Origin: Candidatus Aenigmatarchaeota archaeon
Lineage (GTDB): Archaea; Aenigmatarchaeota; Aenigmatarchaeia; QMZP01; QMZT01
Assembly (NCBI GenBank): GCA_041489155.1
Contig: JBGPQP010000004.1
Span: 31,030 to 95,029, forward strand
Reading direction: 5' to 3'
DNA length: 64,000 nucleotides
Shown: piece after piece, positions 1-64,000 of the stretch
Layout of the letters: the number at the start of each line of letters is the position of its first letter
Numbering within the stretch: position 1 is the first letter of the stretch
Made by a program: the position numbers and the translations under genes
The notes under the pieces: model-generated
Seen by the model: the letters and a program-made list of their open reading frames with translations, nothing else
Databases searched by the model: none
What the model was told of the DNA's origin: nothing

Positions 1-380
1 TTTCCGCGGCAGGCGGGCTGCTGTCTTTCCTTGGTGACAGCAACATCCTTACTCTGGTTGCGATTCTTGTGGTGATAATAGTGATAGGAGGCTTCCTCGC
101 GTACCTTCTGCTGCCGCCGAAGAAGGGCTACCATCCGATTACAGGATACCTGCCGAAAGAAAAGATCTCAGTCACGCACAAGCTTGCGTATTTCTTCACC
201 CACATAAAGCTCAGAAAACCGAAGATGCCGGGCAGCCAGAGAACGCTGCAGACATACGAGAGGTCGGCTCCGGCCGCGCCTGCCCCGGTCCAGCCTGACA
301 GGCGATACGCCGAAGGCTACCACAGGCTTGATGAATTCCCGCTGAGCTACGATAAGAGGAAGTTAAAGGAAAAGAAATAG
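1..380 (+). CDS. 3' end of a membrane-anchored protein (5'-truncated by window edge)
   Basis: Frame is open from position 3; hydrophobic TM (ILTLVAILVVIIVIGGFLAYLLL) is followed by a basic cytoplasmic tail. Confidence 0.75.
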   Translation, partial: SAAGGLLSFLGDSNILTLVAILVVIIVIGGFLAYLLLPPKKGYHPITGYLPKEKISVTHKLAYFFTHIKLRKPKMPGSQRTLQTYERSAPAAPAPVQPDRRYAEGYHRLDEFPLSYDKRKLKEKK

Positions 381-440
381 CGGATGCAGGCGGGTTTTTA
401 TTTTTAACAGGACAATTAATTTAAAGGGAGCAGTGTTTCC

Positions 441-1253
441 ATGACTTTAAGGGCAGCCGGTCTCTCGCTTTTTTTCATGCTTATCTTCACCGCCATAGGC
501 TGGCTGATAGGCGTAATCGTAGGCATGATATTCAGGACCGCGAACGTCATGCTATGGGCCTTCGTCTTCTTCGTTCTGTCCGCCCTGATGATAGCGATAG
601 GGCATTTTTACGCGCCCAGAATAATCCTTTCGAGATACAAGGCGAAAATCAGCGAGAAGAAGGAGCTGAACGACATGGTTGACAGGATGGCGGTGAACGC
701 GAAAATAGAGACGCCGAAAGTCTACATTGCTCCGCTCGACGTCCCCAATTCCTTTGTCACCGGGAGAGGCAGGGAAGACGCTGCGATATGCGTCACAGAG
801 GGCCTGCTGAGCCTCAACAAGGGAGAGATAGAAAACGTAGTGGCGCATGAGATATGGCACATCGCCAACGGCGACCTGCCGTCGCAGAACCTCGCAGTCA
901 TAATCGCCGACGTGCTTTACCACACGGTGATTTTCATTCCGCTTGCGATTTTTGTTGTAAAGATCACGCTTTCCGGGAGGCGGGAGTTCAGGGCGGATTA
1001 CTATGCAACGCGCTACTCGAAGAAGCCGAGGGACATGGCCTCCGCCCTCAACAAGATGAGCGAGATCGCGAGACAAACCCCCATTGGAGGCTCGCCGGCG
1101 ATGGAAAGCCTGTGGGTGGTTAATCCTTTCAAAAGGGAGGGCCTGGGCAGGTGGCTGTCCACGCATCCGCCTACCGCCAGGAGGGCGAAAAGGGTGGAGG
1201 ATATGGCGCACGAGGGCATGCCCGAAGCGCCGGAAGCGACGGAGGTGGACTGA
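441..1253 (+). CDS. htpX: M48 family zinc metalloprotease (HtpX-like)
   Basis: N-terminal TMs, PNSF, AHEIWH, REFRAD and STHPP motifs. Confidence 0.9.
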   Translation: MTLRAAGLSLFFMLIFTAIGWLIGVIVGMIFRTANVMLWAFVFFVLSALMIAIGHFYAPRIILSRYKAKISEKKELNDMVDRMAVNAKIETPKVYIAPLDVPNSFVTGRGREDAAICVTEGLLSLNKGEIENVVAHEIWHIANGDLPSQNLAVIIADVLYHTVIFIPLAIFVVKITLSGRREFRADYYATRYSKKPRDMASALNKMSEIARQTPIGGSPAMESLWVVNPFKREGLGRWLSTHPPTARRAKRVEDMAHEGMPEAPEATEVD

Positions 1254-1502
1254 ATGGTGAAAAAAATAACGGAGAGCATAGACAGGGAGCTGGCTTCGCT
1301 GCACAACCAGATCGAGTCCGGCGGGCCGGATATGCACACCGTGTGCGGAAAGCTTGAGCAGGTAATGCGCGACCTGAAGGTCTACGATCAGAAAAGGCAC
1401 AAGACCGACCAGCTTTACGACGACGTAAACAAGCGTTTCGAAGCGCTTGTCCTCTCAATGGAGAAGCTGATAAAAATCCTGAAGAACAATGACATGGTTT
1501 AG
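1254..1502 (+). CDS. Small coiled-coil hypothetical protein
   Basis: Abuts htpX stop; GGAGGTGG SD upstream; helical heptad pattern. Confidence 0.7.
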   Translation: MVKKITESIDRELASLHNQIESGGPDMHTVCGKLEQVMRDLKVYDQKRHKTDQLYDDVNKRFEALVLSMEKLIKILKNNDMV

Positions 1503-1518
1503 TAAAGTTAAGCGTTTT

Positions 1519-2382
1519 TTATTTGCTCATTCTTATCGGAATCCATACGCCGCTTTCCGTGTAGTGACCTAAACCGCCAAAATCGTAAGCCCTGATCCTG
1601 TTTTTGCCGGCTTGTTTCGCTTTGAGCATGGCATTGTCAGCATAATGGACAATCGCTCTTGCGGCTATTTCCTCGAAATCCTTTCCAAGATCAGGAGCCT
1701 TGACGCCTGCCGTCTGCTGCAAACGGATGAAGTCGTATACATTCTTAAGCATCACAAGCGCCTTGTTTTTATCTGAACCTGAACGAGAGCAGTATTCGTT
1801 TATTCTTGCCATCGTTCTTTCAGCGACGCCGTCACTGTCCAGGAAAGCAGCTATGGTGTCCCTTCCTCTCTCCCCATAAAGCATCGGGACGCCTACAACA
1901 TCGCTTGATGTGACGCCGCCGCTTATGGTAAAAGCATAATCATCGGCTATCAACCTTCTTATTTCATCTGCTGTCATGTAAGCGCCTCTCGTGCTCGTCG
2001 ATCTCAAAAGGGCCAGGAATTCATCGGCCTTCGTGCTGTTCCTGCAGACAATGTCCGAGGTTCTTAGATTGTTTTTTAATGAGAGGGCCGTGTTCCTTAT
2101 GGCTTCGTCGCCTTTCTGGTGACCTTCGTCGTCATTTATGGCTTTGAGGTTGTCGTTGTCAACGAAAAGGATGGCATGCGGCTGGCCAGCCCTGGCCGAG
2201 GCTGAGAGCTCGATAGGCAGTATCCTGTCAAAAAACTTCCTGTTGAAAATGCCCGTAAGAGAATCATCATACAGAACTGCCTGAAGGCAATCAATGAGAT
2301 AAGCCGCCTTTTTGCCGCCAGTTTCCTTTATGTGCTCTTCCAGCGCATGCGCGGCTTCGTCTATTTTACTATTATCAGGCAT
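1519..2382 (-). CDS. GGDEF-domain (diguanylate cyclase-like) protein with variant KADEF motif and internal insertion
   Basis: DSLTGIFNR, FVDNDNLKAINDDEGHQKGD, RTSD I-site, KADEF, ISGGV, ADNAMLKAKQAGKNR. Confidence 0.85.
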   Translation of the reverse strand: MPDNSKIDEAAHALEEHIKETGGKKAAYLIDCLQAVLYDDSLTGIFNRKFFDRILPIELSASARAGQPHAILFVDNDNLKAINDDEGHQKGDEAIRNTALSLKNNLRTSDIVCRNSTKADEFLALLRSTSTRGAYMTADEIRRLIADDYAFTISGGVTSSDVVGVPMLYGERGRDTIAAFLDSDGVAERTMARINEYCSRSGSDKNKALVMLKNVYDFIRLQQTAGVKAPDLGKDFEEIAARAIVHYADNAMLKAKQAGKNRIRAYDFGGLGHYTESGVWIPIRMSK

Positions 2383-2564
2383 ATTTTATTCACTAATAGA
2401 TAGTTACGTTATTAATTTATAAAGCTTTTTTGCCGCTTTCGAAGCGGCGATGTTTGTCGCTTTTTGGCAAAATTAGCCTCAAAAATGCGCCTGGCAGGAT
2501 AACGATACCTTTATATATATATTATATAGTATATACAGTACTAAACCAAAACGGAGGGATAAAA

Positions 2565-2798
2565 ATGGCAAACGTAACATTCGAAACTGTAAAAGCAGAA
2601 GAAGTGAAATTCGGTAGGAACAACTTCATCGAGGTCGCAAGAAAGAAAGCAACGACCGACCAGGGTGAAAATGAGTTCATAGCAATTTCTCGCGGGTTCT
2701 TCCTTCCAGACGGAACGAAGAAATTCAAGAGATCGATTGCAATACCGGACGAAAAGGAAATAAAGAAATTCATATCGGAAAGAATACTGGAATACTGA
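2565..2798 (+). CDS. Small conserved archaeal protein, possible PC4/PUR-like nucleic-acid-binding fold
   Basis: GGAGG SD before ATG 2565, upstream TATA, T-rich terminator; beta-beta-beta-beta-alpha pattern (fold is inference). Confidence 0.7.
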   Translation: MANVTFETVKAEEVKFGRNNFIEVARKKATTDQGENEFIAISRGFFLPDGTKKFKRSIAIPDEKEIKKFISERILEY

Positions 2799-2940
2799 TG
2801 CGGTTTGGCTAAAGCTGAACCAAAGGGATACATTGTTCTTTCTTTCCCTTTATTTTCATTTTATTTGATTTAAGCAGCTGTTATTCTAGCTTCCTTGAAA
2901 TAAAAAAATTAAACAAAGCTCCAAAAACAGAATGGGGAAA

Positions 2941-3282
2941 TTAACCTATGTAGACGTCTTCCTTTCCTGTCACGACCTCGCTCTTCTCGACCTTCTTTAG
3001 CTCCTTGGGTATCTTTATCCTGCCGTGCTTCTTCTCGTAGCCCTCGACCGATTTCTTGAGCGTCTCAAGGAATATCTTCGCAAACTTCGCGTCCATGATC
3101 ATGACCTTGTGCTTGACGGCGATGGTCTGCTGGGATTTTCCATGAATCTGGTCTATCCTGGGCGTGTTCTGCTTGAAGTCGAGAATGAACTTCGAGGGGT
3201 TGTAGATTATGCTTATCGCGTCAGTGTAGAAGCCTTCGTCCCTGTGGTCTATCTGGACGTTTATGTTTCTCTCTTCCTCCAT
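2941..3282 (-). CDS. DUF3467-like hypothetical protein
   Basis: FYTDAISI...FILDFKQ...VMIMDAKFAKIFLETL pattern; GGAGGTG SD. Confidence 0.7.
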   Translation of the reverse strand: MEEERNINVQIDHRDEGFYTDAISIIYNPSKFILDFKQNTPRIDQIHGKSQQTIAVKHKVMIMDAKFAKIFLETLKKSVEGYEKKHGRIKIPKELKKVEKSEVVTGKEDVYIG

Positions 3283-3303
3283 GTTGCACCTCCAAATATC
3301 AAA

Positions 3304-4782
3304 TTACCTGAGCAGGTTTAATAAAAGCGGCGATGCGTTAACCAGCATCAAACCCACTATCAGCATTATTACCGCGTTCACGAGCAGCTCCTTTGTGCTC
3401 CTCCTGATTCTGAATTCCGCAACTAGCTCCTCGAACATCTTGCCACCGTCGAAGGGGACGATCGGCAGGAGGTTCACGAGGGCGACGTTGAAGCTGAGGA
3501 AGAATATCCAGAAAAGCGTAGGCGTGAAGAAGAAGACGGCTTCCGCCTGAAGCCTGTACTTCTCCCTGAACTCGTCCTTGAGCTTGGAGGTTTCCTGCAG
3601 ATCTATGCCTATGTAGCCCCTGCTTGCGTTGTCCGTCCTGGATGCGACGGTCAGGTTGAAGGTGCCGTTGGACGTGACGAAATTCACCTGCTGCCTGGGT
3701 TTTATCTGCGAGACGGCGAGATTGAAGGATTCGACGTCAAGCGTGGGCATGCCGTTTATTTCTTTTATCACGTAGCCCTTATCGAGGACGCCGTAAGCCG
3801 GCGTGCCGTTAGCAACGTTAGTTATAATCATGCCGGTAGGCTCGGTCATCATGCCAAGCGCCGGCCCCATCACGGAGACCAGCAGCAAGAGAGCGATTAG
3901 CGCGACTATGAGGTTGGTGAAAGAGCCTATCGCGTATATCCTCATCCTGCCCCTGCTCCTGTAAAGCTTCATGCCCTTCTCGTCCGGCTCAACGAAACCG
4001 CCTATGGGAAGCGGCCCCGCGGTAAGGATGCCTGCCGACTTGAGCCTTATCTTGTGCGACCTGGTAAGGACGCCGTGCGCGAATTCGTGCGGCACGAGCA
4101 GGCATATCATCGCTATCAGAGCCTGCCAGAAGGGGATGAAAATCCCTGTCCCGGGGAAGAAGAAACCCGGCCCTTCGCTGCTTACCGTGGGCAGCAGCGG
4201 CGATACGCCAGGGACGCTGCTCTGCAGCAGGATAATTTTCAGAGCCTGCGAGAACAGCAGGCTGATGAGCAGCGAGGGAATGCCAAACACGCCGACGAGA
4301 ACCGAGACGTAAGGCTTGAGGAAGCCCATGTCGGAAAGCATGGGGAAAATTTCAAACGCTATGACGCCCATGACCACGGCAGCAGCTGCCAGGTGCATCA
4401 GTTTTCTTTCGCTTCTCCTCAGCAGATAAACGCCTGCAGCGAGCACGCAAACGCCGATTACCGCAGGCAAAACGCCGAAGGAAAGGTACGTGAAAATCAG
4501 CGCTGCTGCGCCGAGCACGAGGGCGACGGACCATGTGTTACGGTATTTCGCGACGTAATAGCCTCCGACCCCTCCGAACGAAACCACTATTGCGATGTCG
4601 CCCAAGAATTTCCAGAAATAAGGCGAAAGCCTAGCGATGTTGTCGACGAACCTGAGGCCGTGCCTCGTCTCTATCATGAAGAAGACGTTGAAGAATCTTT
4701 TGTAACTTGTCCTGCTTAGCAGGATGAGGCCTATCAGAAAGGCGGCGATGCCTATTATTATGTAAGAATCAACAAATTCCAT
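3304..4782 (-). CDS. Site-2 protease (M50) with PDZ domain
   Basis: PHEFAH, GGFVEPD, NLLPIVPFDGG; PDZ-like segment (GTPAYGVL...INGMP). Confidence 0.92.
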   Translation of the reverse strand: MEFVDSYIIIGIAAFLIGLILLSRTSYKRFFNVFFMIETRHGLRFVDNIARLSPYFWKFLGDIAIVVSFGGVGGYYVAKYRNTWSVALVLGAAALIFTYLSFGVLPAVIGVCVLAAGVYLLRRSERKLMHLAAAAVVMGVIAFEIFPMLSDMGFLKPYVSVLVGVFGIPSLLISLLFSQALKIILLQSSVPGVSPLLPTVSSEGPGFFFPGTGIFIPFWQALIAMICLLVPHEFAHGVLTRSHKIRLKSAGILTAGPLPIGGFVEPDEKGMKLYRSRGRMRIYAIGSFTNLIVALIALLLLVSVMGPALGMMTEPTGMIITNVANGTPAYGVLDKGYVIKEINGMPTLDVESFNLAVSQIKPRQQVNFVTSNGTFNLTVASRTDNASRGYIGIDLQETSKLKDEFREKYRLQAEAVFFFTPTLFWIFFLSFNVALVNLLPIVPFDGGKMFEELVAEFRIRRSTKELLVNAVIMLIVGLMLVNASPLLLNLLR

Positions 4783-4805
4783 ACAAATATTTTGTTCTCA
4801 GAAAG

Positions 4806-5387
4806 TTAAATAGCACGACGCTTTTTTTCGGGCAGGGCCTGAAATTCTCGTAGGATTTTTCCAAAAACTTTTTTCATCTCGGGCGTTTGTATGTTCTGCC
4901 GCCCGTCCTCGAAGAACTCGCTGAAATCGATTCTAGGGTTCGTCGTCGCGTACGCCAGCGCCTGCATACACATCTCCAGCTTGTCCAGGTCCCTGACGAA
5001 CTGCGCCTCCTTCGTTTTCCGCTCTTCAAATTCCTTCCACAGACCGGTGATTTCCTTCGCCGTTTCATCCGGCAGGAGCGAAACGATTTTTTTCATGCCT
5101 TCTTCCTCGAGTTTTTTCTTCATCTTACCGGGCATCGTCCTGTCCTCTTTCCTGATCCTGCTGGGGATGTCGCCGGAATAGGCCTCGCACAGGTCGTGGA
5201 CAAGCGCGAGCTTCACGCACCTGCCGGAATCCAGGCCCGTCTGTTTCGCATAGACGTAAGCCAGAACAGCCAGCATGAAGGAGTGGTCGGCAACGCTCTC
5301 GGACGCTTTAACGCCCTTGAGAATCCAGCCTGCCCTTTTCAGGTGCTTGAGTTTCAAAACTTTTGCCGCAAAATCCAGCAAATCCAT
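4806..5387 (-). CDS. HD-domain hydrolase (YfbR/HDDC2-like 5'-deoxynucleotidase)
   Basis: LKRAGW, ESVADHS, VHDLCEA, DLDKLE. Confidence 0.9.
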   Translation of the reverse strand: MDLLDFAAKVLKLKHLKRAGWILKGVKASESVADHSFMLAVLAYVYAKQTGLDSGRCVKLALVHDLCEAYSGDIPSRIRKEDRTMPGKMKKKLEEEGMKKIVSLLPDETAKEITGLWKEFEERKTKEAQFVRDLDKLEMCMQALAYATTNPRIDFSEFFEDGRQNIQTPEMKKVFGKILREFQALPEKKRRAI

Positions 5388-5473
5388 AAAATCAATATTG
5401 TGCAGGGTTTTTTATAGGACTGGGCACATTATTTAAAATCCAGACACATAATAAACACTGCAAATAAATAGAT

Positions 5474-5651
5474 GCGGGGGTACCCAAGCGGTCAAAGGGG
5501 CTAGGCTAAGGTTCACGGCTTTGTCGTAATCTGGCCTGAAGAGAGGGTTAATCCCTTGATGATTAGAAACCTAGTGCTTTAGTAGCTTCCAGGGTTCGAA
5601 AGCGCATGAAGTAGGTAAAACCTGCTTCGCTCGGAATTCCCTGCTCCCGCA
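5474..5651 (+). tRNA. tRNA-Leu(AAG) with introns at 37/38 (5512-5568) and in the T-loop, 59/60 (~5601-5637)
   Basis: Acceptor GCGGGGG/CTCCCGC+A; anticodon stem CTAGG/CCTAG; spliced loop CTAAGGA; variable arm GCT/AGC; T arm CAGGG-TTCGAA|T-CCCTG; BHB CTAA/TTAG; upstream TTTAAA. Confidence 0.9.
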
Positions 5652-5697
5652 TTAAATTTATATATTCGCCTGATAATATTTAGAGATAATTAGCACA

Positions 5698-6486
5698 ATG
5701 GTGATTTGTTTGAAAATCAAGGTCATCAGCAAGAAGGGAGAGAATTTCAGGTTTCTTCTGGAGGGGGCGAATCCCGCCTTCGCAAATACGCTCAGAAGGA
5801 TAATGATATCGGAAGTACCGAACATGACCATCGATTCTGTCGAATTCCAGGACAACACGTCAGCGCTGTTCGACGAAATAATCGCGCACAGGATGGGCAT
5901 GATACCTTTGCAGTTCGATCCGGACAAGTTCAACGTCATGAAGGACTGCAAATGCGAGGGCAAAGGCTGCCCGTCATGCCAAGTTTTCTTCGCGCTGGAA
6001 AAGACAGGACCGGCGATGGTTTATTCATCCGACCTGAAATCATCGAACAAGAGCGTAAGGCCTACTTCACCGGATTTCCCGATAGTCAAGCTGCTCAAGG
6101 ACCAGCACCTGAAGATGGAAGCGACCGCGAGGCTCGGAACCGGCAGGGAGCATGCCAAATTCCAGTCAGCCAACGTGGCTTACAATTATTTGCCTACCAT
6201 AGAGGCTTCAAGCTCAGAGGATTTCAAAAGGGTCGTAAGCGCCTGCCCCAAGGGCGTGCTGGAAGTAAAGAACAGGAAGCTTGTTCTGGTCGACCCCTAC
6301 GCATGCAACGAATGCAAGATGTGCGAGGAAACGGACGAGGGGGTAAAGATGAAGGGGGATCCGACGAAATTCGTGTTCAAGGTCGAGAGCATCTCGGGCC
6401 TTGAGCCGGAGTACATAGTCGAGAGGGCCGTGCAGATTCTCGAGGAGAAGGCGAAGGACTTCAAGGAACAACTGAAGGAAGTGTAG
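5698..6486 (+). CDS. rpoD: DNA-directed RNA polymerase subunit D (Rpo3) with Fe-S domain
   Basis: ANTLRRIMISEVP, DEIIAHRMGMIPL, GTGREHAKF, CNECKMC. Confidence 0.95.
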   Translation: MVICLKIKVISKKGENFRFLLEGANPAFANTLRRIMISEVPNMTIDSVEFQDNTSALFDEIIAHRMGMIPLQFDPDKFNVMKDCKCEGKGCPSCQVFFALEKTGPAMVYSSDLKSSNKSVRPTSPDFPIVKLLKDQHLKMEATARLGTGREHAKFQSANVAYNYLPTIEASSSEDFKRVVSACPKGVLEVKNRKLVLVDPYACNECKMCEETDEGVKMKGDPTKFVFKVESISGLEPEYIVERAVQILEEKAKDFKEQLKEV

Positions 6487-6487
6487 C

Positions 6488-6685
6488 ATGACGCTGAAGC
6501 TCATCGTCTCCTGGATTTTCGGAGGGGCGCTGATAGCAGCGGCCGCGTGGATTCTTGGCCATCTCGACGAGACACTGGGCGTTTCGCCTGCATCGTACTG
6601 GACCGCGTTTTTCCTTGCCTTCGTGCTCATACTCATAGGCGGCCTAGCGTGGATAAGCGTCGCCACGGCGACGTCGAAGCACTAA
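6488..6685 (+). CDS. Small two-TM membrane protein
   Basis: Two hydrophobic helices; coupled to rpoD. Confidence 0.7.
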   Translation: MTLKLIVSWIFGGALIAAAAWILGHLDETLGVSPASYWTAFFLAFVLILIGGLAWISVATATSKH

Positions 6686-6768
6686 CACGGGAATAAATTC
6701 TGAAAAAGCGGTCTGATTCTTGGAAACATTCGCAAGGAATAAAAAGGGGTTGCGACCAATAATAAAGC

Positions 6769-6987
6769 ATGTTGAACGAAAACGAGATGCAGATACTGGG
6801 AGTTTTCAGCCAGCGCCTCCTCATCAGAAGGGACGAGCTGAGAAGCGTCCTTGCTGAGAGCGGCGTCAACGACGGCACGATGACGATAAACAGGCTCAGT
6901 AGCCTCGGATACCTGAAGTTCATCGAGGCCGTGGGCGCTCCGTGCTACACGATAACGCAAGAGGGGATCAGGGCACTTAAAAAATAA
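6769..6987 (+). CDS. Small winged-helix protein
   Basis: wHTH-like pattern ending LGYL...YTITQEGIRAL. Confidence 0.65.
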   Translation: MLNENEMQILGVFSQRLLIRRDELRSVLAESGVNDGTMTINRLSSLGYLKFIEAVGAPCYTITQEGIRALKK

Positions 6988-7074
6988 GTTATAAGCCCCT
7001 TCTTTCTTATTATAAATTACTTAGCACAACGTAGATACGCTGATGCAGGTTGAACCTGCGTCTTTTGAGACGTT

Positions 7075-7100
7075 AGCCCCGTGTTGTAGCGGTCAAGCAT
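7075..7100 (+). repeat. Duplicated 5' end of tRNA-Gln (direct repeat of 8031-8056, 24/26 identical)
   Basis: AGCCCCGTGTTGTAGCGGTCAAGCAT vs AGCCCCGTGGTGTAGCGGCCAAGCAT. Confidence 0.92.
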
Positions 7101-7130
7101 AAATTTAAACATACAAATTCAACTATATAT

Positions 7131-8045
7131 ATGAGGGTAAAACTTTTAGATGGCAAACAAAGAGCATTAATAGAGCAAGTAAAAAATAAAAATAATTTTA
7201 ATTTTAAAGAACTTTCGACATTTCTACGCGTCAATGGAGCAGCATTAAGAGAATGGTATTATGAAAGATGTCTTTTACCTTACAATATTTTTAGAAAGTT
7301 AGATGAAGAAAAAAACTTCGAAAAATTTATAATGGAAATTAGAGAACAGAACTGGGGTCAAAGAGATGGGGGTAAAAAATCATATGGGAACACAAAGAAA
7401 ATAAAAAAACCGCTTTTCGACGAAAGATTGGCAGAACTCGTGGGTATTTTATTAGGAGATGGCAACATCTATTCGTATAGAAATGTGAAAAACGGTAAAG
7501 TAATATCGACGCATAGTATAAGAATTTGTGGTGATTCCAGAAATGATCACGAGTATGTAACGGAACATGTTTCAAATTTGTTACAAAATCTTTTTGAAAT
7601 AAAAACTCGTTTGTACAAAAGTAAAAAAAGAAACGCAGTTTATGTAATAGCTGATGGAATTGAACTAGTGAAATTTTTCAATTCATTTGGCTTGAAACCC
7701 GGAAATAAGATAAAAAACAATCTTACGATTCCAGAATGGATATGGCAAGATCCAGTATTTTTGAAATCTTGCATACGTGGTTTATTTGATACGGATGGTT
7801 CAATCTATGAATTAAAACCGCATTGGCCGGGTTTGATTCAAATATCGTTCAGAAATTATAATAAACTCCTCCTGAAAGATGTAGAAAGAGCCTTGAAACA
7901 ATTAGGTTTCATTACATCGAAAATACATGACAAAAAAATTTGCATAACGAAACAAAATGAAGTTGATAAATTTTTTAAGGAGATAAAACCTAATAATCCT
8001 AAACACGTTAAGAAATATGAAAAAATCAGAAGCCCCGTGGTGTAG
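7131..8045 (+). CDS. Double-motif LAGLIDADG homing endonuclease with N-terminal HTH-like region
   Basis: LAELVGILLGDG and CIRGLFDTDGS motifs; clearly AT-rich versus host; TTTAAA at 7104 about 25 nt before ATG; last codons and TAG lie inside tRNA-Gln. Confidence 0.9.
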   Translation: MRVKLLDGKQRALIEQVKNKNNFNFKELSTFLRVNGAALREWYYERCLLPYNIFRKLDEEKNFEKFIMEIREQNWGQRDGGKKSYGNTKKIKKPLFDERLAELVGILLGDGNIYSYRNVKNGKVISTHSIRICGDSRNDHEYVTEHVSNLLQNLFEIKTRLYKSKKRNAVYVIADGIELVKFFNSFGLKPGNKIKNNLTIPEWIWQDPVFLKSCIRGLFDTDGSIYELKPHWPGLIQISFRNYNKLLLKDVERALKQLGFITSKIHDKKICITKQNEVDKFFKEIKPNNPKHVKKYEKIRSPVV

Positions 8046-8243
8046 CGGCCAAGCATTTTTCTGTATTTTTGATTGCAGAAAAATGGGCTAGGCATGCAGG
8101 GCTTTGGATTCACAAAGCTTCCAAAGCTTTGAGAACCCCCCACTAAGGGATTTCCGTGAACGCTTTGGCGGACGCGGAAGCTCCTTCAGGGGTTCTGTGA
8201 AAGAAGAAACCCGGCGACGGCGGTTCGAATCCGCCCGGGGCTA
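8031..8243 (+). tRNA. tRNA-Gln(TTG) with D-arm intron (8053-8091) and canonical 37/38 intron (8108-8208)
   Basis: Acceptor AGCCCCG/CGGGGCT+A; anticodon TTG 8104-8106; T arm GGCGG-TTCGAAT-CCGCC; BHB GGCC/GGCT with AAG/AGG bulges; BHB CTTT/GAAG; one A28.G42 mismatch. Confidence 0.9.
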
Positions 8244-8254
8244 TCCTTTCTCAA

Positions 8255-8659
8255 TCAAATGTGATAAAAAGTGTAAGTTCCCCTCGTGTCCCTGCCCTGG
8301 CCGGAGACTGCGATGGTGATGGTCAGGGGATTGTTGGGCGGGGTTTTGCCCCAGTTGGAGCAGTTCAGGGCATAGAGCATCTCTATAGAATACGTCCTGC
8401 CGTACTCCTCCTGGAAAGACGTCTTGAGGTCCTCGAGCCTGTTCTCGAAGCTGTCCTTGGTTTCGTTGCAGTAATAGGTCTCACGTATGGTCTGGTTGAG
8501 GCCGCTTAGTATGTTGTTGAAAATCCGGACGTCCATCGCCATGAAAGGCTCGGTGATGTCGACCTCGGAATACTGGAACAATGCCTGCTGGACGATGAAT
8601 ATCATGCCTACGAGGAAAACGATTGCGACAAGAAACAGCTGGCCCTTTTTCTTCCCCAT
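8255..8659 (-). CDS. Class III signal peptide (pilin/archaellin-like) protein
   Basis: MGKKKG|QLFLVAIVFLVGMIF prepilin-peptidase-type N-terminus. Confidence 0.7.
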   Translation of the reverse strand: MGKKKGQLFLVAIVFLVGMIFIVQQALFQYSEVDITEPFMAMDVRIFNNILSGLNQTIRETYYCNETKDSFENRLEDLKTSFQEEYGRTYSIEMLYALNCSNWGKTPPNNPLTITIAVSGQGRDTRGTYTFYHI

Positions 8660-8792
8660 GAAAATAATTTGCGCGGCTTAAATAAAAAAACGAAAATGAA
8701 AGGAACGAGATAAGACAGAGTGCGACGGAGGGGTGAGTCTCGCTATCGCCCCTGTTATTCCTGCCCCTTTCCCCTTCAAGCGTCGTCCGGGT

Positions 8793-9995
8793 CTAAGCAA
8801 GCAAGGGTATGCCGAGTTCCATGTGGATGTTCCTCTCCGGAACCGGCAATGTGTGCGTGACTGCGCCGAGCGGACCCATTACGTATGGCGATTTGACGCC
8901 CGTAACAACAGTGATGACCTTCAGCCTGTTTTTGTAAGCCGGGTCTATCCTCGCGCCCCATATCACCGGAGCGTCGGGATCCAGCTGCTTCGAGACGTAC
9001 TCGCCTATCCTGCTTACCTCTTCGAGTTTGAGGTCGTAGCCGCCGGTTATGTGTATGAGCGCGCCTGTCCCGCCGTGGTAATCCACGTCAAGCAGCGGGT
9101 GCGACATCGCCCTTATTATCGCTTCTTCGGCTCGCTCTTTGCCGTCGGATTCGCCGAAGCCTACGGTGGAGACACCACCGATTTGCATTATCGCCTTTAC
9201 GTCGGCGTAGTCCAGATTGACGAGCGAAGGCTGCGATATCGTCTCGGTTATGCCCTTTATCATGTTCGCAACCAAGTCGTCGGCGACATAGAACGCTTGT
9301 TTCAGCGGAAGGTTGCCTGCTATCTTCAAAAGCCTGTCGTTCTCTATCGCTATAACAGTGTCAGAAACCTGCCTCAATGCGTACAAACCGTCCTCCGCCT
9401 TGTTCATTCTAGCGCCCTCGACCTTGAAAGGCATGGTCACGTTCGCTATTACTATCGCACCCATCTCCTTCGCTATCCTCGCGATCACAGGCGCCCCGCC
9501 TGTTCCCGTTCCTCCACCCATTCCGGCGACAAGGAACAGCATGTCTATGCCTTCCAGCATCTTCTTTATTTCCCTCTCGCTCTCTTCTGTCGCCTTTTTG
9601 CCTACTCCCGGATATCCTCCTGCACCAAGACCCCTCGTTACCTCCCTGCCGAGCAAAAGCTTTTCGTGCGCATTGGTCATGCCAAGGTGTTTCGCGTCCG
9701 TATTCATCGCCACGGTCTTCGCTCCCAGGATGCCTATGTCGGTCAGCCTGGATATCGTGTTGTTGCCGCCTCCGCCCACGCCTACGACCAGAATCTTCGC
9801 GCCCATCATGTCCAGGTCGAACTCCTCCTTTATCCTCTGGTAGCAGTCTGTTGTCGAGCCACCTCCCTTGACCGGCTCAGCCTCTTGCTTCTTGGCCTCT
9901 GCCGGCTTGGCTTCCGTTACGGATGCCGTTTCTATCGCCGCCTCCATCGCCTTCACGGCGGTTTCGGCCGATTCCTGCGCTTCCGTTGCTTCCAT
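8793..9995 (-). CDS. ftsZ: Cell division protein FtsZ (FtsZ2-like) with Ala/Glu-rich N-terminal extension
   Basis: GVGGGGNN, GMGGGTGTG, NLDYAD. Confidence 0.95.
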   Translation of the reverse strand: MEATEAQESAETAVKAMEAAIETASVTEAKPAEAKKQEAEPVKGGGSTTDCYQRIKEEFDLDMMGAKILVVGVGGGGNNTISRLTDIGILGAKTVAMNTDAKHLGMTNAHEKLLLGREVTRGLGAGGYPGVGKKATEESEREIKKMLEGIDMLFLVAGMGGGTGTGGAPVIARIAKEMGAIVIANVTMPFKVEGARMNKAEDGLYALRQVSDTVIAIENDRLLKIAGNLPLKQAFYVADDLVANMIKGITETISQPSLVNLDYADVKAIMQIGGVSTVGFGESDGKERAEEAIIRAMSHPLLDVDYHGGTGALIHITGGYDLKLEEVSRIGEYVSKQLDPDAPVIWGARIDPAYKNRLKVITVVTGVKSPYVMGPLGAVTHTLPVPERNIHMELGIPLLA

Positions 9996-10151
9996 GCTAA
10001 CTCACCCCTCATTGAATCTTGCACCCCGCCGCCGGAAATTATATGCTCCATCATTCATTTTCCAGTGTCGAAATGCTTTTATGTTCTTTTCTCAATTATT
10101 TTCCAAGAACTAGCTTATACTCAAGGATAACACCAAAGAACCAAATTCAAT

Positions 10152-10213
10152 GAACTCAATTCGTCGCCAAACGAACTGGGTTCGCACGAAGGCAACTTCG
10201 CCAAAAGTTGCCT
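10152..10213 (-). promoter_or_regulatory. Twin hairpins with identical loops in the long ftsZ2 leader
   Basis: GAACTCAATTCGT-CGCCAA-ACGAACTGGGTTC and AGGCAACTT-CGCCAA-AAGTTGCCT. Confidence 0.6.
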
Positions 10214-10466
10214 GTTAATTCCCTTTTTCTGCGCAGTTTAAAACGTTGTCAGTAAATAATTCCATTTTTGCTATATAAGCTTTTGCTACCCCTTCCGGCG
10301 AAAAGGAGGCTTTTTAGGTCTTTTTTCGCTTGCTTCAGGAGGCTCTTTCCCGGCAAAAACAGCGGCGACATATAGCGAAAAGTCCCTGCAGAAAGCTTTA
10401 TAAAGCATGGATTTAATTACTTATCAGAGATAACACAATTAGAGGTTAAAGGAAAGGGTGTGTGGG

Positions 10467-10952
10467 ATGAGAAACGCATTCAAAAAATATCTCAAAGGTG
10501 AAAGAAACATTTTCATAGATCCAGAAATAAGCCTTGGAGCAAGGCAGTCCTACGTAAACGAAGGCCCTGCTTACAATTCGCTTGCCGGGCTCTTCCTTGA
10601 ACTCGGAGGCAAGGTAATAAAAGGCCTGATAAAAGGCCTCACCGAAGAGGATCTCACAGGAGGCAAATACTACGGGCCACTCCAGATAGGAAAGAAAATA
10701 TTTCATCTCGCCAACAGCGCTTACATAGGCGAATTCCTCGATAAAAACGGCGGCAAGTCGGATGAGATAAACCTGGGCGCGCAGCACGAAGGCGTAAAGC
10801 TCATGAACCCCTTTTCGGCAAAATACGGAGTTCCACCGGGAGAGGTAGCCATACACGAAACACTGCACGAAAAATTCCCGAATGCAAGCGAAGCCGAAAT
10901 AACGCAGGCTGCAAGAATGCTTGCGCAGAAATACGAAGTGGCTCTAAACTGA
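10467..10952 (+). CDS. Hypothetical protein with HExxH motif (possible zincin)
   Basis: IHETLHE...E near C-terminus; AAAGCTTTATAAA promoter at ~10392. Confidence 0.65.
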   Translation: MRNAFKKYLKGERNIFIDPEISLGARQSYVNEGPAYNSLAGLFLELGGKVIKGLIKGLTEEDLTGGKYYGPLQIGKKIFHLANSAYIGEFLDKNGGKSDEINLGAQHEGVKLMNPFSAKYGVPPGEVAIHETLHEKFPNASEAEITQAARMLAQKYEVALN

Positions 10953-10961
10953 AAGGTGTAA

Positions 10962-11939
10962 TTGAAAATGAACGCGCTCTCAACAAGACTTTTTGAAGAC
11001 GGTGAGATAGGAATAGGTATAGCTGGAGGGAAACCCGTCACTCTTAGAGCGCAAAATGCTTCTGCCGGAGGCGGCGGGACGAACTACGACAACAACTTTG
11101 TTTATCCCGGAGTTGGGCGTCTTGCCTACAACGCTCTTGGCATGCTGGGCAGCTTGGCTGGCTATAAGGCGCTTGAGGCAATTAAATTTCCGAGAGATTC
11201 AACAAGAAACGCGCTTAAAGGATCATTCGAAAAGGTCTTTAAACAATATTATTTTTTCAAGGCAAAAAATGAATTTCCTTTCCTGTCCCAAAGATATGGA
11301 TTCTTGCAGGGTTCCAGTATTGTTGACAGATATTGTACAATAACAGTCAAGGAGAATGGCGAAGAGAAGGAAAAGCCTCTCTTGATGCTGCCTCGGGGAG
11401 CAGATATAAAAAATGTAAAAGAATTTGGGAAACAATACCTGTTAACTTATTATCAGAATCCCGGACACAGCGAAAACTACAGCGATGAGCTGAATGATAG
11501 ACTGAGGGGTATTTTCTTTAATCATCTGTGGGCGCAAACCGGTACCGATTCAAGATACATGAACGGTGATCTCAGGGAAATGGAGGAATTCAGCAAATTC
11601 CAGGCAAAGCTTGCGAGCATAGATATACGCAACATCCATCAGTTGGGCAAATGCGAGGAAATATCCATAGCAGTACCAGTACAAGGCGGAGGCACTGTAA
11701 ATAGCACGATAAGAATTTATCACAAGCCATACGGCCTGATGACTTATCTGCCAAACGAAGGCGGAAACTTTTTATCGGACGTGGTCGACAGGTATCTTTT
11801 CAAAATCGTTGAAGCGATAGCAGGAAGCAGAATTGCAAGACAAATATCCGAAGAGGAGCAGTTGAACGCGCACGTAAAACTTAGGGCCAACGTCACAGCG
11901 ACCCTTGGCGGAAGGAAACCACTGGAACATTACACGTAA
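10962..11939 (+). CDS. Hypothetical protein
   Basis: 325-aa ORF with AGGTG SD; no recognised motif. Confidence 0.7.
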   Translation: MKMNALSTRLFEDGEIGIGIAGGKPVTLRAQNASAGGGGTNYDNNFVYPGVGRLAYNALGMLGSLAGYKALEAIKFPRDSTRNALKGSFEKVFKQYYFFKAKNEFPFLSQRYGFLQGSSIVDRYCTITVKENGEEKEKPLLMLPRGADIKNVKEFGKQYLLTYYQNPGHSENYSDELNDRLRGIFFNHLWAQTGTDSRYMNGDLREMEEFSKFQAKLASIDIRNIHQLGKCEEISIAVPVQGGGTVNSTIRIYHKPYGLMTYLPNEGGNFLSDVVDRYLFKIVEAIAGSRIARQISEEEQLNAHVKLRANVTATLGGRKPLEHYT

Positions 11940-11996
11940 TAGAAAAAACTTGTTCGCAAGCCCACAAATTTAAACTTATTAGCCCAATAAATTAAC

Positions 11997-12650
11997 ATGG
12001 CCGTGGACATATTCGAGATGCTGGTCGACATACTGAAAATCAACCAGAACCTCGTAAATGAATACTCGAGCCAGGGCCCGCTTTACCAGCTGTTTTACCT
12101 GTTCTTCTTCCCGATGGTTTTCATAATTGTTTTCATCTACCTGCTTTCTAACGCTGTAATGAAGGAGCACAAAGGCCTGAGGATACTGATATCAGTAGGC
12201 ATCCTGGCCTTCATAATCCTGCAGGGCTATTACAGCTGGTTCGTCACCATAAGCAAGTTCTGGTTCTTCGGCCTCATATTCCTGGGATTCTTCTATTTCA
12301 TAGTAGCCAGAAGAGGGGGAGGGGCGAAGGGCATGACGCTCGGAAGCGAAAAAGGAGGCAGCGCGATTCACTTCGTCGAGGAGCTGACCGGCAAGTCTCT
12401 GAATCCAATGAAGGCGCTTGAATACAGACAAAAAGCGGAGAGAACGCTGAAGAAACTCCTGCAAAGGAAAAATGTCCTAGAGGACAGGATAAGGCAGGTC
12501 AAGCACGACCCGAAGGCCGCGGAGCAGGTGTTCATGCAGGTAGGAGAGGTCGACCAGGCGATAGCGCTGATAAGCGAGTTCATAAAGAGCGGCGCCTGGC
12601 ACGATTACGAGGACTGGGTCAAGATCAATTCGAGCAGGTTCGGTCTGTAG
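11997..12650 (+). CDS. Membrane protein (three TM plus C-terminal coiled coil)
   Basis: Hydrophobic N-half resembling the two following genes. Confidence 0.75.
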   Translation: MAVDIFEMLVDILKINQNLVNEYSSQGPLYQLFYLFFFPMVFIIVFIYLLSNAVMKEHKGLRILISVGILAFIILQGYYSWFVTISKFWFFGLIFLGFFYFIVARRGGGAKGMTLGSEKGGSAIHFVEELTGKSLNPMKALEYRQKAERTLKKLLQRKNVLEDRIRQVKHDPKAAEQVFMQVGEVDQAIALISEFIKSGAWHDYEDWVKINSSRFGL

Positions 12651-13129
12651 TGATGTTTATGTTCCCTTTCGATTTCCTTGGGATGGAGACGCTTCTTCCA
12701 TTTTTCCTCGTGCTCGCGATAGTCTACGGCGCGCTGGAGGTTTCGAAGGTCTTCACCAACCGCGGCGTCAAGGCGATAATAGCCGTCGTCTTCGCCTTCT
12801 TCTCGGTGATGAACGCGCAGGTCGTCGCCTTCATAAATTCAATCCTCCCTTACGCGGCGGGCTTTTTCGTCGTGATATTCATAGCCTGGATAGTGCTGAA
12901 GCCGCTGAGAGGCAAGGGTGAAGGAAAGAAGGGGATGGATCCCGTCCTGCTCGTGGTCATACTCGTGCTCGTCCTGATACTCCTCGCGAGGATGCAGACC
13001 ACGGATTATCTGCCCGAGAATAGCATATTCTCGAACACGAACTTGATCTGGATAGTGGGCATAATAATCGCAGTGGTCGTGCTCTATAAGGTTTACAAGA
13101 TAGGCTCCGGCCAGGGCCCCGGACCATGA
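12650..13129 (+). CDS. Multi-pass membrane protein (paralog of 13217-13756)
   Basis: LLPFFLVLAIVYGAL motif. Confidence 0.8.
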   Translation: MMFMFPFDFLGMETLLPFFLVLAIVYGALEVSKVFTNRGVKAIIAVVFAFFSVMNAQVVAFINSILPYAAGFFVVIFIAWIVLKPLRGKGEGKKGMDPVLLVVILVLVLILLARMQTTDYLPENSIFSNTNLIWIVGIIIAVVVLYKVYKIGSGQGPGP

Positions 13130-13216
13130 TGATGAACGCGTCTTCTGCCCTTTTTAAAAAGCGCTATCTGCCGAGGAAGATATACTTTTATAAAGGTTCT
13201 ATTACAATAAGTTAAT

Positions 13217-13756
13217 ATGGCAGACGGAGCATTTGCAACCTTATTGCAGAACATGTCAAGGCTGGGATTCTTCCAGTTCTTGTTTCCGTTCCTGCTTGCG
13301 CTAGCGATAGTCTACGGACTTCTCAGTTGGGCACTCAAGGAACAGTTACCGAAATCGGCGAGAGGCGTGATAGCGCTTATCATAGCGTTCTTCGTGATGG
13401 TTTACTCCAGCTGGAACTCTATGATCGTCACCTTCTTCGCGGAAATGTCAGGCATGTGGCTAGTGGTAGCGACAGGGCTGATGTTCATAGTCATACTGCT
13501 CGCGCTTGTGGGCTTCGACATCAAGACGCTTACTGCCGGAAAAACCAGCAAGTGGGTAATCGTCCTGCTACTGGTCTTCATCGGCATAGTGATCTTCTTC
13601 GGAGCCGGCGGGGCATGGCTGGTGAACATACCAGGATGGACTTGGAGCTCGGACTTCTGGACAGTGCTGTTCTTCATAGTAATACTGGCGGTAGTGATAT
13701 TCTGGCTAGGGCAGGAAGGCGGAGGCGGGGCACCAGCTGCGGCACCAGCCAAGTAG
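13217..13756 (+). CDS. Multi-pass membrane protein
   Basis: LFPFLLALAIVYGLL motif; T-rich terminator follows. Confidence 0.8.
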   Translation: MADGAFATLLQNMSRLGFFQFLFPFLLALAIVYGLLSWALKEQLPKSARGVIALIIAFFVMVYSSWNSMIVTFFAEMSGMWLVVATGLMFIVILLALVGFDIKTLTAGKTSKWVIVLLLVFIGIVIFFGAGGAWLVNIPGWTWSSDFWTVLFFIVILAVVIFWLGQEGGGGAPAAAPAK

Positions 13757-13856
13757 TTTCCTTTGCTTTTTGCTTTTATTTTGAATAGTTTTAGCTGTAA
13801 CTGCGTATTTTTTATTCCAGAAAACAAAGCTGTTTCAGGATAGAACGGGGATTGCC

Positions 13857-14207
13857 ATGAGAAGCGAAAGCAGGAAGAAGCCGGAAGCCTGGACGAAGAT
13901 AGCGGGGGAGAGGATTCAGCTGCTGTTCGAGCAGGCGGAAAACGAGTTCAGGAAACATCCGGAGCGTGCGAAGCGCTACGTCGAGCTCGCCAGAAAAATC
14001 GCCATGAGATACAACGTCAGGCTGGCGCAGCGAAGCAATTTCTGCAGGCAATGCAACGCCTATCTCAAGCCGGGCGTCAACTGCAGGGTCCGAACGAGAA
14101 AGGATAAACAGGCAGTCGCCGTCACATGCCTCGCGTGCGGCCACGTGTCGAGGCATCCTTATATACGCGAGAAGGAAATTAATAAAAAGAGGGGTAAAGG
14201 CAAATGA
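13857..14207 (+). CDS. rnp4: Ribonuclease P protein Rpp21
   Basis: IAGERIQLLF, AKRYVELARKI, CRQC...CLACG...RHP. Confidence 0.92.
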   Translation: MRSESRKKPEAWTKIAGERIQLLFEQAENEFRKHPERAKRYVELARKIAMRYNVRLAQRSNFCRQCNAYLKPGVNCRVRTRKDKQAVAVTCLACGHVSRHPYIREKEINKKRGKGK

Positions 14208-14458
14208 AGCTCGTCCTGATGCTCGGCATGCTGGTAATCTTCATCTCGTGTTTTTTCATATTCTTCACCTTCGATTCGATGATAAGAAGCAAGTTCGTCT
14301 GCGAGTACCGTGAAAAACTGGTATGCAACGTCGGCCAGCTGAACAGCACCATAGTTTTCGGCATCCTCATCGTGGGCATGTTCCTTTTCGTGGACACGCT
14401 GGTTGTTTACGTCATGATGAAAACCTGGGTGCCTGACCTTTTCGTTTACGGCGGATGA
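14204..14458 (+). CDS. Small two-TM membrane protein
   Basis: ATGA overlap with rnp4; two hydrophobic helices. Confidence 0.7.
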   Translation: MKLVLMLGMLVIFISCFFIFFTFDSMIRSKFVCEYREKLVCNVGQLNSTIVFGILIVGMFLFVDTLVVYVMMKTWVPDLFVYGG

Positions 14459-14480
14459 TGCAAGGCGCATTCCGGAAAAA

Positions 14481-15140
14481 TCACTCGACGCCAAGCATCT
14501 TTCTGGATATCCACATTGCCGGGAATGAAATGAGTATGTACCATATCACAAGGCTCATGTAGGTCCAGCCGAAAAGGGGGACGCGGAAAGGCAGCGCCAC
14601 TGCCAGGTTCATTTGCGTTTTGTTCATGCCGAGCGGTTCGACTGACCATCGCAGGCTGCCTGTCTGCAGGAGGTCGTCCTTGGAATACGCCATGTCGTCG
14701 GAGAAATCGCCGTTGCCGTTAATGTCTAGCGTGATTTTTATCTGGTCGTTTATTTTCTCGGCCCTCACTGGATAGCTGAAACCGGCGTAGGAAAACTGGC
14801 CTGCGCTGATATTCTCGCCGTTCGGCTTCATTTCTATAGCAACGCCTCCGTATGACTGCAGGATGTAGCCGATCAGCAGGAGGCCTATGCCCATTGTGAC
14901 AAACATGGGTTTCATCGTGTTGCGCATCTGCTTCTGGCTCAGCTTCATCATTTCGCTCATGTGCTCATTCGCCTTCTTCATGTCCTTCTGCTTTTGCGCT
15001 TCCTTTGACTTCTCCCTGTAGAATTTCATGTCCTTCTTTATCTGGCGCATCTCCGCCGGCTTGGTCAGAAACCTGTAGAGGAAACTGCTGAATATAAAGA
15101 AGCCAAGCGAGAAGAGAAATATTTCCTGGTATGGAAGCAT
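14481..15140 (-). CDS. EMC3/TMCO1 (DUF106, Oxa1-superfamily) membrane insertase
   Basis: TM, coiled coil, MKPMFVTM, then WYILIS...RKMLG. Confidence 0.88.
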   Translation of the reverse strand: MLPYQEIFLFSLGFFIFSSFLYRFLTKPAEMRQIKKDMKFYREKSKEAQKQKDMKKANEHMSEMMKLSQKQMRNTMKPMFVTMGIGLLLIGYILQSYGGVAIEMKPNGENISAGQFSYAGFSYPVRAEKINDQIKITLDINGNGDFSDDMAYSKDDLLQTGSLRWSVEPLGMNKTQMNLAVALPFRVPLFGWTYMSLVIWYILISFPAMWISRKMLGVE

Positions 15141-15162
15141 AAAATCACAATCCTCGAAAATC

Positions 15163-15687
15163 CTAGTGCCTCAGCACGTCGCCCAGCTCCTCCACTGCTT
15201 CCATCATCTTACTTTCCCTGAACTTTATGAGCTTCAGGGTCGAGCCGGTGAGCGACGCGTAAATCGAACCGAAGTACCTGTTTATCCCCTGCTGCTCAAG
15301 CGTCCTCGGGTCGAGCCTCTCGTTGATGTCGGCCTGCCTTTCAAGTATGACTATCGTGTCAGGCTTGAAGGAGCGGAAAAATCCCTCGGGCACCGCGCCT
15401 ATGTAGCCGTGGCGCGTGTCGAAGGTGAGGTAACCGTTTATGAGCATGCTGCCCTTCTGCTCCTTGAGGTCGGCTATGACGGTCTTCTCCATGTCCTCGT
15501 AAAACTTCGTGAGCATCTGCCTCGCCGTCTCCGACTCGGCGGCCTGCTCGACGTCTTCGGCGACTTCGCTTATCTTGTCGAAATCGACGACCGTGAACTC
15601 CTTCTTTCTGCCGGACCTCTGGAGCGCAAGCTCGACTATAGTTTTCCTGTCCAGTTCCCTAAGGCCTGTGACGAAAATCAATTTCAT
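15163..15687 (-). CDS. Adenylate kinase (AdkA)-like protein with degenerate P-loop
   Basis: IFVTGLRELDRKT, TRHGYIGAVP, PDTIVILE, QQGINR; adjacent to DUF106 as for adkA. Confidence 0.7.
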   Translation of the reverse strand: MKLIFVTGLRELDRKTIVELALQRSGRKKEFTVVDFDKISEVAEDVEQAAESETARQMLTKFYEDMEKTVIADLKEQKGSMLINGYLTFDTRHGYIGAVPEGFFRSFKPDTIVILERQADINERLDPRTLEQQGINRYFGSIYASLTGSTLKLIKFRESKMMEAVEELGDVLRH

Positions 15688-15740
15688 GACAACACCCCGA
15701 AAATTTTGAATATGCAATTCCGCCTTTTTGAATATAAATA

Positions 15741-16787
15741 TTATCCGAAGCCTTTTAAAATAGTTTTCAGTTCGGATATGAGGCTGTCATCGCCCGGGTC
15801 CCTGCCACGCAGGAGGCCGAGGTAGACAGTGGTGAAGTCGAGGACGTACAATGTGGACAGCATCCTTGAAAGCCCGTAGGGGTAGATGGACCACACCTCT
15901 GTGACGGACCTGGCCGATTTCTTCAGCAGGCCCTTTGTGAATTCTATGCGCTTCCTCATCTTCCCGCTTTCCTGGTTGTCTCTTATTATGACGACGGAGA
16001 AATTCTTGCCCATGGCAGCGTCGTCCCAGCCGAGGATAGAATTGTGGTTGAGCTCCGGGAAGATCTCGCAGAACGAAGGCGTCTTCGAGTTCTCGTTGAA
16101 CTGCGTCCTGGCGCGGTAGACGACGGGCTCGTAAACACCGAAGCCCTGGATGACGGGGATTGAACCGAAAAGCTTGAAGGCTATCCTTTTCGCGGGATTG
16201 TCCTTCATGGGATTCGAGACCTTTATTTCCTCCCTCGTCTCTTTCAAATTCTTCACTACCAGCTCCAGGTTCTGCTTGCCGATGAATCTGATTTTTTCGA
16301 GTATGATTATTACAGGGAAAAGCAGGTAGCCAAGGGCGAATCTGGGCTTGATGCCATCGACCTTCGGTATCTTGACGCAAAGGAGCGAGCGCTTCACGCA
16401 CTCCTTCTCGAGCTCCCCTCCGGACGTCACGGCGATTAACTGGCATTCTCTTTTGGCAGCTTCCTTCAGGACGCTTAGCGTTTCCTCCGTGTTGCCCGAA
16501 TAGCTTACGGCAAAAACGAGGTCTTTCCCTCCCACATATCTGGGCAGGTCGTACCCCTTTATCACCCTTATCTCATTGTCCGGGAAAATGCCAGCAATTA
16601 TGTCACCCACGATGCCGGAGGCTCCCATGCCGCAAACGAAAACCCTCTCGGGCTTTTTTATCCCATTGACGACGAATTTCCTTCCAACGGCGATGGCTTC
16701 CTCGCACTGCTCCGGGAATTTTTCAACAATATTCACTACTTTGGACAAATCGAGTTTTTCGATTTCCTTCGGCTCGTCAAGAATCAT
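15741..16787 (-). CDS. Bifunctional phosphoglucose/phosphomannose isomerase
   Basis: GMGASG, SYSGNTEET, QFNENSK, PELNHN. Confidence 0.92.
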   Translation of the reverse strand: MILDEPKEIEKLDLSKVVNIVEKFPEQCEEAIAVGRKFVVNGIKKPERVFVCGMGASGIVGDIIAGIFPDNEIRVIKGYDLPRYVGGKDLVFAVSYSGNTEETLSVLKEAAKRECQLIAVTSGGELEKECVKRSLLCVKIPKVDGIKPRFALGYLLFPVIIILEKIRFIGKQNLELVVKNLKETREEIKVSNPMKDNPAKRIAFKLFGSIPVIQGFGVYEPVVYRARTQFNENSKTPSFCEIFPELNHNSILGWDDAAMGKNFSVVIIRDNQESGKMRKRIEFTKGLLKKSARSVTEVWSIYPYGLSRMLSTLYVLDFTTVYLGLLRGRDPGDDSLISELKTILKGFG

Positions 16788-18133
16788 TTCTTCTCCCCGT
16801 GCTTCCTGCTCTTTATCTCGTCGAAGCCCGTGTATTTCTTCAGGGCCTTAGGGATTTTTACGCTCCCGTCCTTCTGCTGGAAGTTTTCCAGGATAGCCGT
16901 CATTGCCCTCTGTGTCGCTATCGCCGTCGAGTTAAGCGAGTGGACGGCTTCTGTCTCCCCGTTTTTCTTTGCAAACTTTATGCCCAGCTTCCTTGGCTGG
17001 TAATCCGTGCAGTTGGAGCAGGAAACCATCTCCCTGAACATGCCCTGCGCCGGCATCCATGCCTCGAGGTCGTATTTTATGGCGGCGTTGTCGTTCATTT
17101 CGCCTGAGCAGATTGACATTATCCTGTACGGGATCTCGAGCTTCTGGAAAAGCTTTTCAGCGTTGTCTATCAGCCTCTCGAACCATTGCTGCGAATCCTC
17201 CGGCTTGCAGAACACGAACTGCTCGACCTTGTCGAACTGGTGGACGCGAAATATCCCTTTCGTGTCCTTGCCGTGCGCTCCCGCCTCGCGGCGGAAGTTC
17301 GTGGAGAAACCAACATACGCCTTCGGCAGGTCCTTCTCACGGAAGGTCTCGCCCATATGGTACGCGGCGAGCGTCTGCTCCGCGGTGGCGATGAGAAAAA
17401 GATCCTCACCGTCGACCTTGTAGAGCTGGGTTTCGAAATCCGCCAGCTCGGCAGCACCTGATATCGCCGCCTTCTGCAGCATGAACGGCGTCCACATCGG
17501 CGTGAAGCCTTGTTTTATCAGGAAATCGAAAGCGAAGCATATGAGCGCAAGGTTAAGCGTGACCATCTCATTCTTGAGATAATAGAATCTCGCCCCGACG
17601 AGCCTCGACGCCCTTTCCATGTCCGCAAGGTCGAGGCTTTCGGCAAGCTCTACCTGGCTTCTGGGCTGGAAGTGGAGGTTCTCGAATTGCATCGTCCCCC
17701 TCGAATCGCGCCTGAAGTTTTCCATGTCCTTCAGCACAACGAGAGGCTTGCCCCACGCGCGAATGAACTTGTTCTCGTGCTCGCCCCTCCCGACATTGAC
17801 TGACGCATGAAGGATGTTGCCTATCTTGTACCTGTACAAATCCCTCTCGGCAAGGTGCTTTTCGGCCTTTTTGTCGCTCTCGGCGATTTCCTCGTTTATC
17901 TGCTTCATCTCGTGTATCTTCGCCTTGGCCTCCTTGTCTCCCTTCTTTAGCTCGGCTATTTCCCTAGAGATTACGTTTCTCTTGTGTTTCAGGGACTCGA
18001 CGTGTTTTAAAACGTCTCTCCATTTGTTATCGTGCTCTATCACCTTTTCTATCGCTGCCGTATCCTTGAACCTTTTCTTCTCGGATTCGCGGATAACGTC
18101 GGGCTTTTCCCTGAAAAGCTTTATGTCGAGCAT
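16784..18133 (-). CDS. serS: Serine--tRNA ligase
   Basis: MLDIKLFR, TAEQ, FRREAG, FRVHQFDKVEQF, EMVSCSNCTDYQ. Confidence 0.97.
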   Translation of the reverse strand: MLDIKLFREKPDVIRESEKKRFKDTAAIEKVIEHDNKWRDVLKHVESLKHKRNVISREIAELKKGDKEAKAKIHEMKQINEEIAESDKKAEKHLAERDLYRYKIGNILHASVNVGRGEHENKFIRAWGKPLVVLKDMENFRRDSRGTMQFENLHFQPRSQVELAESLDLADMERASRLVGARFYYLKNEMVTLNLALICFAFDFLIKQGFTPMWTPFMLQKAAISGAAELADFETQLYKVDGEDLFLIATAEQTLAAYHMGETFREKDLPKAYVGFSTNFRREAGAHGKDTKGIFRVHQFDKVEQFVFCKPEDSQQWFERLIDNAEKLFQKLEIPYRIMSICSGEMNDNAAIKYDLEAWMPAQGMFREMVSCSNCTDYQPRKLGIKFAKKNGETEAVHSLNSTAIATQRAMTAILENFQQKDGSVKIPKALKKYTGFDEIKSRKHGEKK

Positions 18134-18139
18134 GCACCA

Positions 18140-18676
18140 TCACTCCTCTTTGTCATAATTAATCACCGTGAAGACATCATAACCTTTTAGTTTCTCCCTG
18201 CCATTCAGGAAGCCGAGCTCTATGAGCATGGTTATGCCCACTATTTTCCCGCCGAGCTTCTCTATGAGCTTGGTGGCTGCCTGCATGGTCCCGCCGGTCG
18301 CGAGAAGGTCGTCGACTATAAGGACATTCTCTCCGTTATCTACGGCGTCCTCGTGCATCTCGAACGCGTCTTTCGAATATTCCGTGGCGAATTCCTCGCG
18401 TATCTTCCTCCAGGGCAGCTTGCCCGGCTTGCGCAGCGGGATGAAGCCCGCGCCAAGTTCATACGCTATCGCCGAGCCGAAGATGAAGCCGCGGCTCTCA
18501 GCCGAAACGACCTTGTCTATCCTCTTGTCCCTGAAGTGCTTGAGCATCTCTTGGATCGCGTAATGGAACGCCTCGTGGTCCTGAAGCAGGGTCGTTATGT
18601 CCTTAAACATCACGCCTTTCTTCGGAAAATCAGGCACGGTGCGTATCTTCGCCCTGAGGTCAATCGCCTTCTTCAT
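18140..18676 (-). CDS. apt: Adenine phosphoribosyltransferase
   Basis: PDFPKKGVMFKDIT, ESRGF, RKPGKLP, VDDLLATGGT. Confidence 0.95.
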   Translation of the reverse strand: MKKAIDLRAKIRTVPDFPKKGVMFKDITTLLQDHEAFHYAIQEMLKHFRDKRIDKVVSAESRGFIFGSAIAYELGAGFIPLRKPGKLPWRKIREEFATEYSKDAFEMHEDAVDNGENVLIVDDLLATGGTMQAATKLIEKLGGKIVGITMLIELGFLNGREKLKGYDVFTVINYDKEE

Positions 18677-18743
18677 GATATCATATTGGCGCGTCTGCTT
18701 AAAAATTTCTGCTGCGTCCTGCGCTTGGCGGTTAAGGCGGGCT

Positions 18744-19511
18744 TCACACGCTCTCGCTCTTTTCGAAGAAATACGCTCCAAGGAAGATCATGACCGCGGA
18801 GAAACCCAGCAAAACAGCGAGATCGGTCATAATGCCGAACGCAGAGAAGCCGATCAGAGAAGCGCGCATGCCGTCGATGCCGTATGTCAGCGGGTCTATG
18901 AATGATATCACTTTTATGAAAGCGGGCAGGTTGTCAAGAGGGAACAGCGCACCTGACAGGAAGAACAGCGGGAAAATCACGAAGTTCATTATCAGGTTGA
19001 AGCCCTGCATGTCGCGCATCTTCGAGGCGAAGACCAGGCCCAGGCCTATGAATGTCGTCGCTATCAGCAGCATGAACACGACTGCTGTAAGGAATGCAAG
19101 AATGCCGGGCACCCTGAAGCCTATTACCATGGATATCAGGAGAATCAAAACGCCCTGGATAAGAGCGGTGGTCGCGCCGCCCGCTATCCTGCCCAGCACG
19201 ATGGAAACCCTGTTGACCGGCGCAATCATTATTTCCTTGAGGAAGCCGAACTCCCTGTCCCATAAAACCGAGATGCCTGCGAACATCGAGGTGAAGAGCA
19301 TGCCCATGCCGACTATGCCGGGCACGAGGAAGCTTATGTAGCTCACTCCCCCGCTAAGTCCGGGAATTGCCATGCCCGAGAAGCCCATGCCCATGAACGA
19401 CAGGAACAGCAGCGGCATCGCGAGCATGCCTATTATCCTGGATTTAGCCCTTACAAATCTCTTCATTTCCCTGAGCCACAAAACATAAATCGCGTTAGGG
19501 TTTACCAACAT
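18744..19511 (-). CDS. ABC-2 type transporter permease
   Basis: WDREFGFLKE, FLSGALFP, PLTYGID. Confidence 0.92.
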   Translation of the reverse strand: MLVNPNAIYVLWLREMKRFVRAKSRIIGMLAMPLLFLSFMGMGFSGMAIPGLSGGVSYISFLVPGIVGMGMLFTSMFAGISVLWDREFGFLKEIMIAPVNRVSIVLGRIAGGATTALIQGVLILLISMVIGFRVPGILAFLTAVVFMLLIATTFIGLGLVFASKMRDMQGFNLIMNFVIFPLFFLSGALFPLDNLPAFIKVISFIDPLTYGIDGMRASLIGFSAFGIMTDLAVLLGFSAVMIFLGAYFFEKSESV

Positions 19512-19527
19512 AATATCAATCCCCGAA

Positions 19528-20535
19528 TCACATGCCACGCCCGGCTCTCCTTCTCATCATCTCCCTGCCGAACTCGCCCTGGGATGATTCGTGCTCCCTG
19601 ATGGTCTTGCCCGTGAAGTGCAGGAATACGTCTTCGAGGCTCGGCCTGTGCAGGTCGACCGAGCGGATGTTTACGCCCATTTTCGGTGCGTTGCAGACAA
19701 GCTCCGGAATTCTTTTCTCACCATGGTCCATGGTGAGGCAAAGTTCGCCGTCATGCATTTTCGCGTTCTTTATCCACTTGAGCGCCTTCACATATTTCAT
19801 GTATTTTTCCATGTTGCCCTCGATTTCCAAGCACACTACGTCGCCTCCAAGAACGTCTTTAAGTTTTTTCGGCGTGTCGAGTGCGACGATCTTGCCCCGG
19901 TCGATTATCGCTATCCTGTCACAAAGGTAATCCGCTTCCTCCATGTAATGTGTTGTGAGTATGATGGTGACATGCGCTTCCTTGTTCAGCTTTTTTATGT
20001 ATTCCCAGATGTGCCTTCTCGTCTGGGCATCGAGGCCGAGCGTCGGCTCGTCGAGGAAAAGGACCTTCGGCCTGTGTATCAAGCCACGCGCGATTTCCAG
20101 GCGGCGCTTCATGCCGCCGGAATATTTCTCCACAAGCATGTTCGCCTTGTCCGTGAGTTCAACAAGCGCCAAGACCTCATCTATCATCTTCCTTCGCTCG
20201 TCAGTCGCCATGCCGTACATCATGCCGTGGAACTCGAGGTTCTCCCTGCCGGTCAATTTGTTGTCAAGCGCCGGGTCCTGGAAGACAATGCCTATGCTAT
20301 TCCTGACATCGTTGGTGCTTTTCGTGACGTCAAAGCCGGCGACCTCGGCATAGCCCGACGTCGTCCTAAGAAGCGTTGAGAGGATGTTTATAGTCGTGGT
20401 CTTTCCGGCTCCGTTAGGTCCCAGCAGGCCGAAAAGCTCGCCGTTCTCGACAGCGAAGGATATGCCGTCGACTGCCGTGAAACCGTTGAACTTCTTTACC
20501 AGGTTATCTACTTTTATTGCCGGCATAGGCATCAC
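19528..20535 (-). CDS. ABC transporter ATP-binding protein (DrrA-like)
   Basis: GPNGAGKT, YSGGM, LDEPT, TTHYM. Confidence 0.95.
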   Translation of the reverse strand: MMPMPAIKVDNLVKKFNGFTAVDGISFAVENGELFGLLGPNGAGKTTTINILSTLLRTTSGYAEVAGFDVTKSTNDVRNSIGIVFQDPALDNKLTGRENLEFHGMMYGMATDERRKMIDEVLALVELTDKANMLVEKYSGGMKRRLEIARGLIHRPKVLFLDEPTLGLDAQTRRHIWEYIKKLNKEAHVTIILTTHYMEEADYLCDRIAIIDRGKIVALDTPKKLKDVLGGDVVCLEIEGNMEKYMKYVKALKWIKNAKMHDGELCLTMDHGEKRIPELVCNAPKMGVNIRSVDLHRPSLEDVFLHFTGKTIREHESSQGEFGREMMRRRAGRGM

Positions 20536-20603
20536 TTAGCATGTTAAAGAAAATTAAATGCCTTAACAGGTTTAAATAGGTTTTATACTTCTAAAGAAAG
20601 GCA

Positions 20604-21089
20604 TCATACGCTCCCGAAGAGCGAGTATATCAAATCCCCTGCAAAGTGAGCCGCTATTATCACGAGAACAGCGACCATGAGATGCTCAGTGATGACGCCC
20701 CACCTTTTTTTGCTGCCGCCTGCAATCTTGAAGTTCAGGCCGGTCAAAAGGGAAATGCCCCACAGTATGCTTACCCACATTGCAACATCCAGCTCAAACA
20801 GCAAAACAGGAACTACGAAAGTTGAAGCCACGAAGAGCTTGGACAGGAATGTGTAAAGAGTCGATTCCCATATCTCCCTTGACGAATGCGTGTTTTCCGA
20901 CTCTTCGGAAATGTGGATGCCGAGCGCATCGGAAAAAGCGTCGGCTATCGCTATGGTAAGTATGCCGCCGAGCACAGCGAGTTGCGAATGCGTCCCCGAA
21001 TTCAGCCCGATCATAAGGCCAAGGGTGGTGATTATGCCGGAGGTCGTGCCGAAACTGAAGCCGACTTTTTTGGAGTGCTTCATGAACAA
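20604..21089 (-). CDS. VIT1/CCC1-family membrane protein
   Basis: FGTTSGIITTLG, IADAFSDALGIHISEE. Confidence 0.85.
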   Translation of the reverse strand: MFMKHSKKVGFSFGTTSGIITTLGLMIGLNSGTHSQLAVLGGILTIAIADAFSDALGIHISEESENTHSSREIWESTLYTFLSKLFVASTFVVPVLLFELDVAMWVSILWGISLLTGLNFKIAGGSKKRWGVITEHLMVAVLVIIAAHFAGDLIYSLFGSV

Positions 21090-21201
21090 AAAGTTAGTCT
21101 GCCGTGCTTAAAAAGCTTTTTTCGGGAGGGAAAAAGAAAAAGATGGCGCAATTTCCCGGGATTGCTGCGCCCACTAATTATGAATTTGTTTTTTCAACAG
21201 C

Positions 21202-21288
21202 TCAGACCTCTTCTTCCTCGCTCTCTTCCACTTCAGTGTCTTCATCATCTTCTTCCACTAGCTTCTTCTTGGCCTTTTTCTTGTCCAT
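21202..21288 (-). CDS. Putative 28-aa basic/acidic micropeptide MDKKKAKKKLVEEDDEDTEVEESEEEEV
   Basis: GGAGG SD ~7 nt upstream, TATA near 21400, T-tract downstream; below the ORF-track cutoff. Confidence 0.55.
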   Translation of the reverse strand: MDKKKAKKKLVEEDDEDTEVEESEEEEV

Positions 21289-21521
21289 CGTCCCATCCTC
21301 CTTCTTTCTTAAAAGTCGCTCCAGTTATTGTCCTCTTTGCCCCCTGTTCTGTTCTACGGTGGTTCGCCCTTTGATGATTTCAATATACAGAACCAGAATA
21401 TAAAGCTTTCCTTTCGCTGCCACAGGAAAGTTAATATAAAGCTTTTGCGCAAATATAGAATTTAACCCGTATCGTTTTTTGCGCGCCAGCATTTTTATGG
21501 AGCCTCTCCCAATAGAAAATC

Positions 21522-22337
21522 ATGAAAATATTTCTCGGCCCTGCCGGAATACCTGTCACGGCGAAGGGCTCGTCTACCATCGACGGCATTAAGAGGGTCG
21601 CTGAGCTCGGGCTCAATGCAATGGAAATCGAGTTCGTTCGCGGAGTGCATATGGGCATTCCACTGGCGAAGCAGGCGGGAAAGGTAGCGAAGGATGAGGG
21701 CATTCTGCTCTCGATACACGCGCCCTATTACATCAACCTGTGCAACCCGGAAAAAGCCGACGCTTCGAAAAAACGCATACTCGACTCATGCGAGCGCGCG
21801 CACCATCTCGGCGCATGGGTCGTCGTCTTCCATCCGGGCTATTACGGCAACGCGAAAGAGAGGGCTTTCAATCTCGTCCTCGAAGCCTGCCATGAGATGA
21901 ACGACAGGATAAAGGCGAGCGGATGGGACGTGAAACTCGGCCTCGAGACGACAGGGAAGGTGTCGCAATTCGGCACGCTCGACGAGAACATCGCGATTCA
22001 TCACAAAATAAAAAATTGCATCCCCGCCGTCGACTTCTCGCACATCTTCGCCAGGAACGCCGGCAAAATCGACTTCGCCGAAGTGCTGGAAAAAATGGAG
22101 GCGCTCGGCCTCGCGTACCATCACTGCCATTTCTCAGGCATCGAGTACACGCCCAAAGGCGAGAGGCACCATCTTACCATCGACAGCAGGAAACCCGACT
22201 TCAGCCTCCTGGCCAAAAGCCTCGTGAAAAGCAGGCTGAAGGTGATAACCGTAATTTCGGAAAGCCCGGTGCTGGAGCAGGACTCTCTCAGGATGAGAAA
22301 TATACTGGAAGGAGCGGGATATCCATGGAAAAGGTGA
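21522..22337 (+). CDS. nfo: Endonuclease IV-like AP endonuclease
   Basis: HAPYYINL, FHPG, ETTGK, DFSH, HFSGI, ISESP. Confidence 0.9.
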   Translation: MKIFLGPAGIPVTAKGSSTIDGIKRVAELGLNAMEIEFVRGVHMGIPLAKQAGKVAKDEGILLSIHAPYYINLCNPEKADASKKRILDSCERAHHLGAWVVVFHPGYYGNAKERAFNLVLEACHEMNDRIKASGWDVKLGLETTGKVSQFGTLDENIAIHHKIKNCIPAVDFSHIFARNAGKIDFAEVLEKMEALGLAYHHCHFSGIEYTPKGERHHLTIDSRKPDFSLLAKSLVKSRLKVITVISESPVLEQDSLRMRNILEGAGYPWKR

Positions 22338-22759
22338 TTCGCATTTACACGGACGGAGCCTCGCGCGGCAACCCGGGACCGGGCGCGATAGCATACATAA
22401 TAACGGACGAAAGCGGCAACGTGCTCAGGCAGAGCGCGAAATTCATAGGTGCCTGCACCAACAACATCGCCGAGTACAGCGCCCTTATCTTGGCGCTGGA
22501 AGATGCGATGAAGCTTGGAAGCGAAGCCTTTTGCTTCTCTGACAGCGAGCTCGTGGTGAGCCAGCTGCAGGGGAAATACAAGGTAAAGAAAGGCCACATA
22601 AAGGAGCTTTTCGAAAGGGTGAAAACGATAGAAAAGAACTTCAGTAAAATCGAATACAACAGCGTCCGCAGAACAGATGCGATGATACGGAAGGCCGACG
22701 ATATGGTGAACGCAGTTCTGGACAATGTTGAAAAACTGCAGGCAATAAAGAGAAAATAA
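22325..22759 (+). CDS. rnhA: Ribonuclease HI
   Basis: YTDGASRGNPG, TNNIAEY, SDSELVV. Confidence 0.92.
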   Translation: MEKVIRIYTDGASRGNPGPGAIAYIITDESGNVLRQSAKFIGACTNNIAEYSALILALEDAMKLGSEAFCFSDSELVVSQLQGKYKVKKGHIKELFERVKTIEKNFSKIEYNSVRRTDAMIRKADDMVNAVLDNVEKLQAIKRK

Positions 22760-22769
22760 TTTCTAAAAT

Positions 22770-23453
22770 TTACTTCTCCACCAGCATTGCGTCATCGATT
22801 ATGTAGAAGCCTCTTGCGCCGTCCCATTCCTTGTGCGCCCGCAGGATGCGGATTTTCTTTTTCATAATCGGCGCATCCAGCACGAAGGATTCGTATTCGC
22901 CGCCCTCGCCACCGATGTGTATGCCGTGCTTCTTCTGCAGTTTTTCAAGGTCTTCGACGGTTTCGTGATTTATCTTTCTGCCAAGCCATTTTGGATCGAG
23001 GCCCTCGGCTGCGACGGCGGTTATTATGACAACGAAGCCGGAAACTATCATTTCCTCGAGGTAGTCTTTCATGCCGCGGTTCCAGTGCGGTGAAATCGAC
23101 TTGAAGCCGAGCTCCCTGCACACGTTGTCTATCCTCGTCCTCTGATATCTGCTCGCAAGGGCGCCTGAAACCACGCCGTCTATCTCGTTTTTAAGCGATG
23201 CAAGAACATCCCTGAGATCTTCCATTTCCCTGCCCTCCTCGCCTGACGTCTCCTTGATTATCAGCGGGATGCCCATCGCCTCGGAATGCAGTTTCGTCCA
23301 TTCTATGTTGGGATGATGGAACATATAAGAGTCCCTGTTCTTGGGATCGAGGGTCACCAAGAATTTGACGTGCAAACCCATGTTCATGGCTTTGTATATG
23401 GCGAAGGTCGAATCCTTCGCGCCCGAAAAAAGCACTGCCACGTTTTTCGGCAT
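22770..23453 (-). CDS. Diphthine--ammonia ligase family PP-loop ATPase
   Basis: SGAKDS, SYMFH, GEGGEYES. Confidence 0.9.
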   Translation of the reverse strand: MPKNVAVLFSGAKDSTFAIYKAMNMGLHVKFLVTLDPKNRDSYMFHHPNIEWTKLHSEAMGIPLIIKETSGEEGREMEDLRDVLASLKNEIDGVVSGALASRYQRTRIDNVCRELGFKSISPHWNRGMKDYLEEMIVSGFVVIITAVAAEGLDPKWLGRKINHETVEDLEKLQKKHGIHIGGEGGEYESFVLDAPIMKKKIRILRAHKEWDGARGFYIIDDAMLVEK

Positions 23454-23548
23454 AATTATCCCGGTCCCTCTTTAATCATTCTGGTAAAGATAGTATTAAA
23501 CTTTTGGTTAAATAAAAACATTTTGCTTCTCAGGATGTTTTCATTGCA

Positions 23549-24310
23549 TCAGAAAAGATCCTTCAGCTCGCCGAGGAACGTTCCGTCAAGAAGGTAAATT
23601 TTCGATGTCTTCATTTTCGCGGACCTGAAAAGCGGGCTGAGGCCGTGATACCTGTCAATTTTTTCGACCGGCATGTTCATCGATATCCCTCCGGAGAGCC
23701 TGTTGAAAACAGGGACTACTATCAGCTCCGGGAGGTTCGCAGGCAGTTTCCTGTATTTCTTTTTCAGCTTCTCCCTGTCGAATTCCATGCGCATCCAGAC
23801 AGGCTCGGTGTAACGATATCCAAGCGGGTCGCGGAATTCTATCTGCGGGTGCTCGTGGCCGATGAAGACGTATTTTTTGCCGAGGAAGTCTGCCGGCGGC
23901 CAGGCATGGCCATGGGTGAAATAGCATTCCTTTGCGGAGAAGCCGATGCCTGGATGCAGGCGGATGTTTGCCGGGACGAATTCCTTCAGGCTCGCATCAT
24001 GGTTTCCATGCACGACCTCTACGCTGATTTTGTTCCCCAGCGCATAAAGGAAATCAGGGATCTCGCGCAACTCCTGCCTCGTAACGCCGGGAACCTTGTG
24101 TTTCACGTCGCCGAGTATGACCAGCCTTTTTGCCTTCGTGCGGCCGATGAGGGCCTCGATTTCCCTACGCATGCCTTCCATGTGCGAAGGGATTTTTATG
24201 CCGGATTTGTAGAAGTCGAATTCGACCCCGAGATGCAGGTCGGCGATGACGAGCGTATCGCCTACCAAAACCGCAGGATGGCTGGTGACGAATTTAGGCT
24301 CCATGGTCAT
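23549..24310 (-). CDS. Metallophosphoesterase (ICC-like)
   Basis: ADLHLG, LGDVKH, GNHD, HGH, GHEHP. Confidence 0.9.
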   Translation of the reverse strand: MTMEPKFVTSHPAVLVGDTLVIADLHLGVEFDFYKSGIKIPSHMEGMRREIEALIGRTKAKRLVILGDVKHKVPGVTRQELREIPDFLYALGNKISVEVVHGNHDASLKEFVPANIRLHPGIGFSAKECYFTHGHAWPPADFLGKKYVFIGHEHPQIEFRDPLGYRYTEPVWMRMEFDREKLKKKYRKLPANLPELIVVPVFNRLSGGISMNMPVEKIDRYHGLSPLFRSAKMKTSKIYLLDGTFLGELKDLF

Positions 24311-24354
24311 CTATTCGCGGTTGGTTTTTAAAATATGACTACAAAAATAAAGCG

Positions 24355-25284
24355 ATGTCCAGAGAAAAGGAACTGAAGGAAGAGGTCGAAGCCGCGAGGA
24401 AAAAACTCCGCGAGGAAATAAAAGCGAAGGAAAGGGAGGCGGACGAGAGGCTCGACGCGCTGCTTTCGCCAAAGAAAATGGAATTCTGCCCGCGCTGCGG
24501 CAGGAAGATAAATTCACGTTCTGAATGGGGAGGCCGCTGTCTCCACGACGGCTGCGAGGCAATGGTTTGCATCGAATGCTGGGCATCCGAGGAAAAGCGC
24601 TTCTGCGGCAAACACTCTGGCGATTTCGTCAGAAAGGAAGAGCCCACCGAAGATGAGGTGAAAAGCCTCACGCTGAATTACATGGAATTCATAGAGCAGC
24701 GCATGAAAAAACACGGCCTCGACTGGACGCCGGAAGGCTTCATCAGAAAAAGCAAAACCGGAACCAGGAAGAAAAAATACAGGGATTTCGAGATGATGGT
24801 TTATGAAAAGCATCTTTTCTCGAAAAGGCCGAGACTCGGCATCATAGTCAAGCCTGTTTCCCCTTCGGCGGAAGCGGATGCGAATGACATCATAGAAAGC
24901 ACGGGGGAAGGGATGCATGCAGTTATAGTTTTCGTTGGCAGCGCCAGTTCCGTGACAACCAAGCTGAGAAAATTCGCCGAGGAATTTTCCAACAAAAAGG
25001 TTTCGCTTTTCATGGCTGACATGGAAAACGGGGATGTGCATTTCAACCGGAAGGAAAAAATAACAGAGAAATATTCTTACTGGTTCGACCCGACAAAAAC
25101 GCCGCTGAAATTCGCTGACATCCTGAAAGCCTTTTCCGAAAGCGTTGCCGGCAGGAGAATAGTTTCCGTGAAGGACTTCGCCGGCGGCATGGGTCTCGGA
25201 AAAGACGAGGCTGCAAGCATTCTCAGGAAGAGCGGCCTGCTGGAAGAGGTGAAGGGCGCTGATTCTTACATATTGAAGGAATGA
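24355..25284 (+). CDS. Hypothetical protein with Cys/His zinc-finger, alpha/beta domain and C-terminal wHTH-like region
   Basis: CPRC...C...C...CIEC...CGKH. Confidence 0.75.
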   Translation: MSREKELKEEVEAARKKLREEIKAKEREADERLDALLSPKKMEFCPRCGRKINSRSEWGGRCLHDGCEAMVCIECWASEEKRFCGKHSGDFVRKEEPTEDEVKSLTLNYMEFIEQRMKKHGLDWTPEGFIRKSKTGTRKKKYRDFEMMVYEKHLFSKRPRLGIIVKPVSPSAEADANDIIESTGEGMHAVIVFVGSASSVTTKLRKFAEEFSNKKVSLFMADMENGDVHFNRKEKITEKYSYWFDPTKTPLKFADILKAFSESVAGRRIVSVKDFAGGMGLGKDEAASILRKSGLLEEVKGADSYILKE

Positions 25285-25343
25285 GGCCGGCGGAAGAAAC
25301 TTATAAATTAGGAATTGCTCTAATATGGATATAACCCGGGTCA

Positions 25344-25463
<120 letters not shown>

Positions 25464-25485
25464 TTCATGCTCAGGAGGTCTTTAC

Positions 25486-26184
25486 ATGCAGCAGGGAGAT
25501 TTCGTTGAAATCGAGTATGTAGGGAAGGTAAAGCTTACAGGGGAAATATTCGACCTCACTTCGGAGGATACCGCAAAAAAGGAGAAGATATACAATCCGA
25601 ACGCCCCATACGGGCCTGCGCTTGTGGTGATGGGCTCGAACATGGTGATAAACGGCGTGATGCGCGAGCTGGAGAAAATGGAGGTCGGCGAAGAAAGGCA
25701 GTTCGAGGTTTCGCCGCAGGACGGCTTCGGAACGCGCGATCCTCGGTTGATAAAAATTATCCCCATGTCAAAATTCATAGAGAACAAAATCAACCCAGTC
25801 CCTGGCACTTATTTTGACATCGACGGCATCCAGGCAAAGGTGCAGAGCATCTCAGGCGGCAGGGTGCGCGTGGATTTCAACAACCCGCTCGCCGGCAAGG
25901 CCCTGAATTACAGCGTTAAAATAACAAGAAAAATCGACGGCGCCAAGGAAAGGATAGAAGCCCTTCTGAAATATTATAGGGTGGATTTCTCTCACGTAGT
26001 GGTCGGCGAAAGGGAAGTTGATATCAAGGCGAAGAACGCCATCAACCCTCTTGCAAAAAAAATCGTCAGCGACATGGTCACGAAGTGGGTAAAGGGTATG
26101 GAGAAGGTCGAATTCAAAGAGGAAATTGGAAATAAAAAAGCAGACAGCGACGAAGCGGAAAATTCTGGAAATAAAAAAGTTTAA
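25486..26184 (+). CDS. FKBP-type peptidyl-prolyl isomerase (long archaeal type)
   Basis: GDFVEIEYVG, FDLT, RVRVDFNNPLAGK. Confidence 0.92.
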   Translation: MQQGDFVEIEYVGKVKLTGEIFDLTSEDTAKKEKIYNPNAPYGPALVVMGSNMVINGVMRELEKMEVGEERQFEVSPQDGFGTRDPRLIKIIPMSKFIENKINPVPGTYFDIDGIQAKVQSISGGRVRVDFNNPLAGKALNYSVKITRKIDGAKERIEALLKYYRVDFSHVVVGEREVDIKAKNAINPLAKKIVSDMVTKWVKGMEKVEFKEEIGNKKADSDEAENSGNKKV

Positions 26185-26254
26185 ATAACTTATATACATA
26201 ACTTCTTTATAATTGCAGCAAGTTATGTTTCGCAATTTGTAAAGGAGGGATATT

Positions 26255-27364
26255 ATGGGCGTCAGAAGCGTTGATATTAAGGATGAAATAAAAGAGGTCG
26301 TGAAGAGGAAACAGCACCCTGAGGTCGACGAGGAACTCAGGAAGATTCTTGAGTCCAAGAAGGCCGAGATCAAGGTCATAGGAGTCGGAGGCGCAGGAGG
26401 CAACACCATCTCGCGCATGACGCAGGTGGGCATAATCGGCGCCGAGACTATCGCGATGAACACCGACGCCCAGGACCTGCTTTATACTGATGCTGACACC
26501 AAGGTCCTCATAGGCAGGGAACTTACCGGAGGCCTTGGAGCAGGCGCCGACCCGAAGGTCGGGACGGAAGCCGCGAAAGAGTCGAAAGAAGACATCAAGA
26601 AAGCGCTGGAAGGCGCCGACATGGTGTTCGTGACCTGCGGCCTTGGCGGCGGAACCGGGACCGGCGCAGCGCCGATAATCGCGGACATCGCGAAGAAAAC
26701 CGGCGCGCTAACCGTGGGCGTTGTCACGCTTCCGTTCGGGATGGAAGGCAAGCAGAGGATGAGGAACGCGCAGGACGGCCTTGAAAATCTGCAGTCCATT
26801 GCCGACACCCTCATAATCATACCCAACGACAAGCTGCTTGAAATCGTCCCTGACGTATCGATAACCACGGCGTTCAAAGTCGCTGATGAGATACTTGTAA
26901 ACTCGGTCAAGGGCATAACGGAACTCGTCACCAAGCCCGGCCTTGTTAACCTCGACTTCGCGGACGTCCGCGCGGTGATGGGTGCAGGCGGCCTTGCCAT
27001 GATAGGCATGGGCGAGAGCGACACGGAGAACCGCGCGCTTGAATCCGTCGAGAAGTCGCTGAACAATCCGCTGCTTGACGTGAGCATAGAAGGCGCTTCT
27101 GGCGCCCTGATAAACGTCGCCGGCGGCGAGGACATAACCATAAAGGAATGCCAAGAAATCGTGGAGGCCGTCACGACCAAGCTCAACCCGGACGCGAAGA
27201 TAATCTGGGGAGCGCAGATCGTTAAGGAGCTCGGCGACACCATAAGGGCGATGCTGATAGTGACCGGAGTGAAATCCTCGCAGGTTTTCATGACCGAGAA
27301 GAAATTCACTTCAGCGAAGCAGAAAGAGATAGAAAGGGTTCTCGGGATAGACTTCGTGGAATAA
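26255..27364 (+). CDS. ftsZ: Cell division protein FtsZ (FtsZ1)
   Basis: GVGGAGGN, GLGGGTGTG, NLDFAD; precedes secE-spt5. Confidence 0.97.
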   Translation: MGVRSVDIKDEIKEVVKRKQHPEVDEELRKILESKKAEIKVIGVGGAGGNTISRMTQVGIIGAETIAMNTDAQDLLYTDADTKVLIGRELTGGLGAGADPKVGTEAAKESKEDIKKALEGADMVFVTCGLGGGTGTGAAPIIADIAKKTGALTVGVVTLPFGMEGKQRMRNAQDGLENLQSIADTLIIIPNDKLLEIVPDVSITTAFKVADEILVNSVKGITELVTKPGLVNLDFADVRAVMGAGGLAMIGMGESDTENRALESVEKSLNNPLLDVSIEGASGALINVAGGEDITIKECQEIVEAVTTKLNPDAKIIWGAQIVKELGDTIRAMLIVTGVKSSQVFMTEKKFTSAKQKEIERVLGIDFVE

Positions 27365-27461
27365 GACCGCGAGACGAGACCCTTGCCTTACCTTTTTAAG
27401 GTAATTTATTTAAACAACGTATATTATACAGATTATAATACAGGCAGGTCAAGGTCCAAGC

Positions 27462-27644
27462 ATGGGATTAAAAGAAGCGGTAGGGAACTGGAAGAGGGTG
27501 ATTCAGGTAGCCAGGAAACCGAACAGGTTTGAGTTCACCTCCACGAGCAAGATATGCGCAGTGGGCCTGGTCCTGATAGGCTTTATCGGCTTCGTTATTT
27601 TCATGGCCGCGATTGTAATGTGCTGGGGAGGCTTCTGCTTATGA
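27462..27644 (+). CDS. secE: Protein translocase SecE/Sec61-gamma
   Basis: RVIQVARKP...EF...GFIGF. Confidence 0.92.
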   Translation: MGLKEAVGNWKRVIQVARKPNRFEFTSTSKICAVGLVLIGFIGFVIFMAAIVMCWGGFCL

Positions 27645-28102
27645 CCATATACACCATCCGCACGACTTCGGGAAGGGAGCAGATAGTAATAGACATGATA
27701 ACCAACAAGATAAGGGCCGACAACATCCGCATAAAGAGCATCGCCCATCCCGGCGAGCTGAAAGGTTACATCTTCATCGAGGGCCCTGAAGGCGAGGTCA
27801 GGAAGGCGACGCAGGGCATAATGCACATAAAGGGCATAATAGAAAAGCCTGTCATGCTTTCTGAAATACAGCAGTTCTTCGAGACCAAGAAAACGAAGAT
27901 CGTCGTCAGCGAGGGCGATATCGTCGAAATAGTGGGCGGGCCCTTCAAGGGCGAGAAAGGCAGAGTGCAGAGAATCGACAAAGTCAAGGACGAGATAACC
28001 GTCGAGCTGCTCGAGGCGAGCATCCCGATTCCCGTAACCATTTCGGTCGAGCTTCTGAAGCTGGTGAAAAGGGAGAAACCGGAAACTCAAAGCACGCTTT
28101 AA
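27641..28102 (+). CDS. spt5: Transcription elongation factor Spt5/NusG
   Basis: RTTSGRE, LKGYIFIE, KOW motif GPFKGEKG. Confidence 0.95.
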   Translation: MTIYTIRTTSGREQIVIDMITNKIRADNIRIKSIAHPGELKGYIFIEGPEGEVRKATQGIMHIKGIIEKPVMLSEIQQFFETKKTKIVVSEGDIVEIVGGPFKGEKGRVQRIDKVKDEITVELLEASIPIPVTISVELLKLVKREKPETQSTL

Positions 28103-28136
28103 AATCAATGTTTTTAATGATTTGAGTGAGTTTGCC

Positions 28137-30209
28137 TCAGCGTAATTTTCTTATCATGATTTTATTGTACAGCCTTTTCAGCCTTATGTATTCTTCGCCG
28201 GCCAGTTTCCTTTCCTCGTAAGAAAGCGAATTGTAAATATGATTGGCCTTTTCATACGCATCCTTAGCGCCGTCCATATCGGTTTCAACCAATGACTCTC
28301 CTATTCTCAAAAAGCCGCGCATATTATCAATCTTATCTTTGGCATCTGCGGTTCTGTCCCTCCGTTGCGGCGGACCTTCTTCATTGTAGTCAGCGTATCC
28401 AATCTCTTTCCTGAAAATAGCTTTTAGGTTGTTTTTCTGCTCCTCCAGATGGGCAGCCCTCAGCAATTTCGATATCTTTTTATTGTAAAATGCAATCATA
28501 GATAAGGCAATCAGCACGACGATGATTATTGAAACTATTACTGTGCTCCGGCTCAGTTCCTTGAAATATATTTTTTCCATCAGCTGTTCGAGCAGCTTTT
28601 TTGCTTCCAGGAGAGAGACATACGCATCGATGAATCTGTTCTCCTTTTTTAGCGTAATGCTTCTGAAAACCATCTCGTTCACAGTTTTAAGCACATCTTT
28701 TTCTTCCGAATATGCTTCTGCCTTAATCATGTCAGAACTCATGTCTTGCATGATTCTGAAATATTCAGCATTCAGAACTAATTCGATGGTCTCGGTCACG
28801 TAGTCGTATCCGTTCATTGCCTGTTTTGATTTTTCCATGGTTCCGTTGTAATCACCGGAGGCAAACATTTTCATTGCGGCATCGAGAGCAGAATCAAAGT
28901 CGGACATGTTTTTTTCAGAGCCTGGCACTTCCAATCCGAAGTTATTTGTCCAATTCAACATCGCATGCGTCTCTGATTTTCTTCTGACAGCCTCTTCGAG
29001 CATGAATTTCGCGCGGTTTTTTGTGCTCCTTGAAACCCCTAGCGCAACCACTTTCGGCACTTCTGATGTGCCGGACTTGGCAACAAGCGAAAGGCTGTAT
29101 AACTGCTCGATTGCGCTGTCCGGAAGCTTGATCGCAACAAAAAAATTCTTTGATTCACCAGTTTTGATGTCCTGCTGTGTGGGGGCTACAAGTACCCAGT
29201 TGGAGGTAATACCATACACCTGAAGGGAGGTGTTATATGCCGTGGAATTGCCCGTGTTTTTGACCTCAACGCTGAATTTCAATTCCTCTCCTGGGAACGC
29301 TTCGAGATAGTTCGGCGATATTATTGCAAAATCGGGCCTGGGCAGTTCCTGCGGGATAATTGCGCCCGAAGTGCCTCCGCCGCCATTTCTTGGCGGCGGC
29401 GAAGAAAGAACATAAAATAGCGGGCTGACGGCTCGTTTTATGTTTTCGTCGTTGGGATACTTTAGGGCAGCGATGAAATAGTATGAACCCGTATTCTCAT
29501 TTACCGCAACGCTCTTGGTGTAATTCAGCCATTCTGCTATTGCTTTCCACGCGCATCCGTAGTTGTTGTAAGAAGGACCGCAAAGATATGCAGGATCACT
29601 GTTTATGCAGTAACAAATCTGGACATCGGTTGTTTCAAGGGGGGTAATCTTGTGTACCGAAATGTCCGCTTCGATGACCTGTCCTTGGTAAAGTGCTGAG
29701 GGCCTTATGCCCGTGATCTCTATATCATCGATTGGATTTGTTGTGTTGACGTGGATCTGCAAGCTGGTGCTGTTCAAGCGATTGTCGTCAAGCGAGTATG
29801 AATAGAAAGTAATGTCATAAGTCCCTCCGTCATATCCGCTGCTTGGAGGAACATAGATGCGCAAGGTGACATTGCGGTCGCCGAAACCGGGCAGCAGGAA
29901 TGCATAGTTGTCCTGGTAATAACTCATGCCTCCGCTCTGGTTCTGGAATTTAACGAAGCCGTTGGTATCGCTCTTGTTCAGGTATACGAGGACGTCAAGC
30001 GGATGGTTCTGGTAAACGGTCAGGTTCAGATAAAAGTAGTAGTCTTCAGGCACAAGTACGTTGCCATACTGCGGGAAAACGCCAAGCATACCCTTGACAG
30101 TGGCGTTCATATTGGTACTGCCGCCGGCGTACTGGGCCGATGCATTTGATGCCAGCAGCAAATAGAAAACTGTGAAGCAAAGAATACTAAGGGAACTCCT
30201 CATGTACAA
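28137..30209 (-). CDS. Secreted, C-terminally membrane-anchored surface protein (N-terminal donor-strand-like motif, Ig/CARDB-like domains, helical stalk, TM)
   Basis: Signal peptide ending ASA; YAGGSTNMNATVKG; VEVKNTGN CARDB-like segment; TM near residue 560. Confidence 0.85.
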   Translation of the reverse strand: MYMRSSLSILCFTVFYLLLASNASAQYAGGSTNMNATVKGMLGVFPQYGNVLVPEDYYFYLNLTVYQNHPLDVLVYLNKSDTNGFVKFQNQSGGMSYYQDNYAFLLPGFGDRNVTLRIYVPPSSGYDGGTYDITFYSYSLDDNRLNSTSLQIHVNTTNPIDDIEITGIRPSALYQGQVIEADISVHKITPLETTDVQICYCINSDPAYLCGPSYNNYGCAWKAIAEWLNYTKSVAVNENTGSYYFIAALKYPNDENIKRAVSPLFYVLSSPPPRNGGGGTSGAIIPQELPRPDFAIISPNYLEAFPGEELKFSVEVKNTGNSTAYNTSLQVYGITSNWVLVAPTQQDIKTGESKNFFVAIKLPDSAIEQLYSLSLVAKSGTSEVPKVVALGVSRSTKNRAKFMLEEAVRRKSETHAMLNWTNNFGLEVPGSEKNMSDFDSALDAAMKMFASGDYNGTMEKSKQAMNGYDYVTETIELVLNAEYFRIMQDMSSDMIKAEAYSEEKDVLKTVNEMVFRSITLKKENRFIDAYVSLLEAKKLLEQLMEKIYFKELSRSTVIVSIIIVVLIALSMIAFYNKKISKLLRAAHLEEQKNNLKAIFRKEIGYADYNEEGPPQRRDRTADAKDKIDNMRGFLRIGESLVETDMDGAKDAYEKANHIYNSLSYEERKLAGEEYIRLKRLYNKIMIRKLR

Positions 30210-30234
30210 ATGATTGAATCGTTTCCATATAAAA

Positions 30235-30807
30235 CTACTTTCCGGATTTCTTTTTATTGCGCTTTTTCAAAACGAAGATTGCAACCGCCAGCGCCACGAT
30301 TATCAATACGGCTGCCGAAAAAATAACGGGCAATATGCCAATGGGCTCCACTTGCACAGAAAATTCATATGGCTCCTTTATCGTGGCTACCCCTATTTTT
30401 ATGCTGTTAAGGATTGCACCATTGTAGACGACCTTTTCGGGGTTAATCTGGTAAATGATGGGCGCAGAAATTTCAAGGCACACCACCTTGCAAGATGGGT
30501 TGTCTGGGGACATGCACTTCTCGGAAATGCAAGATCGCCTCAAGTTCGTTTCCTGCGGGCAGTCAATCGGCGTTAGAGTAAAATCGTTAGGCGATATCTT
30601 TGTAGTGAGGGTGCTTACATCACCCGTGGTTCCTATATGATACGTCCCGCCTTCCTGGGTGGCGTAAATCCAGACGTCGCAGAAGTTGGTTTTGCTTCCG
30701 GATGGAAGTGTAATGCCGCCCTGTCCAAGAGAAATGCCTGCCTCAGCATTTGGCAAAAGCGATATTAAAAACAAAACGGCCACGAGTGTCGCTAAATAAA
30801 GTCTCAT
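30235..30807 (-). CDS. Secreted Cys-rich protein with C-terminal TM anchor
   Basis: Signal peptide ending AEA; beta-rich body; TM followed by KKRNKKK. Confidence 0.8.
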   Translation of the reverse strand: MRLYLATLVAVLFLISLLPNAEAGISLGQGGITLPSGSKTNFCDVWIYATQEGGTYHIGTTGDVSTLTTKISPNDFTLTPIDCPQETNLRRSCISEKCMSPDNPSCKVVCLEISAPIIYQINPEKVVYNGAILNSIKIGVATIKEPYEFSVQVEPIGILPVIFSAAVLIIVALAVAIFVLKKRNKKKSGK

Positions 30808-30926
30808 GTGATTTAATTGTGTTATTGTTTAAAAAACTTATCACTTGAAAGGACCTGCTGGAAATCCTCGTGATAGCGAGAATACCTGATCACAAAAAGC
30901 TGTAAGTTGTGTGCTGCGTGAGAGAC

Positions 30927-31538
30927 TTAAGCGCACGTTCCGCAGTTGCTCTCAGAGGTTCCTTCTTGTCTTCCGCACCAACAGTATCCGGTTACATATA
31001 CGCCTGGCTGCTGGCCGGCCGGTACACTAAGGAAGTATGTTGCCCAGCAGTTCGAATTAATCGAGCTGCTTTCGCACGTTTCCATTCCAGACCACCCGTT
31101 GGTCAGCGATATCGCAGTGCCGTTGCTGAAAATGTTGGTGCCGTTGTTCGCGGTGCTGTTTGCATGATAAGTGACGTTGCCTATGCCGATGTAATAACTT
31201 TCGGTCGTGAGGTTGGTCCTGTTGCTCGCATGTGAGAAATTGATGCTCACCGTAGATGAAGCGTCGACCGTGAGGTTAAAGGTCGAGCCTCCGTTGGCGG
31301 CGTTGTTGTTGCAACTCGCGTTGTTGCCGTTGCTGCTCTGATCCTGGGTGGCGAATGTAATGCCGTTCGTGAGGCAATTTGAGATTAAAATCGACACCCA
31401 TCCGCGAACCGTCACGTTCATCGTTGTGCTGCCGGTCGCGTAGTCAGCCGAGTCTCCCAAAGGAGTGAAAACGCTTAACGTAAGCGCAAATAAGCCGAAT
31501 ACTATGAATATTCCCAACGCCCCAATTCCAACTCTCAT
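30927..31538 (-). CDS. Secreted beta-rich protein, candidate major pilin subunit
   Basis: Signal peptide; YATGSTTMNVTVRG; domain homologous to the adhesin C-terminus; own TATA at ~31561. Confidence 0.8.
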   Translation of the reverse strand: MRVGIGALGIFIVFGLFALTLSVFTPLGDSADYATGSTTMNVTVRGWVSILISNCLTNGITFATQDQSSNGNNASCNNNAANGGSTFNLTVDASSTVSINFSHASNRTNLTTESYYIGIGNVTYHANSTANNGTNIFSNGTAISLTNGWSGMETCESSSINSNCWATYFLSVPAGQQPGVYVTGYCWCGRQEGTSESNCGTCA

Positions 31539-31597
31539 AAATATTTATTAAGGCACTAGAATATAAATGTTTAAACATTTTTATTTTAAACTTCTTC

Positions 31598-34500
31598 CTA
31601 CCCCCTTTCTTCTTTTATGTAAATCGTTGTGTTGTACGAGTTCGGGTCCTGTCCCTGCGGAACCGACAGCCAGAAATACAGAGTAGTTATGTTGCTCTGG
31701 CCCGCGGGAACGTTCGACCTTATCAACTGATAGCCAGTTGAAAGCTGTATGACCTGGGAATCTGGCGACGTAGAATTGACAGTTACGTTACCTATGCCTA
31801 TGACCGAACTCCCGTTTACCAGGTCACCTGTCGCCATTATCGAAACGTTGACTGTCCCGCAGCCAGCGGTGGACAAATCGGTTATGTTGTAGTTCCCGTT
31901 GTCCACCGCGGAAACGTTAACCTGATCCGGGTCCTGCTCAGCGAAGCGAATGCCTGCCTCAAGCTGCGAAGTCATTGCGAAATCAACGTTGCAGGCGCTC
32001 ACGCTCAAATTCAGAACAGTCGTGTTCGAATTAATCCTTCCGGAAGAATCGTTCACGTACGTGGTGTTGTAAAAGAACGTCCCGGCCGAATCGCCCACGT
32101 TAACATTCACCGAATACCAGCCGTCGCCAGCCGAACCTGCGCAGCTGCCTGTGTCGGACATCGTTATATTGAATATGCTCCCGTTGGATTGCGTTACCGT
32201 AGTCCAGACAGCATTTACCCCAAAATTATCAGAAACTCCTGAAACGTTCAGGCATACAATTGTATTCATGCCCACAGAGCCTGAGTTGTTGATATGTTTG
32301 CTTCCTATTTGTGGGTTTGTTAAATCTACCGTGAACGTCCTGTTCACGTTGGACCAGTCTGCCTGATTAATTGTATCATTACACCACGCATCCCACTTCC
32401 ATGTCCCTTCTGGTATGCCGGAGACGGTCACATTCCACCAACCGTTGTTCGTGGGGCTTGAATTGGTCTGGTTCGCGTGCCAGCCTGACCAGTTGCCGTA
32501 GAGCTTGAGCGTACTCACGCCTATATTATCAGAACACTTCAAATCGAAAACTATTGAGCCGTCGGAGTCGTTATAATAGGTGACAGGATTCGTTCCCAGG
32601 GAGGCGGTTGGGTCGGCATCACTTTCTTCTTCTATCGTTATGTTGTGTTCCGAACCCAGCGTCAGGGTGAAGTTCAACTCTCCGTTAGCCTGCGATGTGA
32701 GATTGCAGTTCGCATCATTACAATCATTTCCGTCCATCTTTGCGGAATAGTTAATTGTCGTGTTTGGCATCTGCACTGTCAGATTTGTTGAGCCTGTCCC
32801 GTCCAAATAAATAGTTGCGTTATTTGTATCAGATGCAGGCGAGGTTGCTGATAAAATAAGGACATCGGTGTTTGTGTTGTTCTTTATTTGAGGGGTTGTT
32901 GTGTACAAGTAAGATATGTTTACATAAGAAGGATTTGTTTGATTAGTATACCATGTTGGATGCGTTCTCAATTTAACAGCCAGCCGGTACCATGATTTTA
33001 CATAATCCATTGACCAGTTCACAGTAAAGTTTCTGTTAATCCATGTATAGACAGTTACAATGGGGACACTTTGATTATAATCGCTGTTACTATCATAAGT
33101 AGTATATCTTTCAACACCTGTATAACTATCTGATTCAGCTTTATACCAAAAAGACATGTTCATATCTTTAATAAAACTGGGGACAGTTACCGTTAAATCA
33201 TCAGGAGATGCTTGAACCCAACCACTGCAGCTCCAATATTCTTCTGTTGTTGGGGGCGTTAAAAGCAAAGATTTTGCATCGGTGCCAATACCTGTTGGCT
33301 GACCGTGCGTTGGGTTAACATCCCTGAAATAGTAATCCACTTTTGCTTCTGTTGTATTAACAAGAAACGCATAGTTTCTTATTACATTATTGTTGTTGGT
33401 GGGTTCTGTTACATTTATTAGCAAAGAATATAACCCAAGCCTTGTTGCCGTAAAATTCCCTGTAATGCTATTCCCGCTTTTTGACATACTAACTGTTTCA
33501 TAAGGCCTTGTTGTTATGTTGTATGCGCAATTATCGCAGGCTCCTCCACCTAGATAATACAGAGATATATTAAATCCAACCAAGTCATTAACATTAGGCG
33601 TTTGATTAGTTGTTGAAACCGTAATCATGGTGTTATTAATATTATGTATAAATTTATTATTGGAATAGATATTGTTTGAACTACTCATATCATATACATT
33701 ATTTGATATAGTATTCCCAGTTAGATGGGTATTAGACGAAGACTGAAGATAAATACCATACCGAATGTTTGAATCGGCAGTGTTATTCGTAAGGTTGTTA
33801 TCATAAGACGAAGAATCAATATAAATCCCGGCATAATAATTCGAATTAGCAGTGTTATTCGTAAGGGTGTTATTAGATGAACCCTGAAGATAAATACCAG
33901 AGCCCATGGACCAAGTGTTCGAATTGGCAGTGTTATTCGTAAGGGTGTTATTAGATGAAGAAGAAAGATAAATACCATGAGAGTTCATGCTCAAATTGAC
34001 AGTGTTATTCGCAAGGGTATTAGATGAAGAATAAAGAAAAATACCCGCGTGGACACTCGAACTAATAATATTATTGGCTATAATGTTATTATCAGAATAA
34101 GAATAAAATGTAAGTCCACGATAATTATTTGTTATAGTATTTCCTCTAATTTCTGTTCCTGTTGCATTAATCTCCAAACCATACTTACCGTCTGTGTTAG
34201 ACCATCCAGCCTCGCTCAGCAAGGAATTCTTCATCGCAAATGTTGAGCCAGAATCAACTTTAAAGAAGAATTCACGTGTTGTATTGACTGCTGTGATATT
34301 GCTTGCATCACTTGTTGTTGATGCGTCATCATCATTGTCATAGATGTAGAAAGCCCCTCCTGACTGTACTTTGATTCCGTACTGGCCATCACTAGAAGAA
34401 TTCATTTTAGGGGTGACGTTCCTGAATGTGAGATTGCCGCCGTTCTGTATTGTAAGATTGCCAGTCATTGTCATTATTCTATTGCTGCACATCTGTGTAT

Positions 34501-36772
34501 TGCTAATAATCCAATCATCACCACTGCCAGGATATGCACAGGTTGTATTAATACTGAATGAAACATTTGTTATGCTATTAAGATTTCCCAATGTGTCATT
34601 TGCAAACAAGTATAATGTGTGCGTTCCTTCTGATGTGTCGAATGTTGTGTTTGCGCAGTTTGCCAATGTCGTGTTGGCGCCTTTGTCAAGGTTGTACCAG
34701 CACTTATCAACGCCTGTGTAATCCGTGACAGTGTAATTCAAGTTTATTGACAGATTTCCGTATGTTCTGTTTTTTGGAGCAACTATTGTGATGCTTGGCG
34801 GTATGTTATCCGCTTGCACTTGCAGAGAGCCAGTATTATCTAGGTTTGCTGAACCTGCCTCTATGTAGGTTGATGTTCCTACTGCACATCCTTCAACTGT
34901 CCAGTTAATAGTGCCAGCAGGATTGCTTGCGGGAAGGATAGAGCAAGAAACGTTGCTGGCGTAAATAGCGCAATAGGAAGCCATGGTGCCAGTCGTTTGT
35001 ATCGCTATAATTCGTATCTGGTTTGAACCGCATGCATTAGTTATTGTCGCGCCACCTGAAACTGTTAAGGTGATTGTTCCGCTCCATGGGTCGCCAGTTT
35101 CATAGTGCACAACCGAGAAGGTTGTGTTCTGGCCTAAGCTTATTGGTGAAGTGACAACAGTAAATGATGAATCATAAAGCCTTGCTGGCGCGTCGCTTGC
35201 AATCATCCATTGTCTCGACTCTTTCCAATTGCCGATTTCAAGCGGCCCGAGGATGAAGAGAGAGGGGGAGATGTCGGGCGCATCGAATTCGTAACCGATT
35301 TCATAGGTTTCGCCCGGGGTCAGCTTCTTGTCCCATGACAGAATCTTGGCATCCCCCGCGTCTGTGACCGTCATACCTTCATTAGGCGTTATTTCAAAGC
35401 CTGAAGGCACGTATTCGTTTATCAGGCCTTCGTAATCCTTGTTAGCCTTTATGACGAAAATCATACTGTATTTCGCCGGCGGATATATTCTTGTCGGACC
35501 ATTTCTTGCGACGTCGAAATCCGTTCGCTTTTTCACCTCGAATGCGTCTGTCATGCTCCTTACGCCGTTCATTGTAATAGCTGTCAGATTCATGGTATAT
35601 GTACCTTCCTTGTTCACGATGTAAGAGGCATAGTAATCGGGAAGGTTGGTCACTCCGTAGAGTTCGCATTCAGGCGAAACGCTTATAGTGCCATCGGACG
35701 TTCCCAAGGTTGTTGTTACGCCTTGCGAATCTGTTATTTGAAGCGTTACGTCGGCGTTGCAGACCATGTGACCTTGGTCGTCCAGAACGGCCATTCCGAT
35801 GAAGGCCTGCTCGTTTTCGAGATAAATCGATTTGTGGGTGTTTATGGCGAGCACGCCCCAGAGGAATTCCCCTTCTTTTTCGTATGTTTCATTCCCCTCC
35901 TTTACCTCCATCCTTATCTTGTACAAACCCGCCCTGAACGCCCTTCCTTTCGAAAGCTCTATTTCATACTCCCCACTGCCAACCTTCAAAACATCCGCTT
36001 TTACCTCAAGCAATTTCCGGTCAGGGCCGTAAACAAAAACATTCAAAACCTCCGGCCATGTTCCCTCCTCGATTATCTTTCCCTGCTCGGAAAATACATT
36101 TTTCGAGATCAGCCTGAATCTCGGTTTTTCGTTCATCCCGAATCTCTCCTTTACTGGCGAGAATCCCACAACTTTTTCCAAGAATAACCTTGGGAATGTT
36201 TCGTTGGTTTCCGTTACGTTCAGGTCGTGTTCAAGGAATGACCTGTTCTCGCTTGTTTTGTTAAACTCCTCTTCAAGAACAGTCCTATTCATAGCGGTTT
36301 CATTTTTCAGGAATGTCCTGTTTTCTGCCAACCCAGAAATCAGTTCCTCTCTCGTGACGTTCGATTCAACGCAGTCCCTGCATGTGCCCCACAAATATTT
36401 TCCCGTGGTTTCGTAGCCTTCACTCACATTATCGAAGGTTAAATCAGGAACATATTCAAGAATTTGGACGATTGTCACGCTCGCGAAGAGCACTAGCAAG
36501 GCAAGAATGATAAAACCGGCGTTGATGCTGCACGAGGATTTGGCCCATGCACCTCTGGGGAACCTGTGGCCGTTTTTCGTTTTCGGATAATGCAGCTTCG
36601 CCTTGCCTACGTCCCTCACGATAATCTTGCCCGTTGCCTGAAGGACGACGAGATATTTAGAGGCAGTCATCCTGTTTATGGCTAGCGCGCTGGCTATTTC
36701 CTCTATTGTAAGCCCGTAATCGTGTTTTGCGACAAGTTTCAGAATTTTTTCCTCAGTGCCGTTTCCGCCCAT
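31598..36772 (-). CDS. Giant surface adhesin: N-terminal wHTH, TM/signal segment, Ig-like domains, NosD/CASH beta-helix repeats, C-terminal pilin-like domain
   Basis: LTIEEIASALAINRMTASKYL HTH; GIYLxxSSNNTLTNNTANSN repeats; many NxS/T sequons. Confidence 0.88.
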   Translation of the reverse strand: MGGNGTEEKILKLVAKHDYGLTIEEIASALAINRMTASKYLVVLQATGKIIVRDVGKAKLHYPKTKNGHRFPRGAWAKSSCSINAGFIILALLVLFASVTIVQILEYVPDLTFDNVSEGYETTGKYLWGTCRDCVESNVTREELISGLAENRTFLKNETAMNRTVLEEEFNKTSENRSFLEHDLNVTETNETFPRLFLEKVVGFSPVKERFGMNEKPRFRLISKNVFSEQGKIIEEGTWPEVLNVFVYGPDRKLLEVKADVLKVGSGEYEIELSKGRAFRAGLYKIRMEVKEGNETYEKEGEFLWGVLAINTHKSIYLENEQAFIGMAVLDDQGHMVCNADVTLQITDSQGVTTTLGTSDGTISVSPECELYGVTNLPDYYASYIVNKEGTYTMNLTAITMNGVRSMTDAFEVKKRTDFDVARNGPTRIYPPAKYSMIFVIKANKDYEGLINEYVPSGFEITPNEGMTVTDAGDAKILSWDKKLTPGETYEIGYEFDAPDISPSLFILGPLEIGNWKESRQWMIASDAPARLYDSSFTVVTSPISLGQNTTFSVVHYETGDPWSGTITLTVSGGATITNACGSNQIRIIAIQTTGTMASYCAIYASNVSCSILPASNPAGTINWTVEGCAVGTSTYIEAGSANLDNTGSLQVQADNIPPSITIVAPKNRTYGNLSINLNYTVTDYTGVDKCWYNLDKGANTTLANCANTTFDTSEGTHTLYLFANDTLGNLNSITNVSFSINTTCAYPGSGDDWIISNTQMCSNRIMTMTGNLTIQNGGNLTFRNVTPKMNSSSDGQYGIKVQSGGAFYIYDNDDDASTTSDASNITAVNTTREFFFKVDSGSTFAMKNSLLSEAGWSNTDGKYGLEINATGTEIRGNTITNNYRGLTFYSYSDNNIIANNIISSSVHAGIFLYSSSNTLANNTVNLSMNSHGIYLSSSSNNTLTNNTANSNTWSMGSGIYLQGSSNNTLTNNTANSNYYAGIYIDSSSYDNNLTNNTADSNIRYGIYLQSSSNTHLTGNTISNNVYDMSSSNNIYSNNKFIHNINNTMITVSTTNQTPNVNDLVGFNISLYYLGGGACDNCAYNITTRPYETVSMSKSGNSITGNFTATRLGLYSLLINVTEPTNNNNVIRNYAFLVNTTEAKVDYYFRDVNPTHGQPTGIGTDAKSLLLTPPTTEEYWSCSGWVQASPDDLTVTVPSFIKDMNMSFWYKAESDSYTGVERYTTYDSNSDYNQSVPIVTVYTWINRNFTVNWSMDYVKSWYRLAVKLRTHPTWYTNQTNPSYVNISYLYTTTPQIKNNTNTDVLILSATSPASDTNNATIYLDGTGSTNLTVQMPNTTINYSAKMDGNDCNDANCNLTSQANGELNFTLTLGSEHNITIEEESDADPTASLGTNPVTYYNDSDGSIVFDLKCSDNIGVSTLKLYGNWSGWHANQTNSSPTNNGWWNVTVSGIPEGTWKWDAWCNDTINQADWSNVNRTFTVDLTNPQIGSKHINNSGSVGMNTIVCLNVSGVSDNFGVNAVWTTVTQSNGSIFNITMSDTGSCAGSAGDGWYSVNVNVGDSAGTFFYNTTYVNDSSGRINSNTTVLNLSVSACNVDFAMTSQLEAGIRFAEQDPDQVNVSAVDNGNYNITDLSTAGCGTVNVSIMATGDLVNGSSVIGIGNVTVNSTSPDSQVIQLSTGYQLIRSNVPAGQSNITTLYFWLSVPQGQDPNSYNTTIYIKEERG
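33740..34035 (-). repeat. Imperfect tandem coding repeats (beta-helix coils)
   Basis: Recurrent GCAGTGTTATTCGTAAGG(G)TGTTATTAGATGA units. Confidence 0.8.
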
Positions 36773-36833
36773 CAGAAACCTCGCCAGCCAAAAACCATGT
36801 TTAATTATTTATACGAGGTCATATAAATTTTTT

Positions 36834-36860
36834 AATCATTGATGATTATCATTGATGATT
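36834..36860. promoter_or_regulatory. Tandem palindromic operator next to the adhesin TATA box
   Basis: AATCAT-TG-ATGATT followed by ATCAT-TG-ATGATT; minus-strand TTTATAT at 36821-36827. Confidence 0.65.
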
Positions 36861-36963
36861 ATTTATTTCATCACCAAGTGCAAGATATCAAAAAAAATCC
36901 CCTAGCAAGCGACATGGTATAATGGCAACATTTAAATAGCCGACATATAATAATGTGATTATT

Positions 36964-37566
36964 ATGCCAAAAGAGAAAGTGCAAGTAATGGTTGAAGGCG
37001 GCAAGGCAACAGCCGCTCCTCCGCTGGGACCAGCCCTTGGACCGCTTGGCGTCCCGATAAAGAAGATAATAGACGAGATAAACACCAAGACCAAGGACCT
37101 TGCAGGCACACAGGTTCCGGTGACCGTCATAGTTGATACCTCGACCAAGAACTTCGAGGTAAAGGTCGGCACGCCGCCGGTCAGCGCGCTCATCAAAAAA
37201 GAGCTCGGCATAGAGGCCGGCGCCAGCGAGGCGGGAAAGGTAAGGGCGGGCGACCTCACCGAAGAACAGGTTGTCAGGATTGCTTCTGCAAAATTCGGCT
37301 CAACCGATCCCCGCTACGTGAACCAGATAAAGGGCTCGGCGAGGAGCATGGGGATAACGATAGGCAAAGGCCCGCTGAGCGAAGATGAAATAAAGGCCTA
37401 CGAAGACGCCAGGAAGAGGGCGACTGAAGCCAAGATGGCAGCCGCCGCCCCTGCAGCAGCGCCGGTGGAAGGAGAAGCACCGGCCGCAGCGCCCGTCGCA
37501 GCCGCGCCCAAGAAGGAAGAGAAACCCAAGGAAGAAAAGAAGAGAAAGATCAGAAGGGGCAAGTAA
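36964..37566 (+). CDS. rpl11: 50S ribosomal protein L11 with Ala/Pro/Lys-rich tail
   Basis: GGKATAAPPLGPALGPLG, VGTPPVSALIKKELG. Confidence 0.96.
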   Translation: MPKEKVQVMVEGGKATAAPPLGPALGPLGVPIKKIIDEINTKTKDLAGTQVPVTVIVDTSTKNFEVKVGTPPVSALIKKELGIEAGASEAGKVRAGDLTEEQVVRIASAKFGSTDPRYVNQIKGSARSMGITIGKGPLSEDEIKAYEDARKRATEAKMAAAAPAAAPVEGEAPAAAPVAAAPKKEEKPKEEKKRKIRRGK

Positions 37567-37593
37567 GGCTTGAAATTTTAAATTGAAAATTAT

Positions 37594-38112
37594 TCAGTAG
37601 TCAGTCGTCTCTATCTTTTCCGCCAGGCTTTTCTTTATCAGGAGGTCTGCGTTGGGCTCGGGCAGGGTCGTGATGTCGCCTTTCTTGAAAGGCCCGTAGT
37701 TTTTCATGTTTATGCCGACGAACTTCGCGACGTCGTCGAGCAGCGTGACCATGACCAGCTTTTCGGCCTGCCTTTCCAGCTTCTCCTCCCTGCCCTTCTG
37801 GAAGCCGTTTATGCATTCGACTATCTTTTCGAAAAAGCTTCGCTCCTCGGCTGCCATGTTTTCGGGCACCACGCCGGAGTCTATGAAGCCGTGCGCGGCA
37901 TTGAGAATCTTGCGCTCGCGCCGCTCGAATATCGTCTTAAGGCGGCGTTTCACCGCTTCCATGGCCCACTGGTCCGTCTCGTCGCGGGACATTTTCCCTT
38001 TCTTTTCCAAGTATTCCCTGACCTGCTCGAAGAATTCCTCTGGCAGCTTGGTCAGACCAGCGGAGTTCCTCTCGTCCTCGAATATGCGCCTTATCGTCTC
38101 GTCGGTGAGCAT
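37594..38112 (-). CDS. GINS complex subunit (Gins51-type)
   Basis: LTKLPEEFF, RRERKIL, C-terminal B-domain YGPFKKGDITTLP. Confidence 0.85.
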   Translation of the reverse strand: MLTDETIRRIFEDERNSAGLTKLPEEFFEQVREYLEKKGKMSRDETDQWAMEAVKRRLKTIFERRERKILNAAHGFIDSGVVPENMAAEERSFFEKIVECINGFQKGREEKLERQAEKLVMVTLLDDVAKFVGINMKNYGPFKKGDITTLPEPNADLLIKKSLAEKIETTDY

Positions 38113-38221
38113 GATTATTGGTTGGCGGGTGGGAATATAAAATTAAAAGCCCGGGCACGAGTGAAATCTCTTATAAAGCCGCGCAGGAAATAAATCATCA
38201 ACATGATTGAGAGGGATAGCC

Positions 38222-39943
38222 ATGGCAGTGCGACAGCCTATAATCTCGGTGCTGGGTCACGTGGACTCGGGGAAGACGACTTTGCTCGACCGCATCAGGG
38301 GAAGCGCTGTCGCGCCTGGCGAGGCCGGCGGCATAACCCAGCACATCGGCGCTTCTGAGGTGCCGATAGAGAACATAAAGACATCCTGCGGCCCGCTTCT
38401 CAGCAGGATGAAAGTCGACGTTAAAATTCCCGGCCTGCTTTTCATAGACACGCCCGGCCACGAGGCGTTCACCACGCTGCGGAAGCGCGGCGGGTCGATC
38501 GCTGACATCGCGATTCTTATAATCGACATTAACGAGGGCATCCAGAAGCAGACCGAAGAAAGCATCATGTTTTTGAAAGAATTCAAAACTCCGTTCGTCG
38601 TCGCGGCGACGAAGATCGACAGGATTCTCGGCTGGCATTCTGAGGCGAATGCGTGCTTCCTGACGAGCTTCGCTGCGCAGGATGCGAGGGCGCAGGACGA
38701 GCTTGAAGAGAAACTCTACAGGATAGTCGGCCAGCTCGGGGAGAAGGGCTTCCGGTCCGAGCGCTACGACCGCGTCGAGGACTTCGCGAAGGCGATATGC
38801 ATCGTCCCCGTTTCCTCCGTGACTGGCGAGGGCATCCCTGACCTGCTCGTGCTCCTCACCGGCCTGGCGCAGAAATATCTTGAAAAGCGCCTCGAGGTCA
38901 CGGGAGGCATGGGGAAGGGGACGATACTCGAGGTCAGGGAATACCGCGGGCTCGGGTCGACGATAGATGTAATACTTTATGACGGCGTCGTCAGCCGCGG
39001 GGACACCATGATAATCGGCGGCGCGGGCCTGCTTGTGACGAAGGTCAAGGCCCTGCTCAAACCCGAGCCGCTGAAGGAGATGCGCGTCGAGCGAGTCTTC
39101 CAGCCCATTGAAAGCGCCTCGGCTGCGTCCGGCGTGAAAATTTCCGCACCTGACCTCACCGGCGTGGTCGCCGGCTCGCCCGTGAGATTCGTAAGGAACG
39201 AGAAGGACGGGAAGGCCGCTATAAAGGACATAGAGAAGGAAATCGAGGAAGTCGAAATCGAGACCGAGAACCAGGGCGTGATAATAAAGGCTGACACGCT
39301 CGGAAGCCTTGAAGGCCTGCTGAAGACGCTGAGGGGCATGAACATCCCGATAAGGAAGGCGAAGGTCGGTAATGTCGTGAGGAACGAAGTGATGGAAGCC
39401 TCCAACATGAAAAAGCCCGTCATATTCGTGTTCAACGTCGAAGTCCTTCCGGACGCCGACGAGCTGGCGAAAAAGCTCGGCGTGAACGTTTTCAAATCGA
39501 ACATAATTTACAGGCTCATCGAGGATTACCAGAAATGGGAGGACGAAACCAAAAGGAACTCGGAATCAAAGCTTATCGACAGCGTTACCCATCCCGCAAG
39601 GATGACGATACTCCGCGGTTACGTGTTCCGCCAGTCCAAGCCTGCGATATTCGGCGTGGAAGTTCTCGGAGGAACGATAAGGCCCGGCTACAAGCTGAAA
39701 AAAGGCGAGCATACCATAGGGGAAATCAAGGAACTGCAGGCCGAGGGCGAGAAGGTGGAAAAGGCGAAGATAGGCGACAAAGTCGCTGTCTCTGTCGACG
39801 GCGTCACGATCGGCAGGCAGATAGACGAGGGCGACACGCTGGAAACAGTTCTCAGCGGCAGGGATTTCGAGATACTCGAGCGCTTGAAAAGCAAGCTCCC
39901 GGAAGATGAGAAGCGCCTGCTCGAGGAGTTCCAGGCCGGCTAG
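38222..39943 (+). CDS. infB: Translation initiation factor aIF5B (IF-2)
   Basis: GHVDSGKT, GGITQHIG, DTPGH, TKID. Confidence 0.97.
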   Translation: MAVRQPIISVLGHVDSGKTTLLDRIRGSAVAPGEAGGITQHIGASEVPIENIKTSCGPLLSRMKVDVKIPGLLFIDTPGHEAFTTLRKRGGSIADIAILIIDINEGIQKQTEESIMFLKEFKTPFVVAATKIDRILGWHSEANACFLTSFAAQDARAQDELEEKLYRIVGQLGEKGFRSERYDRVEDFAKAICIVPVSSVTGEGIPDLLVLLTGLAQKYLEKRLEVTGGMGKGTILEVREYRGLGSTIDVILYDGVVSRGDTMIIGGAGLLVTKVKALLKPEPLKEMRVERVFQPIESASAASGVKISAPDLTGVVAGSPVRFVRNEKDGKAAIKDIEKEIEEVEIETENQGVIIKADTLGSLEGLLKTLRGMNIPIRKAKVGNVVRNEVMEASNMKKPVIFVFNVEVLPDADELAKKLGVNVFKSNIIYRLIEDYQKWEDETKRNSESKLIDSVTHPARMTILRGYVFRQSKPAIFGVEVLGGTIRPGYKLKKGEHTIGEIKELQAEGEKVEKAKIGDKVAVSVDGVTIGRQIDEGDTLETVLSGRDFEILERLKSKLPEDEKRLLEEFQAG

Positions 39944-39982
39944 GCTGAACCAATTTAAATACGGCGCTTCTAATTGATTGTT

Positions 39983-40390
39983 ATGCAAACATACGAGAAA
40001 TTGCTGGACATGGCGTTCGAAAGGCTGCCGAAGAGATCGGAGGACAGCGACCGCTTCCAGATGCCACGCGCGAACATCCAGCCCGCGGGCGCCCGCACGA
40101 TCATAATCAATTTCATCGAGATAGCGAGCACGTTCAGACGCGAGCCCGACCACCTGCAGAAATTCATCCTGAAGGAGCTCGCGACTTCAGGCGAGCTGCA
40201 GAGCGGGAGGCTGGTCGTGCAGGGCAAGTTCAGGCCGGAAGTCGTCGACAAGAAAATCGAGCTTTACGCGAAGGAATACGTTCTGTGTCCTGACTGCAAC
40301 AGGCCTGACACGAAATTCGTGCGAGAGGACCGCTTCCTTTTCCTCAAGTGCGAGGCATGCGGCTCCAAGCACGCGCTGAAAAAGATCTGA
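39983..40390 (+). CDS. eif2b: Translation initiation factor 2 subunit beta
   Basis: KELAT, YVLCPDCNRPDT, CEACG. Confidence 0.95.
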   Translation: MQTYEKLLDMAFERLPKRSEDSDRFQMPRANIQPAGARTIIINFIEIASTFRREPDHLQKFILKELATSGELQSGRLVVQGKFRPEVVDKKIELYAKEYVLCPDCNRPDTKFVREDRFLFLKCEACGSKHALKKI

Positions 40391-40411
40391 TTTTACTTTT
40401 GCCTTAAGTCT

Positions 40412-41515
40412 TTAACGGCTGATTTTGTTCCTGTCAACGGCCACCATGAAGCCGGTCGTCATCCTGCTGAGCTCCGGGATTTTTATGCAGTCGCAGAACG
40501 TATCGGCCGTTGAAGAGCATATCTCGGCGTTCTGCATTATGTCGTCGTTCGTTTCACCTTCCGAGACGTTCATGTCCCTCGGGAAGGTTATCGAGAGGAT
40601 GAACTCCTTCCCCTCATAAACTGTCGTGTACATCATGGCCACCTTTCTTCCGGTCTCTCTTTCCACCATCGCCATCACGCTTTCGTCCTTGAACGACGTA
40701 TCGCTGCCGACGATGTTGACACCCTGTTTCATGAGTATGCGCACGGTCGAAACGCATCCCGCCGGAAGTTGCTGGTTCCCGATGAGGGCGTTGAACTGCG
40801 CCTCGTCCATGCCCATGAGGGAAGCGACGCCCTCCGCGAAGCTCGGCAGCGAGCGGAACGTTAGGACCGATAAAACGACGAGGGCGATTATCATGCAGAT
40901 CCCGGCTATCATGTAAGGATCCTTCGCTCCGAGATGCTCTATTTTCTTGACTTCGCCCGTGTATGCACCGAGGATGGCGAGCGCCTGTTTTTTGTCCTTT
41001 TCTAGAAGGATTTCCCATTCAGTGTTTTTCAGGCTCGCCTTCTTCGCGCTGAAGCCGGGCAGGAGGCTTTCGGCTGTTTTCTTTACCTCATCCTCTTTCA
41101 GCGTCTGGACCTTTTCCTTCAGCAGCAATCCTTCCAGCAGTTTTACGCTTTCCTTGAGCTTGGCTATGGTCCTGCTTTCGTCCTCGTCTTTCCTGTTGCG
41201 CGTTATAAGGTACAGGCCGACCGCGGCGATTATCGCCGCCATTATGCCGCCTATGAAGAGGTCGAGCTGTATCAGGTTAAATGGCGCCCCCTGAAGGAAG
41301 AAGAGATATTGCCTTATGCCCGCACCGAACAGGAGGCAGACGAAGCCCGTCGCGAGCATCGCGGGTATCCTTATGGTGAAAGCCATTTTCCTCTGCATGC
41401 CGCGAAACGCGACAGAACCGAAGACCCACGCGAGAACGACGTTCATCACTATCTGCGCTATGAAAAGCAGCATGGGCAGGGCGTCCATGATGTCAGCGAC
41501 GGAGGCGAAAGCCAT
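40412..41515 (-). CDS. Membrane protein (PepSY-like segment, Cys-containing external domain)
   Basis: Four TMs; AILGAYTGEV PepSY-like strand. Confidence 0.7.
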   Translation of the reverse strand: MAFASVADIMDALPMLLFIAQIVMNVVLAWVFGSVAFRGMQRKMAFTIRIPAMLATGFVCLLFGAGIRQYLFFLQGAPFNLIQLDLFIGGIMAAIIAAVGLYLITRNRKDEDESRTIAKLKESVKLLEGLLLKEKVQTLKEDEVKKTAESLLPGFSAKKASLKNTEWEILLEKDKKQALAILGAYTGEVKKIEHLGAKDPYMIAGICMIIALVVLSVLTFRSLPSFAEGVASLMGMDEAQFNALIGNQQLPAGCVSTVRILMKQGVNIVGSDTSFKDESVMAMVERETGRKVAMMYTTVYEGKEFILSITFPRDMNVSEGETNDDIMQNAEICSSTADTFCDCIKIPELSRMTTGFMVAVDRNKISR

Positions 41516-41559
41516 GAATAATATTTGGCAGAATTCGTATAAAAGAACCGTAAGGTTTC

Positions 41560-41799
41560 CTATAAATTGGATATGCTGAAGAAGCCGGATTCCAGTATTT
41601 TGAGCAACTTATCTTCCTCTGAAATGTTCATCTCAAGCAGCGTTTTCACGTCCCTGAGCGCCTCGGCGTACATGGCGCTGTTGAAAGAATTGCTGTCGCG
41701 CATCTCCCATTTGTTTTTCGCCGACTTCGTGTAAAGAAAGAACGTCCTGCCGTCCGTGGTTATCTTGTGCGTTTTTCCCTCGAAAAGAGTTTTCAGCAT
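41560..41799 (-). CDS. Small hypothetical protein
   Basis: 79-aa ORF with a TATA-like site about 30 nt upstream. Confidence 0.6.
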   Translation of the reverse strand: MLKTLFEGKTHKITTDGRTFFLYTKSAKNKWEMRDSNSFNSAMYAEALRDVKTLLEMNISEEDKLLKILESGFFSISNL

Positions 41800-41800
41800 G

Positions 41801-41824
41801 ATGTTTAAACATATGTTTAAACAT
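41801..41824. promoter_or_regulatory. Perfect double palindrome (ATGTTTAAACAT)2
   Basis: Read directly; the same 12-mer occurs at 31567-31578. Confidence 0.6.
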
Positions 41825-41884
41825 GGATTTAAGGCTATATTGCCCCAGCTTCAGCTTTTAAATATGCGCCTTCACTATATTCAC

Positions 41885-41973
41885 AAGAACAGGCCAGTTC
41901 CTTCGGGTGCTAGCTTGTATCGCTTACAAGAGGCTTGTTCTTAACTTCGAAAGAAGCATACTGCGTATGCTTC
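41885..41973 (+). ncRNA. Candidate uS15 ribosomal-protein leader (three-way junction plus hairpin)
   Basis: 11-bp P1, cUUCGg hairpin, CTTGTA/TACAAG hairpin, GAAGCATAC/GTATGCTTC hairpin; TTTAAA about 25 nt upstream. Confidence 0.65.
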
Positions 41974-41998
41974 ATAATAAAAGGATTAAGGTGGGAAT

Positions 41999-42433
41999 AT
42001 CGCTAAGGCAAAAATAGAAGACGCAAAGCCGGCGGTCAAAATGGCCGGATGGATAGACTACAAAACGAAGGAAGTCGAGGACCTCGTGCTCAAGTACGCC
42101 AAGCAGGGCATGCAGAGCGCGCAGATAGGCCTCATGCTGAGAGACCAGTACGGCATCCCTTCCGTGAAGGCGATAACCAAGAAGACCATAGCGCAGATAC
42201 TCAAGGAAAACAAGGTCTATGCCAAGCTGCCGGAAGACCTGATGAACATCATGAGGCGCGTCGTCGAGCTCCGCGTGCATATGGAGCGCAACAAGAAAGA
42301 CTACCAGTCATACCGTGGCCTCGAGCTCGCCGAATCTAATATCAGGCGCCTTGTAAAATACTACATAAAGAAAGGCGTTCTTCCCAAGGGCTGGAAATAC
42401 GACGCAGAGCAGGCAAAACTTCTGGTCAGGTAA
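41999..42433 (+). CDS. rps15: 30S ribosomal protein S15 (uS15); start probably ATC 41999, first ATG at 42041
   Basis: [35 protein letters not shown]. Confidence 0.93.
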
Positions 42434-42616
42434 AACCGAAAAGGCCAAAAAGAGAGCGGATTCTTTATTTTCCGCTTTTGTTTTATTTTTAAAATCAGTT
42501 TACCTCTTGTAATTCTCCCTCACTTATTCCTCGAGACTCTTTAACGACTCTTAAGGCAAGTAAGCGTATTTTTTGCTTAATTTTATGTTTTTATTATTTT
42601 CAATGGCATTATTTTC

Positions 42617-43495
42617 ATGAGAAAGCTTCATGCGCTGTTCTATCTTATTTGCATGGAACTGAAGAGGAGCGCCCTCGGCGTAAAATATTTCGCCGAAGTT
42701 GACGTGACGGATAACTGCAACCTCAGGTGCAGGCACTGCTACCATTTCCACGGCAAGAACAAATTTGAAAAAAAGGAACTGCCTTTGGACGTGTGGGAAA
42801 AGAGGTTCAGTGACCTTCACGGCGCCGGCGTAAGATTCATCCTGCTGGTCGGAGGAGAGCCCGCGCTGCGGCAGGATATTCTCATGCTCGCCGACAGAAT
42901 TTTCCCCTTCGTGTACGTCATCACAAACGGTACAATTAAGATACCGCGGCAATTCAACCACACATTGTTCGTTTCATTGGATGGCATGCAGAAAAGAAAT
43001 GACTCGGTGAGGGGAATGGGAGTCTTTTCAAAAGTAATTGAAAATTATTCTGGGGATGGTCGTGTCGTTATCAACATGACGCTGCAAAAGGGCAATTACA
43101 AAGACCTTGAAGGAGTTGTCAGGATAGCGAAGGAAAATGGCTTCCGCGGCGTCGTGTGCAACATATGCGCGTCCGGGACTGATGCTGTCATACCGATGTT
43201 TGTAAAGAAACAGGAAAGAGAAGTTATAATGAAAGAGGTTGAACGTGTGAAGTCATTATATCCGAAAGACTTCCTTTTGAGTAAAACCATGATAAAATGG
43301 TACAAATGCCCCGATCACAGGGATTCGTGCTTTTGGGGCGATGAAACATTGCATTTCGATGTGTCATGGAACAGGAGGCGGTGTTTTGGAAGTAATGCTG
43401 ACTGCTCAAACTGCGGATGCCTCGCCGGGTCATTTAAAAACCCGCTGATAACGGTGTTAAGGCATCCGCTGGGGACGAAGAAAATATTGGTTTAG
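42617..43495 (+). CDS. Radical SAM protein
   Basis: CNLRCRHC, GGEP, C-terminal C...CSNCGC. Confidence 0.9.
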   Translation: MRKLHALFYLICMELKRSALGVKYFAEVDVTDNCNLRCRHCYHFHGKNKFEKKELPLDVWEKRFSDLHGAGVRFILLVGGEPALRQDILMLADRIFPFVYVITNGTIKIPRQFNHTLFVSLDGMQKRNDSVRGMGVFSKVIENYSGDGRVVINMTLQKGNYKDLEGVVRIAKENGFRGVVCNICASGTDAVIPMFVKKQEREVIMKEVERVKSLYPKDFLLSKTMIKWYKCPDHRDSCFWGDETLHFDVSWNRRRCFGSNADCSNCGCLAGSFKNPLITVLRHPLGTKKILV

Positions 43496-43521
43496 CAGTT
43501 CCCCTCCGGTATTCCGGCGAT

Positions 43522-44724
43522 TTACTTGTAGTTCTCCCTCACGTATTCCTCGAGTTTGTTGAGCGATTCTTCGAGGACGTTCATGGGCGGGAGGAAGACG
43601 ATTCTGAAATGGTCTGGCGTTGGATAGCCGAAACCCGTGCCGAAGACTGCAAGGATTTGTTTTTTGTAGAGGATGTCCATGATGAACTTCCTGTCGTCCG
43701 TCACGCCGGGAAGCTCGAATTTCGGGAACGCGTAAAACGCTCCTTTCGGTTTCGTACATGAGAAACCGTCGATTTCGTTGAAGCGCTTGTGTATCAAATC
43801 GCGCCTCTGTTTTAATTTCCTGTTCATCTCGGGTATGTGGTCCTGCGGTCCTTCGAGCGCGGGCTTGACAGCGTACTGGAACGGCCCCGGTGCCGAAAGC
43901 CTTGATCTCGCCAGGCGGAAGACGGTGTCCTGGAAGTCCTTCCTTGCCTCTTCCGGCCCGCTGAAAATCATCCATCCCGTTCTCCAGCCTGGCACGATGT
44001 AGTTCTTCGAAAGGCCGTTGAAGGTGAGGATGGGAATGTCGCTGGCGAGAGACGCGGTTGAAACGTGCCTGTCGTCGTCCAGCAGGATTTTGTTGTAAAT
44101 CTCGTCGGAGAAAATGACCAGGTTGTGTTCTCTGGCAAGGTCGACTATCTCCTGCAGCGTCTTCTGCGAGTAGAGCGCGCCAGTCGGGTTGTTGGGATTT
44201 ATGAGAATTATGCCTTTTGTTTTGCTGTTGATTTTTTTCTTTATGTCGTCTATGTCAGGCTGCCAGCCATTCTCTTCAACGCACTTGTAGTGGTTGTGGG
44301 CGGCGCCGATCTTGTTGACGACAGCGGTATAAACCGGATATCCTGGAACGGGCGTAAGGATGTTTTCACCGGGGTTGAGCAGCGCGTTCATCGCCATCTC
44401 TATGCCTTCGCTGACGCCGGCGGTTATGAGGATATCGCTCTTCGTTACGCCCTTTATGCCGTCCCTTGCGGCTTCCTTGACTATCGCTTCCCTCGCCTCG
44501 TCAACGCCGGAAGAGTCGGCGTAGCCGTTGAGGTTCCGCGCCATGGCCTTTTCCACGGCTTCTATGATATGCCTCGGAGTGACGAAATCGTAAACGTTCG
44601 GGTCCCCGATGTTCAGGTTAAGGACTTTCTTGCCCTGCGCCTTCAGCTTGTTGGCCTCGACTACGACGTCGCGTATGGCATAAGAAACCCTGCCTGCCCT
44701 TTCGGCCGGAATTATCCTGTTCAT
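43522..44724 (-). CDS. Class I/II PLP aminotransferase (alanine aminotransferase-like)
   Basis: LNIGDP, INPNNPTG, DEIY, GLSKNY...PGWR. Confidence 0.93.
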   Translation of the reverse strand: MNRIIPAERAGRVSYAIRDVVVEANKLKAQGKKVLNLNIGDPNVYDFVTPRHIIEAVEKAMARNLNGYADSSGVDEAREAIVKEAARDGIKGVTKSDILITAGVSEGIEMAMNALLNPGENILTPVPGYPVYTAVVNKIGAAHNHYKCVEENGWQPDIDDIKKKINSKTKGIILINPNNPTGALYSQKTLQEIVDLAREHNLVIFSDEIYNKILLDDDRHVSTASLASDIPILTFNGLSKNYIVPGWRTGWMIFSGPEEARKDFQDTVFRLARSRLSAPGPFQYAVKPALEGPQDHIPEMNRKLKQRRDLIHKRFNEIDGFSCTKPKGAFYAFPKFELPGVTDDRKFIMDILYKKQILAVFGTGFGYPTPDHFRIVFLPPMNVLEESLNKLEEYVRENYK

Positions 44725-44792
44725 GGTAAGATACTCTATTGTCTCCGGCTTTTTAAATTATTTGCCCTATCGGATTCGTCAGAAAGCGGATT

Positions 44793-46001
44793 TTATGCGG
44801 AATACAACTCCTGCATTCTTTTCTCGAGCCTGTCCATCGCTCCCTGGAGAATGTCTTCCTTCGGAAGAGTAACGATTCTTATGTGCGTTTTCTCATCCTT
44901 CGGCCAGTCGAAACCAGTGCCATGGACGACAAGGACATGTTCCTTGCCAAGAGCATCGAGAACGAACCTCTTGTCATCATTGATTGGCGCATCAATTCCC
45001 GGGAAAACGTAAAAAGCGCCCTTCGGCTTTGTCACATGAACACCCTTCATTGCGTTCAGCCTTTCCACGACAAGATCGCTCCTTTTCTGCAGCTTGGCGT
45101 CCATTTCCTTTATGTGGTCCTGCGGTCCTTCGAGCGCGGGTTTTATGGCATACTGAAAAGGCCCGGGAGCGCACAGCCTTGCCCTCGCAAGCCTGTATAC
45201 CGCTTCCCGATAGTCTCCTATTGCCTTCTCCGGTCCCGTGAATGCCATCCAGCCGATTCTCCAGCCGGGCACAAGATAATTTTTTGAAAGGCCGCCGAAT
45301 GTCAGGAGCGGCGTCTCGCCTGCGAGGGAAGCAAGGGGCGTGTGCTTCCCGCCGTTGAAAAGGATCTTGTTGTAGATCTCGTCCGCGAATATCAGGATGT
45401 TCTTTTCCCCTGCTATATCTAATATTTCAAGTAGGGTTTTGTCAGGATAGACAGCGCCAGTCGGGTTGTTGGGGTTGTTTATGAGTATGCCGCGCGTGTT
45501 TTTGTCTATCTTTGTTTTTATGTCCTGCAGGTCGGGCTGCCAGTCATCTTTCTCCCTTGTCATGTAAAGCCTTGGTTTCACGCCGAGCTTGTTGAGTATC
45601 GCAGTATAAAGAGGATATCCCGGCGCGGGTGTTAGGAAGTTTTCACCAAGGTTCACGAGCGAGGCCAGCGCAAGCTCAAGGCCCTCGCTCACGCCGGCGG
45701 TAACGAGAATCCTTTCCCTGTCTGCATTGACTCCTGTTCTGCGGTATTCGGTTTCAATCGCATGTCTGGCTTCGGGTATTCCCAGAGAATCAACATAACC
45801 GTTCTTGTTCTCCCTCATCGCCTTGTCAACGGCATCAATCATGTGAGCAGGCGTGACGAAGTCGTAGACGTTAGGGTCGCCGATGTTCAGGTAAAGTATG
45901 TCACCTATCCCCTGTTTTTTGAGCTCGCCTGCCGCGACCGCCAGATCGCGTATGGCATAGGTGACGTCTTTTGTCCTTTCGGCCGGCCTTATCGGTTGCA
46001 T
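44793..46001 (-). CDS. Class I/II PLP aminotransferase, tandem paralog
   Basis: Same motifs as 43522-44724. Confidence 0.93.
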   Translation of the reverse strand: MQPIRPAERTKDVTYAIRDLAVAAGELKKQGIGDILYLNIGDPNVYDFVTPAHMIDAVDKAMRENKNGYVDSLGIPEARHAIETEYRRTGVNADRERILVTAGVSEGLELALASLVNLGENFLTPAPGYPLYTAILNKLGVKPRLYMTREKDDWQPDLQDIKTKIDKNTRGILINNPNNPTGAVYPDKTLLEILDIAGEKNILIFADEIYNKILFNGGKHTPLASLAGETPLLTFGGLSKNYLVPGWRIGWMAFTGPEKAIGDYREAVYRLARARLCAPGPFQYAIKPALEGPQDHIKEMDAKLQKRSDLVVERLNAMKGVHVTKPKGAFYVFPGIDAPINDDKRFVLDALGKEHVLVVHGTGFDWPKDEKTHIRIVTLPKEDILQGAMDRLEKRMQELYSA

Positions 46002-46056
46002 ATCATTTCACAATTGATTAAAAATTTTAAAAGCCTTGCCTGCGCCAGTTTTTGGC

Positions 46057-46734
46057 TTATTCCCACACGAACTCGAACTTTTCGAAGTTCGTCTTTTTCT
46101 CGCGGCTGCTGATTCTCCATACGGTCATGATAATCAGGCCGCTGAGCACGCCGCCCACGTGGCCGAAATTCGCCACGCCCGGATCGAGGCCCATAAGACC
46201 GAAGAACGTCTCCTCGACCAGCAGGAAGACTAACATCACTGCCGCCGGCATGGGAAATAAGCCGAGCATGTAGACCCAGCTGGTGGGATAAAGAAACGCG
46301 TAAGCGGCCAGCACTCCGAAGACTGCGCCTGATGCGCCTATCAGGCCTGCGCCTATCGCTCCATAAAGCCAGGACATGACGCCGATGTAGAACAGGGCTG
46401 AGCCTATGCCTGATAAAATGTAAAGAGCAGTGAATTTTTTCGTGCCTATGCTCTGCTCCAGCTGGAAGCCGAATATGGCGAAAACGAACATGTTTATGAC
46501 CAAGTGGCCGGGGTAGATGGTAACGCCGGCGGCCGTCTCGGCGTAGGTTGCGTGCAGGAACATGTAGGTGAAGAACTGATAGAAACGGCCTGATAAAGCC
46601 TCGCCCGGCGTCAGCGCAAAAACATCGTCGACTACTGGATAGGTGAACAGCTGCAGCAGCCACACTATAACGTTGGCTAGTATAATCGCGAAGGTCACCG
46701 ATTTCGTGAAAGGCTTCCTTGCTCCCAGCGTCAT
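46057..46734 (-). CDS. Rhomboid intramembrane serine protease
   Basis: YMFLH, HLVINM, GASGA, HVGG. Confidence 0.93.
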   Translation of the reverse strand: MTLGARKPFTKSVTFAIILANVIVWLLQLFTYPVVDDVFALTPGEALSGRFYQFFTYMFLHATYAETAAGVTIYPGHLVINMFVFAIFGFQLEQSIGTKKFTALYILSGIGSALFYIGVMSWLYGAIGAGLIGASGAVFGVLAAYAFLYPTSWVYMLGLFPMPAAVMLVFLLVEETFFGLMGLDPGVANFGHVGGVLSGLIIMTVWRISSREKKTNFEKFEFVWE

Positions 46735-47426
46735 TTTATCACTTTCTTTGATTTGTTTGATTTGATTTCAGTATTATAAAAGTTGCATATCTTTTTCAGT
46801 TCGCATATTTCGCATTTCGGCTTTCGCGTTATGCATATCGCCTTGCCGAAGCTGACGAGGCCCAGGTTGACGATGTATCGCTCCTTCGCTGGCACGAGCT
46901 TCTCAAGGTTCGCGCGAATCTCTTCGTATCTCGCTTTCTGCCTCGCGAAGCCCAGTCGTTTTGAACATACCTCGACATGCACATCTACCGCGATCACCGG
47001 CTGGCCGAAGCCGTATGAAAGCACGATATCCGCAGTTTTCGGACCGACCCCGTGCAGCGCCATCAACTCTTCGCGCGTGCGGGGGAAAGAATTCTTGTAA
47101 TCCTGCGCAAGGACTTTCGAAATCTCGATTATCTTTTTCGCCTTCTGCCTGAAAGGTCCTGAAGGCCGAATAAGCGACTCGAGATTTTTGCGGTCGAGCT
47201 TAACAATATCTTCTGGGGTTGAAACGACTGAGAAAAGACGATTGCTGACAACCTCGGTAGTCTCGTCCTTCGCCCGCTGCGAGAGCACGGTCGAGACGAG
47301 AAGCTGGAAGAGGTCGCTCCTCTTCCTCAGGATTGACGTGTCGACCTCATCGCCGTATTTTTTGTGCAGGTAAGCGAGGACGATGCGCATCTTTCTTTTG
47401 TTTTGCTGTGGGGTTTTTTCAGACAT
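46731..47426 (-). CDS. nth: Endonuclease III
   Basis: HhH LHGVGPKTA, VDVHV, CITRKPKCEICELKKIC. Confidence 0.95.
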   Translation of the reverse strand: MSEKTPQQNKRKMRIVLAYLHKKYGDEVDTSILRKRSDLFQLLVSTVLSQRAKDETTEVVSNRLFSVVSTPEDIVKLDRKNLESLIRPSGPFRQKAKKIIEISKVLAQDYKNSFPRTREELMALHGVGPKTADIVLSYGFGQPVIAVDVHVEVCSKRLGFARQKARYEEIRANLEKLVPAKERYIVNLGLVSFGKAICITRKPKCEICELKKICNFYNTEIKSNKSKKVIK

Positions 47427-47449
47427 GAAATTAATAACACGGCAGGATT

Positions 47450-47911
47450 TTAATTTTCCTGGCCCGCGACGTCAAAAGGTCCGTATAATCTAACCCCGCC
47501 GGCATCCCTTCCGTCAAGAACGTAGTACTTGTCTTTGCAAACATATGCATAACGATGGTGCCACGTTCCTTCCAAGCAGGGTTTACTGTGGTAAAAATAT
47601 TCCACCTTTTCGGCTGTTGCATTGTCATGTTTGCAATAAAAATTCCAGCCATCTGTTTTGTAGATGATATCATTTTCAAAAGTGTCTGATGAAATCATTG
47701 GCCCGAAAACCAAGAGTTCCCCGGGTATGCTCTCGTTTTCATTGGCAAACATAAAATAAGAGGGCAGTCCCGGATTTATCCTGTCAATGGGATTGCAATT
47801 CCTGCCGCCGGCGTTCATGAAACTTGCAAAAACAATGATTGCAATCAAAACTACAAGGACGGCAACAAGCGGGAATAATTTCTTCATAATGTTATAACTA
47901 TCTATTGTCAT
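47450..47911 (-). CDS. Membrane-anchored secreted hypothetical protein
   Basis: N-terminal TM; Cys pairs. Confidence 0.65.
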   Translation of the reverse strand: MTIDSYNIMKKLFPLVAVLVVLIAIIVFASFMNAGGRNCNPIDRINPGLPSYFMFANENESIPGELLVFGPMISSDTFENDIIYKTDGWNFYCKHDNATAEKVEYFYHSKPCLEGTWHHRYAYVCKDKYYVLDGRDAGGVRLYGPFDVAGQEN

Positions 47912-47986
47912 TTTATTAAATTATCGAAATTGTTCGGTCAAGCAAAAATCAGCGGATGGGGGAGTTTCTTTTGTTTTCGTATGCCA

Positions 47987-49189
47987 TCAGAAATCCCCCA
48001 GCCTTTTCTGCCTGAGGATTATGCTGTTCTTGACGTATTCATAGACAGATGTTTTCAGTTTCGTGTTGATGTGGGCCAGCGCTTCTTTCAGGATTGCGAA
48101 TTTCATGGGCGGCTGGCTGAGGGCGTTACGCGTGTTCTCGAGGCACTGCCACACACCAACCGGGATTGTATAGCCCTGGTGGATCTCGCGGAAAATCACG
48201 CATCTCGCCTGGCGCTTCATGCGCTCCAGGCCTTCGGCGAGGCCCAGGCGGTTCGCGTAGAAGCCGCCGCCCTGCTGGTCGGCGTAGTCGCTGCGGCCTC
48301 CGAAGGGCTCGTATTCGGCTGTGATCTCCGGCTTCTTGAGATATTGCGCCCAGTAGGAGCCGGGCGACCAGCACTCGAAATTCTCGTATTCCCAGCTGCC
48401 GGGCATGAGCAGGATTTCATAGTGATTGTCGAGGTAGTCGCTGGTATAGACATGGTATTCGTTTATCGAAGGGCATTGCTTGACCTGTTCGAGCAGGCGG
48501 TTGGCCAGCATGGAATGCATCGCCGTTATGCTCCAGCGTGTCGGCACGAGTTTTCTGCGCTCGTGCATGCCAAAAATACCTGACGATAGGATGGTGATGA
48601 GCTTGTAAACGTCGATTCCCTGGCTGTACAGGGCAAAGGTCACGTCCGTTGTCTTGATGTCGTCCGTAACGACTTTCTCGACCTTCGGCGAGACCTTGGG
48701 ATTGCCGGCGACGGCGAACTTCTCTATCGTCCCCGAGGGGCCCATGGGATTGGCGATGTCGGAGAATTCGAGGGATATCTGAGGGACGTGCTTGAAGAGG
48801 ATCTCGACGTCCGTCGGTTTCTTCGCTATCGCCAGTTCCTGGTTCTGCTCGATGAAACGCGAACGGGAGAAGACGTTTTCCCTGTATTTCGAGCGCAGGA
48901 GCAGCGAGCGCAGGCGCAGTATCTCTCCGTATGGCTTGCCGAACCAGGCCTGCGGTGCGTCGATGGTGTCCACGCTCGCCGGGTCTATCGCCGCCATCGG
49001 CCCCACATAAACGTCGGGGTAGAAATTATGCCCGACAAAAACCGATGTGGACGGCCCGAAGAATTCCTTCTTGAGCGATAGCCCTATCTGCGGCGCTACG
49101 TTGAGCTTGGCCTGCAGCGGGCACACGCGCCAGCCGCAGAGCTTCCTCGAGCCCTTGCACACTATGCAGAGCCTGGCGGGAGAAACCAT
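47987..49189 (-). CDS. nreA: Nre family DNA repair protein
   Basis: CIVCKG...CG...CP, LVPTRWSITA, C-terminal PIP box QKRLGDF. Confidence 0.92.
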   Translation of the reverse strand: MVSPARLCIVCKGSRKLCGWRVCPLQAKLNVAPQIGLSLKKEFFGPSTSVFVGHNFYPDVYVGPMAAIDPASVDTIDAPQAWFGKPYGEILRLRSLLLRSKYRENVFSRSRFIEQNQELAIAKKPTDVEILFKHVPQISLEFSDIANPMGPSGTIEKFAVAGNPKVSPKVEKVVTDDIKTTDVTFALYSQGIDVYKLITILSSGIFGMHERRKLVPTRWSITAMHSMLANRLLEQVKQCPSINEYHVYTSDYLDNHYEILLMPGSWEYENFECWSPGSYWAQYLKKPEITAEYEPFGGRSDYADQQGGGFYANRLGLAEGLERMKRQARCVIFREIHQGYTIPVGVWQCLENTRNALSQPPMKFAILKEALAHINTKLKTSVYEYVKNSIILRQKRLGDF

Positions 49190-49361
49190 ATAATATCTGT
49201 GTAGTACAAAAATTATAAGTTTTATCCCTCTAAAACGCAGGCGGTAAAAACCTTTATATTTATTAATATTAATATAACGACTTCCAAATATCTACTAAAC
49301 AATACTAGGTAAACCATTTTATAGCCGCATTGAAGCCAAAACAACGAGAGGTTGAGATTGT

Positions 49362-49685
49362 ATGAATCAGGACCTGCTTGAGGAAATCAAAAAAGCGGAA
49401 AAGGACGCCAACAGGATCGTCGAGAACGCTGAAAAGCGGAAGAACGAGATAATTCTTGAGAGCGGGAGAGACGCGAGGTCACTCGAGGAAAAAGAGATGG
49501 AAAGGCTGAAGAAAGAAGCCGAGCAGCAGATAAGGCTTTACGAAGCAAAGATCGGCAAGGAGCTGGAACGTTTTCTCGGCGAAAAAAGGCTGGAAACCGA
49601 TAAGATGAAGAAGGCCTCCTCGAAGAAGGTGGAAAGGGCTGTTGAAATCCTGAAAAAGGAGTTCCACGACTTTCTGGGAGAGTGA
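49362..49685 (+). CDS. atpH: A/V-type ATP synthase subunit H
   Basis: Charged coiled coil; first gene of the operon. Confidence 0.8.
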   Translation: MNQDLLEEIKKAEKDANRIVENAEKRKNEIILESGRDARSLEEKEMERLKKEAEQQIRLYEAKIGKELERFLGEKRLETDKMKKASSKKVERAVEILKKEFHDFLGE

Positions 49686-49691
49686 AACCGC

Positions 49692-51539
49692 ATGTTTTTC
49701 CCTACTGAGATGTCAAGGGTAACGGTCGTTTCTCACAGGATTTACATGGAGGACGTGATAAAGGCGCTTTACGAGGCAGACGTCCTGCATCTCAAGGACT
49801 ACGTCCCCAGGGAAGGCGACCACTACCCGATAGGAGCGCCCCTGCCCAACGCAGAAAAGATATCCGAGCTGCTGCTCACCATAAATGCAGTAAAAACCCA
49901 GCTTGTTCTGAAGGACGTTGAAAAAAAAGCGACAGACATGTCGCTGGAGAAGGCGGAAAAATTCCTCAACGCCTTGCAGGAAAGGGTCAGCAGGATAAAC
50001 AACGCCATACGCGAGGCCGAGGCCGAGATAAAGGCGAACTCATGCAAGAAGGAAGTCCTGGATTTCCTAACCGCAACAATGATAAAGAAGTTCGACGCGC
50101 TCCGCGGCTACGGCAGCCTTGAAGTCATGGCCGGGTACGTGCCGGACCTGAAAATCCTGAAAGAGCGCATGAGCACGCTTGACTTCGAAATGTTCAGCTC
50201 CGACGACAAGATTAAAAAAGGCTTTCCTGTCGTCGTCTTGGTCAGGAAGAAGGACGCGGAGAGGCTGAAAAGCGCGCTGCAGTTCTCCGGCTTCTGCAGG
50301 GTAGAAACCGACCTTGAATGGAAAAAGGCGAATGTCAGCGAGGAGAACGAGGAATTCAGCAGCACGATGAAAGCGCTCGATAAGAAGCTCGCATCGCTCA
50401 GGAGCGAACTGGCGCAGGAGACCAAGGAAAACGGAGGCATCCTCCTTAGCCTTGAGTACAACCTCACGGCAGAAATAAGGAAATCCGAAGTGCCCCTAAA
50501 GTTCGCCGTCAGCAAGTACAGCTTCATGATACAGGGATGGGTTCCCAACGGCAGGCGGGACGTGCTGGAAAAGCGCCTGAAAGGCATAACCGAAAACCTC
50601 TACCTCAACCTGGAGAAGGTCGGCGAGCATGAGGAGGCGCCCATATTGCTGAAAAACAAGGGCCCGGTGAAGCCGTTCGAGTTCTTCCTGCGTTTGTATT
50701 CGCTGCCCAGCTACAAGGAGATAGATCCGACCTTCATACTTTTCATGACTTACCCGATCATCTTCGGCATTATGCTCGGAGACATAGGCTACGGCCTCGT
50801 CCTTTTCGCGGGCTTCGCCTTCATAAAGTACAAGATGAAAAAAATGGGCTCGGTCGCGTCGGTGCTCATGCTTTCCTCGCTGGTGAGCGTATTGTTTGGC
50901 TTCATATACGGTGAGTTTTTCGGCTTCGAGACAATAGGCAGCTTCGAACTTCATCCGATGATAATGAGGGCCGAGGGCATCAACGCGATGCTGCCGATAT
51001 CCCTCATAATAGGCATAGTGCATCTTAACATAGGCATCGCCATCGCCCTCGTCAATGAGCTGCGCGAGAGGAAGTTCAGGCATGCGCTGGGCAAGGCAAG
51101 CTGGTTCGTGCTCGAGACCGGCGGGATACTTTACCTGCTTGAAACGTTTTTCAAGATTCCCACAGGGGTCGAGCCGATGACAAGCCTGGCCATCCTCCTT
51201 ACGGGCGTCGTGCTGCTCACCATAGGCGAGAGCTATCGCGGCCTCATAGAAATCCCCGCTCTCGCGAGCAACGTGCTTTCATACGCCCGTATTGCCGCCC
51301 TGGGTCTCGCAGGCGTGCAGCTCGCTCTCATAATAAACGGCATGGCGGGGGGCATGTTCCATGCGGGCGGCTTCATGATAATCGGCGGCGTTGCACTGCT
51401 GTTCACAGGCCATGCGGTCAACACGCTGCTGTCGCTCATGGGCTGCTTCCTGCAGTCGCTGAGGCTGCATTACGTCGAGATGTTCTCGAAGTTTTATCAT
51501 GGTGACGGCGAACCGTACAAACCGTTCGGTTCAGGCTGA
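49692..51539 (+). CDS. atpI: A/V-type ATP synthase subunit I (a)
   Basis: PSYKEIDPT, GDIGYG, SYARI, LRLHYVEMF. Confidence 0.95.
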   Translation: MFFPTEMSRVTVVSHRIYMEDVIKALYEADVLHLKDYVPREGDHYPIGAPLPNAEKISELLLTINAVKTQLVLKDVEKKATDMSLEKAEKFLNALQERVSRINNAIREAEAEIKANSCKKEVLDFLTATMIKKFDALRGYGSLEVMAGYVPDLKILKERMSTLDFEMFSSDDKIKKGFPVVVLVRKKDAERLKSALQFSGFCRVETDLEWKKANVSEENEEFSSTMKALDKKLASLRSELAQETKENGGILLSLEYNLTAEIRKSEVPLKFAVSKYSFMIQGWVPNGRRDVLEKRLKGITENLYLNLEKVGEHEEAPILLKNKGPVKPFEFFLRLYSLPSYKEIDPTFILFMTYPIIFGIMLGDIGYGLVLFAGFAFIKYKMKKMGSVASVLMLSSLVSVLFGFIYGEFFGFETIGSFELHPMIMRAEGINAMLPISLIIGIVHLNIGIAIALVNELRERKFRHALGKASWFVLETGGILYLLETFFKIPTGVEPMTSLAILLTGVVLLTIGESYRGLIEIPALASNVLSYARIAALGLAGVQLALIINGMAGGMFHAGGFMIIGGVALLFTGHAVNTLLSLMGCFLQSLRLHYVEMFSKFYHGDGEPYKPFGSG

Positions 51540-51573
51540 AACGCAAGTGAGAAATAAAATTGGAGGTGCCAAT

Positions 51574-51792
51574 ATGGCAGGAGATTGGGCAGCAATCGCT
51601 GCAGCAGCGACGATAAGCGTGAGCGCAGTGGCGACGGCATGGGCTGAAAAGGAAATCGGTACTTCAGCTATCGGTGCAATGGCCGAGAAGGAAGGTCTCT
51701 TCGCGCAGGGTCTTATCCTGACGGTCATACCAGAGACCATAATCATTTTCGGTCTGGTCGTGGCGCTGCAGATAGTCGGCATGGGAGGTTAA
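51574..51792 (+). CDS. atpK: A/V-type ATP synthase subunit K (c), single hairpin, Na+-type ligands
   Basis: GGAGGTG SD; Glu in helix 1 (AWAEKEIG) and PET in helix 2. Confidence 0.93.
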   Translation: MAGDWAAIAAAATISVSAVATAWAEKEIGTSAIGAMAEKEGLFAQGLILTVIPETIIIFGLVVALQIVGMGG

Positions 51793-51809
51793 AACGCAAG
51801 GAGAAACGT

Positions 51810-52373
51810 ATGGGACTGAACAAGGTAGCCACTGAGATAAGGCAGAACGCGGAAAAGGAAGCGCAGAGGATAGTCGGCGAAGGCAAGAGCGAAGGGCAGA
51901 AAATACTGGACGAGACCAGGAAAAGGGTGAAGGATCAGGAAGCGGCAATGACGAAGGAAATCGAGGCAGAGCTCAGGCAGATAGACGTAAAGAGCCAGAC
52001 GGTCATGAAGAAGCGGACCAGGGAATTCGAGATGAACGCCAAAAAGGAGCTCGTCGAGAAGGTCTACCAGGAATTCCTTGACCACCTCAGGCGCATGAAA
52101 GGCGGCGAAAGGGAAAGGATATTCAAGCAGATGGCGAGGCAGACTAAAGGCCAGCTGAGCAACCCGAAAACCGTCTATGCGAGGAAAGAGGACGCTTCGC
52201 TCGCCAAGAAGCTTTTCAGAGGGATGCACGTCATTACGAAGGATATGGACGGTGGCTTCGTGCTGGAAAGCGGTGACGGCAAGGAAGCGATAGACTTCAG
52301 GTTCGAAACGCTCATCGAGCTTCTGAAGGGCAAGACGCTCAAAAGCGTTTCCAAGACGCTGTTCGGTGGATAA
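51810..52373 (+). CDS. atpE: A/V-type ATP synthase subunit E
   Basis: MGLNKV, GGFVLES...IDFRFE. Confidence 0.9.
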   Translation: MGLNKVATEIRQNAEKEAQRIVGEGKSEGQKILDETRKRVKDQEAAMTKEIEAELRQIDVKSQTVMKKRTREFEMNAKKELVEKVYQEFLDHLRRMKGGERERIFKQMARQTKGQLSNPKTVYARKEDASLAKKLFRGMHVITKDMDGGFVLESGDGKEAIDFRFETLIELLKGKTLKSVSKTLFGG

Positions 52374-53555
52374 ATGAAGCTAAAGCTGAGAAAAAGGAAA
52401 GTGAAGAAAAAGGCAGCCAAGAGGATAAAGTTCAAAACGTATCCTTACACCGTCACGAGGGTAAGGGTGATGAAGTCAAAGCTGCTGGGCGAGGAGGATT
52501 ACCTCAGGATGAAGAAGATGGGCACCAGCGAAATCACCCGCTTCCTCGAGGAAAGCGAATACAAGACGGAGATAGACTCGCTTTCCAAGGACTACAGAGG
52601 GACTGAGCTCATAGAGCTAGCGCTGAACGAGAACCTCGCGCATGTCATAAACAAGCTGCTGATGATATCGCTAAAGAACGAGGTGAAGCAGCTCATACAA
52701 TTCTACTCGCTGAAATGGATACTCAACAACATGAAGCTCGTCCTGCGGACGCGCATGAACAAGCTCGGCGAGGAGGACCTGAAATACGGCATCATACCGA
52801 TAAACCCGACGAGCTATGAGAAATGCCTTAAGATGTACAAGGACGACGCAGAGGAGTTCGCCGAGGAGCTGAGCGCGATAACGGGAATAGACATAGAAAA
52901 GCTGAAGGAGCTCTACAATGCGAACAACCTCATCGCGCTCGAGAACGAGATAGACATTGACTTTTACTCAAAGATGATCGACCTCAAGAACAGGATGAAA
53001 CTGAGGAAAAACGACCCGCTCAGGCAGTTTTTCGACCACCTGGTAACCCTTATGAACATAAAGAACATAGTGAGGTTCAAGAGGGAGGGCATAAGTGAGG
53101 ACATCATAAGGAAGCTGATAGTCATTGAAAACCCGCTGAAACTGGATATGAAAATGAGCAAGAGGCTTTTGAGCATCAGACGGAGGCGAATGGGGGACAA
53201 GCTCATGGAGGGCATGATACACGCGGAAGACGTCAAGGCGGTTTTCGAGAAGCTGAAGGAAAGCAGGTACAAGGATCTTGCAACGCCCGACGTGCTGGAG
53301 AACCCTTCGAGGCTCGAGGGCTCGATAGACAAGTTCCTGCTCATGCACGCCTCAAGGCTCCTGCACAGGAGGCCGCTTTCGATCTCGCCCATATTCGGCT
53401 TCCTGCTGACAAAGGAGATCGAGACCAAGAACATCAAGCTGCTGGTGCACGCGAAGGCGATGGGCCTCGATGAGAAAGTGATAGACAACAATCTCATAGT
53501 CATACACGATTCGGCGCTGAAAAGGATTGAAGGTGATAAGGCACGCATGAAATAG
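52374..53555 (+). CDS. atpC: A/V-type ATP synthase subunit C
   Basis: YTVTRVRVMKSKLL, KEIETKNIKLL. Confidence 0.9.
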   Translation: MKLKLRKRKVKKKAAKRIKFKTYPYTVTRVRVMKSKLLGEEDYLRMKKMGTSEITRFLEESEYKTEIDSLSKDYRGTELIELALNENLAHVINKLLMISLKNEVKQLIQFYSLKWILNNMKLVLRTRMNKLGEEDLKYGIIPINPTSYEKCLKMYKDDAEEFAEELSAITGIDIEKLKELYNANNLIALENEIDIDFYSKMIDLKNRMKLRKNDPLRQFFDHLVTLMNIKNIVRFKREGISEDIIRKLIVIENPLKLDMKMSKRLLSIRRRRMGDKLMEGMIHAEDVKAVFEKLKESRYKDLATPDVLENPSRLEGSIDKFLLMHASRLLHRRPLSISPIFGFLLTKEIETKNIKLLVHAKAMGLDEKVIDNNLIVIHDSALKRIEGDKARMK

Positions 53556-53857
53556 CTGTGATGGGAAACGAATATTTCGTGCTCGGCTTCCAGTCTGCCG
53601 GCGTGAGGCAGGCCTTCGTCGTGACGAAGGAAAACATAAACAGGCAGTTCGAGGAAGTCATGGAGAGGAAGGACGTCGGCATACTCGTCATGAACAACGA
53701 CGAATTCCAGATGCTGAACGAGCGCCTGAAAGAGCGCGCTTTGATTCAGGTGAAGCCGACCGTCGTAATCCTCTCGCACGACATCTCCGCCGAGGAGAAC
53801 ATGAGGCTCATGATCAGAAGGTCTCTTGGTATAGACCTTTGGGAGAAAAAAGGTTAG
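53543..53857 (+). CDS. atpF: A/V-type ATP synthase subunit F (start uncertain: ACG 53543 or GTG 53558)
   Basis: EIAVMG...GFQSAG, RRSLGIDL. Confidence 0.88.
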   Translation, partial: THEIAVMGNEYFVLGFQSAGVRQAFVVTKENINRQFEEVMERKDVGILVMNNDEFQMLNERLKERALIQVKPTVVILSHDISAEENMRLMIRRSLGIDLWEKKG

Positions 53858-53863
53858 GTGGTT

Positions 53864-55615
53864 ATGATGGAAGAAGCTAAGGGTAAGATATTCAGGGTCG
53901 CCGGCCCTGTCGTGATGGCCGAAAACATCGATGCAAGGATGTACGACCTCATGCGCGTCGGCAGCGAAAAGCTCATGGGCGAGGTCATCCAGATAAACCC
54001 GGACAAGATTACGATCCAGGTTTACGAGGACACCTCGGGCCTTAAGCCGGGCGAGCCCGTGGAGAACACAGGACAGCCGCTGGTCGTCGAGCTCGGGCCT
54101 GGCCTGCTCACGAGCATTTACGACGGCATACAGAGGCCGCTGCCCGTGCTGAAAACGATGATGGGCGACTTCATAAAGAGAGGAGCGAAAGCGCCGGGCC
54201 TTGACAGGAAAAAGAAATGGCACTTCAAGCCGGGCGTAAAGCGAGGCGATGAAGTGAAGGACGGCCAGATCATAGGCAGTGTAAAGGAGACCGCTGTCAT
54301 CGACCACAGGATCCTTGTCCCTCCCGGGATTTCGGGAACTATAAAAGAGATAAAGGAAGGGGACTTCACGGTTGAAGAAACGATCGCGACGCTTACCAGC
54401 GGCAAGAAGCTCAGCATGATGCAGATATGGCCGGTCAGGAAGCCAAGGCCGGTGAAGGAAAAGCTTACCCCTGAAATCCCGCTCGTCACAGGACAAAGGA
54501 TTCTCGACTCGCTGTTCCCGCTCGCGAAGGGCGGAGCCGGCGGCATTCCCGGGCCTTTCGGTTCGGGCAAGACTGTCATACAACAGCAGCTCGCGAAATG
54601 GTCGGACGCAGACATCGTGGTTTACGTCGGATGCGGCGAAAGAGGGAACGAGATGACGGAAGTATTGAAGGACTTCCCGAAACTGATAGACCCCAAGACG
54701 AACAAGCCGCTCATGGAGAGGACCGTCCTCATAGCGAACACTTCGAACATGCCCGTCGCAGCGAGAGAGGCGTCGATTTACACGGGCATAACCATCGCAG
54801 AATACTACCGCGACATGGGCTATGACGTAGCGTTAATGGCGGATTCGACGTCGCGATGGGCGGAGGCGATGAGAGAAATCTCGTCGCGTCTCGAGGAGAT
54901 GCCAGGCGAGGAGGGCTATCCCGCATATCTTTCCGCAAGGCTCGCCGAATTCTACGAGCGCGCCGGAAGGGTGAAGCCGCTCGGCGTTAACAAAATTGGT
55001 TCTGTTAGCATCATCGGCGCGGTCTCGCCGCCCGGAGGCGACTTTTCGGAACCAGTGACACAGTCGACCCTCCGCGTCGTTAAGACGTTCTGGGCGCTGG
55101 ACGCGAAGCTCGCGCACAGGCGCCACTTCCCCTCCATCAACTGGCTTACTTCGTATTCGCTTTACGAGGACATACTCGAGCCGTGGTACACGAAGAACGT
55201 GGCGCCCGACTGGAGGAAGATAATAGTGGAATGCAAGAAAACCCTCCAGGAGGAGGAGAAGCTGCAGGAAATTGTGCAGCTGGTGGGCTCTGACGCGCTG
55301 CCTGAGAACGAGCAGCTCACCCTCGAAATCGCGAGGATGATACGCGAATTCTTCTTACAGCAGAGCGCTTACCACGAGGTCGACACCTTCTGCGACCTGA
55401 AGAAGAGCTACATGATGATGAAGACGATTCTTCACTTCGCCGAGAAGGCGCGCTATGCGCTGAAGGCAGGCGTTCTGGCGCGAAGCCTGCTCGAGATAAA
55501 GGCGAAGAACAAGATCGCAGACGCCAAGTTCGAGAAGAACCATGAGAAAATCCTTTCTGACGCTCAGCAGATGATGGACAAGGAGATAGATGATTTGATT
55601 AAGGAGATAAAGTAG
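53864..55615 (+). CDS. atpA: A/V-type ATP synthase subunit A
   Basis: [26 protein letters not shown]. Confidence 0.98.
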
Positions 55616-55629
55616 CGGAGGTGCTCATT

Positions 55630-57156
55630 ATGAGAATGAAAGATTATAAGACGATAACAAGAATCGCAGGTCCCCTGCTTTTCGTTGAGAAGACCCACGC
55701 GGTCGGCTACGGCGAGTTGGTAAGGGTCACCCTGTCGAACGGCGAAAAGCGCCTAGGCCAGGTCCTGGACACTTCGAAGGACATAGTAGTCGTCCAGAGC
55801 TTCGAGGGGACCAGCGGGATGGACAAAAAATCGAACGTCCGCTTCCTCGGAGACGTCATGCGCCTGAAGGTTTCCGGCGACATGCTGGGCAGGATATTCA
55901 ACGGGAGAGGCGAGCCCATAGACGGCGGCCCCGACGTAATCCCGGATGAAGAGCTGGACATCAACGGAGCCGCGATAAACCCGTACGCCCGCGGCCCTCC
56001 GCAGGACTTCATCCAGACCGGCGTCTCGACCATAGACGGCATGAACACGCTGGTCCGCGGCCAGAAGCTGCCCATATTCTCCGGAAGCGGCCTGCCGCAC
56101 AACGACATCGCCCTGCAGATAGCAAGGCAGGCGAGGGTCAGGGGTGAGAAAGAAACGTTCGCGGTCATCTTCGCGGCGATGGGCATTACGAACGAGGAAG
56201 CCCAGAAGTTCATAAGGGACTTCGAGGAGACGGGCGCGATAGAGCGAGCGGTCGTCTTCCTGAACCTTGCGGACGACCCGGCGGTCGAGCGTCTGATCAC
56301 GCCGAGACTCGCGCTGACTACTGCGGAATTCTTCGCCTACCAGAAGAACATGCACGTGCTGGTCATACTCACGGACATGACAAACTACTGCGAATCGCTC
56401 CGCGAGATCAGCTCGGCGAGGGAAGAAATTCCTGGCCGCCGAGGCTACCCGGGATACATGTACACCGACCTGGCGACGGTATACGAAAGGGCTGGCATGA
56501 TCAAAGGACGTAGTGGCAGCGTGACGCAGATCCCGATTCTCACGATGATAGGCGACGACATAACGCACCCGATACCCGACCTTACGGGCTACATCACCGA
56601 AGGCCAGGTCGTGCTAAACAGGGAGCTGCACATGAAAGGCATCTACCCGCCGGTCGATGTTCTGCCGTCGCTTTCGCGTCTCATGAACCAGGGCATAGGG
56701 AAGGGCAAGACCCGCGAGGACCACCGCCAGGTTTCGGACCAGCTTTACGCTGGTTACGCCGAAGGCAGGGATCTGCGCGGGCTTGTGGCGATAGTTGGAG
56801 AGGAAGCGCTCTCGCCGAGGGACAGGCGTCTTCTCAAGTTCGCAGAGGAATTCGAAAAGAGGTTCGTACAGCAGGGCCTGAGGGAGAACAGGGAAATAGA
56901 AAAGACGATGGGCATTTCATGGGATCTGTTGTCAGCGATACCGAGAGAAGAGCTCACGAGGATAAGCGAAGACTTCAAGAAACGCTTCTACAGGGGCGAA
57001 GGCGCTCAGCAGCACCTGACCGTTGAAACGGCCGAGGAAAAGGCCGGGAAGGAAGAGACCAGAAAAGCGGAAGAAACGCACAAAGCCAGACAACAGACGC
57101 CGAAGCCTAAGGCAAAGGCTTCCGCCAAACACAGGAAAAGGGCCGGGAGAAGGTAG
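55630..57156 (+). CDS. atpB: A/V-type ATP synthase subunit B with charged C-terminal extension
   Basis: [32 protein letters not shown]. Confidence 0.98.
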
Positions 57157-57174
57157 CTTAGGAATAAGGTAATT

Positions 57175-57789
57175 ATGACTGACGTCAAGGCGACAAGATC
57201 CGAGTTGCTGAACATAAAGAGGAAGATAAAGCTGGCGCACGCAGGCCACAAGCTGCTGAAGAAGAAGCGCGATGGCTTGATACTCGAGTTCTTCGACGTG
57301 CTGAAGAACGCCAGGGACCTGAGGAAGGACCTCAACGAGAAGTACATAGCAGCGCACGGCAGGATGCTTGAATGCGCCGCGCTCGACGGCATGGTGAACA
57401 TAAAATCCATCGCCTTCGCGCTCAAGGACAGACCAGCCATAGAACTCGAGGTTAAGAACATAATGGGCGTCACGGTTCCGGTGATAAAGGCGGGAACCGT
57501 GAGGAAGAACCTCGTCGAAAGAGGCCATGGTATAATGTCGACCAGCCTCAGGATAGACGACATGGTGAAGGGCTACGAAACGCTGCTGGAGAACATCATA
57601 GTCGCGGCGGAAATAGAGACAACCATGAGGAAGCTGCTCAAGGAAATAGAGTCCACGAAGCGCAGGGTGAACGCGCTCGAGTTCGTGATAATCCCGAGGC
57701 TCAGGGAGCAGGCTGCTTTTATTAACATGCGGCTCGAAGAGATGGAAAGGGAAAACATCTTCCGCATGAAGAGGCTGAAGGGCGATTGA
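57175..57789 (+). CDS. atpD: A/V-type ATP synthase subunit D
   Basis: GHKLLKKKRD, TKRRVNALE. Confidence 0.96.
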   Translation: MTDVKATRSELLNIKRKIKLAHAGHKLLKKKRDGLILEFFDVLKNARDLRKDLNEKYIAAHGRMLECAALDGMVNIKSIAFALKDRPAIELEVKNIMGVTVPVIKAGTVRKNLVERGHGIMSTSLRIDDMVKGYETLLENIIVAAEIETTMRKLLKEIESTKRRVNALEFVIIPRLREQAAFINMRLEEMERENIFRMKRLKGD

Positions 57790-58248
57790 ATGAATTCGAC
57801 CACAAAACAAAGGATTGTAGCGATTTTCATAGGCGTTGTCATGCTGGCCAGCATGGCGGAGATCGGCCTGCTGCGCAACGTCCCGGGCAATACGCAGGAG
57901 GCTGCAAAACTGCCCGATGCCGTGAACAGGAAACTGACGCTGCTCGAAATGAGGGACGCGCTGACGAGCGGCAAGGTCCTGATTGAATATTTTTACAACG
58001 AAACGTGCGCCAACTGCACCGCAAAGGAGAACATGTACAAGGAATTCGTTGCATCAGACCAGTTCAATGGCTACGTGATGCTTTCTTACGGCGTGTGGAA
58101 CGAGACGTCTGACTGGATGCTGGACGCCACAGGCACCCAGACGAGACTGGACAATATAAGCGACACGACCCAGTTAAAAAAATTGATCTGCAGCGATGAG
58201 ATAAGGATGTTCAGCAAGCCGAACGTCTGCGTGCTGGAGAGCCTGTAA
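57790..58248 (+). CDS. Membrane-anchored thioredoxin-like hypothetical protein
   Basis: N-terminal TM; YFYNETCANC. Confidence 0.65.
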   Translation: MNSTTKQRIVAIFIGVVMLASMAEIGLLRNVPGNTQEAAKLPDAVNRKLTLLEMRDALTSGKVLIEYFYNETCANCTAKENMYKEFVASDQFNGYVMLSYGVWNETSDWMLDATGTQTRLDNISDTTQLKKLICSDEIRMFSKPNVCVLESL

Positions 58249-58366
58249 ACGGCAAGAAGCGGTAAGAGCGGGCGCTGAAGCTTATAAAGAAGCTTATAAA
58301 TTAATAAAATCTTATAAATATAACCCAAATTAGTTATACTGTTAACAGGTCAAACGGAGGGCCGTT

Positions 58367-58954
58367 ATGTATAAAATATTCGACGTGAGTGACAAGATAA
58401 GAGTCGCGCCAGACAAGTTCGGGCTCAAGCTCGAGGAAGCGGTTAAGACAAGCCTTGAGGAGAAGCTGGAAGGCTCCATAGAGAAGGGCCTGGGCGTCAT
58501 ACTTGCGGTAATGTCGGTCGAGAAGATAGGGGAGGGTACAATCTTTCCCGGCGACGGCGCCCTGTACTACCCTGTCGATTTCAGGGTCCTAACCTACACC
58601 CCGGAGCAGCACGAGATCGTGAAGGGCGAGATAATCGACGTGACCGAATTCGGCGTTTTCGTGAGGATGGGGCCGGTCGACGGCATGGTGCACGTTTCTC
58701 AGCTCATGGATGATTTCGTTTCGTACGACCAGAAAAACATGATGTTCACTGGCAAGAAGACGAAGAGAAGGGTAAAGGAGAAGGCGGTCGTCATGGCCAG
58801 GGTCATATCGGTTTCCATGGCAGAGAGCCAGTACAAGATCGGCCTCACGACGAGACAGCCGGGCCTTGGCGCCCTTGAATGGTTCAAGAAAGAGGAAGAA
58901 GAGAAGGAAACGAAGAAAGAGGAGAAAAAGGAGAAATCCGAGAAGAAGAAGTGA
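58367..58954 (+). CDS. rpoE1: RNA polymerase subunit E' (Rpo7)
   Basis: PGDGA, S1 domain GPVDGMVHVSQ, KIGLTTRQPGLG. Confidence 0.96.
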   Translation: MYKIFDVSDKIRVAPDKFGLKLEEAVKTSLEEKLEGSIEKGLGVILAVMSVEKIGEGTIFPGDGALYYPVDFRVLTYTPEQHEIVKGEIIDVTEFGVFVRMGPVDGMVHVSQLMDDFVSYDQKNMMFTGKKTKRRVKEKAVVMARVISVSMAESQYKIGLTTRQPGLGALEWFKKEEEEKETKKEEKKEKSEKKK

Positions 58955-58959
58955 TGCGT

Positions 58960-59151
58960 ATGGTAGAAAAGGAAAAAGTGTGCAAGACCTGCAGGAGATT
59001 CGTGTTGGACGAGAAGTGCCCGGCATGCGGCATGAAGAACTTCACGAAGACCTGGAAGGGAGTTGTCATCATAAACGACCCGAACGAATCTGAAATAGCG
59101 AAACTGCTCGGCATAACTGCGCCGGGCAAGTATGCGCTCTGGGTAAAGTAA
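58960..59151 (+). CDS. spt4: Transcription elongation factor Spt4 (RpoE'')
   Basis: CKTC...CPAC...WKG...PGKYAL. Confidence 0.95.
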   Translation: MVEKEKVCKTCRRFVLDEKCPACGMKNFTKTWKGVVIINDPNESEIAKLLGITAPGKYALWVK

Positions 59152-59162
59152 GGTGAAAAATT

Positions 59163-59633
59163 ATGACGTCTTTGAAGGTATTGGATCAAAAGAAAAATGA
59201 GCTGATGGGAAGGGAGGAGCTGCACGCGCTGCTGGAGCATCATGGCATGCCCACGCCCGTCAGGGAGGAGATACTCCCCCATCTCGAAAGCGTGCTGAAG
59301 GTCGACGGCGAAAGGATACTGATACACAAGATATTCACGCAGACGGGCAAGGGCGAATCGCTGCTCAAGGTTTACGTTTACGACAGGAAAGAGGACATGC
59401 CAAAAAAGGTGCTTGAAATCCTCCAGAAGAGAGCGGCGAAGAAGGGCAAGAAAAAAGAAGAAGCCGCTGCGTCCGAAGCCCCGAAAGAACACAAAGCTGA
59501 GCACAAGCAAGAGGCACCTAAGGCAGAACACAAGGAAGCGAAGCACGAGGAGCACAAGCCTGAACACAAGCACGAAGAACACAAGGCAGAGCACAAAGAG
59601 CATGATCACAAGAAGGAAGAGAAAAAGGAGTGA
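59163..59633 (+). CDS. rps24e: 30S ribosomal protein S24e with His/Glu/Lys repeat tail
   Basis: [19 protein letters not shown]...VY; operon context. Confidence 0.85.
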
Positions 59634-59638
59634 GACGA

Positions 59639-59803
59639 ATGTCATCCAAGTTCCTCAAGGTAAAATGCACGAAGTGCAAGAACGAGCAGGTCATTTTTGA
59701 GAAATCAGCCAGCGTTGTGAAGTGCCTGGTTTGCGGCGAGGTGCTCGCGAAGCCCACAGGCGGGAAGTCGAGGGTGGAGAGCGAGAGCGTCGCAGAGGCT
59801 TAG
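59639..59803 (+). CDS. rps27e: 30S ribosomal protein S27e (missed by ORF track)
   Basis: [20 protein letters not shown]...[15 protein letters not shown]. Confidence 0.95.
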
Positions 59804-59814
59804 AGAGGTATTTA

Positions 59815-60567
59815 ATGAAGGACAAGCTTCCGAAGTACGGGGAACTGGTTGTCTGCAGGATAATCAGGATCAACCCCCACTCCGCGATAGCGCAGATTAT
59901 TGAATATGACACCACCGGCCTCATCCATGTTTCTGAAGTCGCTTCAAGATGGGTAAGGGACATCCGCGAGTTCATAAGGGAAAACGAGTACGTAGTGTGC
60001 CGCGTCGTTGACGTGAGGCCTGACGGCATTTCACTTTCTCTTAAGCGCGTCCACAGGGAGGACACGGTCCGCAAGCTCAACGAGTTCAAGCGCGAGAAGC
60101 GTTCGGAAAAGCTGCTCGAGATGGTCGGCAAGAATCTCGGCAAAACGCTCGAGCAGACCAAGAATGAAATCGGCGACCACATAATAGAGGAATTCGGCTC
60201 CTTCACCAAGCTTTTCGAAATGGCGCTGAAGTCGCCGGAGCTGCTGACAGCGAAGGGCCTGCCAGCCAAGTGGATAGAGGCGATAACGGACATCGCCCAC
60301 AAGAATTATGCTGATAAGACTTTCATTGTCAAGGGTGACCTCAGGCTCATAACCTACGACCCGAACGGCGTGGAGCTGATTAAGAAGTCGCTGCTCGTCG
60401 CGAAGAAGAAAGGCCTCCAGATACGCTACATCTCCGCGCCGAAATACGTCCTCATCGGCGAGGGCAAGAATTACAAGGAAGTCGAAAGCAAAGTCCGCGC
60501 CGTAGGCGAGGACATCGTGAAAGAGTTCAACAAGAACGGCGAAGCCAGCTTCGAGCTGGAGAAGTAA
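59815..60567 (+). CDS. eif2a: Translation initiation factor 2 subunit alpha
   Basis: LPKYGELVV, GLIHVSEVASRWVRDI, SLSLKRV, YISAPKY. Confidence 0.95.
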   Translation: MKDKLPKYGELVVCRIIRINPHSAIAQIIEYDTTGLIHVSEVASRWVRDIREFIRENEYVVCRVVDVRPDGISLSLKRVHREDTVRKLNEFKREKRSEKLLEMVGKNLGKTLEQTKNEIGDHIIEEFGSFTKLFEMALKSPELLTAKGLPAKWIEAITDIAHKNYADKTFIVKGDLRLITYDPNGVELIKKSLLVAKKKGLQIRYISAPKYVLIGEGKNYKEVESKVRAVGEDIVKEFNKNGEASFELEK

Positions 60568-60571
60568 GCTA

Positions 60572-60856
60572 TTATATCCGGATTGGCAGATAAGTGTTTT
60601 CTACGCCGGCACATTCCCTGTCTAAAATTACAATTTCTTTTCCTCTTCTGTTGAGTTCGGCCGCAAGCCTTCTCTTATTTGTGTCAAATAGCGTTTCAAC
60701 AGTCGTTAAGTTTTTAGAATGTTGTGTTCTTACGTTGTGTGTTGTTGGCGAATATATAGTTATTTCACCCTTGTATTGTCCTCTGTCGCCGTATCTGTCA
60801 ATTTTGCGATGTACAATTTCCCCGCGATATCTCACGAAAGCCATATTCTCACACAC
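60572..60856 (-). CDS. Hypothetical protein
   Basis: AT-rich ORF downstream of the LysM-like gene. Confidence 0.55.
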   Translation of the reverse strand: MCENMAFVRYRGEIVHRKIDRYGDRGQYKGEITIYSPTTHNVRTQHSKNLTTVETLFDTNKRRLAAELNRRGKEIVILDRECAGVENTYLPIRI

Positions 60857-60866
60857 TTGCTTGCGT

Positions 60867-61304
60867 TTATTTTATTTCGTATTTTCGCATTGATGACGGG
60901 AGTGCATGACCGTCGCCGTTATCATCCGGCAGCTTGAGTGTTCTTGCGTTGAAAATATCGTTAAAATCTTTTAGTTGGTTAAGCCTCATTATTTCGTCCG
61001 CTCTCGGTCCGGTGTATTCTGAAATATTAAAAGGTTTTCCTTCACTCTTAAGATTCGCATTGGCTATATCCCATATGCCAAGGCCGTCTTTCATCATAGC
61101 TTCGGCATCTACAGAAACTGTTTTTTTGTCAAGCCTCATTTCTATTGGTTGTGGATTTAATATTTTGTTTCTAACATAACTGGTAACAGGGCTGTTAAAA
61201 GCGTAATCAGCAACTCCTGCGGCCGCTGCGCCTATTCCCAAAGCTAGATAAAAAGCCTTTTTTACGTCTCTGGGATTGTATATAATTTTCAAGCCTCTCA
61301 TCAT
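60867..61304 (-). CDS. Membrane-anchored LysM-like domain protein
   Basis: TM, then IWDIA...EIMRLNQLKDFNDI...TLKLP; GAGGGTGA SD. Confidence 0.65.
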   Translation of the reverse strand: MMRGLKIIYNPRDVKKAFYLALGIGAAAAGVADYAFNSPVTSYVRNKILNPQPIEMRLDKKTVSVDAEAMMKDGLGIWDIANANLKSEGKPFNISEYTGPRADEIMRLNQLKDFNDIFNARTLKLPDDNGDGHALPSSMRKYEIK

Positions 61305-61482
61305 GAATCACCCTCAATTTCATATTATATATTTGTTACTTGATGATAGTTAAATTTTACTTAATTATTGGTTCAGGGGTATATAAAGCTTTCGGCGGGA
61401 GTGGCTTTGTGTATAAAGTTATGCCTGTGTAAAAAGTCGTGTTTTTGTGTAAAAAGTGGCGATAATCTCTGGTTTAATTGTT

Positions 61483-61668
61483 TTATGATCTTTTTCTTCT
61501 CCAGTCACGAACAAATTCCATGGATAAGCTTTGCAAAACACTACCCCTATTAGAACCTAATTCTCCGCTATCCACAAGTTCATCTATGTGTTCAATCTGT
61601 TTTTTTGTGAATGTTAGTGATACCCTTATGGGAGTTTTTGGTGTTATCTTCCTTCTCTTCTTAGCCAT
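61483..61668 (-). CDS. Ribbon-helix-helix (CopG/Arc) regulator
   Basis: RVSLTFTKKQIEHIDELVDSG...NRGSVL. Confidence 0.8.
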   Translation of the reverse strand: MAKKRRKITPKTPIRVSLTFTKKQIEHIDELVDSGELGSNRGSVLQSLSMEFVRDWRRKRS

Positions 61669-61804
61669 GTTTAATATTATTGTTTGTTTCTTAAAAGCAT
61701 CTAAATAGTTTCTATTTAGAAAAAAAATTCTCAAATCCGGGGTTAAGCTTTTAAATGCTTAGGTGTCATTATGGTATGAATACCTAAAAGTTGAGGTGAT
61801 TCGT

Positions 61805-62599
61805 ATGAGTAAAAAAGCTGAATTAAAGTTGCCCTATAATGTTGATTTTGAAATATTTGATAAGATATTGGGCGAGCTTCAACATACCAAAGAAGATGGA
61901 ATCAATGTAAACACAATGTGGATAAACACAGGAGAAGCAAAGAATGTAAATAAGAGTTATTCCCTAAATATGGCAAAGTTTCTCGGACTGATTGAAATTG
62001 TGGGCGACAATGTCAAATTAACTAAAACGGGCAGATTGGTTACCTTAACATCAGAAGGAAAAAGAAATGAAATGTTAGTGAGGAACCTCCCTGACAAATA
62101 TATTGCTATGTACAAATGGATAAAATTGTCACCGAATCATCAAATGCAGTCAGGTGATCTGAAAGTCAAATATCATGAAACATACGGTGACATCCATTCC
62201 CAAAACCTTTTGGAAAGGTCAATTGCAACCTTTATGAAATATATGGAACATATAAGCGTGGCCACACATAGCGGAAAGGGGAAGGGGGCCAAAGTTATTT
62301 TAACAGATGCTGGAAAGACAATCCTTGATTCTATACCGACTCATTTCACAGACAATAAAGAAAACACCGATGCACATGACATTAAATCTCATAAGTTAGC
62401 TTTCAAGGAACAATCACCATTGGAAGATGGAAGCCACATTATAACTATAATATCACCAGGACGCCAAGACTTTGCTTATGAAATTAGGGCAAAAACCGAT
62501 TGGGATGTTATAGATAAAGTTATAGAATCGATGAAAAGAGATTGGGAAACGAAGAATAAACCTACGGAAGAGGGTAATTCCGAGTGTGTAGGGGATTAA
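61805..62599 (+). CDS. Hypothetical protein with tandem wHTH-like domains
   Basis: FLGLIE...LTKTG and ILTDAG wings; GAGGTGA SD. Confidence 0.7.
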   Translation: MSKKAELKLPYNVDFEIFDKILGELQHTKEDGINVNTMWINTGEAKNVNKSYSLNMAKFLGLIEIVGDNVKLTKTGRLVTLTSEGKRNEMLVRNLPDKYIAMYKWIKLSPNHQMQSGDLKVKYHETYGDIHSQNLLERSIATFMKYMEHISVATHSGKGKGAKVILTDAGKTILDSIPTHFTDNKENTDAHDIKSHKLAFKEQSPLEDGSHIITIISPGRQDFAYEIRAKTDWDVIDKVIESMKRDWETKNKPTEEGNSECVGD

Positions 62600-62717
62600 A
62601 AAGGGCGCGACGGGAACCTTCATAATAATGAAGAAAAACTAAGGACGCCCTACGTGATGAACGGATCATGAGCCGAGAGCGTCCGCCTACCTAAGGAGCC
62701 CAAATTTCCGTAGGTTT
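62558..62717. ncRNA. Candidate ~160-nt structured RNA
   Basis: 12-bp terminal inverted repeat enclosing nested helices. Confidence 0.5.
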
Positions 62718-62749
62718 TGAATAGGTATTGGTGGTTAAGCTTAAAAATG

Positions 62750-62902
62750 TTATTCGTGCCTTGAATTGTCTACCTTTCGTGGTTTATCCCAATAAGGGCT
62801 CTTACACTTGGGACATACCTTTGGTTGTTCTTTCTGGTTTCTCGGTACCCAAACGTGTTTACATCTTTCACATTTGTAAGCTGAAACCTGAACTTTAGCC
62901 AT
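62750..62902 (-). CDS. Small zinc-ribbon protein
   Basis: CERCKHVW...CPKCKSPYW. Confidence 0.8.
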   Translation of the reverse strand: MAKVQVSAYKCERCKHVWVPRNQKEQPKVCPKCKSPYWDKPRKVDNSRHE

Positions 62903-62983
62903 ATACTTATAGTAATATACCAATAAGTATTTAAAGCTTACTGATAATATATACCTAAAAGTAATATACCATAAGGTAAGTGG

Positions 62984-63934
62984 TTGAAAATGAATCAGGC
63001 ATATACCCAAAACTGGCAGGCATATGACACAGCCCAGTGCAACGAAAAGACCCTGTTCATACCCCTGCTGGCTGAACTCTGCAAGAATGTTGAGCCGAAG
63101 GAATATGGTTTTGGAAGACCAACACTACCAGTTTCTGATATGCTGTTTTGTGCGGTGTTCAAGGTCTATTCAAGCCGTTCCCTAAGGCGATTCATAGGTG
63201 ACCTGAAGATAGCGAAGGAGAAGGGACATATCGACAAAATGCCATGCTTTGCCTCCATAGGTCACTTTCTCCAGAAAAAGGGAATAACACCAATCTTACA
63301 GGATTTGATAATCAAAAGCAGCCTTCCGCTAAGGTCGGTTGAAGCGGATTTTGCGGTAGACTCAAGCGGATTCTCGACCTGCCGCTTCAAGCGATGGTTC
63401 AACTTCAAGTACGGCAAGGAAAGCGACTTCAGGATATGGATCAAGGCCCACCTCATATGCGGGGTCAAGACCAACATAGTGACAAGCGTAAGGCTGTCGG
63501 AGGCGACAGGCGGCGATTCGCCATATCTGAAAACACTCGTAGGAGAAACAGCCGTTAATTTCAACATAAGCGAAGTGTCGGCGGACAAGGCGTATTCTTC
63601 AAGGGGGAACCACGAGCTGGTGGCCGAAGTGGGAGGAACCCCCTTCATACCTTTTAGAAAGAACGCCGGGAAACACCCATGGGGTTCACCGATGTGGAAG
63701 AAGATGTACCATTTCTTCATGTATAACCAAGAAGAGTTCATGAAGCACTACCACAAAAGGAGCAATGTGGAAACGACTTTCCACATGATAAAGTCGAAGT
63801 TCGGGGATTCGCTTAAGAGCAAGACGAAAGCCGCACAGGTGAATGAGGTACTGTGCAAAATCCTATGCCATAACCTGTGCGTGCTGATACAGGAAATGCA
63901 TGAACTGCGAACCGCAAAACAATATCAAATTTAA
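62984..63934 (+). mobile_element. IS4/IS5-superfamily DDE transposase
   Basis: AVDSSG, ADKAY, Y(2)R(3)E(6)K signature YHKRSNVETTFHMIK. Confidence 0.9.
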
Positions 63935-63956
63935 GGATAAGGGATAAGGTGATAAT

Positions 63957-64000
63957 ATGAACAAGTTATTTGCAATGATAGACCTTTTCGCCGGGATAGG
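63957..64000 (+). CDS. C5 cytosine DNA methyltransferase, N-terminus (truncated by window edge)
   Basis: AGGTGA SD; MNKLFAMIDLFAGIG contains motif I. Confidence 0.8.
   Translation, partial: MNKLFAMIDLFAGI

Follow-up and report, generated by a model that had tools for sequence, protein, structure and literature searches.

Single-chain LAGLIDADG homing endonucleases of archaea, among them I-DmoI and I-Tsp061I, are encoded inside spliced bulge-helix-bulge (BHB) introns of rRNA genes. In a second arrangement, termed collaborative homing, a free-standing endonuclease gene has an intron devoid of ORFs as its neighbour; reported cases are F-CphI with the psbA intron of cyanophage S-PM2 and mobE of phage T4 with the I-TevIII intron. 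A mobile endonuclease ORF at atp6 of Allomyces, in fungal mitochondria, is said to carry a substitute gene end. The origin of archaeal tRNA introns at odd positions, of tRNA fragments and of split tRNA genes is an old open question. How introns arrive is still considered open in a preprint of 2026 on tRNA introns of Asgard archaea (10.64898/2026.10.13.758758). For tRNA-Thr(GGU) of Caldiarchaeum subterraneum, the account of Sugahara et al. 2012 (PMC3293823) gives a 1.8-kb insert with a putative DNA recombinase, explained by att-site integration. Our literature search found no paper on archaeal LAGLIDADG genes that abut tRNA genes.

Here, we describe such a gene at a tRNA-Gln(UUG) locus of a Candidatus Aenigmatarchaeota archaeon. 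The analysed stretch of 64,000 nucleotides is referred to as the window; coordinates are those of the window, and all features lie on its forward strand.

Organisation of the tRNA-Gln(UUG) locus

The 5' part of tRNA-Gln(UUG) occurs twice in the window as a direct repeat, at 7075-7100 and 8031-8056, with identity at 24 of 26 positions. No further copy was found in the 64-kb window with up to 3 mismatches allowed, and matches were obtained in 0 of 100 shuffled sequences. The duplication claimed by the first-pass annotation was thereby confirmed, as were its two substitutions: tRNA position 10 (7084/8040) is T in the upstream copy, hereafter the stub, and G in the downstream copy, and position 19 (7093/8049) distinguishes GGTC in the stub from GGCC. 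The T in place of G10 also weakens the D-stem of the stub as had been proposed, giving a T·T mismatch.

ARAGORN with introns allowed placed the ends of the tRNA at 8031 and 8243 but named a wrong anticodon. Joining of 8031-8052, 8092-8107 and 8209-8243 resulted in a 73-nt tRNA-Gln(UUG) cloverleaf with one A28·G42 mismatch (ARAGORN). The first segment, designated the replacement 5' exon, comprises the 5' strands of the acceptor and D-stem and the D-loop; exon 2 contributes the 3' strand of the D-stem, the 5' strand of the anticodon stem and the anticodon UUG, and exon 3 the 3' strand of the anticodon stem, the variable loop, the T-arm, the 3' strand of the acceptor and the discriminator. No tRNA was found by ARAGORN in default mode in the whole window or by Rfam with a permissive threshold in 6500-9000, because the two introns hide the gene.

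The first of these is a 39-nt mini-intron in the D-loop at position 21/22 (8053-8091). The minimum free energy structure of 8031-8243 shows a 4-bp helix, GGCC/GGCU, flanked by the bulges AAG and AG(G), and a 12-bp outer hairpin with an 8-nt loop. In this predicted structure, the 39-nt insert has the bulges and the 4-bp helix of an archaeal BHB intron, and its removal would leave a standard tRNA. The second intron, of 101 nt, occupies the canonical 37/38 position (8108-8208), and the cloverleaf forms once it is removed. Enumeration of its boundaries was uninformative as almost any join was accepted by ARAGORN. This intron appears to be ancestral, as the congeners G001-G004 carry introns of 51-82 nt at the same position.

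The LAGLIDADG gene and its product

Between the two tRNA fragments lies an open reading frame for 304 residues (7131-8045), which matched LAGLIDADG_3 (PF14528) in two stretches (E 2.7e-14, 53.6 bits, cutoff 22.5). Its last codons, AGC CCC GTG GTG TAG (8031-8045), are tRNA positions 1-15, so that the stop codon coincides with positions 13-15. The GC content along the reading frame is 0.26-0.35 (~0.30) as compared to 0.47-0.58 (~0.52) in the flanks. The earlier description of an AT-rich LAGLIDADG gene ending within the tRNA was thus correct. The left end of the cassette (7101-7130) contains a TATA-like box ~22-27 nt 5' of the ATG, conserved in an alignment of 13 loci; this box is probably the own promoter of the nuclease gene, whose mRNA would then be leaderless.

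The protein consists of an N-terminal helical domain of ~90 residues, for which a Pfam search (residues 1-90) gave no family match, followed by two LAGLIDADG domains. In an alignment of 31 sequences, G109-D110-G111 and D220-T221-D222-G223 were invariant, including both acidic residues of the LAGLIDADG motifs LLGDGN (D110) and FDTDGS (D222). As judged from this conservation, both catalytic motifs are intact. A search of PDB sequences gave weak intein matches only (E 0.016). The AF2 model of the 304-residue protein (pLDDT 93.5) was best matched in Foldseek by PI-PfuI, I-Tsp061I and I-DmoI (E 6e-9 to 1e-8) with TM scores, normalised to the target, of 0.70-0.74. The predicted fold is the alpha-beta-beta-alpha-beta-beta-alpha double-domain of the I-DmoI/I-Tsp061I type. 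Profile, motif pair and modelled fold all identify the product as a putative single-chain LAGLIDADG homing endonuclease of the PF14528 type.

Empty site in congeners

Four genomes of the same genus (G001, G002, G003 and G004) contain the syntenic tRNA-Gln(UUG) gene between the same flanking genes, and at this locus all four are devoid of the nuclease gene and of the D-loop intron. The comparison with relatives lacking the reading frame, suggested by the first-pass annotation, thus revealed an intron-less empty site in 4/4 congeners and favours invasion of the tRNA gene by a free-standing element. In G001, the TATA-like block found in the window at 7007-7019 sits immediately 5' of the intact, uninvaded tRNA, and the stub occupies the place held there by the tRNA 5' end. 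The block is therefore the putative original tRNA-Gln promoter, and the upstream copy (7075-7100; tRNA positions 1 to ~25 with two substitutions) the displaced original 5' end.

Compared to the G001-type allele, the window carries a net insertion of 995 bp (7101-8095), as delimited by the syntenic comparison and the break in composition; owing to a repeated GCAT, its boundaries are ambiguous by 4 nt. The insert contains the promoter-like box, the nuclease gene, the replacement 5' exon and the mini-intron. It appears to have arrived recently. The nuclease is 49-53% identical to its best database relatives versus 42% to the homologue in G002 of the same genus; this difference, together with the GC contrast, points to a foreign origin of the cassette. 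Presence or absence at one precise site among close relatives is the polymorphism that would be produced by a mobile homing element.

Faulty assembly does not account for the duplication. In run X1, which is possibly the source sample, contigs covered 6895-7734 and 7739-8600 without a difference, and in run X2, from a different sample and study, one contig covered 7980-8135 exactly and bridged the junction of nuclease gene and tRNA together with the mini-intron. Another X2 contig (6700-7114) provides no bridge because it reaches only 14 nt past the stub. An empty allele, i.e. a contig joining 7100 to 8057, was seen in none of four runs, where contigs cannot show absence.

Recurrence of the design

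The first-pass annotation had named homologues free of tRNA association as evidence against its proposal; instead, most were found to adjoin tRNA genes. In 13 of 15 named DPANN loci, the reading frame ends on or beside the 5' end of a same-strand tRNA-Gln gene. Among 41 related genomes of the order, a tRNA gene adjoins 31 of 39 free-standing homologous ORFs. A strict script, which required that a tRNA on the same strand start between -30 and +18 nt relative to the stop, accepted 19 of the 39; 3 more were recognised by eye and 1 overlaps the tRNA by 82 nt. A further 8 run into the 3' end of a tRNA in antisense orientation, 3 are located in LSU rRNA and 5 show no such association. The family comprises 293 database proteins at E <= 1e-5, and among the best 120 of these, 61 have a tail encoded by a tRNA-Gln 5' end, which is of the S-P-V-V type in 35.

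The cassette was found at both tRNA-Gln(CUG) and tRNA-Gln(UUG), in named Nanoarchaeota, Woesearchaeota and Pacearchaeota metagenome-assembled genomes and in G002, G033 and G037; the element thus occupies the corresponding site in genomes that are non-syntenic or unrelated. In all 13 aligned loci, which lie in unrelated neighbourhoods and include genes of both Gln isoacceptors, the junction of stub and cassette is identical, with an invariant ..CAA followed by a conserved T(A/T)TA(A/T)A block whose distance to ATG AGR is constant. Stubs ending in ..GGTCAA ~38 nt 5' of the ATG were found in the 12 other loci, and only the window, L039 and L040 retain an intact acceptor part of the stub. Two nuclease copies in one Pacearchaeota genome are 52% identical and therefore give no sign of recent spread within that genome. 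The genome of the window itself has a second homologue (C7:19500-20130), a GC-rich gene in which Arg replaces the aspartate of the second motif; it adjoins a tRNA-Ser(GCT) gene, which also has a D-loop intron and contains the stop codon of the homologue.

The state of the stubs bears on the other reading offered by the first-pass annotation, which treats 7097-8091 as a single protein-coding BHB intron of ~995 nt and lets the upstream copy serve as a working or alternative 5' exon. The locus would then resemble the archaeal rRNA introns that harbour LAGLIDADG genes, and the excised circle would contain the nuclease mRNA. We consider this reading improbable. The stub of the window is nearly intact (24/26) and stands behind the native promoter-like block, and its GGUC AAG CAU can pair with AUG GGCU AGG at the 3' splice region in a duplex of -10.2 kcal/mol. 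Furthermore, as GGYC of the D-loop is self-complementary, the central BHB helix could in principle arise from two copies, and a D-loop insert of 17-18 nt in a congener resembles such a tandem copy. The claim that the upstream copy forms a BHB holds to the extent that this duplex is predicted, but the adjacent exon pairs far better (-23.3 kcal/mol) and closes a loop of 8 nt instead of ~970 nt. The T·T mismatch is a further argument against use of the stub, whose acceptor strand is lost in most of the other 12 aligned loci, so that it is evidently not kept as an exon. A conserved functional exon upstream of the reading frame, as for an intron-encoded endonuclease, was not found in the relatives, and a complete intron-less tRNA, which needs no such splice, follows the nuclease gene in 7 of 13 named loci. 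The decayed stubs, the weaker pairing and the T at position 10 thus disfavour the upstream copy as 5' exon; a minor side reaction of this kind might occur in the window because its stub is still nearly intact.

Association of the D-loop intron with the nuclease gene

A census of 50 complete tRNA-Gln genes from 31 of 41 genomes, with D-loop introns called by an anticodon-offset rule, revealed the 21/22 intron in 4/4 nuclease-linked versus 5/46 nuclease-free genes (Fisher p 5.5e-4, calculated for relatives that are not independent). One census gene, G017:C2, has only 7 nt of upstream sequence, from which its nuclease status is not assignable. In the named DPANN sample, 6 of 13 nuclease-linked tRNA-Gln genes contain the intron and 7 do not; immunity must therefore come from something else there, or the target lies elsewhere. 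The replacement 5' exon of the window is of the resident type (G9, G12 and GGCC, as in G001), unlike the type usual beside related nucleases, which requires either a closely related donor or later gene conversion.

The incomplete association would also suit a nuclease which is not, or no longer, homing at this locus but uses strong tRNA transcription or has been domesticated, the repeat being a by-product of some unrelated recombination and the intron an independent arrival. Besides the intron-less genes among the 13 and the 5 intron-bearing genes among the 46, this explanation can invoke the C7 copy, which with its GC-rich sequence and its Arg looks like an old, perhaps inactive resident, and the divergence of the two Pacearchaeota copies. 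It is nevertheless very unlikely in view of the empty site in four congeners with a junction exactly inside the tRNA, the foreign composition of the insert, the stub/cassette junction common to 13 loci in unrelated neighbourhoods and at both Gln isoacceptors, and the intact catalytic motifs of the window copy. An interpretation of the repeats as attL and attR of an integrase-type element (SSV-type, pNOB8-type or as in Caldiarchaeum tRNA-Thr) or as an assembly chimera is extremely unlikely: a duplicated tRNA fragment and a gene reading into the reconstituted tRNA do resemble pNOB8-type borders as described in PMC3293823, but the one long ORF of the insert matches only LAGLIDADG families in Pfam and no integrase, the nuclease/tRNA junction is spanned by independent contigs from another sample, and dozens of assemblies show this layout.

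Proposed mechanism and implications

We consider it likely that a mobile nuclease cassette inserted into tRNA-Gln(UUG) by homing and brought along a replacement 5' exon and the mini-intron. This explanation, one of the two put forward by the first-pass annotation, fits the empty site, the stub behind the native promoter, the recurrence and the intron link. The cassette, in the order TATA-like box, leaderless LAGLIDADG gene, copy of the first 22 nt of the tRNA and 39-nt BHB mini-intron, would enter the chromosomal gene in its D-loop/D-stem region (position 21 to 26). The resident 5' part would be displaced by ~956 bp upstream and survive as a stub behind the old promoter, and the working tRNA would be built from the downstream 5' exon, with the archaeal splicing endonuclease excising both the mini-intron and the older canonical intron.

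The enzyme presumably cuts intron-less tRNA-Gln genes near position 21-26, and the break would be repaired from the cassette-bearing allele. As the homology arms would be the halves of the tRNA gene, with the stub on the left and exons 2-3 on the right, the cassette could enter any sufficiently similar tRNA-Gln gene irrespective of its neighbours. The mini-intron would split the target and thus shield the invaded allele, a role that sequence changes may play in other lineages. Because the nuclease mRNA extends into the tRNA, it would lose its stop codon when RNase P cleaves at 8031, and nuclease expression may be limited in this way.

One can speculate, with more doubt than confidence, that in DPANN archaea such cassettes generally act as a source of non-canonical introns in tRNA genes and of orphan tRNA fragments. 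A cassette would home into a tRNA gene together with a replacement end and a shielding BHB mini-intron; later recombination between stub and replacement exon would delete the nuclease gene, and what is left would be an "unexplained" D-loop intron such as the 21/22 intron of the 5 nuclease-free tRNA-Gln genes. Alternatively, rearrangement might separate stub and tRNA and thereby seed split or fragment genes. A search for stubs 5' of the 46 nuclease-free tRNA-Gln genes gave nothing above background (best score 20; 34, 26 and 17 at three nuclease-linked loci), and none of the 5 intron-bearing genes among them has an upstream stub above background; the repeat-deletion route therefore left no direct trace here. 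If true, the same logic would hold for the homologues running antisense into tRNA 3' ends and for T-loop introns as well.

The locus represents a dated natural before/after pair, uninvaded in four congeners and with stub, nuclease gene, new exon and new intron in the window. As the enzyme is small and its model of high confidence, bench work could test where it cuts, whether the intron confers immunity and what constitutes the mobile unit. Enzymes of this family would be new meganucleases whose known natural targets are tRNA genes.

Comparison with known systems

The nuclease of the window shares with I-DmoI and I-Tsp061I the fold, two LAGLIDADG motifs with catalytic Asp and an archaeal host, and 3 of 39 order-level homologues do lie in LSU rRNA. 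Unlike them, it has an extra N-terminal helical domain of ~90 residues, and its gene is located outside the small intron, between stub and replacement exon.

As in collaborative homing, the gene lies beside and not in the small intron of a neighbouring gene, and this intron would interrupt the nuclease target and move with the nuclease. The two are associated in the order-level census of tRNA-Gln genes (4/4 vs 5/46), but in the named sample only 6 of 13 nuclease-linked genes have the intron and 7 lack it. The introns in the cases of F-CphI and mobE belong to group I and interrupt protein genes of phages, whereas the intron found here is of the protein-spliced BHB type and interrupts a cellular tRNA gene; moreover, the cassette duplicates part of its target gene.

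The insertion at Allomyces atp6 is similar in that a replacement end keeps the gene working and the old end is left as a remnant. There, the 3' end of an organellar protein-coding gene is replaced, whereas in the window it is the 5' end of a tRNA gene on an archaeal chromosome, and the nuclease stop codon lies in the tRNA.

The closest published anatomy is the tRNA-Thr(GGU) locus of Caldiarchaeum. Common to both are a tRNA 5' fragment upstream, a mobile insert with a gene just before the same-strand tRNA, an extra non-canonical intron gained in the reconstituted tRNA (24/25 there, 21/22 here) and close relatives holding the allele without insert and intron (PMC3293823). In contrast to the Caldiarchaeum insert as it is described there, that of the window is ~1 kb in size, encodes a LAGLIDADG endonuclease only, with a reading frame ending in the tRNA, and follows a design which recurs at tRNA-Gln across many DPANN genomes.

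Structure of the tRNA-Gln locus

The tRNA 5′ segment at 7075-7100 recurs at 8031-8056 with 24 of 26 bases identical. As these are the only two matches within the 64-kb window and shuffled controls gave none (0/100), the direct repeat recognised in the first-pass annotation is real. The sole long ORF between the two copies (7131-8045, plus strand) encodes a protein of 304 amino acids with a LAGLIDADG_3 match well over the Pfam cutoff; its G+C content is about 0.30 versus about 0.52 in the surrounding region. ARAGORN with introns allowed placed the ends of a tRNA gene at 8031-8243 on the plus strand, and the annotation was likewise right in placing the nuclease stop codon inside this tRNA, because the last five codons of the ORF (with the stop codon) coincide with tRNA positions 1-15. 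Joining of 8031-8052, 8092-8107 and 8209-8243 yields a normal 73-nt tRNA-Gln(UUG) with a single A28.G42 mismatch in the anticodon stem (8098/8213). This mismatch is shared with the congener G001 (locus L028) and is thus not a sign of decay, whereas the stem is fully paired in the congeners G002-G004. The 39-nt insert in the D-loop between positions 21 and 22 (8053-8091) adopts a textbook bulge-helix-bulge (BHB) motif in the unconstrained minimum free energy fold of the precursor.

An assembly artefact is excluded, since the nuclease/tRNA junction was found letter for letter in contigs of two different samples and a contig from a possible source sample spans 6895-7734, bridging the junction of upstream copy and insert. 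Contig C4, which carries the window, is part of a 39-contig, 1.13-Mb archaeal genome bin. A default tRNA scan of the 64-kb window reported no tRNA; with introns allowed, C4 also contains an intron-bearing tRNA-Ile at about window position 25344-25462, and 19 of 30 ARAGORN calls across the genome hold introns, several of them long.

Original and replacement 5′ exon

The main value of the locus is a clean before-and-after comparison inside one genus. All four other genomes of the genus carry tRNA-Gln(UUG) between the same neighbour genes, without nuclease gene or D-loop intron; the canonical intron (37/38) is the only one kept. In G001, the block preceding the upstream copy of the window, TATA-like run included, directly precedes the intact tRNA, so the upstream copy occupies the former place of the gene's 5′ end. 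By this sequence comparison, the upstream copy is the displaced original, and 995 bp comprising nuclease gene, replacement 5′ exon and mini-intron were inserted after about position 25. Since the replacement exon has the resident sequence type, either it came from a closely related donor or sequence was later exchanged between the two copies. The second glutamine tRNA gene of the genome (CUG, contig C5) is uninvaded and lacks a D-loop intron.

The first-pass annotation had offered two models, in which either a free-standing homing element supplies the new 5′ exon or the upstream copy serves as working 5′ exon of a coding intron of about 1 kb. The latter, possibly as a minor reaction at this locus, is compatible with the youth of the upstream copy, which shows 2 changes in 26 positions, but it is disfavoured by an alignment of the 70 nt upstream of the nuclease start codon at 13 loci. 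A D-loop remnant ending in CAA was present in 13/13 loci, while only the window, L039 and L040 retained a recognisable acceptor-stem part; such decayed stubs were not maintained as exons. Moreover, the window stub carries T10 and pairs with the 3′ splice region at only −10.2 kcal/mol, compared to −23.3 kcal/mol for the adjacent exon. Taken together, these features speak for the downstream copy as the working 5′ exon. The CAA is followed by a conserved TATA-like block whose spacing to ATG AGR is constant at about 22-27 nt; this block is probably the nuclease gene's own archaeal promoter, giving a leaderless mRNA.

The endonuclease and a second copy in the genome

The structural model of the 304-residue protein is confident (pLDDT 93.5) and matches I-Tsp061I and I-DmoI, both archaeal single-chain enzymes, as well as the endonuclease domain of PI-PfuI. 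The two motif aspartates do not vary across the family alignment, and this copy looks functional. For the N-terminal helical domain of about 90 residues, which may add DNA binding, a Pfam search gave no match. A second, GC-rich LAGLIDADG gene (contig C7:19500-20240, L004:1400-2215; 209 amino acids, 29% identical) lies outside the window on the same strand as an abutting tRNA-Ser(GCU), whose positions 8-10 are its TGA stop codon and which has a D-loop intron after GGTTAA. A stub-like remnant and a TATA-like run precede its ATG. In contrast to the window copy, its second motif (FDSRGS) has Arg in place of the catalytic Asp.

Recurrence of the arrangement

Homologues of the nuclease are present in 23 of 41 related genomes. 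Of 45 hits, 39 were free-standing ORFs and were examined; the six left out comprised giant frames resembling inteins, one short partial hit and one hit at a contig end. A same-strand tRNA starting −30 to +18 nt from the stop codon was detected by a strict script for 19 of the 39; three more adjoin a same-strand tRNA by eye, with introns in the T-arms of these tRNAs, and in one further case ORF and same-strand tRNA share 82 nt. Eight ORFs (L010, L021, L052, L054, L056, L059, L062 and L066) enter a tRNA gene from its 3′ end in antisense orientation and constitute a mirror-image class; T-loop introns occur in some of the tRNAs concerned (L021). Three ORFs are located on the same strand inside LSU rRNA genes identified with Rfam (L013, L061 and L068), the classic setting of archaeal rRNA introns, and for five no RNA gene was in view. 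On G036:C75, two tRNA-Gln 3′-end fragments stand alone near 38.9 and 44.7 kb (L077/L104). Both consist of a short, duplicated piece of acceptor and T-arm, and the 430 nt around each contain no 5′ half; possibly these are 3′-end stubs of the mirror-image class.

The nearest homologues reside at tRNA-Gln, more distant ones at one tRNA-Asp(GUC), tRNA-Ser(GCU) and other tRNAs (anticodons read by eye). Of 15 loci in named public genomes, which are MAGs labelled Nanoarchaeota, Woesearchaeota or Pacearchaeota and one labelled Paceibacterota, 13 had an ORF that terminated on a tRNA-Gln 5′ end. For 61 of the best 120 of 293 database homologues, the C-terminal residues are the translated tRNA-Gln 5′ end in one of two frames, with S-P-V-V or a close variant as terminus in 35 of these 61.

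Two further observations concern tRNA-Gln genes of relatives. Among family-level relatives (L085-L116), many tRNA-Gln(UUG) genes read ..GGGCCTTGGA.., which by our own count in a single parse puts C, not U, at anticodon-loop position 33. The congener tRNA-Gln(CUG) of L118 (G001:C25:470-2070, minus strand; positions about 60-530) contains 17-18 extra nt in the D-loop that resemble a tandem copy of the gene's 5′ exon with an internal deletion, and pairing of the two GGCC AA segments could give a minimal BHB. An ORF with an HNH-like C-terminus (Pfam HNH E-value 0.022 only) lies in the canonical intron of this gene; it is split by a frameshift at an A-run and ends inside the 3′ exon.

Association of the D-loop intron with the nuclease

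Of the 41 genomes, 31 contributed a total of 50 complete tRNA-Gln genes to a census, in which an intron directly after the D-loop CAA occurred in 4/4 nuclease-linked versus 5/46 nuclease-free genes (Fisher p = 5.5e-4, with relatives that are not independent). Of the other nuclease-free genes, seven contain an intron further 5′ in the D-loop, and 34 are intron-free up to the anticodon. The four linked genes represent three families and both isoacceptors, and within the genus D-loop intron and nuclease gene are either both present (window UUG gene, G002 CUG gene) or both absent. This pattern is consistent with joint movement of intron and nuclease gene, the intron interrupting the nuclease target in the manner of collaborative homing. 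This is not the whole story, because only 6 of 13 nuclease-linked tRNA-Gln genes of the named sample contain the 21/22 intron, and the five orphan 21/22 introns in nuclease-free genes have no stub upstream that rises above background.

Proposed mechanism and comparison with known systems

In the mechanism that we propose, intron-less tRNA-Gln genes would be cleaved by the enzyme close to the insertion point, and the cassette would be copied from the invaded allele during repair, the stub and exons 2-3 providing the homology arms. Such repair would account for the observed occurrence of the element at tRNA-Gln genes with unrelated genomic surroundings and for the constancy of its junction. The replacement exon would keep the tRNA gene alive, and the mini-intron or sequence changes could protect the invaded allele. 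An mRNA-tRNA precursor might be transcribed from the cassette promoter and possibly also from the old tRNA promoter; cleavage by RNase P at 8031 would then free the tRNA and take the stop codon off the mRNA.

LAGLIDADG genes abutting archaeal tRNA genes were not described in the literature searched. Parallels are provided by intron-encoded archaeal LAGLIDADG enzymes, by collaborative homing in phages and by fungal mitochondrial endonuclease ORFs, which carry a substitute gene end. The closest published anatomy is the tRNA-Thr locus of Caldiarchaeum (PMC3293823), where a 5′ fragment is followed by an insert of 1.8 kb that carries a putative recombinase gene, and then by a tRNA that has gained an intron at 24/25; the locus described here differs from it in the mobile gene and in the proposed mechanism.

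Follow-up and report, generated by a model that had tools for sequence, protein, structure and literature searches.

The four genes analysed here, which belong to a DPANN archaeon of the phylum Aenigmatarchaeota, probably encode a donor-strand-exchange fibre that is assembled on the archaeal membrane without an usher and with the guidance of a chaperone. The window, by which we mean the whole 64,000-nucleotide stretch of DNA that was analysed, comes from a genome of 1.13 Mb (90% complete), and the four minus-strand genes, for proteins of 1724, 203, 190 and 690 aa, are the only ones between rpl11 (ribosomal protein L11) and spt5, none of them being of a peptidase family. Contigs of two runs, possibly the source of this DNA, span the whole stretch, with two single-letter differences inside it. 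A preliminary description of the window had cast the four proteins as tip adhesin, shaft pilin, assembly factor and membrane base, and we refer to them below as the putative adhesin, pilin, accessory protein and base.

The pilin and the strand shared with the base

The putative major pilin (203 aa; 30927..31538, minus strand) consists of a signal peptide, an N-terminal donor strand and an Ig-like body, and it has 8 conserved cysteines and 10 sequons. Its reported homology to the last ~130 residues of the 1724-aa protein is borne out by pairwise alignment (31% over 151 columns, E 6e-5), by a Smith-Waterman score of 106 that 0 of 300 shuffles reach, and by a profile of 128 pilin sequences that returns three matches among the ORFs of the genome, namely the pilin itself, the adhesin (E 1.3e-16), and a distant paralogue on contig C26. 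Thirty close homologues (51-64%) retain the N-terminal strand and the cysteines. A TATA-like box (31558..31569, minus strand) lies ~25 nt before the pilin ATG, and visual inspection shows such a box ahead of most of the 12 orthologous pilins compared; judging from these boxes, the pilin probably has its own, leaderless promoter.

The pilin has no family in Pfam, PHROGs or NCBIfam, and the weak Pfam touches in the 128-row alignment (DUF4402 in 3/128 and WxLIP_PGBD in 2/128) are all below the cut-off. Searches of PDB sequences with the pilin and accessory profiles gave nothing at E<0.01, while in the ESM Atlas the pilin falls near three archaeal clusters at 0.93-0.94, and a further lead, at 0.84, points to WxL (20% of members). 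The AlphaFold2 model of the pilin (128 sequences, pLDDT 91.7) is an Ig-like sandwich in which the N-terminal strand is unpaired. Specifically, residues 24-49 contain no DSSP strand despite a pLDDT of 81-93 at residues 31-50, which indicates that the N-terminal strand is not bound in cis in the monomer model; a pilin with its N-strand bound in cis, which the preliminary description had named as contrary to its own proposal, is thus not what AlphaFold predicts. In Foldseek, nine of the first ten rows are donor-strand fibres or assembly complexes thereof (E 1.7e-3 to 2e-2), including TLP-1, Csu, CfaB, a cannula, CupE and the type 1 pilus, with no match at E<=0.001. The VIA scores are Z 7.6-7.7 for TLP-1, 6.9 for Csu, 6.4 for AbpA, 6.3 for Saci_0406 and 5.3 for TasA, and the best Z overall is 7.6-7.8, with none at or above 8 and with non-pilin PapD-like and GH123 domains tied. 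As modelled, the pilin fold is weakly like that of donor-strand pilins and is compatible with such a role, which is not proof of it. The top Foldseek match, TLP-1 (E 1.7e-3), aligns over 142 residues within pilin residues 31-192, strand included. In the available part of the source, TLP-1a/b are environmental fibrils of unknown source with subunits of 236-237 aa and n+4 donation (PMC11494351). Identity of the pilin with TLP-1 was rejected (10-11% identity, rmsd ~5, no profile sequence match).

The donor strand of the pilin (residues 33-46; 31401-31442, minus strand), in which T38, M40, V42, R45 and G46 are invariant in 31 close homologues, has a counterpart in the base (30090-30131, minus strand). 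The two 14-mers are exact translations at these coordinates and are identical at 10 of 14 positions, as originally described. Among the homologues, the alternating positions of the strand read T, S/M, V/A and I/V. The pair score of 63 was reached by 0/300 whole-protein shuffles and 0/20,000 N-terminal shuffles, and outside the 14-mer the pilin and base have no other significant similarity. The strand recurs behind the signal peptide in 21 of 21 aligned orthologues of the base (22 were found, and one N-terminally truncated row was left out), where G and T are invariant and three further positions are at least 90% conserved. The 14-mer is thus conserved in orthologous pilin/base pairs, a point that the preliminary description had left to be checked.

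With a strand matrix (PSSM) that summarises 99 distant pilins as T-[TV]-S-N-[VA]-T-[IV], scores exceed those of shuffled sequences (p<0.05) for 30 of the 32 pilins and 15 of the 32 base N-termini; the bases had been chosen by position and shape, and the other 17 fail the test individually. Among the controls, 0/27 accessory N-termini and 3/32 internal base segments score above shuffles at the same threshold, and the segment before the pilin-like domain in 32 adhesins has a mean score of -3.6, compared with 13.2 for pilins. Across 32 loci the base strand scores 17.2 with its cognate pilin and 12.2 with non-cognate pilins; over 17 hand-drawn clades these values are 15.5 versus 12.0 (permutation p 0.0013), and without the window's clade they are 14.2 versus 11.7 (p 0.013). 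In a mean-field covariation analysis (188 rows, Neff 137), T38 of the strand and W187 of the last strand form the pair ranked 4 of 11,807. The alignment is too thin to fix the register, and the registers of the strand on the last strand score alike (parallel 1.29, antiparallel 1.05), so that covariation does not fix its direction.

Base, accessory protein and adhesin

The putative base or terminator (690 aa; 28137..30209, minus strand) contains a signal peptide, the donor strand, Ig-like domains that include one of the CARDB type, a helical stalk, a TM helix and a cytoplasmic tail of ~110 aa; translation likely begins at an ATG that lies two codons inside the ORF, which gives the recorded length of 688 aa. 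The sequence has one late hydrophobic helix (~557-578), and the 128-sequence pilin profile gives no match to it, in keeping with the earlier view of a TM-anchored protein that lacks a pilin domain. Anchoring of the base by an archaeosortase was rejected in view of the long cytoplasmic tail. One archaeosortase is encoded elsewhere in the genome.

The 190-aa protein (30235..30807, minus strand), previously called an assembly factor, can be described more sharply as a putative membrane-anchored chaperone. Behind its signal peptide lies a single PapD-like sandwich that closes with a long hairpin (126-154), and a TM helix and a basic tail make up the C-terminus. In the model (pLDDT 92.4) the sandwich has seven strands, the hairpin spans 126-138 and 141-154, and the helix follows at 159-188. 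The fimbrial chaperone FaeE ranks first in Foldseek (E 1.3e-5), with the FimC, Caf1M and SfaE chaperones below it amid other PapD-like domains. In a wide VIA search, WxLIP of Enterococcus faecium (9I1Y) comes first (Z 10.5, rmsd 2.4, 104 aligned, 17% identity), within 1 Z of YadV and of eukaryotic PapD-like domains that are not chaperones. On the strength of this model, the accessory protein is most likely a PapD-like, one-domain, membrane-anchored chaperone. It has no family in Pfam, PHROGs or NCBIfam and nothing above 0.79 in the ESM Atlas, and no DUF916/DUF3324 match was found in the 190-aa protein or, in a scan of 28 neighbours, in the 24 that are of the accessory type. Two genomes among the 371 of the phylum exceed the cut-off for PF06030, the window's genome not being one of them, and the two best PF06030 matches were rejected as orthologues of the accessory protein.

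The putative tip adhesin (1724 aa; 31598..36772, minus strand) is composed of a winged-helix domain (residues 7-52; 36587..36754, minus strand; HTH_11 E 1.2e-5) in frame with a signal/TM helix, Ig-like modules, a right-handed beta-helix, and a C-terminal pilin-like acceptor domain (~residues 1595-1724; 31601..31990, minus strand) that has no conserved donor strand. It carries 82 N-glycosylation sequons. The GC content is 0.37 in the middle of the gene compared with 0.48-0.50 at its ends, and its orthologues have the ends in common and range in length from 521 to 1892 aa, as for a protein whose middle is a swapped, variable payload. The segment before the acceptor domain in the window's adhesin resembles a donor strand (PSSM 7.7); because the same segment scores -10.2, -1.1 and -1.5 in three close orthologues, we assign it to the Ig module before the domain, as the final strand of that module.

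In 6 loci the winged helix is fused to the adhesin, and in 4 it has a gene of its own. An Ala-type signal peptidase site closes the hydrophobic helix in 5/5 fused orthologues, no clear signal peptidase site follows this helix in the window's copy (residues 84-104; 36461..36523, minus strand), and the adhesins of distant loci start with plain signal peptides. A tandem 12-bp palindrome (36835..36859, assigned to neither strand) lies directly upstream of the BRE/TATA-like box of the adhesin gene (36821-36833). A pattern derived from it occurs at least twice upstream of 9/10 genes of this winged-helix subfamily and upstream of 0/9 genes in two further subfamilies, where different palindromes are present; this subfamily specificity suggests autoregulation. 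The winged helix probably regulates the cluster via the promoter palindrome, which is a candidate operator on the evidence of these patterns.

Conservation and distribution of the cluster

Relatives of the window's genome have the cluster at the same rpl11/spt5 site, and it is thus not an island unique to this lineage. The order pilin, accessory protein, base is found in 15 of 21 close loci, several of which are near-duplicates; of the others, five end within ~0.5 kb of the pilin and one (L044) gave no match. In all 11 loci inspected, a gene on the opposite strand lies between pilin and accessory protein, which we take from its motifs to be of the MinD/ParA type; this gene is absent from the window's cluster.

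With a deeper profile, 110 of the phylum's 371 genomes prove to carry the pilin domain, and a library-wide search gave 290 representatives at E<=0.001. These are of two kinds: in short proteins the domain follows a signal peptide and the strand, and in long proteins it stands at the end, many of the latter aligning only from profile position 47, after the strand. Of 20 distant representatives checked for their taxon, one comes from a Methanomethylicota bin. The pilin domain is present in 40 of 45 stretches fetched around matches of the deeper profile. Typically a long protein comes first, then one to three pilins, then a protein of 170-280 aa whose TM helix is C-terminal and a TM protein of 400-800 aa, the same layout as in the window. 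The accessory profile matches 25 of the 40 loci, from which 22 of its own sequences were drawn, and the window's accessory protein is homologous to the distant accessory type, signal and TM included (hhalign 98%, E 1.7e-13). In a tree of 48 pilin-type domains the adhesin domains stand mostly apart from the pilins, and with 12 of its 45 inner branches open and one long row we claim no order of events from it.

Proposed mechanism, alternatives and meaning

From the architecture, conservation, folds and strand distribution of the cluster we infer a hypothetical mechanism, including its binding steps, the length of the fibre and its function. All four proteins would be exported by Sec, as their signal peptides suggest. 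The accessory protein, held by its C-terminal helix, would insert the final strand of its PapD-like domain into the groove left open in each new subunit, a step suggested by its fold. Polymerisation would then place the adhesin at the tip, with its signal helix presumably cleaved, and the pilin in the shaft, while the donor-only base would be held by its TM helix. The swappable payload of the adhesin would be kept away from the cell, most plausibly for binding to a host cell or surface, and we propose host attachment because of the DPANN lifestyle and the adhesin payload. The winged helix at the adhesin N-terminus would probably act on the cluster through the promoter palindrome. A more ambitious reading, which we offer tentatively and would not expect to hold in every part, is that this minimal pilus, with its one-domain membrane chaperone, is a host-attachment fibre with swappable tips in a third of Aenigmatarchaeota genomes and that, in the window's family, a transcription factor rides on the signal peptide of the tip: export or cleavage of each tip would leave the winged helix tethered to the membrane, and its release or sequestration would act back on the palindrome at the promoter of the cluster.

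The tip, shaft and base roles first proposed for the adhesin, pilin and base agree with the models of two bacterial systems described in 2026, as does the presence of the strand in pilin and base and its lack of conservation in adhesins. In the available text on the Elr/WxL pilus of Enterococcus faecalis, the components are the tip ElrA, the shaft ElrD, the TM chaperone ElrE and the donor-only ElrB, the donor consensus is [ST]-x-[GA]-x-[VI]-x-F, and the system is confined, among RefSeq genera, to Bacillota (bioRxiv 10.64898/2026.10.17.759780). The resemblance to WxL/Csc clusters noted in the preliminary description stands as to the four roles: a tip adhesin with a C-terminal acceptor domain, no conserved donor strand and a variable payload; an N-terminal donor strand on the pilin and no usher; a membrane-anchored PapD-like chaperone (the WxLIP match being tied with other PapD-like domains); and a base with a donor strand and no pilin-profile match. 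It does not extend to membership of the WxL family by sequence. The WxL domain (PF13731) was found in 0/128 aligned pilins and 0/371 genomes, with a positive Lactococcus control; the archaeal chaperone has one extracellular domain rather than tandem DUF916 and DUF3324; the archaeal base is a 690-aa multi-domain TM protein with a long tail and no LPxTG, and sortase PF04203 has no match in the window's genome (90% complete); and the last position of the archaeal donor consensus is V/I where that of Elr is F.

The Pam pilus of Candidate Phyla Radiation bacteria, according to the part of its description available, has TM chaperones PamC/D, an acceptor-only tip PamT, a TM terminator PamR, and two-domain pilins of 39-55 kDa with an internal donor linker (PMC13278184). 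By that description it shares with the archaeal cluster an epibiont lineage, TM-anchored PapD-like chaperones, an acceptor-only tip, the lack of trans-envelope machinery, and a terminator that, like the archaeal base, has an N-terminal strand and a C-terminal TM helix; by the same partial description it differs in that the archaeal pilin is single-domain with an N-terminal strand, the archaeal tip is a giant adhesin, and the archaeal chaperone has one domain. Chaperone-usher pili (Csu, CFA/I, type 1, Caf1, F4) have an incomplete Ig fold with an N-terminal extension, to which the pilin model, with its free strand and its mostly pilin-type fold matches, may correspond (Z below 8), and a PapD-like chaperone domain as in the accessory protein. 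Identity with them was rejected, as the usher PF00577 has no match in the window's genome at its 90% completeness (the E. coli control was positive) and the chaperone is membrane-bound and single-domain, not a soluble two-domain PapD. A type IV pilus was likewise rejected, the locus having no ATPase or prepilin-type gene.

A further group, the archaeal strand-donation filaments (AbpA bundling pili, Saci_0406 threads, cannulae and Tafi), is described as chaperone-free in the available parts of the sources, where Tafi has a tip and a membrane anchor, the anchor being an acceptor and not a donor (PMC12337348, PMC11821415). The window's cluster might likewise encode a chaperone-free fibre of this or the TasA kind, with the 190-aa protein as a structural anchor or nucleator. 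Likenesses to the archaeal filaments are the domain of life, the proposed strand donation and a sandwich fold that may be related (Z 5.3-6.4 for AbpA, Saci_0406 and CanA); in addition, the accessory protein has one domain compared with two in ElrE, PamC/D and PapD, and PapD-like folds are common. As far as these partial sources allow a comparison, the cluster differs in having no Tat signals, no dedicated peptidase and a base that would be a donor. Moreover, a fimbrial chaperone is the top Foldseek match of the accessory protein and chaperones fill much of the list, its long terminal hairpin and C-terminal TM helix are as in ElrE and PamC/D, and it has no donor-like N-terminus. Between rpl11 and spt5 there is no gene for a peptidase like TafD or like SipW, the dedicated signal peptidase of TasA loci. 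All in all, assembly without a chaperone appears distinctly improbable to us.

A different question is whether the same strand-swap chemistry builds a long pilus or a short tether, in which the base anchors the adhesin directly or via one or a few spacer pilins. Nine of the 40 loci show an adhesin-type domain but no short pilin, and most of the nine then have a membrane protein and a base-like gene, although the profile may have missed divergent pilins, and the near-identity of the base and pilin strands in the window means that the base could terminate a chain at any time. The pilin's own conserved TATA-like box suggests synthesis in excess, however, and many loci have two or three pilin paralogues; we think a short tether unlikely. 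If the adhesin helix were uncleaved, the chain would stay in the membrane at both ends and form arches or a mesh on the surface (a scaffold like an S-layer, or a sensor tethered to the membrane) rather than a projecting fibre, as the winged helix and hydrophobic helix of the window's copy, its unclear signal peptidase site and its many sequons might suggest. Such an arrangement is very unlikely in view of the Ala-type site in every fused orthologue, the separate winged-helix gene in the four other loci, and the plain signal peptides of distant adhesins. There might, finally, be no strand exchange at all: in what would then be unrelated surface proteins, the shared strand would simply open the fold of each protein or serve as a signal for processing. 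Strands rich in Thr, Asn and Val do occur often in these proteins, the fold matches are of intermediate strength, and the structural models cover the pilin and the accessory protein. Against this reading, the strand is unpaired in the pilin model, is absent from the controls (accessory proteins and adhesins) and varies together with the pilin of its own locus, and gene order is conserved across families; we give it hardly any credence.

The chaperone-guided, usher-free fibre is thus the reading that we favour. The design of a thin adhesive fibre made by chaperone-helped strand lending is so far known only from bacteria, and what is most likely new here is an archaeal variant of the usher-free donor-strand pilus, encoded by a real and conserved cluster. 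A paper on the Nanobdella surface mentions, in the part available, only archaellum-like filaments, and in the open-licence literature we found no description of such a pilus cluster in DPANN archaea. Since the archaeal strand-donation filaments are described as chaperone-free and WxL is confined to Bacillota in the Elr account, an archaeal chaperone-guided version would extend the usher-free design. If the proposal is true, the design represented by Elr and Pam reaches a second domain of life and another epibiont radiation. For the question of how DPANN archaea find and hold their hosts, a four-part, ATP-free fibre with a variable tip would supply named candidate proteins, and the tip payloads would be candidates for the recognition of host glycans.

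Additional genes and variant layouts in related clusters

In 11 of 11 close loci inspected (L025, L032, and nine more), a gene on the opposite strand lies between those for the pilin and the accessory protein and encodes an ATPase that, from its motifs, we take to be of the MinD/ParA type. Such an ATPase gene also adjoins several of the distant clusters (L018, L078, L080, and L114), and there is none in the cluster of the window (28137-36772, minus strand). An ATPase of this type might position the fibre. Three single loci carry one additional gene each inside the cluster, presumably, as judged by motifs, for a secreted repeat protein (L031:2119-4014), a secreted subtilisin-like protease (L042:1245-3980), and an AAA ATPase (L032:8362-9573).

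Pilin homologues of 270-300 aa (P0106, P0112, P0115, P0122, P0134, P0136, P0145, P0146, P0149, P0164, and P0168) have a charged, coiled-coil-like N-terminal extension ahead of the hydrophobic helix. In many of the pilins and bases of loci L076-L094, the segment that follows the hydrophobic helix and precedes the donor strand contains an ITG-x-A-type motif, perhaps a lineage-specific processing site. A divergent arrangement is seen in L083, L097, and L099-L101, where two pilin-accessory pairs stand face to face, together with a base and a TM protein of 1800-2200 aa.

One locus is bacterial-looking (L137, positions 1084-4368 of contig C55 in another genome, G025). It contains small pilin-like genes as well as genes for a chaperone-like protein of two domains and for a barrel-like protein. 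The products of the small genes are matched by the archaeal pilin profile with an E-value of 2.8e-9 in a search set of about a dozen proteins. This is possibly a stray contig, and the locus provides a lead toward bacterial relatives.

Look-alike clusters and possible sequence variation in the genome of the window

The genome of the window (G000) contains a second look-alike cluster (contig C26:64-4877) with genes for a 216-aa pilin-like protein (E-value 1e-5 against the pilin profile), a 396-aa TM protein, and an 827-aa TM protein, followed by genes that, by their motifs, we assume to be of the vWA and DUF58 kinds. A third (C17:2429-6479 and 10325-12575) comprises a stand-alone winged helix, a 522-aa secreted protein, and a 409-aa TM protein. 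The tail of the 522-aa protein appears pilin-like by eye but is not matched by the pilin profile. A second winged helix on C17 stands at the head of more surface genes.

Within the window, near-identical beta-helix repeats at 33600-34000 interrupt the contigs of both sequencing runs that cover it, and in one of these runs a contig passes over 78 bases of this region, a possible case of repeat-number variation. The covering runs also have a base other than that of the window at 30429 (accessory codon 127) and 34410 (adhesin codon 788), reflecting either strain differences or assembly errors.

Winged helices and their palindromes

Every winged-helix subfamily of this archaeal family has its own palindrome type directly upstream; the copy in the window together with its palindrome spans 36587-36859. 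One type precedes nine of ten genes of the adhesin-type subfamily, while the two remaining subfamilies are preceded by two further types, both distinct from it. A winged helix is also fused ahead of the signal helix of another giant surface protein of the same genome (C13:1-11580, more than 3860 aa), which is 32% identical to the adhesin of the window across adhesin residues 227-547. The winged-helix subfamilies and their palindromes would offer a ready set of candidate regulator-operator pairs.
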